A stretch of 31,755 nucleotides of DNA from an uncultured Bacteroidales bacterium (GTDB lineage: Bacteria > Bacteroidota > Bacteroidia > Bacteroidales > GCA-2711565): positions 1 through 31,755 of the forward strand of contig CAYNTB010000001.1 in the NCBI GenBank assembly GCA_964399905.1, given 5' to 3'. The notes below the pieces were generated by a model, which made no database searches, had not been told where the DNA came from, and worked only from the letters and a program-made list of their open reading frames with translations. The position numbers were made by a program, and so were the translations under genes. Positions 1 to 31,755 of this stretch are shown piece by piece. The stretch's first letter is position 1, and each line of letters starts with the position of its first letter.

Positions 1-2
1 AG

Positions 3-95
3 GATGGTACGATCCCAATTCAGGCGAACCCTTCAGGCCTGCAGACGTCTATGCGGCAAACTTTTGGATCATTGGATATCTCTTACATTTTTTAG
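3..95 (+). CDS. 3' end (partial) of a probable outer-membrane beta-barrel protein, e.g. a TonB-dependent receptor
   Basis: Manual translation of frame 3 gives DGTIPIQANPSGLQTSMRQTFGSLDISYIF* (TAG at 93-95). The terminal Phe, Tyr at -3 and alternating hydrophobics match the beta-barrel C-terminal signal. Only 30 residues are visible. Confidence 0.45.
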   Translation, partial: DGTIPIQANPSGLQTSMRQTFGSLDISYIF

Positions 96-107
96 CAATT
101 TTTAATA

Positions 108-1133
108 ATGGATGTAATTTTTAAACCAAACCTAAAAACAATGAACATTGTATTTTTTAATAAATCAACCAAATTCCATAACAGCCAGTTTATAGGCTTA
201 TTGCTGATAATTTTGCTCATCCATGAAGTGCTGCCTGCTCAAAAATTATTTACCAGGGAAATTGGTATTCAAAGTGATAACGATACGTATGTGTCTTTAT
301 CAGAAGATAAATACTATACCAATGGATTGATGTTTTTCTACCGGTTTATCCCAAACCAATCAAAGCCAGATATCGAGAAAGTTGTGGTGGAATTTCGACT
401 TGGAAACAAAATGTACACACCTTCGAGTGCAAACAAACCCGACATTACGGATCATGACCGGCCTTTTGCCGGTTATTTATTTGCCAATGCCCAAATCAGT
501 AAATTTTATAAAAATGAGTCCATGTTCAGGCTCAGCGGGCAAGTTGGTATCTTAGGCCCTGCGAGTGGCGTTGGAGCGTTTCAGGAACTGATGCATAATT
601 TCATAGGATGGTACAGTGTTAAAGGATGGGAACATCAAATCAGCAACGCCCTCGGACTTAATATTTCCGGTATGTATTCGCTTAAATTAACGAATTATTT
701 GAGCAAACAGGCTGATATAAACCTTTATTCGCTGGCAAATTTAGGAACCTTCCAAACCAATTTCGCCATTGGTTTCTGGAACCGATTCAGCTTTATCCAA
801 CTCAATAAAGTTTATGAATCTAATTTGTTCGGGGCTTCTATTGTTAAGGACCGGAAAGTTAAATCTGATAGAAAAGGCGATCTTTTTTTCTTTTTTAAAC
901 CCCAATTGGAATACCATTTGTATGATGCAAGCATTCAGGGGGGGTTGTTTAATGATAAAAGCCCCCTGACTTTCGATATTGAGCCCTTTCAATTTACTTT
1001 TGAATTCGGGCTCATGTTTCAGTTTGAACGGGCAAATATCTGGTATTCAGTTACACTGCAAAGCAAAGATGTTAAAAATGATTTGGTTGAAAGATACGCA
1101 TGGGGTAGTTTAAAATTATCATGGATGCTTTAA
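108..1133 (+). CDS. Lipid A deacylase LpxR family (DUF2219) outer-membrane protein
   Basis: Signal-peptide-like hydrophobic stretch, then motifs NDTY...DKYYTNG and DRPFAG, and beta-strand-like C-terminus LKLSWML. The true start may be a downstream ATG (e.g. 141). Confidence 0.75.
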   Translation: MDVIFKPNLKTMNIVFFNKSTKFHNSQFIGLLLIILLIHEVLPAQKLFTREIGIQSDNDTYVSLSEDKYYTNGLMFFYRFIPNQSKPDIEKVVVEFRLGNKMYTPSSANKPDITDHDRPFAGYLFANAQISKFYKNESMFRLSGQVGILGPASGVGAFQELMHNFIGWYSVKGWEHQISNALGLNISGMYSLKLTNYLSKQADINLYSLANLGTFQTNFAIGFWNRFSFIQLNKVYESNLFGASIVKDRKVKSDRKGDLFFFFKPQLEYHLYDASIQGGLFNDKSPLTFDIEPFQFTFEFGLMFQFERANIWYSVTLQSKDVKNDLVERYAWGSLKLSWML

Positions 1134-1208
1134 AAAAACGGTTATCTGGTGATGCTTATTATTTTGAATAGTTTATTATAGAATTTTGTTTATAATTTAA
1201 TTTCCATC

Positions 1209-4200
1209 ATGAAAAAAATTTTAATCATTGATGATAACCAAAAAGACTTATTTTCCTATGAGGCAATCTTTAACAACAAAGAACTAGCTTACAAAGCATT
1301 AACAGCAGACACTGGTGCACTTGGACTTGAATTAGCCAGAAAAGAAAAGCCTGATGTTATTATTATCGATGTAAAACTGCCGGATATAGATGGTTTTAGT
1401 GTTTGTAAAAGATTAAAAAGTGACACTTCCTTAAATTTCATCCCTGTCATCATGATTTCAGCCTGGGGAGCACAGAAAGATAATCGGCTCAATTCATTAA
1501 AAGCGGGAGCTGAAATATTTCTGTCGAAACCTATAAATGTTGATGAACTGCTGGCCCAGGTTAATGTATTGATCCGAATTAAAACAGATGAAGATAAACT
1601 ACGGAAAGAGAGGAATAAATTTGAAAAGCTTGCCAATGATAAAACCAACGAACTTAAAGAACTTAATAATTATCTAAACCTTCAGATTAAAAAAATGCCT
1701 GTGGGCCTCATAACCTGGGATGTCGATTTTAAGGTGATTTCATGGAATCCGGCTGCAACCCAAATATTTGGATATGGAGCTAAAGAAGCTTTTGGCAAAA
1801 CACCATTTGAAACCATCCTGGCGCCCGAATTACAACAAACAGTATCTGAACTTTGGAAAAAACTGCTTAAGGGAGATAAAAGCATCCAAAACATTAATAA
1901 AAACCTAACAAAAAAAAGGAAAACAATTGTTTGCGAATGGACCAATACCCCACTCATTGACGAAGATAAAAAGGTTATCGGTGTAATGTCGATGGTAAAA
2001 GATATTACACCTGAATACTACCAGCAGCGTTTGGAAAAAGGAATGAACACACTCAATAAAGCCCTTTTATCAAAAACTGGGATGGAATTTCTTAAACAAT
2101 TTGTGATTCAACTTTGTAAAGTACTCGAAGCTGATATGGCTTATATTGGCTTGCTCGAAGACGATCAAAAAATGATCTCCAGTATTTCTGCCGCCCAAAA
2201 TGGAAACTTGTTGGAAAACTTCAATCATCCAATAAAAGAGACTGCCTGTGAAGAGGTTACCAAGGGCCAAATTTGTTCATTCCCCAAAAATATTACCAAA
2301 CTATTCCCCAATGACAAATTTGTTAAAGGCTTAAAAGCTGAAGCAGTTATTGGTTTGCCTTTATTCGACACCCAAAACAAAGTGATCGGTATTGTTTCAT
2401 CCGTTTTTAAGAATCCGAATAACGAAATAAACTATCATGAGCAACTCATTCAAATTTTCACCACGCGGATTGCAGCTGAAATTGAGAGAATAAGTTTTGA
2501 TCAAAAAATTCGTGAAAGTGAAAAACAATTTCGCGAAATGGTCGAGAAATTTCCATATCCGATGGCTCTGACAAAAGGCGATCAATTTATATACCTAAAC
2601 CAGAAGTATACGGAAACCTTTGGATATTCGCTTGATGACATTCGAACTTTTAACGATTGGTTCAAAAAAGCATATCCGGATGAAAAATACAGGGAACTGG
2701 TCAGAAGCAGTTGGAACGAAGCTGTTGAAATTGCCAGGATTAATCATGAAGAAATTAAAACTCAAGAGTGGAATTTGAGAACTTTGTCGGGCCAGATAAA
2801 AACATGTGAGTATAACACTGTTCCACTGGCTGACTCTTCTCTTATCGTTATGAATGACATTACCAAGCGCAAACGCAGCGAACTTATACAGACTGTATTG
2901 TATCAAATCTCAAACGCAGCAAACACAACCAATGATTTGGCAGAGTTTATTAAAGTCATTCGCGAAGATCTTGGAGCTGTTTTAGACACGACGAATTTTT
3001 TTGTTGCCTTTCATGATGAAGAAAAAGATATTTTATATACCCCTTATGAAGTTGATGAAAAAGATGAATTTACTTCCTGGCCCGCTGCAAAATCATTAAC
3101 CGGTTATGTCATTAAAAACAAAAAACCTCTGTTTGCCACCAAGCAAGATATCAAGCAGTTGCACAAAGAAGGCAAAATTAATTTGATTGGCACAATTGCA
3201 GAAGTATGGGTTGGAGTACCATTGATTTTGGAGGGGAAAGTATTGGGCGCATTCGTTGTTCAAAATTACGATGACCCCAACACATATAGCCGGAAAGATG
3301 TACAACTACTGGAATTCATTTCCCACCAAATCAGCATTTCCATCCAAAGAATTCAGAATAAGATTGAGCTTGGAAAGGCATTGGAAAAGGCACTTGAATC
3401 CGACCGGCTGAAGTCTGTCTTTTTATCTACCATGTCGCATGAATTAAGAACCCCATTAAATGCCATTATCGGATTTTCCGAACTGATTAATGCAAAAACA
3501 AAGCCTGAAGATATAGAACGCTTCGTTAAAACAATTTATAATAGTGGGAATTTGTTGCTTGAACTTGTTGAAGGCCTCTTCGACATTACACTTATTGAGG
3601 CTGGTGAAATTAAAATTGAAAAAGAATTTCATAACTTAAAACTCATCATTGATGATGTGGCGGATGTTATCGATGCCGAAAGAAAAAAAACAAACAAACA
3701 AAATATAAAATTTCATATCTCTGAATATCCTTTCAACAATGAGCTGCAAATTTATACAGACAGTTATAAATTAAAACAAATACTCCTTAACTTATTAAAA
3801 AATGCCCTGAAATTTACCCATGAAGGTGCAATCAGACTTGATCTTTCAAAGGAAACGATTGGGAAAGAAAGTTTTGTGAGGTTTGTGGTTCGGGATACAG
3901 GAATTGGAATCCCAAAAAATAAATTGAATTTTATTTTTGATATATTCAGACAGGCAGACGACTCCCATACCCGAAAATATGGGGGTGCAGGAATCGGTTT
4001 ATCGGTGACAAAAAAACTAACCGAACTCTTAGGTGGAAACATTGAAGTTAAATCAGTGGTAAATAAAGGAACAACATTCTATGTCAATATTCCGCTTACA
4101 GCAAATAATATCAAGCCTAAAAAAACACCCTTAAATAATCATAAAGTTGAAATTATTTATCCCAATAAAACCATACTTATTGCCGAAGATGATGATTCCA

Positions 4201-4523
4201 GCATGACATTGCTTAAAATTTACCTAAAAAAACTCGGTGTTAAAATTTTACACGCTACAAATGGGAAAGAAGCCCTCGAAGTATTTCGAAGCAAACCCGA
4301 TCAGATTGATCTGATATTAATGGACATCAATATGCCTTTAATGAATGGATATGAAGCAGTGACTGAAATTAAGAAGATCAATTCAGCCGTTCCCATCATT
4401 GCCCAGACCGCATATGCCATTTCAGGTGACCGAGAAAAAGCCTTACAGAATGGCTGTGATGATTATTTGTCAAAACCTATTAATAGTGATCAGTTGATAC
4501 ATATGATTAAGAAATTCCTATAA
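1209..4523 (+). CDS. Soluble hybrid sensor histidine kinase (REC-PAS-GAF-PAS-GAF-HisKA-HATPase-REC)
   Basis: N-terminal receiver (IIIDVKLPDIDG), PAS (WNPAATQIFGY), H-box MSHELRTPLN, N box NLLKNALKFT, G1 DTGIGI, G2 GAGIGL, C-terminal receiver (LMDINMPLMNG). No transmembrane segment is evident. Confidence 0.93.
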   Translation: MKKILIIDDNQKDLFSYEAIFNNKELAYKALTADTGALGLELARKEKPDVIIIDVKLPDIDGFSVCKRLKSDTSLNFIPVIMISAWGAQKDNRLNSLKAGAEIFLSKPINVDELLAQVNVLIRIKTDEDKLRKERNKFEKLANDKTNELKELNNYLNLQIKKMPVGLITWDVDFKVISWNPAATQIFGYGAKEAFGKTPFETILAPELQQTVSELWKKLLKGDKSIQNINKNLTKKRKTIVCEWTNTPLIDEDKKVIGVMSMVKDITPEYYQQRLEKGMNTLNKALLSKTGMEFLKQFVIQLCKVLEADMAYIGLLEDDQKMISSISAAQNGNLLENFNHPIKETACEEVTKGQICSFPKNITKLFPNDKFVKGLKAEAVIGLPLFDTQNKVIGIVSSVFKNPNNEINYHEQLIQIFTTRIAAEIERISFDQKIRESEKQFREMVEKFPYPMALTKGDQFIYLNQKYTETFGYSLDDIRTFNDWFKKAYPDEKYRELVRSSWNEAVEIARINHEEIKTQEWNLRTLSGQIKTCEYNTVPLADSSLIVMNDITKRKRSELIQTVLYQISNAANTTNDLAEFIKVIREDLGAVLDTTNFFVAFHDEEKDILYTPYEVDEKDEFTSWPAAKSLTGYVIKNKKPLFATKQDIKQLHKEGKINLIGTIAEVWVGVPLILEGKVLGAFVVQNYDDPNTYSRKDVQLLEFISHQISISIQRIQNKIELGKALEKALESDRLKSVFLSTMSHELRTPLNAIIGFSELINAKTKPEDIERFVKTIYNSGNLLLELVEGLFDITLIEAGEIKIEKEFHNLKLIIDDVADVIDAERKKTNKQNIKFHISEYPFNNELQIYTDSYKLKQILLNLLKNALKFTHEGAIRLDLSKETIGKESFVRFVVRDTGIGIPKNKLNFIFDIFRQADDSHTRKYGGAGIGLSVTKKLTELLGGNIEVKSVVNKGTTFYVNIPLTANNIKPKKTPLNNHKVEIIYPNKTILIAEDDDSSMTLLKIYLKKLGVKILHATNGKEALEVFRSKPDQIDLILMDINMPLMNGYEAVTEIKKINSAVPIIAQTAYAISGDREKALQNGCDDYLSKPINSDQLIHMIKKFL

Positions 4524-4594
4524 GAATCCATCATTGAAAGTAAATATCAAATATTGATACTTCTGGAATAAAAAGAGTCGAAAATATTTCACAA

Positions 4595-4619
4595 AAAACC
4601 CGGGTTCATCCCGGGTTTT
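4595..4619. terminator. Bidirectional intrinsic terminator between the convergent kinase gene and hyaC
   Basis: Perfect hairpin AAAACCCGGG-TTCAT-CCCGGGTTTT with A and T tracts on the two sides. Confidence 0.8.
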
Positions 4620-4625
4620 ATAATC

Positions 4626-5321
4626 TTAGTCGTTCTCTAAATCTTCTTTATTTACAAGCTTCCAACCTCCAATCATTGATGATGTCACCCCATTCCGTTC
4701 AATGTAATCATGGTATGCAACCAAATAAATATGTATGATTGCAAAAATGATGAAAAACCACATCAATACATGATGTATGTTACGGACAGCCAAATCTCCT
4801 CCAAGAATTGGAACAATCCATGCGAACAATTGTGGGAACCAGGAATCACTCATTGCGGCATACAGCCCAAATCCGGTCAGGCTTTGCAATAGGAATGCTA
4901 AAAATGTTAGGAAATAAGTAAAAGCTGCCAGTGAATTATGCCCGACTGAAACGGAAGACCCGTTTGTAACCTGCATAATATCAAGCTTTAAAACTTTCCA
5001 TATCTCAACCCAATGTTTCTTTTGAAATGGGATGAAATGATACCATCTTGAATATTTATTCCCCACAAAACCCCAATATATCCGAAACAAGAAATTGAAA
5101 AAGAAAAGGAAAGCTGCAATAAAATGAGTAAACCTGATGATCCCGAACCAATAACCAAAAGAAGCCTCTGCCGAACTTTGAATGGCAGGCGGATTTCCGA
5201 TTAAATATCCCGTAACTGACAGAACAACGATGCATAAGGCATTAATCCAATGGTAAAATCTCACCGGCAATTGCCATACATATTCTTCGGTAATTATTTG
5301 AGTTTTTGTCTGCTTTTTCAT
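4626..5321 (-). CDS. hyaC: [NiFe]-hydrogenase b-type cytochrome subunit
   Basis: VWQLPVRFYHW, RFTHF, GHNSLA, IHH and IHIY heme-His motifs, four hydrophobic helices, directly downstream of the large subunit. Confidence 0.93.
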   Translation of the reverse strand: MKKQTKTQIITEEYVWQLPVRFYHWINALCIVVLSVTGYLIGNPPAIQSSAEASFGYWFGIIRFTHFIAAFLFFFNFLFRIYWGFVGNKYSRWYHFIPFQKKHWVEIWKVLKLDIMQVTNGSSVSVGHNSLAAFTYFLTFLAFLLQSLTGFGLYAAMSDSWFPQLFAWIVPILGGDLAVRNIHHVLMWFFIIFAIIHIYLVAYHDYIERNGVTSSMIGGWKLVNKEDLEND

Positions 5322-5390
5322 TCGATAATGATTTTAATTTTGACTTAAGCCACAGTTTGATTTAAAACACGCAGTTTAATTTTAAAATGA

Positions 5391-7109
5391 TCAAAAAGTT
5401 TGAATCTGATGTACATATGTGCCTTTCTCATCATAAAGATGGACTGCACATGCAATACACGGGTCGAACGAATGTATGGTTCGCAGTATTTCTATCGGAT
5501 TTTCCGGATCATCTATGGGTGTGCCAATCAGAGATTCTTCATAAGCAGATCTCTTTCCTTCTATATCTCTTGGCGAAGCATTCCAGGTACTTGGCACAAC
5601 CAGTTGATAATTATCGATTAATTTATCCTTGATTTTTATCCAATGTGCCAGTGCGCCCCGGGGAGCTTCCGTTAAACCTACCCCTTTTGCATCTTTCGGC
5701 CATGTTTCGGGTTTCCATTTTTCAGATGAATGGGTCCGTGTATCCCCATTTTTTATGTTCGCAAGCAATTGATTATAAAACTCTTTCGACCAATTGGTTA
5801 CCAACTGTGTTTCCAGCCCCCTTGCAGCGGTCCTTCCCAGGGTCGAAAACAATGCAGATACAGGAACATTCAGATGTTCCAGGGCCGCATGAACGACATC
5901 CTGAAATTCCGTTTTACCTGAGGCATATCCAACCAACATTCGTGCAAGCGGACCCACTTCCATGGCGTGTCCTTTCCATCGCGGTGTTTTTAACCAACTA
6001 TATTTAGCATTCACATCCAAATGTTCATAGGGTGGTTTCGGACCGGAATACTTCAGGTTGGTTTCACCATCCCAGGGGTGTTTACCTACCTGATCTCCAT
6101 CGGAATAGGTATACCAGGAATGAGAAATCTGTTCCTGAATCTGATCCGGATCAGTGGCATCAATGGGAATAACCTCCGCTAAATTTCGATTCAGGATTAT
6201 TCCTCTCGGGAATTTGAAACTGTCAACATCTGCATAGCCATTTGTGGGTAAATCACCATATGCCATATAATTTGTTAATCCGCCTCCGATTGCTCCCCAG
6301 TCTTTATAAAATGAAGCAATGGCAAGTAAATCGGGGATATAAACCTGATTAATGAATTCCTGGGCTTTATCAAATAGATTACCAACAAAGGCAAGCCGTT
6401 CAGCATTCAGCGCATTATTTTCATCCAGGTTAATGGCGCACGGGACACCTCCCACCAAATAATTCGGATGCGGATTCTTTCCGCCAAAAATGGTATGAAC
6501 TTTTACGATTTCTTTCTGCCACTCAAGGGCTTCAAGATAATGCGCAACTGCCATTAGGTTTGCTTCCGGAGGAAGTTTGTATGCATTATGCCCCCAATAA
6601 CCATTTGCAAAAATCCCCAACTGTCCGCTTTCAACAAACTTCTGAATTCTGTATTGAATGTCGGAAAAATAACCGGGTGAACTTTTCGGCCATTTAGAAA
6701 TACTTTGTGCAAGGGTCGAAGTTGCTTTTGGATCAGCTTTTAATGCTGAAACAACATCAACCCAATCCAATGCATGTAAATGATAAAAATGAACCACATG
6801 ATCCTGCATATATTGGGCGCAAAACATCAGGTTCCGGATAATATCCGCATTGGGTGGAACTACTATACCCAGCGCATTCTCAACTGTTCGGACAGAAGCC
6901 AATGCATGAACCGTGGTACAAACGCCACATACCCTTTCGGTATATGCCCATGCATCACGGGGATCTCTTCCTTTTAGGATAATTTCAATTCCCCTTACCA
7001 TGGTTCCTGAGCTGAAAGCATCAACGATTTTACCATCTTTAATTTCTGCTTCAACCCTTAGGTGACCTTCTATGCGGGTAATTGGATCTACAACTATTCT
7101 TTGTGCCAT
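5391..7109 (-). CDS. hyaB: [NiFe]-hydrogenase large subunit, group 1d-like
   Basis: RIEGH, L1 ERVCGVC, GGKNPHPN, L2 DPCIACAVH followed by a cleavable C-terminal extension. No selenocysteine codon. Confidence 0.97.
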   Translation of the reverse strand: MAQRIVVDPITRIEGHLRVEAEIKDGKIVDAFSSGTMVRGIEIILKGRDPRDAWAYTERVCGVCTTVHALASVRTVENALGIVVPPNADIIRNLMFCAQYMQDHVVHFYHLHALDWVDVVSALKADPKATSTLAQSISKWPKSSPGYFSDIQYRIQKFVESGQLGIFANGYWGHNAYKLPPEANLMAVAHYLEALEWQKEIVKVHTIFGGKNPHPNYLVGGVPCAINLDENNALNAERLAFVGNLFDKAQEFINQVYIPDLLAIASFYKDWGAIGGGLTNYMAYGDLPTNGYADVDSFKFPRGIILNRNLAEVIPIDATDPDQIQEQISHSWYTYSDGDQVGKHPWDGETNLKYSGPKPPYEHLDVNAKYSWLKTPRWKGHAMEVGPLARMLVGYASGKTEFQDVVHAALEHLNVPVSALFSTLGRTAARGLETQLVTNWSKEFYNQLLANIKNGDTRTHSSEKWKPETWPKDAKGVGLTEAPRGALAHWIKIKDKLIDNYQLVVPSTWNASPRDIEGKRSAYEESLIGTPIDDPENPIEILRTIHSFDPCIACAVHLYDEKGTYVHQIQTF

Positions 7110-7123
7110 TGTTACCTCCGTTT

Positions 7124-8221
7124 TTATTTAGTTTGAGAATCAGTTTTTTTTAGTCCTTTTTGGATCAATTTGCGTTTGCGGATATTCGTTGAAATGGCAT
7201 GTGCGGCAATTCCAACACCCGTAACAACACCTAATCCAAGTCCAATTTTATCAGCTGTTGTTTCGATTCCAAATCCCGGGAAACTTTGTAAATGCTGGTA
7301 GAATGGGCCATTGTCCCAGAAATTTGCTTCGCTGCATCCAATACATGGATGGCCGGATTGAATCGGGAAACTTACGCCATTGTTCCATTTAATGACGCCA
7401 CAAGAATTATACGTATTCGGTCCCCGACAACCAACTTTATACAGGCAATAGCCTCTTTTTGCATTTTCATCATCAAAGCTTTCAACAAATAATCCGGCAT
7501 CGTAATTGGGCCTTCGATAACAGGTATCATGCACTCTTCTTGAATAAAATGCTTTTGGCCTTCCCAATGCATCCAATTGAGGTATTCGGTCGAATGTTAA
7601 CAGATGAATTACCACCCCGGCCATTACTTCAGCTATTGGCGGGCATCCCTGAACATTGATGATTGGTTTCCCTTTAATTACTTTATGAACCGGTTTGGCA
7701 CCAGTCGGATTTGGTGATGCTGCCTGAACACAACCGGCAGAGGCACAATTACCCCAGGCTACAATTGCCTTTGCCCCTTCTGCGGCTTCATTCAGAATCT
7801 CATAAGCACTTTTCCCACCGATACAGCAATATCCATCATCCACCGTTGGAATTGATCCTTCGACCATTAATAAATATTCACCATGATATTTCTCCATGGT
7901 ATCATGCAATGATTTCTCAGCCTGATGCCCTGATGCTGCCATCAATGTTTCTGTATAATCCAGCGATATTTTATCAAGTACAATATCGGCCACTATCGGA
8001 TGGGATGACCGGATAAATGATTCGCTGCAACAGGTACACTCCTGTAAATGAAGCCATACAACCGGAATTCTTGATTTACTTTCAAGGGCTTTTGCAATTT
8101 GCGCCACGCCAGTCGCCTGCAATCCCATCATGGCACCCATGGTACCACAGAACTTCAAGAAATCACGCCGTGAATGGCCTTTCGCCCTGATTTCTTCATA
8201 AAGAGTTGGTTTCTTGTTCAT
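7124..8221 (-). CDS. hyaA: [NiFe]-hydrogenase small subunit with Tat signal and six-cysteine proximal cluster motif
   Basis: Tat motif SRRDFLK, ECTCCSESF, WGNCASAGCVQAA, medial/distal cluster cysteines (GCPP, HDTCYRR, CLYKVGC, FPIQSGHPCIGC), C-terminal membrane anchor. Confidence 0.97.
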   Translation of the reverse strand: MNKKPTLYEEIRAKGHSRRDFLKFCGTMGAMMGLQATGVAQIAKALESKSRIPVVWLHLQECTCCSESFIRSSHPIVADIVLDKISLDYTETLMAASGHQAEKSLHDTMEKYHGEYLLMVEGSIPTVDDGYCCIGGKSAYEILNEAAEGAKAIVAWGNCASAGCVQAASPNPTGAKPVHKVIKGKPIINVQGCPPIAEVMAGVVIHLLTFDRIPQLDALGRPKAFYSRRVHDTCYRRPNYDAGLFVESFDDENAKRGYCLYKVGCRGPNTYNSCGVIKWNNGVSFPIQSGHPCIGCSEANFWDNGPFYQHLQSFPGFGIETTADKIGLGLGVVTGVGIAAHAISTNIRKRKLIQKGLKKTDSQTK

Positions 8222-8248
8222 AATGTGAATAATTTATGTTAGTAATCT

Positions 8249-8455
8249 TTATTCAAATTCCTGGTCAACCTTTGAAATATGGTAGGATCCTTCAATGGTA
8301 ACCTTATCTCCCAAATGTTAGTTGCTCGATAAATTTGTCGATAACATTAAATACTTAGGCCGGCAAACGATTTTAATGATGCACTTTGAATCTTTTGCTA
8401 ATATTTCCATCACTTCACCCGATAACGTAAATTGCTTGATGTGCTTTGAAGGCAT
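8249..8455 (-). pseudogene. Small (68-codon) OB-fold-like hypothetical gene interrupted by one in-frame TAA at 8318-8320
   Basis: Manual translation gives MPSKHIKQFTLSGEVMEILAKDSKCIIKIVCRPKYLMLSTNLSSN*HLGDKVTIEGSYHISKVDQEFE*. The frame stays protein-like after the stop. The gene lies between the promoter-like box and hyaA. Confidence 0.55.
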
Positions 8456-8480
8456 CGCTTTTATATTTCAAAACTTCATA

Positions 8481-8496
8481 TGGCAATATCATGCCA
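8481..8496 (-). promoter_or_regulatory. Sigma54 (-24/-12)-like element or palindromic operator TGGCA-N6-TGCCA
   Basis: The minus strand reads TTGGCATGATATTGCC. GG and TTGC match the sigma54 consensus but are separated by 9 rather than 10 nt. The element sits about 26 nt upstream of the small ORF's ATG. Confidence 0.5.
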
Positions 8497-8621
8497 AGAT
8501 TCAAAATTTTTCAATTCACACCTAAAAATGAATGAGCTAAATAATTGATAACATTTGATTTATCTCTGATTAATTATAGATAAATACATATATGATATTG
8601 TGATGCATATTTTAAAGTTGT

Positions 8622-8654
8622 ACAGAATTCCGTAAAAATTACACGGAATTCCGT
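8622..8654. promoter_or_regulatory. Tandem palindromic sites, candidate upstream activator sequences
   Basis: ACAGAATTCCGT (8622-8633, one mismatch) and the perfect palindrome ACGGAATTCCGT (8643-8654), 21 bp apart and about 130-160 bp upstream of the -24/-12-like box. Confidence 0.6.
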
Positions 8655-8657
8655 TAA

Positions 8658-9647
8658 TTATTTGGCAGCGGAACAGCTATTGGGTGTAAGGTGGTATTTT
8701 TTCATTTTATCCCTGAATGTTGAAAGGCTCATTTTGAGGGATCTGGCGGCATCTGATTGGTTTCCTTTTGTGACCTTTAAAGTTTCACAAATCATGTGAC
8801 TCTCAACACAATTTACCACCTCATTAAAATCCAATTCTCCATTATTAAAGCAATTATGACAAGATTTTATTAAAGTTTCGGCTCGGTCATTTTGATTTAT
8901 CTCAGCTGGTAAATCGTGGCTATCTATATTTTTATCGGCAAATACAGAAATCCGGTGAATGACATTTCTCAATTCGCGAACATTGCCCGGCCAATCATAG
9001 CTGATTAATTTTCGCATAGCATCCAAACTTATATGTAATTGTTTTTGAGGGGCAAAACGTTTTAAAAAATGTTCAGCTAATAAAGGAATATCATCTCTAC
9101 GTTCCCTTAAGGGAGGAATTTCAATGGGAACAACATTGATCCGGTAATACAGATCATCCCTGAACCGCTTTTCACTTACCATCTTTCTCAAGTCAACTTT
9201 TGAGGCAGTGATTAAACGGATATCTATGGGAATCGAACGTGTACCCCCAAGTTTCATGATCTCACGGGTTTCGAGCACCCTCAATAACTTGGACTGAATA
9301 TCCAGTGAAACATCATCAATATCATCAAAGAAAAAGCTCCCTGTATTTGCCAGTTCGAACAATCCCATTTTATCATGAATTGCACTGGTAAAAGAACCCT
9401 TTTCATGTCCAAATAATTCGCTGGCAAGCAATTCAGTAGGCATCGCAGATAACCCAATTTTTACAAAGGGGTTTTGGCTTCGATTACTGATCTGATGAAT
9501 ATATTCTGCAAATATTTCCTTACCAACACCAGTTTCGCCAATAAGCAATATTGAAGTATCAGAATCTGCAATTTTATTAATGCGGTTGATAATCAATCGC
9601 ATTTGTTCATTGGCCGTAATGATAGAAATCGGTAGTTTCCCAGTCAT
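8658..9647 (-). CDS. Sigma54-interacting (bEBP) AAA+/Fis-HTH transcriptional regulator lacking an N-terminal sensory domain
   Basis: Walker A GETGVGKE, ELFGHEKGSFTSA (GAFTGA-like), FRDDLYYRINV, WPGNVRELRN, C-terminal HTH GNQSDAARSLKMS. The AAA+ domain starts about 8 residues after Met1. Confidence 0.9.
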   Translation of the reverse strand: MTGKLPISIITANEQMRLIINRINKIADSDTSILLIGETGVGKEIFAEYIHQISNRSQNPFVKIGLSAMPTELLASELFGHEKGSFTSAIHDKMGLFELANTGSFFFDDIDDVSLDIQSKLLRVLETREIMKLGGTRSIPIDIRLITASKVDLRKMVSEKRFRDDLYYRINVVPIEIPPLRERRDDIPLLAEHFLKRFAPQKQLHISLDAMRKLISYDWPGNVRELRNVIHRISVFADKNIDSHDLPAEINQNDRAETLIKSCHNCFNNGELDFNEVVNCVESHMICETLKVTKGNQSDAARSLKMSLSTFRDKMKKYHLTPNSCSAAK

Positions 9648-9674
9648 TTTTTAAGGTTTTAAGAAAAGAGCAAT

Positions 9675-9905
9675 TTAAATATCGCCCATTTCCTTTAAGG
9701 CTTTGATGGTATCCAGGGCATCCTGTTTGTCAACAAGGCTAAGGGCTGTTCCAACATGTACCAGAACATAGTCGCCTACTTTGGCTTCGGGCAACCATTC
9801 CATACAAACATCTGTTATAGCCCCTCCAAAATCAACTTTCCCCATTTTAATATCCGGATTACTCTTATCAAACGATAGTATTTTTGCAGGTACAGCAAGG
9901 CACAT
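9675..9905 (-). CDS. hypC: Hydrogenase maturation chaperone HypC/HupF
   Basis: MCLAVP N-terminus and VGDYVLVHVG motif, 76 aa. Confidence 0.96.
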   Translation of the reverse strand: MCLAVPAKILSFDKSNPDIKMGKVDFGGAITDVCMEWLPEAKVGDYVLVHVGTALSLVDKQDALDTIKALKEMGDI

Positions 9906-10002
9906 AATAGTTAATTTAGTTATATATATCTATGTATATATTTAGTTAGGCAGGATAAATATAGTACAAAAATTCTTTGAACACAATATTAAAATTTAAA
10001 AT

Positions 10003-10010
10003 TAACTTTG
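10003..10010 (+). promoter_or_regulatory. Bacteroidota housekeeping -7 promoter element for hypA
   Basis: TAACTTTG matches TAnnTTTG, 23 nt upstream of the hypA ATG. Confidence 0.55.
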
Positions 10011-10033
10011 ACATTTTAAAATCCGTTTAGCAG

Positions 10034-10375
10034 ATGCATGAATTATCCATTGCCTACAGCATTATAGATATTGTAAATGAAGAAGCTCAAAAAGCCAATT
10101 CATCCAAAGTTTCAGAAATTGAACTGGAAGTCGGAAGTTTATCAGGCGTTGAGGTTGACGCATTGGAATTTGCCATGGAAGCTGCAAAAAAAGATACGAT
10201 TATTGAAGCTGCTGAAATAAAAATCTTACTAAAACCAGCTATTGCAAAGTGTAAAAAATGCACTACTGAATTTTCAGCGACTTCATTATTTGATCCATGC
10301 CCGCAATGTGGCGGGTTTGAAAACGAAATTATACAAGGCCAGGAAATGCGCGTAAAATCACTTGTGGTTGAATAA
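10034..10375 (+). CDS. hypA: Hydrogenase nickel metallochaperone HypA
   Basis: MHELSIA nickel motif, two CxxC motifs (CKKC, CPQC), 113 aa. Confidence 0.96.
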   Translation: MHELSIAYSIIDIVNEEAQKANSSKVSEIELEVGSLSGVEVDALEFAMEAAKKDTIIEAAEIKILLKPAIAKCKKCTTEFSATSLFDPCPQCGGFENEIIQGQEMRVKSLVVE

Positions 10376-10377
10376 AA

Positions 10378-10854
10378 TCAGGATACTTTTGCCAAGATTG
10401 ATTTTACCAGTTTAGCGATCTCAGGCAAAGAATTTTCAACATTTTCAGATAGCGTCATCCGAACTTCGCTAATATCTTTCACTGTAACAGTAATCAAATA
10501 AATTTTGGGCATATGCCCCAGAAGTGTGGCTGTTTCAACCAGGTCTTTTAGCCCGATATCGTGAGAACTCATGGCCTTTGGGAAATCAGAGGCAAACTTT
10601 GGCTCTATTAAACTAATGCTACCTTCTTCTTTCGAATCGATGGTGGCATCAATCATAATCAGTGTTTTATAATCTTCCATTACCGATAGCATATGGAAGC
10701 CCCCTGTTCCTCCATCCAATAATTCTGTATTTGCAGGCAATTCCTGAGTTTCTAAATACCTAACAGCATGTATCCCAACACCTTCGTCCCCAAGGATTAC
10801 ATTTCCTACACCCAGTATTAATATCTTTTCAGCAGTTTTGTTAGCGTTTTTCAC
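10378..10854 (-). CDS. hyaD: Hydrogenase maturation endopeptidase (HyaD/HybD family)
   Basis: ILGVGNVILGDEGVG, DGGTGG, IDA and SSHD motifs. GTG start. Confidence 0.92.
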   Translation of the reverse strand: MKNANKTAEKILILGVGNVILGDEGVGIHAVRYLETQELPANTELLDGGTGGFHMLSVMEDYKTLIMIDATIDSKEEGSISLIEPKFASDFPKAMSSHDIGLKDLVETATLLGHMPKIYLITVTVKDISEVRMTLSENVENSLPEIAKLVKSILAKVS

Positions 10855-10877
10855 AAGTTTGGTTTTAAGTCTGAGCG

Positions 10878-10885
10878 CAAGTTTA
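10878..10885 (-). promoter_or_regulatory. Probable -7 promoter element for hyaD
   Basis: The minus strand reads TAAACTTGCG, one mismatch to TAnnTTTG, in the 54-nt metF-hyaD gap. Confidence 0.4.
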
Positions 10886-10908
10886 TAAATAATTTTTAAG
10901 ATCTGAAA

Positions 10909-11865
10909 TTAAAATATCTCTTTTGCTATGGCTTTAATATTGTCGGAGATACCAATTGTAAAATAATGGATGGCAGGCACTCCGAACTTTGCCAATTCTT
11001 TTGATTGTTCAATGCTCCATTCAATCCCGACCTGAAATGCCTGCTTATCATCCTTGCACCTGTTAATTTCTTTTACGAGTGTATCAGGAATATCAATATT
11101 AAAAACCTTAGGAAGATGCGCTAAATCCTTACGCGTGGTAATTGGTTTTAAACCGGGTATAATTGGAACCTGAATCCCGTTTGCCCTGCATTTCTTTACA
11201 AATTCAAAATATTTCTGGTTATCAAAAAACATTTGGGTTACGATATAATCCGCCCCTGCATCCACTTTTTCTTTCAAATATTGTAAATCGTTCTCCATAT
11301 TGGGGGCCTCGACGTGCTTTTCGGGGTAACCAGCCACCCCGATTGAAAAATCTGTGGTTGTTTTATTTTCCAGATGTTCATCAAGATAACGACCATGGTT
11401 CATATTCATAATTTGCTTCACAAGATCTGAGGCATAGGCATGTCCATCTTCTTCTGCATGGAAATATTTATCTCCCTTTAAGGGGTCACCACGTAAAACC
11501 AACAAATCTTTAATTCCCAAAAAATGAAGATCGATCAAAGCATATTCTGTGGCGTCTTTTGTAAATCCGCCACAGATGATATGTGGAACTACATGAACAT
11601 CAGGGTATTTGTACTTTATGGCTGCTGATATTGCAACCGTTCCCGGACGTTTCCTGATTGTTTGTCGCTTGAGCAAGCCACCAGGCAATTTTTTATATAC
11701 GGTTTCTTCCTGATGATATGTAATGTTGATATTCAACGGATTAAATTCAATTAAATTATCAATGGTGTGATAAATAGAGTCAATATTGTGGCCCTTTAAG
11801 GGAGGCAATAATTCGAAAGAAAAATAAGGACGTTCAGCCCTTGCAAAATGCTCAATAACCTTCAT
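10909..11865 (-). CDS. metF: 5,10-methylenetetrahydrofolate reductase
   Basis: FSFELLPP, VPHIICG, LRGDP, AGYPEKH, LKEKVDAGADYIVTQMFFD motifs. Directly downstream of metH. Confidence 0.95.
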   Translation of the reverse strand: MKVIEHFARAERPYFSFELLPPLKGHNIDSIYHTIDNLIEFNPLNINITYHQEETVYKKLPGGLLKRQTIRKRPGTVAISAAIKYKYPDVHVVPHIICGGFTKDATEYALIDLHFLGIKDLLVLRGDPLKGDKYFHAEEDGHAYASDLVKQIMNMNHGRYLDEHLENKTTTDFSIGVAGYPEKHVEAPNMENDLQYLKEKVDAGADYIVTQMFFDNQKYFEFVKKCRANGIQVPIIPGLKPITTRKDLAHLPKVFNIDIPDTLVKEINRCKDDKQAFQVGIEWSIEQSKELAKFGVPAIHYFTIGISDNIKAIAKEIF

Positions 11866-11871
11866 GATAGT

Positions 11872-14800
11872 CTATTTATAATTTAAATTGTTATTTAATA
11901 ATTTTTCAACTGCTGATAGTGACAATTTTTTGCGACGGGCATAATCCGCTACCTGATCGCGACCCATTTTCCCAATATTAAAATACTGGGATTCAGGATG
12001 TGAGAAATAATAACCACTCACCGATGCGGCCGGATACATGGCAAAATTCTCTGTCAACTTAATTTGCAAATGCTGCTCAGCTTTAAGTAATCTGAAAAGT
12101 GTTTTCTTCTCAGAATGCTCAGGACAGGCCGGATATCCGGGAGCAGGACGGATGCCCTGATATTCTTCCTTTAGAATATTTTTTATTTCTAATGATTCTG
12201 TCGGTTGATAGCCCCATTCAAATTTCCTAACTCTTTCGTGCATCAATTCTGCAAAAGATTCAGCTAAGCGATCAGCCAATATCTTCAACATAATTGATTT
12301 ATAATCATCCAGTTCATCTTCAAATTTTTTCACCCATTTTTCAATGCTAATACCGCAAGTAACTGCAAATCCGCCCATATAATCAACAGTTGCCTCATTC
12401 TTAGGTCGGATAAAATCAGCCAATGACAGATTCGGCACCCCTGGCTTTTTCTCTATTTGATTTCGGAGAAAATAGAATTTTTCGATTATTTCTGAACGTT
12501 CATCATCTGAATATATTTCGATATCTTCGCATGCTGAATTGCAGGGAAATAACCCAATAACTCCTTCCGCCTGCAACATTTTTTTATCAATAATTTCATC
12601 TAAAAATACCTGTGCTTCATCAAATAATTTTTGGGCTTCTTTTCCTTTTACCGGATCGTTGAAAATATCCGGGTATTTGCCATTAATTTTCCAGGCATGG
12701 AAAAAGAAGGTCCAATCAATATATTCTCTGATCAGGGATAGATCAAAATCTTTGAACACCTTTATTCCCAGATTATTCGGCTTATAAACCTGATAGTTCC
12801 CCCAATTAATTTCAAGTTTATTCTTCCTGGCAGTTTGAAAGTCAATTATTTCTGCATCAGATTTATTATTGAATTTCTGAACCAGTTCAGAATATTCATC
12901 TTTTATTTGTTCGATGAATGTTTCTTTTTTCTCATCTGATAACAATTCGGATGTAACTGTTACAGCTTTTGATGCATCTCTAACATGTATGACAGGACCT
13001 GAATATTTTGGTGCAATTTTAACTGCGGTATGTATTTTTGAGGTGGTCGCCCCTCCGATTAATAAAGGAACTTTAAAATTTTGCCTTTGCATTTCTGAGG
13101 CTACATCCACCATTTCATCAAGTGAAGGCGTTATAAGTCCGCTAAGTCCAATAATATCAACCTGTTCATTAATGGCTGTTTGAAGTATTTTTGTTGCTGG
13201 CACCATCACTCCTAAATCAATAACTTCAAAATTGTTGCAAGCCAGTACAACCCCAACTATATTTTGCCCGATATCATGAACGTCTCCTTTAACGGTTGCT
13301 AATAATACCTTTGGTTGTTTTTTAGGCCTTAGCTCCAGGGTTTTTTCCTGTTCAATATAGGGGAGCAATTTCGCCACACCCTTTTTCATAACCCTGGCAC
13401 TTTTGACAACCTGTGGTAAAAACATTTTTCCGGAACCAAACAAATCCCCCACAACGTTCATTCCGTCCATCAGTGGTCCTTCAATCACTTCAAGTGCCCT
13501 TGAATAATTTAATCTGGCCTCTTCAACATCTTCTTCGATAAATTCTACAATTCCTTTAACAAGTGCATGCTTCAGGCGTTCAACAACCGGATATTCTCTC
13601 CAGGCATCTTTTTTTTCGATAAAATGATCCTTTCGATCCATCTGATCAGCAAATGCAATCAAACGTTCAGTTGCATCTTTTCTTCGGTTAAAAATCACGT
13701 CTTCAATAAGTTTAAGAAGATCGGGCGGAATTTCATCATAAATCTGAAGCATGCCCGGATTTACAATTCCCATATCCAGTCCTGCTTTAATTGCATGATA
13801 TAAGAATGCTGAATTCATGGCTTCACGAATGATATTATTCCCCCTGAAAGAAAATGAAAGATTGCTGATACCGCCACTTACTTTTGCATAAGGTAAATTT
13901 TCCTTGATCCATTTTGTGGCTTTAATAAAATCGATGGCATAATTATTATGAGCATCGATCCCGGTTCCAATGGTCAGTATATTGGGGTCGAAGATGATAT
14001 CTTCAGCCGGAAAATGAACTATTTTAGTGAGTATATCATAAGCACGTTTGCAAATTTCAATTTTTTGATCAAATGAAGTTGCCTGGCCGTTTTCATCAAA
14101 GGCCATCACAACCACTGCCGCTCCGTAAAGCTTTATTTTTTCGGCATGTTCAATAAAAGCTGTTTCTCCTTCCTTTAAACTAATCGAATTTACAATGGCT
14201 TTCCCCTGAATACACTTCAAACCCGATTCTATCACAGTCCATTTTGAAGAATCAATCATGATCGGCAGCCTGGCAATTTCTGGTTCTGAAGCCAACATAT
14301 TCAGGAAACGCATCATTTCCTTCTCTTCATCAAGCATGGCATCGTCCATGCTGACATCCAAAACCTGGGCACCGCCTTCTACCATATCTCGGGCAACAGA
14401 GAGGGCTTCTTCGTATTTCTGATCCCTGATCAGGCGTGCAAATTTTCTTGAACCACTCACATTGGTGCGTTCCCCAATATTAATAAAGTTGCTTCCTTTA
14501 AATATTTTTAAGGGCTCCAAACCGCTTAAATGCAGCTCTGGTTTTTTTTCAGAAGGAATATGAATATCAGCCTTCTCTGCGATTTTTGAAATTGCTTTAA
14601 TATGCGCAGGGGTGGTACCACAACAACCTCCAATTACATTCACATAGCGATTATCGACGAACTCTTTTAATTGGGCAGCCATCATTTCCGGTGATTCATC
14701 ATAGGCTCCGAACTGATTGGGCAAACCGGCATTGGGGTGGGTACTGATATAAACACTTGATTTGGCTGCCAATTCGGCCAGATAAGGTCTTAAATCCTTT

Positions 14801-15549
14801 GCCCCCAATGAACAATTTAAACCGATACTTAATAAATCGACATGTGAAACGGAATGCATAAATGCCTCAACAGTCTGACCTGAAAGGGTTCTGCCGCTGG
14901 CATCCGTAATTGTACCTGAAATCATAAGAGGTATCCGTTTTTGTTCCTCCTTCATCAATCTTTCGATGGCAAAAATGGCAGCCTTTGCATTTAAAGTATC
15001 AAAAATGGTTTCGATCAGAAAAAGATCGACTCCTCCCATTAGCAATCCCTTTGCCTGCTCAAAATATGCATTCTCCAAATCATCAAAGCTCACTGCCCGA
15101 AATCCCGGATCTTCAACTTTTGGTGACATAGAAGCAGTTTTACTGGTCGGGCCAATGGCTCCTGCAACAAATCTTGGCTTTGCCGGATTTGCTTCAGTAA
15201 ATTCATTGGCAATTTCGGCAGCTATTTTTGCTGCTGCCGTATTTATTTCCAGAACATATTCCTCCATCTGGTAATCTGCCATCGAGATGGAGTTTGCATT
15301 AAATGTATTTGTTTCAATGATATCGGCACCGGCCTCAAGGTACTCTTGATGGATTTCGCGAATTATTGCGGGTCTTGTTAAACAAAGCAGGTCGTTGTTT
15401 CCTTTTAAATCGCAAGGATGTGATTTAAATCGTTTGCTTCGGAAATGGGATTCGTTCAACTTATATTGCTGGATCATGGTTCCCATAGCTCCATCAAGCA
15501 CTAAAATCCTGCTTTTTAATTCTTTATATATATTTTTTTCAAGCCTCAT
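11872..15549 (-). CDS. metH: Cobalamin-dependent methionine synthase
   Basis: LDGAMGT, zinc-binding GGCCG, pterin domain IGERTNV, B12 motif GDVHDIG, reactivation domain [10 protein letters not shown]. 1225 aa. Confidence 0.98.
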
Positions 15550-15627
15550 ACATCATTATTTAATTTATACGGCCACAATATAACATTGTGCAAACACGGA
15601 TCATTACGTAAATAATTACAACGTGAT

Positions 15628-15663
15628 TTAATTTAAGAAATGCATTCGTGTGTTCATGATCAT
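15628..15663 (-). CDS. Candidate Met-rich leader peptide MIMNTRMHFLN
   Basis: ATG ATC ATG AAC ACA CGA ATG CAT TTC TTA AAT TAA: 3 Met in 11 codons, A at -3, located between the SAM-I aptamer and the metH start. Confidence 0.45.
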   Translation of the reverse strand: MIMNTRMHFLN

Positions 15664-15694
15664 TGTGTTTAAATTATCATTATCCACCTTTGTT

Positions 15695-15792
15695 TTTATC
15701 CTTCGGCGGATTAGGTTGTAGCACCTTTTTCCAAATTCAGGAATGGTTGCTAGAGGTTCGCAGAGCCTAATCTCTCCCCTCTTCTTTATAAA
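15695..15792 (-). ncRNA. SAM-I (S-box) riboswitch aptamer
   Basis: The minus strand reads UUUAUA-AAGAAGAGGGGAGAG-AUUAGG-CUCUGCGAACCUCU-AGCAACC-AUUCC UGAAUUU GGAA-AAAGGUGCUAC-AACCU...AGG-AUAAA. It has the P2 kink-turn-type region, the GCAACC/GGUGC P3 core and P1 UUUAU/AUAAA, and lies upstream of metH-metF. Confidence 0.88.
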
Positions 15793-15830
15793 TCAAACAC
15801 CTTATTTGAAAGGATGATTTGAATATGAGG

Positions 15831-15862
15831 CAAATGTATAGCAGATGGTATTAAAAAACAAA
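15831..15862 (-). promoter_or_regulatory. Bacteroidota housekeeping promoter of the riboswitch-metH-metF transcript
   Basis: TTTG (15862-15859), a 20-nt spacer, then TACATTTG (15838-15831). Confidence 0.7.
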
Positions 15863-15880
15863 TTATAAGTTATAATTTTA

Positions 15881-16522
15881 TCAAATGTCGGCAACATAAA
15901 CCATCAAATGGTCGCTGATCTTTAAATAATTAAGAGCGTATTTCCGTTTAATATTTCCTGTATTGATCACACCACTTACACAATCATCAGCCTGAAAGTT
16001 AAATGGTTCTATCTTTAAATTTTTTCTAAAATCGAGCTTTCCCCGGCCATACATTTTGTATAATGCTTCTTTTGCTGACCAGATAAGTATCAGTTTTTCA
16101 TTCAATTGATCTTCTGATAGATATTCTGATTCTTCATCAGAAACAAATTTATGCCTGATTTTCAATACCCTGGGATGTATTTTTTCAATATCGATGCCTA
16201 CCCTGAATTTATCGCTTAATATTACAGTAACAAACTCATTGGTATGGGATATTGATAGCTGTTGACTTCTGCCTTCAATCAATGGATTGCGATTGTCGCC
16301 ATAAGTAATTGAAAGCTTGTTGTTTTCAGAAATTTGATGAAGGATGATCCTGCTTGCCAGCCATTGCTTTTTTCGACCTTCAGCTTTAAAATTATGGTAC
16401 GCGACCAGATCCTGTTCATTCAAGTCTATCATCGCAAATAAACGATCCAGGCTCTCACTAAGCTCCCAAATCCCAATAATGGTACTATTTTCTTTATTCC
16501 TGATGGTACGAACGAGTGGCAT
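15881..16522 (-). CDS. 4'-phosphopantetheinyl transferase (Sfp-like superfamily)
   Basis: SISHT, VGIDIE and WSAKEALYK motifs. Confidence 0.9.
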   Translation of the reverse strand: MPLVRTIRNKENSTIIGIWELSESLDRLFAMIDLNEQDLVAYHNFKAEGRKKQWLASRIILHQISENNKLSITYGDNRNPLIEGRSQQLSISHTNEFVTVILSDKFRVGIDIEKIHPRVLKIRHKFVSDEESEYLSEDQLNEKLILIWSAKEALYKMYGRGKLDFRKNLKIEPFNFQADDCVSGVINTGNIKRKYALNYLKISDHLMVYVADI

Positions 16523-16574
16523 AATTCAATACAAAGAGTTTCTTATGGCATGCAAACAGAATCATAATTCTTCT

Positions 16575-16605
16575 TTTGAACTCTCAAAGATATTGATTAA
16601 TTTTG
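16575..16605 (+). promoter_or_regulatory. Bacteroidota housekeeping promoter of ahcY
   Basis: TTTG (16575-16578), a 19-nt spacer, then TAATTTTG (16598-16605). Confidence 0.7.
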
Positions 16606-16631
16606 CAGGCGCATAATGATTTACTAAATAA

Positions 16632-18053
16632 ATGAATTTGAAAATGATAGAAACTACCACCGATTATAAAGTTGCCGATATTAAATTGGCCGAATATGGA
16701 AGAAAAGAGATTGAAATTGCCGAGAAAGAGATGCCCGGTTTGATGTCGATCAGGAGAAAATATGCACAAGAAAAACCTTTAAAGGATGTAAGAATAAGTG
16801 GATCATTGCATATGACCATCCAAACAGCTGTACTTATTGAAACACTGGTTGAACTTGGGGCCGATGTAAGATGGGCGAGTTGTAATATTTTTTCCACACA
16901 GGATCATGCCGCTGCAGCCATTGCAGCTTCAGGCGTACCTGTATTTGCCTGGAAAGGCGAAACACTTGAAGAATATTGGTGGTGTACCAAACAGGCCCTT
17001 TCTTTTCCTGGAGACAAAGGCCCTCAGCTGGTTGTTGATGACGGGGGAGATGCTACTTTGCTGCTTCATAAAGGGGTAAGTATTGAAAACAATCCTCAAT
17101 TGCTCCAGAAAAAAACGTCGAACAATGAAGAAGCGGCCATTTATAAATTATTGCAAAACACCTATCTGGAAGATTCCCGAAAATGGCATAAAGCCACCGC
17201 CGATTGGAAAGGCGTATCAGAAGAAACAACAACCGGCGTCCATCGCCTATATCAGATGATGGAGAACGGAGAACTTCTGGTACCAGCCATTAACGTGAAT
17301 GATTCCGTTACTAAATCAAAATTTGATAATCTGTATGGCTGTCGGGAGTCTTTGGCCGATGGCATTAAACGAGCCACAGATGTAATGATCGCAGGCAAAG
17401 TGGTGGTTGTTTTGGGTTATGGCGATGTTGGCAAAGGTTCAGCAAAATCAATGCGTTCATATGGTGCCCGTGTAATCGTTACGGAGATTGACCCCATTTG
17501 TGCACTGCAGGCAGCCATGGAAGGTTTCCAGGTTACTACCTTAGAAGAAGCATTACCGGAAGGAAACATTTTTGTGACAACCACCGGAAACAAGGACGTT
17601 ATTACCCTGGAACATATGCAGAAAATGAACGATCAGTCAATCGTTTGCAATATCGGGCATTTCGACAATGAAATTCAGGTCGAAAAACTTGATATGGCAA
17701 CAAACGTGACGAAAGTAAATATAAAACCGCAAGTGGATAAATATACCTTCGCAAATGGAAATTCAATATATCTACTGGCAGAAGGCCGCCTTGTTAATTT
17801 AGGCTGTGCCACAGGTCACCCCTCGTTCGTAATGAGCAACTCTTTTAGCAATCAAACACTTGCTCAAATTGAACTTTGGAAAAATAATTATGAAATTGGC
17901 GTTTACAGGCTTCCTAAACATCTGGACGAAGAAGTTGCCCGTTTGCATCTCAACCAAATTGGGGTAAAATTAACCAAGATGACTCCTGAGCAGTCTGAAT
18001 ATCTGGGTGTGCCAATTGAAGGTCCCTATAAAGCTGACCATTATCGATACTAA
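16632..18053 (+). CDS. ahcY: Adenosylhomocysteinase (SAH hydrolase)
   Basis: [51 protein letters not shown] and [10 protein letters not shown] motifs. Confidence 0.98.
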
Positions 18054-18077
18054 AAAATGTTAGCGTTAGAATACAGG

Positions 18078-18109
18078 AAGGATGATTCGTCAAAAGATCA
18101 TCCTTTTTT
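18078..18109 (+). terminator. Intrinsic terminator after ahcY
   Basis: Stem AAGGATGAT/ATCATCCTT with a 10-nt loop followed by a T tract. It abuts the stop codon of the convergent gene. Confidence 0.7.
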
Positions 18110-18557
18110 AATTAAATACACGCAGATACAAACCATCAAAATAAGTTTGGTACTGCTTTAAAGGAAGGGTTGCCGGACCTTCAAAGGGTGAACCATCGAG
18201 TAAAATAAACTTTGACCCGCTACAAGGATCAACCGCAATGAGTCCCGAATCGTCAACACTGACACGGCAACTAAAATCGTTTGGAAAATTTACAGGTGAA
18301 GTTCGTTCAAATGCCTTATACTCATTGGTATTGGCATGATAAATAATAATCCCACGGTAACCTCCTGTAACATAGGCCCAGTTGCCAACGATATTTAAAT
18401 TATTGTATTCTATTGAATTCGGATTCATTGAAAAATTAACCAGTACGTACGGAATCAGCTCATCCACAGGATTGTCCTTTCCGCAATTTACATTAATTAA
18501 GAGTAAACCGGAAAACAATAAAATCAAACCAAATCTGTTTATTAAAGATAATTTCAT
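18108..18557 (-). CDS. Lipoprotein with a degenerate Rieske-like domain
   Basis: Signal peptide ending NVN-C, then AFERTSP...C...DPCSGSKF...DG...GPATLPLKQY, which resembles Rieske boxes 1 and 2 and the GPA..PL loop. Confidence 0.65.
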   Translation of the reverse strand: MKLSLINRFGLILLFSGLLLINVNCGKDNPVDELIPYVLVNFSMNPNSIEYNNLNIVGNWAYVTGGYRGIIIYHANTNEYKAFERTSPVNFPNDFSCRVSVDDSGLIAVDPCSGSKFILLDGSPFEGPATLPLKQYQTYFDGLYLRVFN

Positions 18558-18654
18558 GAGATTTATTTAAATCAAAACGTGCATATAAAATTATTATTTT
18601 ATCTGTTGATTTCATTGTTTAATTTTATCTCATCTTATCATAAAAAAAATTTGG

Positions 18655-18951
18655 ATGAAAATCTTACGCTCCCTTATTGTTTTTTTCATTTTATTAGCTT
18701 CAATCAGTTTTCAAACTTCATGCAGTTTACTTAAGCCAACTCAGGTAAAACAGGCAGAAAAGGAAGCTAAAGCCAAGCTGAAAGAGTCTGAAGAAGCTTA
18801 TGAGTTATTGAAGGAAGAACATATGGCCCGTCAATCTGAATTGACGCGCGAGCGGATGGAAATGACAAAAAAACGATCAGAATACTATAACAGATCGAAA
18901 GAAAGGCCCGGGTTTTTTAAACGAATCTTTGGAAAACGAAAAAAGAAATAA
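18655..18951 (+). CDS. Hypothetical coiled-coil lipoprotein
   Basis: Hydrophobic signal with QTS-C lipobox, an E/K/R-rich helical body and a basic amphipathic C-terminus. Confidence 0.7.
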   Translation: MKILRSLIVFFILLASISFQTSCSLLKPTQVKQAEKEAKAKLKESEEAYELLKEEHMARQSELTRERMEMTKKRSEYYNRSKERPGFFKRIFGKRKKK

Positions 18952-19037
18952 GCCTTTTCCCCCAGCAGAATCTAATGTTTTACAACCGTTGTTTAATACA
19001 GATAAGATAATCAATAACAACAGATTAGATTCATTTT

Positions 19038-19886
19038 TCAATATAATATTCTTTCTGCACCTGAGGGATCTTCGAGCTCAAATTTAATAATAGAAAGCTC
19101 CGTACCATCGTGAGCGGCATTGTATGCCATTGTTCGTCCAATTTGCTGCTTCCAGAAACCTGTTATCCTGGTAGATTCGTGAATATGACCATGAAGGGTA
19201 ATCAAAGGTTGCCGGTTTTCTATAAATCTTTTTATGGCAATGCTTCCCACATGAACATCCATAGGAACATAATCTACCATAACCCCATCTAGTGCGGCTC
19301 TGTCAAGATGTGTTTTATAAGGTGGGGAATGAAAAAGAAAAACAGCCCTTGAAAGATCATCTTCATTTGTCAGCGACTCCAAATCCTTCTGAATAGTTGC
19401 ATATTCAATATCTTCTGTAGTTTCGAAAGTGCGAAAACCTTCGGTTGGGTGAACACAGCCGGGATCCACATATCGGGAAACATCATATTTCTCCCAGTCT
19501 TTCATCTGGAAAGGGGTTGGGGGTACAAACGAATATCCGTAAACAGGATAATTATTCAGCATATGCTTTTTTTGGTTTAGGTAATGAAACAATCCCTGTT
19601 TGCTTTCTTCTTTAAACTTTTCCTCTTCACATCTTGCATCGTCATTCCCGAGTATCAGAAATATACAGGGGTATTGGTCCTTCAAATCCTTCTTTAGTTG
19701 ATGGAAAGCGGGAAAAAGAAAATCTGATAGAAAATCATCATAATTCTCAAATTTCTTGAAAATATGTGGCAAAATATCTCCTCCCAGGAATAGAACATCC
19801 GGTTTTTCTATCCTGATTTGATCAAATAATTTTTCATATTTATCGATGTGACCATGAAGATCCGTAACAAAAAAACATTTATTCAT
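19038..19886 (-). CDS. Calcineurin-like metallophosphoesterase (Icc-related)
   Basis: Five motifs: TDLHG, GGDIL, LGNDD, FHSPP, HGHIHES. Confidence 0.9.
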   Translation of the reverse strand: MNKCFFVTDLHGHIDKYEKLFDQIRIEKPDVLFLGGDILPHIFKKFENYDDFLSDFLFPAFHQLKKDLKDQYPCIFLILGNDDARCEEEKFKEESKQGLFHYLNQKKHMLNNYPVYGYSFVPPTPFQMKDWEKYDVSRYVDPGCVHPTEGFRTFETTEDIEYATIQKDLESLTNEDDLSRAVFLFHSPPYKTHLDRAALDGVMVDYVPMDVHVGSIAIKRFIENRQPLITLHGHIHESTRITGFWKQQIGRTMAYNAAHDGTELSIIKFELEDPSGAERILY

Positions 19887-20749
19887 TCAATCGTTTTAAT
19901 AAGTTTGGCCCCATCAGTAATGGCCCCGATCATTGAGGCAAAACTGTTTTTGTTTTTAATATCTTCGTCCGTAACAATATGTAAATCAATCAGTCCGTCG
20001 GTTTTATAGCCGGTTTTCAAAAAATTCATCTCAGATAAGCAAAGGCTCCAACCTTCGATCCAGGCCCTAAGTTCCATTTGCTGAGTTAAGTTGCCTGCAA
20101 AATGAATAAGAAGATCAATGTCGCTAGCCGGACCGGCTGTCGCATTTTTTGTGCTCCCGATCACATATACTGATTTAACACCATACTTTGCCAAATTTAG
20201 TTTATCTGCAATTATTTTCACCATCTCTGATCTCCATTTCCAATGTATATTTGATTGCGTATGAATCAGTGAAGAGATGTTCTCGTCCGTCGCAATCTTA
20301 TCACTTTCACTCTCATCAAAAAGCGCAATTGTTTTTTTTAATCGTTTATTAAATATGTAATTACTGATCTGAAAGGCTATTGTATTTAGCAATTTTTGCT
20401 CCTCCGGCAAAAACTGGGAATCACCTATCATTTTTTTGAATTCAGTATAATATACTTCAATTTTCCCTTCTATTTCTTCGTCAATTATGATATCCGAATA
20501 TTGAACCCACTCTGTTTCTTCCCATCCCGGTTCTTTATAGATTTTACCCTCAAATATTATTTTTACCCGGGTAATAATTGGATATTGCCAACCGCCCCAC
20601 AAATGTTTTACAATCTCCATCAGGAACTTGTCAACCGGCAAATTTTCACTAATAATCTCCTGCACCCTGTACAGGCATTTAATCTCTTTCTCTCTTTCCC
20701 TAAGGCTCTGAATTTCCTTTAGGTAGTAGTCTTCATTTTTTATCATCAA
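19883..20749 (-). CDS. GAF-like sensory domain fused to a Pol-beta-superfamily nucleotidyltransferase domain
   Basis: C-terminal GSTKNATAGPASDIDLL (GS plus DxD) with a third Asp in LIDLH. The N-terminus LREREKEIKCLY...WQYP...GKIEVYY...FLPEEQKLL is recognised from memory as a GAF-like segment of sensor proteins. Confidence 0.75.
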   Translation of the reverse strand: MMIKNEDYYLKEIQSLREREKEIKCLYRVQEIISENLPVDKFLMEIVKHLWGGWQYPIITRVKIIFEGKIYKEPGWEETEWVQYSDIIIDEEIEGKIEVYYTEFKKMIGDSQFLPEEQKLLNTIAFQISNYIFNKRLKKTIALFDESESDKIATDENISSLIHTQSNIHWKWRSEMVKIIADKLNLAKYGVKSVYVIGSTKNATAGPASDIDLLIHFAGNLTQQMELRAWIEGWSLCLSEMNFLKTGYKTDGLIDLHIVTDEDIKNKNSFASMIGAITDGAKLIKTIE

Positions 20750-20903
20750 ATCTGATTTAATATAAAAAACATCTCAATTCTATCAACTAAATATTAAATT
20801 AAAAGGCAATTTGAGTTATCCCTGAATTTGAGGGTTTTATTTTTATTCTTCCCTCACCACTTTATTATAACTGCTTCTGAATTTTAAGATTAGAAAATTG
20901 CAG

Positions 20904-23180
20904 TTAAAATTTCTCAATTTTATCAATGCTGCGTTTGGTTTTATTTTTAGCATCATATTTTTCACAGTCAAATTCAATGTTCATCCCGTGAATTGGTTTC
21001 TCAAAATCACCTTTTGTAAAACCCAAAGTAGGATCATTGTATATTTTCTGCATATAAAGAGCCCAAATCGGGAGTGCGACATTCGCCCCTTGCCCGAGTG
21101 TTAGGGTTCTGAAATGTGCCGAACGGTCTTCGCATCCCGACCATACCCCGGTTGTTAATTGAGGGGTAATTCCCATAAACCAACCATCCGATTGATTATT
21201 GGTGGTCCCCGTTTTCCCAGCTATGGGATTGGAAAGGCCATATTTCCACACCAGCCGTGTACCGGTTCCATATTCAACAACACCTTTTAACAGCTCTAAC
21301 ATCAGATAAGCGGTTTCTTCGTTCATTGCTTCTTCCTTTTTGGGCACAAAATCAGCAATTACATTTCCATTTTTATCTTCTATTCTGGTAACATAAATGG
21401 GCTCAACATAAACGCCCTTACTTGCAAAAGTATTGAATGCGCCAACCATTTCTGATAGTTTTAAATCGGCACTGCCCAATGCAATTGAATAAACTGGAGG
21501 AATATAACTTTTAACCCCCATCTTTCTGGCTATTTTAATAACCGATTGGGGAGAATACCTGTTAATCAGGTGACCTGAAATCCAGTTATTGGAAGTTGCA
21601 AGTGCATATTTTAAATTCACCTCTTTACCCTTAAACTCTTCATCATCATTGTTGGGCTCCCAGGTATCACCATTCGGTAGTTTGATCATCGGTTGTATAT
21701 TCGCAATTTTACTGCAAGGTGTTTCACCTTCCTGCATAGCAAGTGTATATAAAAATGGTTTAAAGGTTGAGCCAACCTGTCGTTTACCCATGGTAACGTG
21801 ATCATATTGAAAAGAATTATAATCGATTCCACCGACATATGCTTTAACAAAGCCGGTTCCGGGTTCAACAGACATGAGGCCGGATTGATAAAAAAACTTA
21901 TAATATCTTAATGAATCCATCGGACTCATAATCGTATCAATCATCCCTTTCCAGCTAAATACCGACATTTGCACAGGGGTATTAAAGATCATTCGAATTG
22001 AATCTATTGGTTTACCGGCATTTCTCAATAAACGGTATCTTTCGGTGCGCCTCATGCTCAAATCCATCAAATCCTTAACATCACGCTGAACAGAATCTCC
22101 TTCAAATACAAAGGGAGCATTTGCATAGCCTTTCCAATGTTGATAGAATGCCGGTTGCAGGTCAAGTGAAAGATGCTCCACCACCGCTTCCTCGGCATAT
22201 TGTTGCATCCTGGAATCGATGGTTGTATAAATTTTTAAGCCGTCCTTATACAAATCATAATTAGTTCCATCGGGTTTAAAGTGATTTTTGCACCATTCTT
22301 TTAGTTCGCCCCTTAAAAATTCGCGAAAATATTTAGCCAGTCCCTTGGTATGATCAAGAACGCCAAAATTAGACATATCAATGGGGATTGCTGAAATCGA
22401 ATCATATACTTCGGGGGTGATATACCCGTATTTTTTCATTTGGCTGAGCACCAAATTTCTTTTATCAAAAGCCCTTTCAGGGTTACGAACCGGACTGTAA
22501 TAGGTAGGTGCATTTACAACCCCAACCATAAGGGCTGCCTCTTCAAGTCTTAACGAATCCGGTGTTTTATTGAAAAATGTTTTTGAAGCTGCCTTGATCC
22601 CATACGATTGGCTTCCGAATGGAACCGTATTCAGGTACATGGCAATGATTTCCTGTTTGGTATAATTTCGCTCCAGTTTTGCCGCTGTAACCCATTCCTT
22701 TAACTTTGCAACCGAAAGGGTTAATATGGATGGATTGCTTTTACGGGGGAATAAATTTTTAGCCAATTGCTGTGTAATGGTACTTCCTCCTCCTTTACCC
22801 GGATTTCCGGTGGCAACACCATAGGCCACCCTGAACAATGCTTTGAGGTCGATTCCCGAATGATCGGCAAAACGTATGTCTTCAGCAGCAATTAATGCAC
22901 TTACCAGATTGGGCGACAATTCAGAATAATCAACGTTTGAGCGGTTCTCAATATAATAGTTACCCAATAATTTCCCATCGGCAGAATATACCTCTGATGC
23001 CAAACTGCTATTTGGATTTTCAAGTTCCTCAAAGCTTGGCATGGGCCCAAACCATTCGTTTGAAATTCCTATAAAAATTAAAACAGCAGTCAGAACCATC
23101 ACTGAATAAATAATCCAGAACTTAATGAGATAATTCAATGCCATTTTCCTTCTTTTTCCTTTTCCTGATGCTTTTTCCAT
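20904..23180 (-). CDS. Class A penicillin-binding protein 1A (transglycosylase/transpeptidase)
   Basis: N-terminal TM helix, EDIRF, GGSTITQQLAKN, KLKEW, and transpeptidase STFK, SNN and KTG motifs. Confidence 0.95.
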   Translation of the reverse strand: MEKASGKGKRRKMALNYLIKFWIIYSVMVLTAVLIFIGISNEWFGPMPSFEELENPNSSLASEVYSADGKLLGNYYIENRSNVDYSELSPNLVSALIAAEDIRFADHSGIDLKALFRVAYGVATGNPGKGGGSTITQQLAKNLFPRKSNPSILTLSVAKLKEWVTAAKLERNYTKQEIIAMYLNTVPFGSQSYGIKAASKTFFNKTPDSLRLEEAALMVGVVNAPTYYSPVRNPERAFDKRNLVLSQMKKYGYITPEVYDSISAIPIDMSNFGVLDHTKGLAKYFREFLRGELKEWCKNHFKPDGTNYDLYKDGLKIYTTIDSRMQQYAEEAVVEHLSLDLQPAFYQHWKGYANAPFVFEGDSVQRDVKDLMDLSMRRTERYRLLRNAGKPIDSIRMIFNTPVQMSVFSWKGMIDTIMSPMDSLRYYKFFYQSGLMSVEPGTGFVKAYVGGIDYNSFQYDHVTMGKRQVGSTFKPFLYTLAMQEGETPCSKIANIQPMIKLPNGDTWEPNNDDEEFKGKEVNLKYALATSNNWISGHLINRYSPQSVIKIARKMGVKSYIPPVYSIALGSADLKLSEMVGAFNTFASKGVYVEPIYVTRIEDKNGNVIADFVPKKEEAMNEETAYLMLELLKGVVEYGTGTRLVWKYGLSNPIAGKTGTTNNQSDGWFMGITPQLTTGVWSGCEDRSAHFRTLTLGQGANVALPIWALYMQKIYNDPTLGFTKGDFEKPIHGMNIEFDCEKYDAKNKTKRSIDKIEKF

Positions 23181-23197
23181 TTAGCTAATATTTTATC

Positions 23198-23668
23198 TTA
23201 GTTTGCCGACAGTTTATTTATTTGAATTCCAACATCTTCAACCCCGGAGAGAACATCCTGACGCATTGCCTGCACAAAACTTATCTTATATAATCCATTT
23301 CGCGGAAACTGTAAATTTTGCCTGATCAAAATATTGTTTTCCTTAATTTCTCCCAATCCATTCCCGAACCATCTTCCCCGGACATCCGCCAAAAGACATT
23401 CAATGGTATCATTACTTATCTGCCCATTGGGAAATTCTGTAGCAACAAAAAAATAGAGGTTTCGGTATGGATAATTTATGCTGTGCCTGATATTAATATG
23501 GAAATCGTAAACCGCCAGCGAATCGGTAATTTCAAAGTCAAATATTATGGTGTCGTTTTTATCCCAATTACCGGAAATATCTTTGTTTTCACTTATCACG
23601 AGGTCTGAATTACATGACAGTAAGGGCATCAAACCGATTAACAACATGATTAAATTTTTAATTTTCAT
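23198..23668 (-). CDS. gldH: GldH-family lipoprotein
   Basis: LLS-C lipobox, RHSINYPYRNLY, GRWFGNG and QAMR motifs. The start is moved to the ATG at 23668 (MKIKN), which removes the overlap with ricT. Confidence 0.85.
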   Translation of the reverse strand: MKIKNLIMLLIGLMPLLSCNSDLVISENKDISGNWDKNDTIIFDFEITDSLAVYDFHINIRHSINYPYRNLYFFVATEFPNGQISNDTIECLLADVRGRWFGNGLGEIKENNILIRQNLQFPRNGLYKISFVQAMRQDVLSGVEDVGIQINKLSAN

Positions 23669-23675
23669 GATAAGA

Positions 23676-24848
23676 TCATTTTCTCTTAAATGATTTTTTC
23701 CGTCTTTTATTGTTTGATTTCTGCTTTTTATCAAATCTGTTCAGATCATCAGCCTCAAGATTGTTCCCATATCCATTGACCTGTTCTTCTACGACGGTGA
23801 AATCTTCGAGTTTCTGGGCTAACTTATTGCCCTGGTTTAATTTTATAATTTGCTTTACTTTATCAAGTGACAGCGCGATAAAATTATTGGGGTTATCCGT
23901 ATAGGAATACCATAACTTCTTGTTAAAGATATCTGTTTTTTGATGTATTGCATCTCCTTTCTCGGTTTTTAATACGATTTCCTGATCCGGAAATTCTTTA
24001 AGGGCTTCCACATAATTATCGTATTCATAGTTCAGGCAACATTTAAGTTTGGAACATTGCCCGGCAAGTTTTTGCGGGTTTAACGACAATTGTTGGGCTT
24101 TTGCTGAACTGGTAGTTACGGATTTAAAATTGGTCATCCAGGTTGCACAACAAAGCTCTCTTCCGCACGAACCCAATCCTCCCAACCTGGCAGCCTCCTG
24201 GCGAACGCCAATTTGCTTCATTTCGATCCTGATTTTAAAGGCTTCAGCGAGTTGCTTAATTAACACGCGGAAATCGACCCTTTCTTCGGCGGTATAATAA
24301 AAAACAGCTTTCGTGCTATCCCCTTGATATTCTACATCATTAACTTTCATTTCGAGCTTAAGATCTCCGGCTATTTTTCGGGTTTTAAGCATGGTTTCGG
24401 TTTCTTTTGAAACAGCTTGTACCCATTTTTCAATATCGTAAGATCTGGCCCTGCGGTATAATTTTTTAATTTCCTGAGAATTTGGATCGATCTTTTTTCT
24501 CTTCATCTGTAAGCGGGCAGTTTCACCGGTCAGGGTAACGATCCCAATATCATGACCTGGCGAGGCTTCAACAGCGACAATATCGCCCACATTTAACTCC
24601 AAATTATCGGTTATTCGATAAAAATCTTTTCGGCTGTTTTTAAACCTTACTTCCACACAATCAAAAACAGGCATGGATCCAGGCAAAGTAACATTTTTTA
24701 ACCAGTCAAATTCATCAAGCTTACAGCATCGGTGCTTAAAAACTTCCTGATTTTCAAGATTACTGTCTGGAGTGCAGCTACAGCCCCGGCTAATGAATAG
24801 CTCAGGATCATCCTTAAATTTTATATTTTCATCATTCATTGATTCCAC
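23676..24848 (-). CDS. ricT: PSP1-domain / RicT (YaaT-like) protein
   Basis: VEVRFKN, YYTAEERVDFR, QIGVRQEA, CGRELCC, KLAGQCSKLKCC. The ORF-track start is GTG, and the ATG at 24839 is more likely. Confidence 0.88.
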   Translation of the reverse strand: MESMNDENIKFKDDPELFISRGCSCTPDSNLENQEVFKHRCCKLDEFDWLKNVTLPGSMPVFDCVEVRFKNSRKDFYRITDNLELNVGDIVAVEASPGHDIGIVTLTGETARLQMKRKKIDPNSQEIKKLYRRARSYDIEKWVQAVSKETETMLKTRKIAGDLKLEMKVNDVEYQGDSTKAVFYYTAEERVDFRVLIKQLAEAFKIRIEMKQIGVRQEAARLGGLGSCGRELCCATWMTNFKSVTTSSAKAQQLSLNPQKLAGQCSKLKCCLNYEYDNYVEALKEFPDQEIVLKTEKGDAIHQKTDIFNKKLWYSYTDNPNNFIALSLDKVKQIIKLNQGNKLAQKLEDFTVVEEQVNGYGNNLEADDLNRFDKKQKSNNKRRKKSFKRK

Positions 24849-24856
24849 TTGATTTG

Positions 24857-24864
24857 CAAATTTA
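24857..24864 (-). promoter_or_regulatory. Bacteroidota -7 element upstream of ricT
   Basis: The minus strand reads TAAATTTG followed by CA. Confidence 0.5.
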
Positions 24865-24879
24865 ATAAATTTGATTTCT

Positions 24880-26016
24880 TCAGGCCGGTTTAAGTTTCAG
24901 AAGCTTAATCGTTTTCAGTGAGATGTCCATTAACAAAATTGAGGGATTTGCATTTCGCTCAATCGCATAATGCGCTTCATTAAATTCTTTGGTAAATGTT
25001 TCAATGTTTGCTGCATTAATGAAAGGTGAAAATTTTTGCAACCATTCCAGTTCTTCTTCGTTTGATTTAGCCATTGCCGTCTGCCCATAATTGATTAGCA
25101 TGCAGTTTCTTGCAATTTGTAATGCATTCGAAAAAAAGTTTTTTTGGCGTTCCCTCCCTATTTTTGCAAATTCACTAACAAAGCCTGAAATTTGCGCAAC
25201 ATCCCCGGTAAAACACATTCTCATCCAGTCCTGAAACTTTGTAAAGTTCCATTTGTTGGAATCAGCATTGCGCATAAGCTCCAGGCTTAAATTATAATTT
25301 CCGTCTGCCTGATGAATGTGATTAAGCAATTCATTATCTGTAAGATCACCTTTATGTTTTAAGGCCTGTAATAAAACTAATTCATTTATTTTGGGAACCT
25401 TTACAATTTGTGTTCTGGAAAGTATGGTGCTGATCATTTTGCCCTGATTTTCAGAGATTAACAAAAATAAAGTTTTTTCAGGTGGTTCTTCGAGAATTTT
25501 CAGGATTTTTGGCGCGGCAGCATGAAATAATTTATCCGCCATCCAGATGACCATTACCTTATATTCTGCCTCATAAGACTTGTACCCCAGCGTTTTAATA
25601 ATGGAATTACAATCTTCAGCATTGATGATTCCCTGTTTGTTTTCAATGCCGATCTTTTCATACCATTGATTCACACCGATATAAGCTCCATTTTCGAGCA
25701 AAACAGAGCGCCATTTTTCAATAAAATCAGCACTTCTGGCTTTCTTAACTTCTTTTGTTGAAGCAACGGGATAAATGAAATGCAGATCGGGATGAATCAG
25801 CTTTTCATATTTAATACAGGAGGGGCATACCCCACAAGCATCATCCTCGCTACGGTTTTTGCAATTGATGTACTGGGCATAAGCAATCGCAAGCGGCAAC
25901 TTACCAACTCCCGGAGGACCGGCAAATAATTGGGCATGACTGATCCGGTTTTCCTTAACGGTCTGGATCAGTTGTTTTTTTATTTGCTCCTGTCCGATGA
26001 TCTCTTTAAATAACAT
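24880..26016 (-). CDS. holB: DNA polymerase III subunit delta'
   Basis: IIGQE, HAQLFAGPPGVGK, CGVCPSC zinc motif, HPDLH, LKILEEPP, TILSR. Confidence 0.92.
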   Translation of the reverse strand: MLFKEIIGQEQIKKQLIQTVKENRISHAQLFAGPPGVGKLPLAIAYAQYINCKNRSEDDACGVCPSCIKYEKLIHPDLHFIYPVASTKEVKKARSADFIEKWRSVLLENGAYIGVNQWYEKIGIENKQGIINAEDCNSIIKTLGYKSYEAEYKVMVIWMADKLFHAAAPKILKILEEPPEKTLFLLISENQGKMISTILSRTQIVKVPKINELVLLQALKHKGDLTDNELLNHIHQADGNYNLSLELMRNADSNKWNFTKFQDWMRMCFTGDVAQISGFVSEFAKIGRERQKNFFSNALQIARNCMLINYGQTAMAKSNEEELEWLQKFSPFINAANIETFTKEFNEAHYAIERNANPSILLMDISLKTIKLLKLKPA

Positions 26017-26040
26017 TTATTCTGATGTTTTGCCTGGCCT

Positions 26041-26048
26041 CAAAGATA
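26041..26048 (-). promoter_or_regulatory. Bacteroidota -7 element upstream of holB
   Basis: The minus strand reads TATCTTTG, 24 nt upstream of the ATG. Confidence 0.55.
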
Positions 26049-26197
26049 GCCAAAAAATTGTTTTTTTATCATTGTAAACATATTATTCACAATATTCAAT
26101 CCATCACATTCAACAGTACATGAATGAATGAATTGCGAATAAATTTTTCTATTTTGGGGTTACTTTATTTACTTAAACAGAATTAATATGATACACG

Positions 26198-26464
26198 ATG
26201 AAAAGCAAACGAATTATTACCGAGTGGATCATTGTATTCCTTTTTTTAATATTAGTACTTCCCTACCTAAACGTCAAAATAAGCGATAACGGGGAAGAGT
26301 TGTACGGATTTCTTAGAATTCAAATTATATTCGTTAATCCCATTGTTTTTATTAGTCTGGTTTTTAGCCAAATTTGGCGAATTAAAAAATCAAATGGGTT
26401 TACCGGAAAAGAAATCCTGAAGTCTTTTATCCCATTTGTAAAAACAAAAACTAAAATAAATTAG
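26198..26464 (+). CDS. Hypothetical small membrane protein with two hydrophobic helices
   Basis: 88-aa ORF filling the gap between holB and the sdh terminator. No family recognised. Confidence 0.55.
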   Translation: MKSKRIITEWIIVFLFLILVLPYLNVKISDNGEELYGFLRIQIIFVNPIVFISLVFSQIWRIKKSNGFTGKEILKSFIPFVKTKTKIN

Positions 26465-26466
26465 AT

Positions 26467-26508
26467 AAAAAAAAGAAAAGCCTGCTATTCATATTAATAA
26501 CAGGCTTT
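26467..26508 (-). terminator. Intrinsic terminator of sdhCAB (possibly bidirectional)
   Basis: Minus-strand stem AAAGCCUGUUAUU/AAUAGCAGGCUUU (one G-U pair) followed by a long U tract. Confidence 0.8.
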
Positions 26509-26529
26509 ATTATATTTTGCAAATAGTAT

Positions 26530-27270
26530 CTAAGTCAATTTTGCACTTAAGAATTCGCGGTTCATGCGTGCAATATTTTCAACAGAGATCCCTTTGGGGC
26601 ATTCTGCCTCGCAGGCGTATGTATTGGTACAGTTTCCAAATCCCAGTTCATCCATTTTCGAAACCATGGCTTGAACCCTTTCTTTGGCTTCAACCTTGCC
26701 TTGTTCCAATAAAGCATATTGTGAAACTTTCGCCGAAACGAATAGCATGGCCGATGCATTTTTACAAGCGGCAACACAAGCTCCGCAACCAATACAAGAA
26801 GCAGAATTCATGGCTTCGTCTGCATTTTCCTTTTTAACCAGGACCGCATTGGCATCCTGGGCTGATCCGGCATTAACAGAAATAAACCCACCGGCAGCCA
26901 TTATTTTATCAAAGGCATTACGGTCAACAATCAAATCTTTCATCACAGGGAATGCCTTGGCTCTGAATGGTTCAATAACAATGGTGCTCCCATCCTTAAA
27001 CGATCGCATGTGCAATTCGCAGGTTGTTGTTTTTTCGCCGGGTCCGTGAGGCCTGCCATTAATATATAAACTACAGCAACCGCAAATTCCTTCGCGACAA
27101 TCGTGTTCAAAAGCAACAGGTTCTTCTCCGCTGGTAATAAGTTTTTCATTCAATGCATCCAGCATTTCGAGGAACGACATCTCGGTCGAAACCTCGTCAA
27201 GTTCATAATCTACAAACCCGCCTTTTGCTTTTGCATTTTTTTGTCGCCAGATTTTAAGTTTTACTTTCAT
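26530..27270 (-). CDS. sdhB: Succinate dehydrogenase/fumarate reductase iron-sulfur subunit
   Basis: CREGICGCC [2Fe-2S], [11 protein letters not shown] [4Fe-4S] and [11 protein letters not shown] [3Fe-4S] motifs. Confidence 0.96.
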
Positions 27271-27290
27271 ATTTTAATGATTTGAAGACT

Positions 27291-27387
27291 TTAGATGTTA
27301 GAAATTAGACCCTGATAAATTCTATTAAAGAATTCAATTTCCATTTGCCAGTGAATATGAGTCTAATCTCTAGCGTCTAATATCTAA
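27291..27387. repeat. Heptamer-periodic inverted repeat (TTAGAnn units) between sdhA and sdhB
   Basis: Left arm TTAGATG TTAGAAA TTAGAC (27291-27310). Right arm GTCTAA TCTCTAG CGTCTAA TATCTAA (27361-27387). Spacer of 50 nt. Confidence 0.8.
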
Positions 27388-27390
27388 ATT

Positions 27391-29310
27391 CTACTTATAA
27401 CTTCTTTCTTTAACTTCGACGTATTCATAATTCAGAGGCTCTTTATGTAACTTCGGGGCAGCATCATCACCGGCATATTCCCAGGCAGCTACATAAGCAT
27501 AATTTTTGTCATCGCGTTTGGCTTCACCGGTTTCGGTTTGACTTTCTTCCCTGAAATGCGCTCCGCAGGATTCTTTTCTGTTTAATCCATCCGTAATGAT
27601 AAGTTTAGCGATTTCAAAGAAATCGGCTACTCTTCCGGCCCTTTCAAGTTCCTGGTTAATTTCTTCTTCGCCTCCCGGAACTTTTAATTTTTTCCAGAAT
27701 TCTTCTTTCAGTTCTTCAACCAGTTTCAGTCCTTTTTTTAAGCCTTCTTCATTTCTCGACATTCCACTGTAATCCCAAAGAATTTTTCCCAAACGCTTAT
27801 GGAATGAAGTGGCTGTTTCTGTTCCATTGATCGACAACAGTTTATCAATTTTTTCACGAACAGATTTTTCAGCTTCATCAAATTCGGGTAGTTCAGTTGA
27901 AAAGCGTGGCGTTTTGATTTCATCGGACAGATAATTGCTGATGGTATAAGGCAGAATAAATAATCCATCCCCTGCACATTGCATTAACGAACTGGCACCC
28001 AAACGGTTTGCTCCGTGATCGGAGAAATTTGATTCGCCAATCGCAAATAAGCCAGGAACCGTGGTCATCAGATCATAATCGACCCAAAGTCCGCCCATGG
28101 TATAATGTCCGGCAGGGTAAATTCTCATGGGTTCGTTATACGGATTGATTCCGGTAATTTTTTCATACATTTCGAATAGATTACCATATTTATTCTCAAT
28201 CGCTGCTTTACCTTGTTTCCCGATTGCATCTTTAAAATCAAGATTAACGGCCAATCCTGTTTCACCCACTCCATAACCTGCATCACAACGTTCTTTGGCG
28301 GCCCTCGAAGCTACATCCCTTGGAACCAAATTGCCAAATGCAGGATATCTTCTTTCCAGATAATAATCTCTTTCTTCTTCCGGAATATCATTCGGATGAC
28401 GCTTATCTCCTTGTTTTAATGGCACCCAAATCCTTCCGTCATTTCTTAACGATTCAGACATCAGCGTAAGCTTGGCCTGATAATCGTTTAATACAGGAAT
28501 ACTGGTCGGGTGAATTTGGATAAAGCTCGGGTTTGCAAAAAATGCGCCTCTTTTAAAAGCACTCCATGCAGCGCTGGCATTGGAATTAACGGCCAGGGTT
28601 GATAAATAATATACGGTTCCATAACCTCCGGTCGCCAGCACTACCGCATGGGCCGAATGTCGTTCAATTTCGCCTGTAACCAGATTACGGGCAATCACGC
28701 CCCTGGCTTTCCCATCAATGACCACAATGTCAAGGATGTCGCGGCGTGGATACATTGTAACAGTACCGGCTTTTACCTGACGGCTAAGACCTGAATAAGC
28801 ACCCAGTAAGCATTGTTGTCCTGTTTGGCCTTTTGCATAAAATGTTCTTGAAACCTGAACTCCTCCAAATGAACGGTTATCCAATGTTCCACCATATTCG
28901 CTTGCAAAAGGTACGCCCTGGGCAGTTAACTGATCGATGGTTGCATTACTCACCTCTGCTGCACGATAAACATTGGCCTCACGTGCACGGTAATCACCAC
29001 CCTTTATCATATCATAAAACAGTCGATAATCACTGTCGCCGTCGTTCTTATAATTTTTACTTGCATTAATTCCACCCTGGGCAGCAACTGAGTGAGCCCG
29101 TCTTGGCGAATCCTGAAAGCAAAAAGCTTTAACATTATATCCCATTTCTCCTAAACTGGAAGCTGCACCGGCACCAGCCAGTCCTGTTCCAACCATGATT
29201 ACATCAAGTTTTTTACGGTTGGCGGGATTCACTAATTTGGCGGTGGCTTTGTATTTTGTCCATTTTTCTGCCAACGGCCCTTCAGGTATTCTTGCATTAA
29301 GTTTTGTCAT
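27391..29310 (-). CDS. sdhA: Succinate dehydrogenase/fumarate reductase flavoprotein subunit
   Basis: GTGLAG, FAD-binding His in [27 protein letters not shown] and ANRLG active-site motifs. Confidence 0.97.
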
Positions 29311-29346
29311 TGTTTTGATCTTTATATGCTAGTCAAAAAATATATC

Positions 29347-30045
29347 TTAACCTACGAACATAAAATATAATGGTATGATAATATATCCCAGCGGAATAAC
29401 CACTGAATATATCTTACCAAAGATTTTAATGGCCGGAGTGTATTTTTTATGATTGAGTCCAAGTGTTTGAAATGCAGACTGAAATGCATGGTTCAAGTGT
29501 ATTCCGAGGAAAATGAATGCCACTATGTATAAAATTGAATATACCATTTCTGTGGAAAACATATAAACTGCCAGTTCATAAAAATATTCTTCCTGTGGAA
29601 ATGGAATGTTTGCTGCTTCAGGAGCCGCTACCAAACCCAATTTTATAAAATAAAAATTATAAAAGTGGAGAATCAGGAATAAGAAGATCATTAAACCGGT
29701 ATAAATGATATACCTCGACATAAATGATGTCGTTGACTTACTACTCACTTTATACCTTTGCCCCCGTGCGGCCCAATTCTGGAGTTGCAATATAATTCCG
29801 ATACAAATATGGATCAGGAAAGCAGCCATTAACACAATTTCGAATACTTTGACGATCCAGTTTGTACCCATGAAATGTGCGGCAGCAGCGAACATTTCCT
29901 GATGTCCTTCGGTAATTGGCAATAAAAATAAATTAATTCCCAAATGAACCAGTAAGAAAATCACCAGAAAAAGGCCCGCAATGGCTGTAGTAACTTTCTT
30001 TGTAATTGATGAAAAAGTTTTTTGATTACTCATAATAATTTTCAT
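29347..30045 (-). CDS. sdhC: Succinate dehydrogenase/fumarate reductase cytochrome b subunit (single anchor, probably diheme)
   Basis: Five hydrophobic helices and four His in heme-ligand positions (LVHL, LIHI, ILHF, GIHL). Confidence 0.92.
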   Translation of the reverse strand: MKIIMSNQKTFSSITKKVTTAIAGLFLVIFLLVHLGINLFLLPITEGHQEMFAAAAHFMGTNWIVKVFEIVLMAAFLIHICIGIILQLQNWAARGQRYKVSSKSTTSFMSRYIIYTGLMIFLFLILHFYNFYFIKLGLVAAPEAANIPFPQEEYFYELAVYMFSTEMVYSILYIVAFIFLGIHLNHAFQSAFQTLGLNHKKYTPAIKIFGKIYSVVIPLGYIIIPLYFMFVG

Positions 30046-30237
30046 TTAACAGAAAAAATTCAATGTTTTTTGTTCAAAAAGTCAGGTTTGATCTCTTTGA
30101 TAGATTTTAAGCTGGCTTTTAAGGAAGCAAATTTCTATTTTTGTTGATTAAAATTCGATGAACAAATTTAATTTTTAATTTCGATTAACGATAATTTGAC
30201 TGCATATTTTTATCGGTTATAAATAAACAAAGTCTAT

Positions 30238-31533
30238 ATGAGATATTCGCCGATTAAATCAAAATTCTTTATTGAAAACAGGAAGCATTTTGCAAATAAC
30301 CTAAAGCCAAAGTCTGTGGCTATTTTTAATGCCAACGACGAATTTAACCGTAATGGCGATCAATTTTATACTTATCGGCAAAACTCCGATTTTTTCTATC
30401 TGAGTGGTATTGAGCAGGAACAAAGCTTACTGCTTATTGCTCCTCAGCATCCTGACCCCAAATTGAGAGAGGTGTTATTTTTACTCGAAACAAATGATCA
30501 GCTTGAAACATGGTTCGGGCATAAACTAAGACCCGATGAGGCCCGGAAAATTTCAGGCATTCAGAATGTAATGCCCATGAGTAGAATGGAATTGGTTTTA
30601 AATGATATCGTTCTTGCATCAGAAACCATCTATTTTAATTTTAACGAATATCCGAAATTTTCCACCGAAGTTGTATCCCGGGACCATCGCTTTGCAGAAA
30701 AAATTAAATCTAAATACGCTGCCCATAATTTTGCGCGTTCAGCCCCCATATTGGCTGAATTAAGGACCATCAAATCAGAAACAGAAATTGAATTGATACA
30801 AAAAGCCGCGGATATTACTGAAAAGGCATTTCGACGCATTCTAAAAAAAGTTAGACCGGGTATTAAAGAGTACGAAGTTCAGGCCGAAATCGAACATGAA
30901 TTTACAATCAACGGAGCCAACGGAAATGCATATCCGCCTATTATTGCCAGTGGAAAGAATGCCTGTATTTTACATTATCCTGAGAATGACAAAATTTGTC
31001 AGGATGGAGACTTGCTCCTCATGGATTTTGGAGCAGAATATGCCAATTATGCGGCTGATATGACACGAACAATCCCTGTAAACGGCAGGTTTACTCCGAG
31101 GCAACGTGAGGTATATGAAGCAGTTCTGAGGGTTCAAAAAGAAGCCATAAAAATGCTGGTTATTGGGAATACCGTCGACAAACTGAATGAAGCCGTAAAC
31201 GAGCTCATGAAAAATGAACTAGTGAACTTAGGCCTGTTAACAAAAGCAGAATATGCTGATCCTGTCAAATCGAAAAAGATATTGTTCAAATATTATATGC
31301 ATGGAACTTCACATTTTTTAGGATTGGATGTTCATGATGTAGGTTCAAAATATGAAGAAATGAAAGCAGGAATGGTATTTACCTGCGAACCAGCTTTATA
31401 CCTTAAAGAAGAAGGTTTCGGAATCCGGCTGGAAAATGATATTCTGGTTACTAAAAACGGTCCGGTAGATTTGATGAAAAACATTCCGATAGAACCGGAT
31501 GAAATAGAAGCTTTGATGAATCAAGACAAATAA
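30238..31533 (+). CDS. pepP: Xaa-Pro aminopeptidase (M24B)
   Basis: RQNSDFFYLSG, metal ligands DFGAEY..YAADMTRT, HGTSHFLGLDVHD, TCEP and RLEND. Confidence 0.93.
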   Translation: MRYSPIKSKFFIENRKHFANNLKPKSVAIFNANDEFNRNGDQFYTYRQNSDFFYLSGIEQEQSLLLIAPQHPDPKLREVLFLLETNDQLETWFGHKLRPDEARKISGIQNVMPMSRMELVLNDIVLASETIYFNFNEYPKFSTEVVSRDHRFAEKIKSKYAAHNFARSAPILAELRTIKSETEIELIQKAADITEKAFRRILKKVRPGIKEYEVQAEIEHEFTINGANGNAYPPIIASGKNACILHYPENDKICQDGDLLLMDFGAEYANYAADMTRTIPVNGRFTPRQREVYEAVLRVQKEAIKMLVIGNTVDKLNEAVNELMKNELVNLGLLTKAEYADPVKSKKILFKYYMHGTSHFLGLDVHDVGSKYEEMKAGMVFTCEPALYLKEEGFGIRLENDILVTKNGPVDLMKNIPIEPDEIEALMNQDK

Positions 31534-31657
31534 CAAAAAACAAGCACCAAATGATAAATAAATTCCAAAAATCAATTTTCAAATCTCAAAAATGGTTTCT
31601 TTTAAACATTGGGACTTGAGATTTATTTGTTATTTGTAATTTGAAGCTTGAAATTTA
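31527..31657. repeat. Heptamer-periodic inverted repeat (CAAnnnn / nnnnTTG units) between two aminopeptidase genes
   Basis: CAA/TAA at 31527, 34, 41, 48, 55, then 31559, 66, 73, 80, 87. TTG/TTA at 31609, 16, 23, then 31627, 34, 41, 48, 55. Both arms have period 7 and the same 4-nt phase shift. Confidence 0.85.
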
Positions 31658-31700
31658 ATAGAGACATAAAACAATCATTAAAAATCTAAAATAACACAAT

Positions 31701-31755
31701 ATGTTTAAAAAAGAAGTTTATATCGACCGCCGAAATCGATTGAGAAAAGAAATGA
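31701..31755 (+). CDS. 5' end (partial) of a second aminopeptidase P family gene
   Basis: MFKKEVYIDRRNRLRKEM runs off the window. It resembles the typical MF...Y..RR..L N-terminus of Bacteroidota M24B peptidases. Only 18 residues are visible. Confidence 0.55.
   Translation, partial: MFKKEVYIDRRNRLRKEM

Follow-up and report, generated by a model that had tools for sequence, protein, structure and literature searches.

Our analysis suggests that the 329-residue protein encoded on the minus strand at 8658..9647 of the window (the whole 31,755-nt stretch of DNA analysed here) is a functional sigma-54 enhancer-binding protein (bEBP) dedicated to a [NiFe] hydrogenase operon, with its control proposed to run through a triad of cysteines. 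We give this reading, which was arrived at by sequence comparison, a probability of about 0.55. The assignment as a dedicated sigma-54 activator relies on two observations, the linkage of the protein's family to hydrogenase genes and a fixed cis-module shared by the predicted target operons, in which two GCGGAATTCCGC palindromes 21-22 nt apart are followed by a -24/-12 promoter.

Comparative evidence indicates that dimers of the activator bind two GCGGAATTCCGC-type palindromes, which are spaced by two helical turns and follow directly on the regulator gene, and that the bound activator turns on the -24/-12 promoter of an operon for a small conserved ORF, the [NiFe] small subunit, the large subunit and a cytochrome b. 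A protein reduced to AAA+ and HTH should be active constitutively, and some control is therefore needed. This control could come from C263, C266 and C280. They lie on a predicted hairpin of helix, turn and helix that joins the AAA+ lid to the DNA-binding domain, and they would ligate an Fe-S cluster or some other thiophilic metal. The redox or occupancy state of the site would gate dimerisation, DNA binding, or the way in which the DNA-binding domain is coupled to ring assembly, and the hydrogenase and other low-potential electron-transfer operons would follow the redox or O2 status of the cell.

The described hydrogenase regulators in the open-access literature that we searched are proteobacterial (HoxA and HupR with an H2-sensing hydrogenase, FhlA, and NifA). 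The same search returned no description of uptake hydrogenase control in Bacteroidota or Ignavibacteria, nor of a hydrogenase-linked bEBP without a sensor domain in either group. Both groups are numerous in the subsurface as well as in sediments and bioreactors. The analysis defines a candidate regulator family together with the DNA site (tandem GCGGAATTCCGC), the class of promoter and the regulon that go with it, which opens the system to direct testing.

Architecture and family of the activator

Pfam assigns residues 9-176 of the activator to Sigma54_activat (PF00158, E 3.5e-62, 209.4 bits against a cut-off of 20.2, with profile positions 1-168 covered), residues 181-257 to AAA_lid_14, and residues 281-318 (8694..8807, minus strand) to a Fis-type HTH (HTH_8, E 3e-10), with the linker that carries the three cysteines between the lid and the HTH. 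Within the HTH, L308 is specific to the family, and generic bEBPs have an Arg at that position. Only 8 residues lie ahead of the AAA+ domain, which leaves the protein without a REC, PAS or GAF domain, and none of the three is found by Pfam in the 329 residues. The reading frame cannot be extended upstream. The sequence-only reading had described the protein as sensor-less, and in this it was right. Sequence and PDB fold searches give NtrC1, ZraR, FleQ and NtrX as the closest solved relatives, the fold search returning ordinary bEBPs only, and the AF2 model has a pLDDT of 82.8. None of the NCBIfam equivalogs reaches its cut-off on the activator; the PspF equivalog TIGR02974 scores 253.5 bits (cut-off 443.55), the NifA model TIGR01817 303.6 bits (cut-off 528.85) and the FhlA model 264 bits (cut-off 830).

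The gene lies 27 nt behind hypC (9675..9905) on the same strand, as had been noted earlier, and the two are probably co-transcribed. The same or a similar order of hyp genes and regulator is seen in L004, L030, L031 and L060. The gene had also been placed at the head of the hydrogenase operon, and this has to be corrected. It comes second in a hypC-regulator pair that lies outside the hydrogenase operon, and a regulatory region of 436 nt separates it from hyaS.

The family as we collected it comprises 121 homologues with 58-99% identity, all of about 313-340 aa. It is distributed over Bacteroidota, Ignavibacteria and some Acidobacteriota, and it is a widespread, undescribed clade of stripped-down sigma-54 activators; in Bacteroidota and Ignavibacteria its members adjoin hydrogenase operons and almost certainly activate them. 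The motifs of the activator are fixed across a clade that has SH-aLRT support of 97-98 in a quick IQ-TREE search, which puts them beyond chance. In comparison with a conspecific assembly the gene has a dN/dS of ~0.04, which indicates strong purifying selection.

Several known systems resemble the family in part. [quoted passage not shown] However, PspF, which PspA controls in trans, has the canonical N64, E108 and GAFTGA, whereas the family combines an Asp/Lys/Gly set in its active site with a linker in which the Cys triad is invariant. In sequence the activator is less similar to PspF than to NtrC1 or ZraR. NtrC1 of Aquifex aeolicus (PDB 1NY5/1NY6) shares 43-45% identity with it over the AAA+ domain and has a Walker A of the GESGVGKE type, but differs in its receiver domain, its canonical N/E/N active site, its GAFTGA and the absence of the Cys triad. 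HoxA/HupR and FhlA are also NtrC-family proteins dedicated to hydrogenase operons, with HoxA and FhlA using sigma-54. HoxA and HupR differ by a receiver domain that is under the control of HoxJ/HupT and an H2-sensing regulatory hydrogenase, and FhlA by formate-binding N-terminal domains that are absent from the activator. A regulatory logic unlike that of HoxA/HupR had been suggested before, and we agree, as the activator has no receiver and neither a regulatory hydrogenase nor a conserved kinase was found in the family loci examined. The adjacent hybrid histidine kinase (1209-4523) was considered as a partner and rejected, since among relatives it was seen again in the closest one alone and the regulator lacks a receiver.

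The cysteine triad and its possible roles

The sequence-only reading had drawn attention to a cluster of Cys that includes a CxxC. All five of its Cys are present (residues 263, 266, 280, 287 and 325), but they are not equally conserved. C263, C266 and C280, the CxxC together with a third Cys (CxxC-x13-C), are invariant in 121/121 homologues and specific to the family when compared to generic bEBPs. They form a module, C263-x2-C266-x13-C280-x-E282 (8802..8861, minus strand), where the AAA+ lid meets the DNA-binding domain. In contrast, C287 is not conserved, its position being K, N or R in relatives, and C325 in the C-terminal tail (8673..8675, minus strand) is conserved in part, as it occurs in 36 of the 49 sequences with a residue at that position and is missing from the short-tailed members of Ignavibacteria. 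It is possible that C325 serves some members as a fourth ligand. Among the homologues no further ligand was seen that is both conserved and family-specific, and E282 is a general feature of HTH_8 that is not specific to the family. Around the triad AF2 predicts a helix (255-268), a turn and a second helix (274-292), with a confidence of 62-75 in the linker.

It is plausible by analogy with known proteins that the triad has a sensing role, as an Fe-S or metal site like those of OrpR, VnfA or NifA. In VnfA of Azotobacter sigma-54 activation is gated by a redox-sensitive Fe-S cluster on three conserved Cys. The O2-responsive NifA of alpha- and beta-proteobacteria has four Cys in what we take to be the spacing C-x11-C-x19-C-x4-C, where the family motif is C-x2-C-x13-C. 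NifA further differs in having an N-terminal GAF domain and nif targets, and in the family the last Cys of the triad lies inside the first helix of the HTH domain. In OrpR of the anaerobe Desulfovibrio vulgaris three Cys and an Asp/Glu hold a redox-sensitive [4Fe-4S] cluster that gates sigma-54 activation (PMC8359166). OrpR and VnfA are thus like the family in having three conserved Cys, but their clusters are in an N-terminal PAS or GAF sensor, whereas the Cys of the family are C-terminal to the ATPase. Binding of an Fe-S cluster by three or four conserved Cys characterises a wider class of transcription sensors, to which NsrR and IscR also belong. We offer as a tentative possibility that the triad is a new kind of built-in sensor, with an Fe-S or other redox-active metal site placed between the ATPase and the DNA-binding domain. 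The activator would then be a minimal one-component O2/redox switch for hydrogenase and other low-potential electron-transfer operons in Bacteroidota, Ignavibacteria and some Acidobacteriota, to which the small ORF might add a feedback like that of PspA. Should the triad indeed sense a metal or the redox state, signals would enter the protein at a place that is new for sigma-54 activators.

A less likely alternative is that the triad is a structural site for zinc or a similar metal that stabilises the linker or the dimer. The activator would then be constitutive and regulated by its amount, which would be set by transcription of the hypC-regulator pair, or by positive autoregulation where the gene ends the hydrogenase operon, as in Ignavibacteria. 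Structural Zn sites typically combine a CxxC with one or two more ligands on a helical hairpin, which speaks for this alternative. However, structural Zn sites usually have four ligands and the triad keeps three that are invariant. Comparison of relatives also bears on this alternative, as P0161 and P0145 have lost one Cys and P0203 all of them with the fold kept, a pattern more in keeping with an added regulatory site than with a structural core. Control by amount has some appeal when looking at L006, L007, L009 and L012, in which the regulator gene follows hyaS-hyaL-cytb-hycI on the same strand and feed-forward expression is possible. [quoted passage not shown] Despite this, a dedicated hydrogenase activator with no environmental input would be unusual.

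Target operons and the upstream module

The predicted target operon (4626..8221, minus strand), delimited by Pfam matches and conserved linkage, encodes the [NiFe] hydrogenase small subunit (7124-8221), the large subunit (5391-7109) and a cytochrome b (4626-5321), all on the minus strand. The association of the family with hydrogenases, which had been put forward as something to check, is strong, and this outcome, like the invariance of the CxxC, favours the earlier reading. In 20 of the 25 distinct family loci [NiFe] structural genes lie within 10 kb of the regulator, and one further locus sits behind hypABFCDE. The proportion is similarly high for the family loci of the genome collection, with [NiFe] hydrogenase genes within 10 kb in 9/10, and L029, L030 and L031 add more hydrogenase or hyp contexts to these. 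In a 400-genome sample of the phylum the family is present in 12 genomes, 9 of which have a [NiFe] large subunit, always within 7 kb of the regulator, and the background rate of hydrogenases in that sample is 111/401. The ECTCC O2-tolerance motif in the small subunit was also considered and set aside, as it does not separate regulated from unregulated hydrogenases in the phylum. Some members of the family instead adjoin operons for NuoE/F-type flavoproteins or a multihaem cytochrome, which are their predicted targets. Such non-nickel targets are easier to reconcile with a general redox signal than with one from nickel or H2.

The regulated operon begins with a small conserved ORF of 68 codons (8249..8455, minus strand), which has an in-frame TAA in the window and is intact, with TTA, in L060-L062, three independent assemblies of the same species. 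Almost every group-1 hydrogenase locus of the family has this ORF first behind the predicted sigma-54 promoter. An HMM built for it finds it in family loci, including L010 where the target is a cytochrome, and has no match in 15 hydrogenase loci without the regulator; the one apparent exception, L066, has the upstream activator sites and the promoter. In L005 and L008 the small ORF has its own module of upstream sites and promoter. That the small ORF tracks the regulator in this way could point to control in trans as in PspF/PspA, with the small protein (about 68-81 aa) binding the regulator and either feeding back or relaying a maturation signal. The cysteines could then belong to the interface between the regulator and its partner, and partner control is classical for sensor-less bEBPs (PMC4641369). 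We nevertheless find this unlikely. The small protein has no Pfam match and its frame is interrupted in the window, and its beta-rich pattern resembles that of HypC-type chaperones, which makes a role in hydrogenase maturation equally likely. Additionally, the HMM did not detect the ORF in four loci with hydrogenase targets (L054, L056, L058 and L059) or in three with NuoE/F targets (L053, L055 and L057). As it is absent or undetected in these seven family loci, its product cannot be a universal controller. No PspA-like gene is found near the activator gene, nor is one conserved close to the regulator in the family.

It is very improbable that the triad is a nickel sensor tying hydrogenase expression to nickel supply. 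In favour of such a sensor, the chief targets are [NiFe] enzymes and hyp genes surround the regulator gene. However, the same triad occurs in members whose predicted targets, NuoE/F-type flavoproteins and a multihaem cytochrome, have no need of nickel. Known Ni sensors use His-rich or His/Cys square-planar sites, and no conserved family-specific His is found near the triad when the 121 homologues are compared with generic bEBPs.

The sites to which the dedicated activator is predicted to bind lie directly behind its own gene. Predicted upstream activator site 1 is a perfect palindrome, ACGGAATTCCGT (8643..8654), 3 nt past the stop codon of the regulator, and predicted site 2, ACGGAATTCTGT as read on the minus strand (8622..8633), is 21 nt from it. 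The 2.6-Mb assembly has a single tandem pair, the one that follows the activator gene directly, and 0 pairs were obtained in 5 shuffles. Both sites are identical in three other assemblies of the species, and equivalent tandem sites are found in 24 related loci. All of the training loci have YGGCAN-N5-TTG[CA] at 62-65 nt (or 120-170 nt) downstream of the tandem palindromes. Each locus in 12 held-out genomes has exactly one pair, and it is always ahead of the target operon. No tandem pair was found in the 15 hydrogenase loci without the regulator, nor across ~211 kb of unrelated loci. The correspondence between regulator and sites is not complete, as L029 and L030 have no clear tandem site in the flanking DNA examined and G081 has the cis-module in an assembly where the family regulator was not found.

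The promoter of the window itself is less regular. A -24/-12-like box, TGGCATGATATTGCCA (8481..8496, minus strand), reads GG-N9-GC and is one nt short, at a position homologous to that of the canonical promoters of relatives. The same sequence is found in L060-L062, which makes four independent assemblies with GG-N9-GC, and for this reason sigma-54 activation in this species is not assured. A search of the window for the canonical promoter TGGYAYN5TTGCW with 1 mismatch allowed gave 6 matches, where 5.2 are expected, and none of them lies in the intergenic region ahead of hyaS. The box is recognisable only through comparison with the orthologous loci.

ATPase site and probable sigma-54 dependence

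The activator motifs read GHEKGSFTSA, SFFFDDIDDV and FVKIGLSA, in agreement with the earlier readings of GSFTSA, DDIDD and IGLSA, and to these we add a further change that had been missed, ASK at sensor I. All of the following positions are on the minus strand. In Walker A (GETGVGKE, residues 37-44, 9516..9539) G37, E38, T39, G40, G42, K43 and E44 are invariant and V41 is kept in 115/121 homologues. In Walker B (SFFFDDIDD, residues 104-112, 9312..9338) D108, D109, D111 and D112 are invariant in 121/121, with D109 replacing the catalytic Glu that is carried by 130 of ~140 generic bEBPs. The Asn of the glutamate switch corresponds to G65 (9453..9455), which, going by the conserved VNCAA motif, we take to be the position of N64 in PspF; the homologues have G in 99, A in 11 and S in 11. 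At the sensor I position K150 (9198..9200; ASK, where generic bEBPs have ATN) Lys is found in 120/120 family members, compared to N112/K10/H10 in generic bEBPs. The arginine-finger region FRxDLYYR and NVRELRN are invariant or nearly so in the family. The L1 loop (GSFTSA, a variant of GAFTGA, residues 84-89, 9381..9398) has invariant G84 and T87, with A89 in 120/121, and varies among homologues between S and A at 85, F and Y at 86, and S, N and G at 88. The AF2 model has a pLDDT below 50 at residues 82-90, as expected of a mobile loop.

The sequence-only reading had spoken of altered catalytic motifs, a wording that suggests an impaired or unusual enzyme, and here we come to a different view. 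Judged by their covariation, the active-site changes are a lineage-wide set and not decay. This becomes apparent in the generic bEBPs, for which the motif statistics were taken from a representative library that has no close family member and served as the outgroup. A Walker B with DE is paired with the switch N in 112/131 representatives, whereas one with DD is paired with it in just 4/14, and all 14 representatives with DD have the sensor I Lys. The same set of Asp, Lys and a small residue also occurs in a neighbouring clade of ordinary receiver-containing bEBPs, a DD/Lys clade that none of the NCBIfam equivalogs fits. Published work on PspF points in the same direction, as its E108D mutant gives activation like the wild type on duplex DNA (PMC4132715). 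Natural variants of GAFTGA are also tolerated, with S, D, H or N at position 5 and S at position 2 (PMC4641369). Together, the covariation and the PspF mutants suggest that the ATPase site is probably a remodelled but working version. Asp in Walker B, Lys at sensor I and a small switch residue would then be a natural alternative to the textbook Glu/Asn/Asn catalytic set, which bears on the 'glutamate switch' model of sigma-54 activators.

There is only a slight chance that the ATPase is instead degenerate and without sigma-54 function, the protein being a sigma-70-type activator or a repressor like HupR/NtrC of R. capsulatus or TyrR. The replacement of the Walker B Glu and of the Asn at both the switch and sensor I, the altered GAFTGA and the shortened box could all be read in this way, as could the failure to find rpoN (PF04552) in the activator's own MAG, which is 78% complete. 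However, the L1 loop retains T87 and F/Y86, and some 24 related loci have a canonical -24/-12 promoter at a fixed distance from the predicted sites. Looking beyond this MAG, rpoN is present in 20/20 relatives searched, including all 12 of the same genus, and the MAG itself has 19 matches to PF00158, of which at least 10 are full-length sigma-54 activator genes besides the one described here.

The regulator and its homologues

The gene at window 8658-9647 (- strand) was identified by ORF and Pfam analysis as a sensor-less sigma-54 activator (bEBP) of 329 residues, made up of Sigma54_activat (residues 9-176, E = 3.5e-62), an AAA+ lid (181-257) and a Fis-type HTH (281-318). Pfam finds no further domain and just eight residues precede the ATPase, which agrees with the sequence-only reading that receiver, PAS and GAF domains are missing. 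The motifs quoted in that reading (GSFTSA, FFFDDIDD and IGLSA) are all present in the product, as are its five cysteines (263, 266, 280, 287 and 325). No NCBIfam equivalog reached its cut-off against the regulator, and the best of them (PrdR, NifA, AtoC and NorR) were all far below. Purifying selection on the gene is strong, with a dN/dS of about 0.04 relative to a conspecific assembly; in the comparison with an 84%-identical relative pN is 0.097 and synonymous sites are saturated.

A search of 5.8 billion proteins gave more than 120 homologues with 58-99% identity, all of 313-340 aa and with the identical three-domain layout, and those with a named source come from Bacteroidota, Ignavibacteria and Terriglobia. 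In the alignment of 121 sequences G84, T87, the Walker A residues, D108, D109, D111 and D112 are invariant, A89 is kept in 120, and FRxDLYYR and NVRELRN vary little or not at all. The proposed cysteine cluster stands in part: C263, C266 and C280 are invariant, but C287 is K, N or R in the other homologues and C325 is found in 36 of the 49 sequences having a residue there, the short-tailed Ignavibacteria members being without it. Comparison of the family to a set of about 140 representatives of generic bEBPs showed nine positions as both invariant and family-specific: Y49, L66, D109, D111, K150, C263, C266, C280 and L308. K150 replaces the sensor I Asn, an active-site change overlooked in the first reading. 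In a quick-search tree built from the AAA+ domain alone, with the Cys region excluded, all sensor-less proteins form one clade (SH-aLRT 97) and the core family has a support of 98.

The regulator is similar to PspF in architecture, to NifA in Cys placement, to OrpR and VnfA in its putative three-Cys chemistry, and to HoxA, HupR and FhlA in biological role. By its Sigma54_activat domain, GAFTGA-type loop and HTH it belongs with bEBPs in general, but it lacks the features defining PspF, NifA, OrpR/VnfA or HoxA/HupR/FhlA as families. In the open-access literature searched, no description was found of this regulator family or of hydrogenases under sigma-54 control in either Bacteroidota or Ignavibacteria.

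Target operons and the promoter module

The co-oriented placement behind hypC was borne out, with hypC (9675-9905, - strand) ending 27 nt before the regulator and the hypA and maturation protease genes lying just upstream. Downstream of the regulator, after a non-coding region of 436 nt, come two [NiFe] hydrogenase genes, for the small subunit (7124-8221, - strand) and the large subunit (5391-7109), and the gene for cytochrome b (4626-5321). GldH and LpxR genes in the window point to Bacteroidota. The small subunit carries ECTCCSE and GNCASAGCVQAA, which match the additional cysteines that characterise O2-tolerant [4Fe-3S] hydrogenases; ECTCC occurs in 20 of 20 regulated small subunits and also in most unregulated ones of the phylum sample.

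Linkage to hydrogenases holds among the homologues as well. In the genome collection, [NiFe] hydrogenase genes lie within 10 kb in 9 of 10 family loci, in several gene orders. In a 400-genome phylum sample, 12 genomes carry the family, and nine of the 12 have a [NiFe] large subunit, each within 7 kb of the regulator; hydrogenases overall are found in 111 of 401 genomes. Three further contigs place the regulator, respectively, beside a soluble-type [NiFe] enzyme with HycI protease (Terriglobia), directly after hypA-B-F-C-D-E, and in the order hypCDE, regulator, small ORF, hyaS, hyaL, cytb. The loci from these sources are all different. In the closest relative (HGW-Bacteroidetes-17, L004 12538-14182) the match to the large-subunit gene is broken into two parts with a 2-nt overlap, which suggests a frameshift or assembly error.

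The remaining members precede either operons for a Fer4 protein and NuoE/NuoF-type flavoproteins or a small ORF and a T9SS-tailed multihaem cytochrome. Two loci of the first kind, without a nearby [NiFe] hydrogenase (L053 10452-17319 and L055 1092-9123), encode a Fer4 protein, NuoE-like and NuoF-like flavoproteins, a CBS-HATPase protein and a PHP protein, a set reminiscent of bifurcating hydrogenase or oxidoreductase operons. At the Bacteroidota locus L010 (6496-8481) the module is followed by the small ORF and a multihaem cytochrome that ends in a T9SS sorting domain.

When the upstream regions of hyaS were aligned, each showed a palindrome of consensus GCGGAATTCCGC in two copies 21-22 nt apart, followed by YGGCAN-N5-TTG[CA], then usually an ORF of 67-81 codons, then hyaS. 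Scanning for tandem pairs with a weight matrix from 17 sites gave one pair in the whole 2.6-Mb assembly, at 8622/8643, three nt past the regulator stop codon, and none in five shuffles of it. In 12 held-out genomes there is exactly one pair per locus, always preceding a hydrogenase operon or alternative target, and a -24/-12 element follows at a distance of 62-65 nt (or about 120-170 nt). More held-out tandem matches came from loci L010, L011 and L031, and additional modules from L005 and L008; no pair was found in 15 hydrogenase loci without the regulator or in about 211 kb of unrelated loci. Enhancer-dependent promoters classically have this layout, which links the family both with sigma-54 and with the operons concerned. 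The assignment of regulator, site, promoter and regulon is well supported.

L005 (10966-13800) and L008 (4078-6110), both from Bacteroidota, each have three consecutive UAS-promoter modules, which precede, respectively, genes without assigned function (one weak lipocalin-like match), the small ORF alone, and hyaS. The hydrogenase locus L066 (G081:C51:1-5000) has the small ORF as well as tandem palindromes (1767/1789) and a -24/-12 box of canonical form, but no family regulator was detectable in its assembly (G081, 100% estimated completeness, 330 contigs).

In the window the -24/-12-like box TGGCATGATATTGCCA (8481-8496, - strand) is at the position homologous to the promoter TGGCATTAATCTTGCC of the 84%-identical relative. 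It reads GG-N9-GC, one base fewer between GG and GC than in that promoter; in all relatives the spacing is the canonical N10. Given that the box is identical in three independent further assemblies of the species (four in all), the short spacer is not an assembly error. The same box also forms an inverted repeat, TGGCA-N6-TGCCA. No rpoN or sigma-54 DNA-binding domain was detected in the window MAG (78% complete, 456 contigs); rpoN is present in 20 of 20 relatives, including all 12 of the same genus, and the MAG itself has 19 Sigma54_activat matches and at least ten other full-length sigma-54 activators.

A variant active site

The altered catalytic motifs form a coherent variant set. In 150 proteins that each represent a 50%-identity cluster, Walker B DE goes with the switch Asn in 112 of 131 cases and DD in only 4 of 14, the others having S, G, A or E. 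Sensor I is Lys in all 14 DD proteins, whereas just five DE proteins have it, three of which fall within the sensor-less clade. The Asp/Lys/Ser set also occurs in a separate clade (SH-aLRT 95) of receiver-containing NtrC-type regulators of 450-470 aa. It appears to be a natural, hitherto undescribed counterpart of the Glu/Asn 'glutamate switch'. The members of that clade (P0153, P0162, P0175, P0187, P0192, P0196, P0206 and P0227) span 366-470 aa, seven of the eight being 450-470 aa, and have Walker B DD, sensor I Lys and mostly Ser for the switch Asn. The seven checked align over their full length to NtrC/AtoC-type response regulators, and none reached an NCBIfam equivalog cut-off.

PspF E108D activates on duplex DNA in an ATP-dependent manner like wild type despite lower ATPase, and PspF N64S retains RNA polymerase-sigma-54 engagement (PMC4132715). 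Changes at GAFTGA positions 2 and 5 (GSFTGA, GAFTDA, GAFTHA) are considered compatible with activation (PMC4641369), and in our representative table ordinary bEBPs also have GAFTSA, GAFTNA and GAFTDA. Based on the motif covariation, the PspF mutants and these tolerated variants, the ATPase and sigma-54 contact of the regulator most probably work, although their kinetics may differ.

Control of the regulator

A bEBP cut down to AAA+ plus HTH would be expected to be constitutively active, as is OrpR without its PAS domain. Apart from changes in the ATPase and the recognition helix, the triad C263, C266 and C280 is the sole feature specific to the family. In the AF2 model (pLDDT 82.8 overall, 62-75 in the linker) helix 255-268, with C263 and C266 one turn apart, is followed by a turn and helix 274-292 with C280; in an antiparallel hairpin the three Cys would face each other. 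OrpR holds a redox-sensitive [4Fe-4S] cluster by three Cys and an acidic residue; VnfA and the three-Cys Rrf2 regulators NsrR and IscR are further precedents for Cys-based sensing. The reading we favor is that the triad would act as a redox switch, built on a metal or Fe-S site, where the AAA+ domain meets the DNA-binding domain. Since some family members have non-nickel targets, the signal would be general redox or O2 rather than nickel.

Alternatively, control could be exerted by a partner protein such as the small first-gene product, which tracks the regulator and not the hydrogenase: an HMM of the small ORF matches regulator-bearing loci, including one with a cytochrome target, and none of 15 regulator-less hydrogenase loci. 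However, the small ORF is absent from several family loci. In the window it has 68 codons (8249-8455, - strand), lies between the putative promoter box and hyaS, and has no Pfam match. An in-frame TAA is private to the window MAG, the other three assemblies of the species having TTA and an intact 68-aa product reported by gene callers. As a further alternative to the redox switch, the triad may be a Zn site with a structural role only, in which case control would lie in the expression level.

No conserved kinase was found near the family loci. The window has a gene for a hybrid sensor kinase of 1104 aa (1209-4523, + strand; PAS-GAF-HisKA-HATPase with two receiver domains), which converges on the cytochrome b gene and is kept in the closest relative only.

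Follow-up and report, generated by a model that had tools for sequence, protein, structure and literature searches.

What does a minimal nucleotidyltransferase do when the neighbouring gene encodes a phosphoesterase? Most of what is known of such enzymes concerns antitoxins that counter HEPN toxins, or enzymes that modify antibiotics; the one considered here is instead coupled with a signalling input and a phosphoesterase. It is encoded in a stretch of 31,755 nucleotides from an uncultured Bacteroidales bacterium, which was analysed as a whole and is referred to as the window. The sequence-only reading of this locus had presented the sensor-nucleotidyltransferase (NT) and the metallophosphoesterase (MPE) as a candidate undescribed module, and this still holds, as we found no curated family for the module and no description in the literature of the NT-MPE pair or of the family of large PPDK_N/nucleotidyltransferase proteins related to it. 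Many anaerobic bacteria and some archaea have kept the pair, which probably attaches a nucleotide tag and takes it off again when a signal is perceived.

Layout and surroundings of the gene pair

Both open reading frames are on the minus strand (Table 1) and their junction, as reported earlier, can be read directly from the sequence: the plus strand reads tcat, i.e. ATGA on the minus strand, where the TGA stop codon of NT (19885-19883) shares bases with the ATG of MPE (19886-19884). The length of 288 residues first given for NT applies to the open reading frame counted from a TTG (19883..20749), but the likely start is the ATG at 20746, one residue further in, which we adopted because homologues begin at the codon after the TTG. 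Among the best 120 of 882 full-length NT homologues, which have 267-338 residues, most start at the equivalent Met. The NT residue numbers used below refer to the protein of 287 residues.

Table 1 Features of the NT-MPE locus in the window
Feature	Position	Strand	Basis
Sensor-nucleotidyltransferase gene (NT), 287 aa	19883..20746	-	ORF list and homologue starts
GAF-like sensor domain (N-domain), NT residues 1-148	20303..20746	-	AF2 and Foldseek
Linker, NT residues 149-166, variable	20249..20302	-	Low pLDDT, alignment, BLASTP flanks
Minimal (MNT-type) Pol-beta NTase domain, NT residues 167-287	19886..20248	-	Pfam and Foldseek
NTase catalytic G197-S198	20153-20158	-
NTase catalytic D209-I-D211	20114-20122	-
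NTase catalytic D254	19985-19987	-
NT stop codon, TGA	19883-19885	-
Metallophosphoesterase gene (MPE), 282 aa, calcineurin-like, binuclear	19038..19886	-	ORF list, Pfam Metallophos
Stop/start overlap of NT and MPE, ATGA	19883-19886	-	Read in sequence
AT-rich intergenic region between PBP1a gene and NT gene, 154 nt	20750..20903	-	One sigma-70-like match
Single sigma-70-like match	20786-20759	-
MetH, 1,224-aa ORF	11872-15549

The AT-rich region between NT and the PBP1a gene upstream may contain a promoter of the pair's own. The evidence for it is weak, because the promoter-like matches in this region do not exceed the shuffled expectation; scanning the surroundings of the pair for promoters and terminators likewise gave nothing above it. 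The Rfam scan found no riboswitch or other RNA element at the pair, the sole match in the window being a SAM riboswitch elsewhere. The pair is surrounded by housekeeping genes, it has the GC content of the window, and the 1,224-residue open reading frame elsewhere in the window is MetH (Table 1). The two small open reading frames that flank the pair have no Pfam match and no third gene family is kept around it in 45 related loci, in agreement with the earlier remark that a HEPN toxin gene is absent. Within the window we also found neither a PPDK_N gene next to the pair nor a second copy of the N-domain, the NTase domain or MPE.

Domain composition of NT and MPE

By its sequence and AF2 model, NT is a cytoplasmic protein in which a GAF-like sensor is fused, through a flexible linker, to an MNT-type NTase domain with an intact active site. 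Foldseek searches with the two halves, the check suggested by the sequence-only reading, led to GAF structures for the N-domain and to MNT structures for the C-terminal half.

The hallmark of the minimal Pol-beta NTases is the pattern hG[GS] ... [DE]h[DE]h ... h[DE]h on a core of about 100-130 residues. The C-terminal domain of NT is assigned to this superfamily, as a minimal MNT-like NTase, by Pfam matches to NTP_transf_2 (31 bits, cutoff 21) and, for residues 188-260, to Polbeta (27.3 bits, cutoff 26.9), by Foldseek matches to MntA/MNT antitoxins and AadA/ANT, and by an AF2 secondary-structure order that agrees with the alpha-beta-alpha-beta-alpha-beta core of Pol-beta. The catalytic set seen earlier in the sequence (GS, DID and a third Asp) is indeed intact, and G197, S198, D209, D211 and D254 are unchanged in all 94 NTase domains from loci that also hold MPE. 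In these domains W169, W171, R172, Y194, K200, S208 and H256 are kept in 91-94 cases.

The N-domain has no Pfam match at E<=1, including the GAF models PF01590, PF13185 and PF13492. The only Pfam GAF match was obtained with a four-copy relative (P0123), and it is a weak, summed one (1.2e-7) to the C-terminal part of the GAF model. The AF2 model, with pLDDT of 83-94 for most residues, comprises two helices, of which the N-terminal one is long, then four strands and finally a C-terminal helix of 35 residues. It matches the GAF structures 4g3v, 3cit, 3p01 and 8jrc with Foldseek probabilities of 0.98-1.0 and TM(target) values of 0.47-0.53, and we regard the domain as a reduced version of the GAF fold, with four strands modelled. 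Its sequence signature is ER.KE.KCLY ... WQYP ... W.Q ... G.IEV.Y ... FLPEEQ.LL..IA., and Cys24 is nearly invariant. Ser/Thr kinases, MCPs, histidine kinases and HAMP/GGDEF proteins contain one to five copies of the domain, frequently as tandem repeats, and it is also present in PPDK_N proteins. The recurrence in kinases, chemoreceptors and histidine kinases identifies it as a genuine signalling input. The earlier proposal of a GAF-like input domain for the first ~135 residues (~140 here) is supported, while a gating of the NTase by this domain would be a further step. The linker that follows has about 18 residues, with pLDDT below 50 at positions 149-162 and variable alignment columns.

MPE is, by its motifs, an intact binuclear member of the calcineurin-like metallophosphoesterase superfamily. 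Pfam Metallophos (PF00149) matches residues 6-237 with 48.3 bits (cutoff 21.5), and the motifs D9-x-H11, G36-D37, G80-N-D-D83, H186 and G233-H-x-H236 are all present, with metal-ligand residues unchanged in 93-94 of 94 pairs. Motif III reads GNDD instead of GNH[DE], the His being replaced by Asp; members that lack this His, such as YfcE, MJ0936 and LpxH, are typically diesterases or pyrophosphatases and not protein phosphomonoesterases. From GNDD one would expect MPE to prefer diesters or pyrophosphates strongly. Two loops, at residues 123-156 (PPTPF..KDWEKYDVSRYVDPGC) and 191-211, combine invariant sequence with low AF2 confidence, and are rich in Tyr, Ser and Thr (Y134, S137, Y139, Y190). 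Foldseek matches include aq_1956 (2yvt), TT1561 (1uf3), LpxH, Mre11/SbcD, MPPED2 and YmdB; the best are aq_1956 and TT1561, both uncharacterised.

MPE shares the binuclear fold and all metal-ligand motifs with CpdA/Icc and Rv0805, which are class III cNMP phosphodiesterases, and with YfcE/MJ0936. It differs from the CpdA/Icc and YfcE-type enzymes in motif III, in the two long invariant insertions, which are specific to the MPE family, and in its score, since the best NCBIfam match, to the YfcE-type PRK09453, reaches 23.9 bits against a curated cutoff of 117 and spans the N-terminal 88 residues only. The NCBIfam search gave sub-threshold matches only, namely MntA, ANT(4'), YfcE-type and ApaH, and a sequence search of NT, MPE and one large relative against PDB chains returned nothing significant.

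Linkage, descent and the large relatives

Co-occurrence with the phosphoesterase had been set beforehand as a test of the module, and it is found from both sides. MPE directly adjoins NT in 38 of 45 NT-anchored genome loci, and an NTase adjoins MPE in 64 of 80 MPE-anchored metagenome loci, about half of the other 16 having flanks too short to judge. Since the homologues are so numerous, with at least 7,730 for MPE (clusters at 90% identity, spanning bacteria and archaea), and since adjacency is kept across phyla (Bacteroidota, Caldithrix, Krumholzibacteriota and Thermoplasmatota archaea), the pairing is far beyond chance. Where the genes are co-directional and both open reading frames were called (22 genome loci), they overlap or lie at most ~17 nt apart, and about a third of the genome loci, as well as most large-form loci, have the two genes in convergent orientation. 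Adjacency outlasts this inversion, and is also kept where the partner has been split or fused (L093, L111, L065, L083). The pairwise identities of NT and MPE correlate (r=0.64, Mantel p=0.001), the catalytic residues of both enzymes are unchanged in 93-94 of 94 pairs, as for enzymes of an active type, and dN/dS, 0.02-0.16 for close pairs, indicates purifying selection. These comparisons indicate that the pairing is real and old.

The association has exceptions, as solitary NT genes (L009, L022) and solitary MPE genes (L050, L121 and others) were observed, and a hemerythrin-NTase relative is found without MPE. At L064/L066 the partner of MPE is a REC-DUF5752-PPDK_N protein devoid of any NTase, and therefore the NTase is not the strict partner of MPE. 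The 45 loci come from 44 genomes, which makes the module essentially single-copy. No relatives were detected in 2.9 million viral contigs, and only three, all distant, among 72,556 plasmids, which points to chromosomal inheritance of the pair and not to a mobile element.

The sequence-only reading had pointed out that the two NT segments resemble the ends of large PPDK_N proteins, and this likeness proved to be homology. The large relatives have ~1,050-1,080 residues (e.g. MFA5805101.1 and MCX6173892.1; loci L037, L040 and L042-L044) and are annotated as 'PEP/pyruvate-binding domain-containing protein' or 'nucleotidyltransferase domain-containing protein'. Large-form records come from Ignavibacteriales and Melioribacteraceae, among others, and compact forms occur in Prolixibacteraceae, Lentimicrobiaceae and Caldithrix. 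Over NT residues 12-140 the N-domain is 34-36% identical to the N-terminus of the large proteins, and over residues 168-283 the NTase is up to 61% identical to their C-terminus, with BLASTP E values for the two NT halves of 1e-47 and 4e-28 against L037, and of 5e-29 and 5e-22 against L044. BLASTP of the flanking segments places the ~770 additional residues of the large forms at the NT linker. They comprise a helical segment, a full, swivel-less ATP-grasp domain of the PPDK_N type and a segment of invariant sequence, GPGRWGS...GTHFFQDL; the possibility that the latter is a second, degenerate GlnE-like NTase was discarded (hhalign probability 0.2%, no PDB profile match). NT itself has no Pfam match to PPDK_N and only its short linker at this place, so it is a compact version lacking the central dikinase domain, as had been supposed.

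MPE is the neighbour of the large forms too, at each of their five genome loci and at 36 of their metagenome loci; here the MPE gene is usually convergent, in contrast to the co-directional pair of the window. Compact and large forms fall into separate deep clades, with two state changes on 74 tips of a midpoint-rooted tree, and the compact NT thus appears as a deep and diverse lineage, sister of the large PPDK_N form. The alternative that the compact gene is a recent in-frame deletion remnant is ruled out by this deep, diverse clade together with the purifying selection described above.

Proposed mechanism and alternative readings

We tentatively propose, with somewhat less than even confidence, that NT and MPE form a self-contained signalling module in which signal-gated nucleotidylylation is reversed by MPE. 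A signal, either a ligand or a redox change, would be sensed by the N-domain and control the NTase, which would attach a nucleotidyl group to an acceptor hydroxyl; AMP, taken from ATP, is the most likely group. We favour as acceptor a protein or other macromolecule supplied in trans, because the NTase is minimal and has no acceptor-binding lobe. MPE would then cleave the resulting phosphodiester and reset the system. In GlnD/GlnE, a Pol-beta NTase under the control of sensory domains writes a mark, a dedicated phosphohydrolase erases it and the substrate is encoded elsewhere; by analogy, the proposed NT-MPE module would share this writer/eraser logic, divided over two genes. In GlnD a single polypeptide both writes and erases, the HD domain being the eraser and the ACT domains the sensors, whereas here a separate calcineurin-like MPE is the candidate eraser and a GAF-like domain the sensor, and NT matched no GlnD or GlnE model. 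The occurrence of MPE with NTase-less partners implies that it would not be solely the eraser of the NTase product, unless it also reverses phosphorylation.

If the writer/eraser reading is true, prokaryotic signalling would gain a new switch based on reversible nucleotidylylation, and we did not find a de-nucleotidylylase role described in the literature for the calcineurin-type metallophosphoesterase superfamily. The same reading would provide functions for three large uncharacterised groups, namely the MPE family, the NTase proteins annotated as 'PEP/pyruvate-binding domain-containing', and the GAF-like sensor, a domain without a Pfam model that kinases, chemoreceptors and histidine kinases contain in their thousands. 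A broader version, in which GAF-like, REC or hemerythrin sensors drive an NTase on a cellular target throughout anaerobes and archaea, with MPE as the de-nucleotidylylase of a widespread unrecognised system, is rather speculative, and we put it at about one chance in four; in that version the PPDK_N ATP-grasp domain of the large forms would bring a second chemistry to the same switch. The compact pair of the window, with 287 and 282 residues and both proteins soluble, is the simplest entry for biochemistry.

The main rival, which we consider unlikely although the comparative data fit it nearly as well as the writer/eraser reading, is that MPE is a regulated effector, nucleotidylylated by the adjacent sensor-NTase to switch its activity; in the large and NTase-less forms, the PPDK_N ATP-grasp protein would phosphorylate MPE instead. 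The model for such a system is MntA, which AMPylates its neighbour HepT (a type VII toxin-antitoxin). MntA has the minimal Pol-beta fold with GS...DxD...D, is the best structural match of the NT C-terminal domain, and works jointly with the protein encoded beside it. The nearest relatives of the NTase with solved structures are accordingly modifiers of a neighbour-encoded protein, the entries 7bxo, 6m6u and 7ae9 being described as 'mono-AMPylated HEPN toxin in complex with MNT'. A strict two-gene module without a third kept partner would also suit MPE as the target, as would the two invariant and poorly ordered MPE loops with their Tyr and Ser residues, and the retention of MPE beside PPDK_N partners without NTase fits a common output. 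On the other hand, the frequent convergent orientation is unusual for a toxin-antitoxin-like modifier and target, and MPE, 48-57% identical between bacteria and archaea and near-absent from mobile elements, is not toxin-like. The pair further differs from MntA-HepT in that the neighbour of NT is MPE and there is no HEPN gene (Rx4-6H), in that the NTase is fused to a sensor and is not a small stand-alone antitoxin, in the score of NT on the NCBIfam MntA model NF047752 (19.1 bits, cutoff 60), and in being chromosomal, single-copy and strongly conserved.

Somewhat less probable again is that the NTase makes a diffusible nucleotide signal, of a cyclic, oligonucleotide or dinucleoside polyphosphate type, which MPE degrades and which acts on receptors encoded elsewhere. 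The pairing of a sensor-fused enzyme with a hydrolase is a hallmark of second messengers (cf. cyclase/phosphodiesterase and RelA/SpoT), the structural neighbours of MPE include the cyclic-nucleotide phosphodiesterases MPPED2 and YmdB, MPE bears the label 'Icc-related' in JGI data, and there is a weak Adenyl_cycl_N match over G-S...DxD (E=0.037). The invariance of the MPE loops from bacteria to archaea could likewise suit a small, universal nucleotide substrate better than a protein. Against this, the ~120-residue MNT-type NTase lacks the second lobe that holds the acceptor nucleotide in CD-NTases, OAS and class I cyclases, no CD-NTase or cyclase model was matched at its curated threshold, and no receptor or effector gene is linked to the pair.

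We hold a role in nucleic-acid end processing to be improbable. MPE would here heal 2',3'-cyclic-phosphate or 3'-phosphate ends, or act as a nuclease, while the NTase would tail 3' ends of RNA or DNA. The Pnkp MPE domain is an established RNA end-healing enzyme (PMC2190708), Mre11/SbcD nucleases are among the Foldseek neighbours of MPE, and the poly(A)-polymerase palm model MTPAP-like_central matches with 22.5 bits, below its cutoff of 27. The likeness of MPE to Mre11 is nevertheless one of general fold only (TM ~0.5, 10-13% identity), the pair is not accompanied by a nucleic-acid-binding domain, ligase, kinase or Hen1 partner, and the partner sensor domains (GAF-like, REC, hemerythrin) point to signalling.

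A toxin-antitoxin or anti-phage system of the HEPN-MNT kind, with MPE in place of HEPN, is very improbable, since the sub-threshold MntA match and the weak PADLOC candidates (PDC-S09 on the NTase core, 5e-8; PDC-S10 on MPE, 1.7e-11), which span generic catalytic cores only, are set against housekeeping surroundings, an essentially single-copy distribution, the absence from viral contigs and near-absence from plasmids, strong purifying selection with conservation across domains of life, and frequent convergent orientation. The PADLOC assignment was dropped for this weakness and restriction, and CD-NTase/CBASS and other catalogued defence systems were set aside as well, as they had weak PADLOC matches only, no linked effector and no relatives in viral contigs.

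Members of the NTase subfamily also occur as fusions with hemerythrin and with LysR-type modules. Among its mid-sized relatives no NTase-MPE fusion was found; those seen instead were PPDK_N fragments, hemerythrin fusions and LysR fusions.

The gene pair and its domains

The nucleotidyltransferase (NTase) protein, NT, and the calcineurin-like metallophosphoesterase, MPE, are encoded by adjacent genes. The likely start of NT is the ATG at 20746, since homologues begin at the Met after the TTG; all NT residue numbers refer to the resulting 287-aa version. The plus strand reads tcat at 19883-19886, that is ATGA on the coding strand, and therefore the NT TGA overlaps the MPE ATG, as a sequence-only reading had proposed. 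The setting is that of an ordinary Bacteroidales-type chromosome (37.8% GC for the window vs 37.1% for the pair), with holB, a PSP1-domain gene, gldH and a class A PBP gene upstream on the same strand, and small lipoprotein-like ORFs, ahcY and a SAM-riboswitch-controlled metH-metF downstream. Even the closest relative does not share these flanks. The small ORFs flanking the pair have no Pfam match, and clustering of all flanking ORFs in related loci gave no further conserved neighbour; the reported absence of an adjacent HEPN toxin gene was confirmed in both searches. In the same region, ahcY, the riboswitch upstream of metH and metF, and these two genes form a methionine/SAM-cycle cluster.

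Features of the window and of related loci (L, loci from genomes or metagenome contigs; P, related proteins)
Feature	Position	Strand	Details
NT ORF	19883..20749	minus	288 aa counted from TTG
N-terminal domain	NT residues 1-148		AlphaFold2: long helix, second helix, four strands, 35-residue helix
Linker	NT residues 149-166		disordered in model, poorly conserved
Classical minimal NTase core	NT residues 167-287		AlphaFold2
G197-S198	20153-20158	minus	read directly from DNA
D209-I-D211	20114-20122	minus	read directly from DNA
D254	19985-19987	minus	read directly from DNA
MPE ORF	19038..19886	minus	282 aa
MPE loop 1	MPE residues 123-156		PPTPF.LKDWEKYDVSRYVDPGC
MPE loop 2	MPE residues 191-211
ahcY	16632-18053
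SAM riboswitch	15693-15794	minus	RF00162, 56 bits (gathering score 44.4)
metH	11872-15549
metF	10909-11865
NiFe hydrogenase cluster	4626-11000
Hydrogenase cytochrome b, large and small subunits	4626-8221
Sigma-54 activator	8658-9647		329 aa, without receiver or sensor domain
hypA (hydrogenase cluster)	10034-10375
hycI-type protease (hydrogenase cluster)	10378-10854
Near-invariant segment of large forms	residues ~740-930 of L037 2196-5372		also L040, L042-L044, about 20 metagenome loci
REC-DUF5752-PPDK_N protein	L064 989-4857; L066		994 aa, directly upstream of MPE
Stand-alone N-domain	L034 5001-5453; L035 5001-5453		150 aa, two Bacteroidales genomes
Hemerythrin-NTase fusion P0223	L046 4001-5179; L047 2343-3521
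Lone MPE	L121 4699-5811		one metagenome locus

The C-terminal part of NT scores above the cutoffs of Pfam NTP_transf_2 (31 vs 21 bits) and Polbeta (27.3 vs 26.9 bits) over residues 188-260, and the intact Pol-beta catalytic set claimed earlier (GS, DID, third Asp) is present, with G197, S198, D209, D211 and D254 invariant in 94/94 sequences. In Foldseek searches of the PDB with the AlphaFold2 model (mean pLDDT 81, built on 16 homologues), this part resembles MntA/MNT antitoxins (7bxo, 6m6u, 8xeo, 7ae2, 7ae9) and AadA/ANT enzymes. The NTase subfamily is found with hemerythrin and with a LysR-type module as fusion partners too, an indication that the NTase functions as an output domain. The hemerythrin fusion P0223, whose NTase is of the NT subfamily, has no MPE neighbour in either of its contigs, and in both the same 441-aa gene without Pfam match lies directly upstream.

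The N-terminal part resembles the GAF domains 4g3v, 3cit, 3p01 and 8jrc (Foldseek probability 0.98-1.0, target-normalised TM 0.47-0.53), while Pfam GAF models do not match it, even at E ≤ 1; their summed match to a protein with four copies is weak. Searching 1.84 billion representative proteins with a profile gave 9,284 matches. Among these, between one and five copies of the domain, whose signature is ER.KEL.C ... WQYP ... W.Q ... G..EV.Y ... PFL.EE..L, are carried by Ser/Thr protein kinases, methyl-accepting chemotaxis proteins, histidine kinases, HAMP/GGDEF proteins and PPDK_N proteins. We conclude that the N-domain is a genuine, reduced GAF-like signalling input domain that Pfam does not model, in agreement with its initial assignment. 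Up to five copies in tandem, likewise unmodelled by Pfam, are found in Ser/Thr kinases, chemoreceptors and histidine kinases (P0121, P0123, P0146, P0166 and P0172). The stand-alone copies of L034 and L035 are 70-74% identical to the window N-domain, end at equal length and have neither NTase nor MPE nearby; they may represent a single-domain variant that is stable, or a truncation that both share.

MPE matches Pfam Metallophos over residues 6-237 (48.3 bits, cutoff 21.5), and its metal-ligand motifs are complete (D9-x-H11, G36-D37, G80-N81, H186, G233-H234-x-H236) and unchanged in 93-94 of the 94 members of the family. Motif III is GNDD, not GNH[DE]; replacement of this His is typical of diesterase/pyrophosphatase MPEs (YfcE, MJ0936, LpxH), not of protein phosphomonoesterases. 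Two loops specific to this family do not vary between bacterial and archaeal members, and their model has low confidence. The closest structures are the uncharacterised aq_1956 (2yvt) and TT1561 (1uf3), followed by LpxH, Mre11/SbcD, MPPED2 and YmdB. MPE reaches no curated family, the top NCBIfam match scoring 23.9 bits where the cutoff is 117.

Conservation of the pairing and the large relatives

With one genome per GTDB species, we obtained 45 NT loci, from Bacteroidales, Prolixibacteraceae, Lentimicrobiaceae, Caldithrix, Krumholzibacteriota and Thermoplasmatota archaea. MPE directly adjoins NT in 38 of them, and three of the other seven are cut off by the end of the contig. In the 22 co-directional loci with both ORFs called, the genes either overlap or lie no more than ~17 nt apart. 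Twelve loci are convergent, tail to tail, mostly with 0-7 nt between the genes; the convergent compact loci (N-domain plus NTase, as in the window) belong to one clade, which looks like a single inversion with adjacency kept afterwards. Starting from MPE, an NTase is adjacent in 64 of 80 metagenome loci, and about half of the remaining 16 have flanks too short to judge. The large form is convergent with MPE in 34 loci and co-directional in 2, the compact form co-directional in 16 and convergent in 2; 10 are not assignable (contig-end cut, or NTase without fused N-domain). NTase-domain and MPE pairwise identities are correlated (r = 0.64, Mantel p = 0.001), part of which could reflect shared phylogeny alone. 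Both scans bear out the expected neighbourhood with the phosphoesterase, and a sensor-fused minimal NTase and an MPE, both of active type, are shown to be co-inherited as a two-gene unit.

In L037, L040 and L042-L044 the NTase forms the C-terminal end of proteins of 1,057-1,081 aa whose central part contains a complete PPDK_N ATP-grasp domain (Pfam) and which are publicly named only 'PEP/pyruvate-binding domain-containing protein', 'nucleotidyltransferase domain-containing protein' or 'hypothetical'. BLASTP aligns window residues 12-140 with their first ~160 residues (34-36% identity), and residues 168-283 with their last ~120 (61% identity with L037). Thus the window protein has the sensor and NTase of the large forms minus ~770 central residues, as the suggested likeness to the two ends of PPDK_N proteins had implied. 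Pfam detects no PEP-utilizer swivel domain, and NCBIfam matches are limited to the N-terminal third of the PEP synthase, RPH and PigC models; these PPDK_N-NTase proteins lack the swivel His domain required by dikinases. A near-invariant segment, VYVD...LMGPGRWGSRGDIKLGV..Y.DI.NT..L.E.A....P.LSFGTHFFQDLVE..I.YLPLYPD, has no Pfam or PDB match; as a candidate NTase-like domain it was rejected, profile comparison showing no similarity to the NTase.

Intermediate arrangements also occur: an N-domain-PPDK_N protein, a stand-alone NTase and MPE (L093); a PPDK_N protein upstream of compact NT and MPE (L054, and L111, where it bears N-domain and REC domain); a stand-alone NTase and MPE (L065, L083); and REC-DUF5752-PPDK_N followed by MPE, with the NTase absent (L064, L066). 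This last arrangement shows that the conserved partner of MPE is 'NTase and/or PPDK_N protein'. The Bacteroidales protein P0155 (1,557 aa) has several N-domain copies ahead of REC-DUF5752-PPDK_N, with four matched stretches.

Neighbour-joining trees of NTase, MPE and both, rooted by midpoint only, require two changes between compact and large forms over 74 tips. Mean identity among compact forms is 56% for the NTase and 57% for MPE, and dN/dS is 0.02-0.16, alike for N-domain, NTase and MPE, in pairs with unsaturated dS. This diverse clade under purifying selection, with its invariant residues, rules out a recent in-frame deletion remnant of a PPDK_N fusion, the outcome named beforehand as adverse to a compact module.

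Proposed mechanism and alternatives

Our tentative preference is for a writer/eraser pair with a macromolecular acceptor. The sensor domain would control nucleotidyl transfer by the NTase, probably of AMP from ATP, to a protein or other macromolecule, and MPE would hydrolyse the phosphodiester so formed. Such an acceptor is favoured because the ~120-aa MNT-type NTase lacks the second lobe used by messenger synthases, and because its nearest solved relatives AMPylate a protein. The proposed logic is like that of GlnD, but here divided between two genes. No description of the pair, its large relatives or the N-domain was found in curated families (Pfam, NCBIfam), solved structures (PDB sequence searches) or papers, in line with the initial view of the module as a candidate undescribed one. 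Since each of the three building blocks comes from a known superfamily and there are precedents for the proposed logic, the pair does not count as a categorically new system. The finding itself is real and widespread, and lends itself to experiment.

That MPE is itself the modified effector, which agrees with the MNT precedent and with the NTase-less PPDK_N-MPE loci, we consider unlikely. Somewhat less credible is a diffusible nucleotide signal made and then degraded by the pair, given the missing second lobe, and nucleic-acid end processing by the pair appears improbable; some other explanation takes the remaining probability. A toxin-antitoxin or defence module is very improbable in view of the convergent orientations, the strong conservation of the pair and the scarcity of MPE on mobile elements (no relatives in 2.9 million viral contigs, and three distant ones in 72,556 plasmids, ≤32% identical over most of the protein). 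PADLOC gave weak catalytic-core matches only. The one hint of mobility seen is in L121, where the lone MPE lies directly downstream of a phage-type integrase gene.
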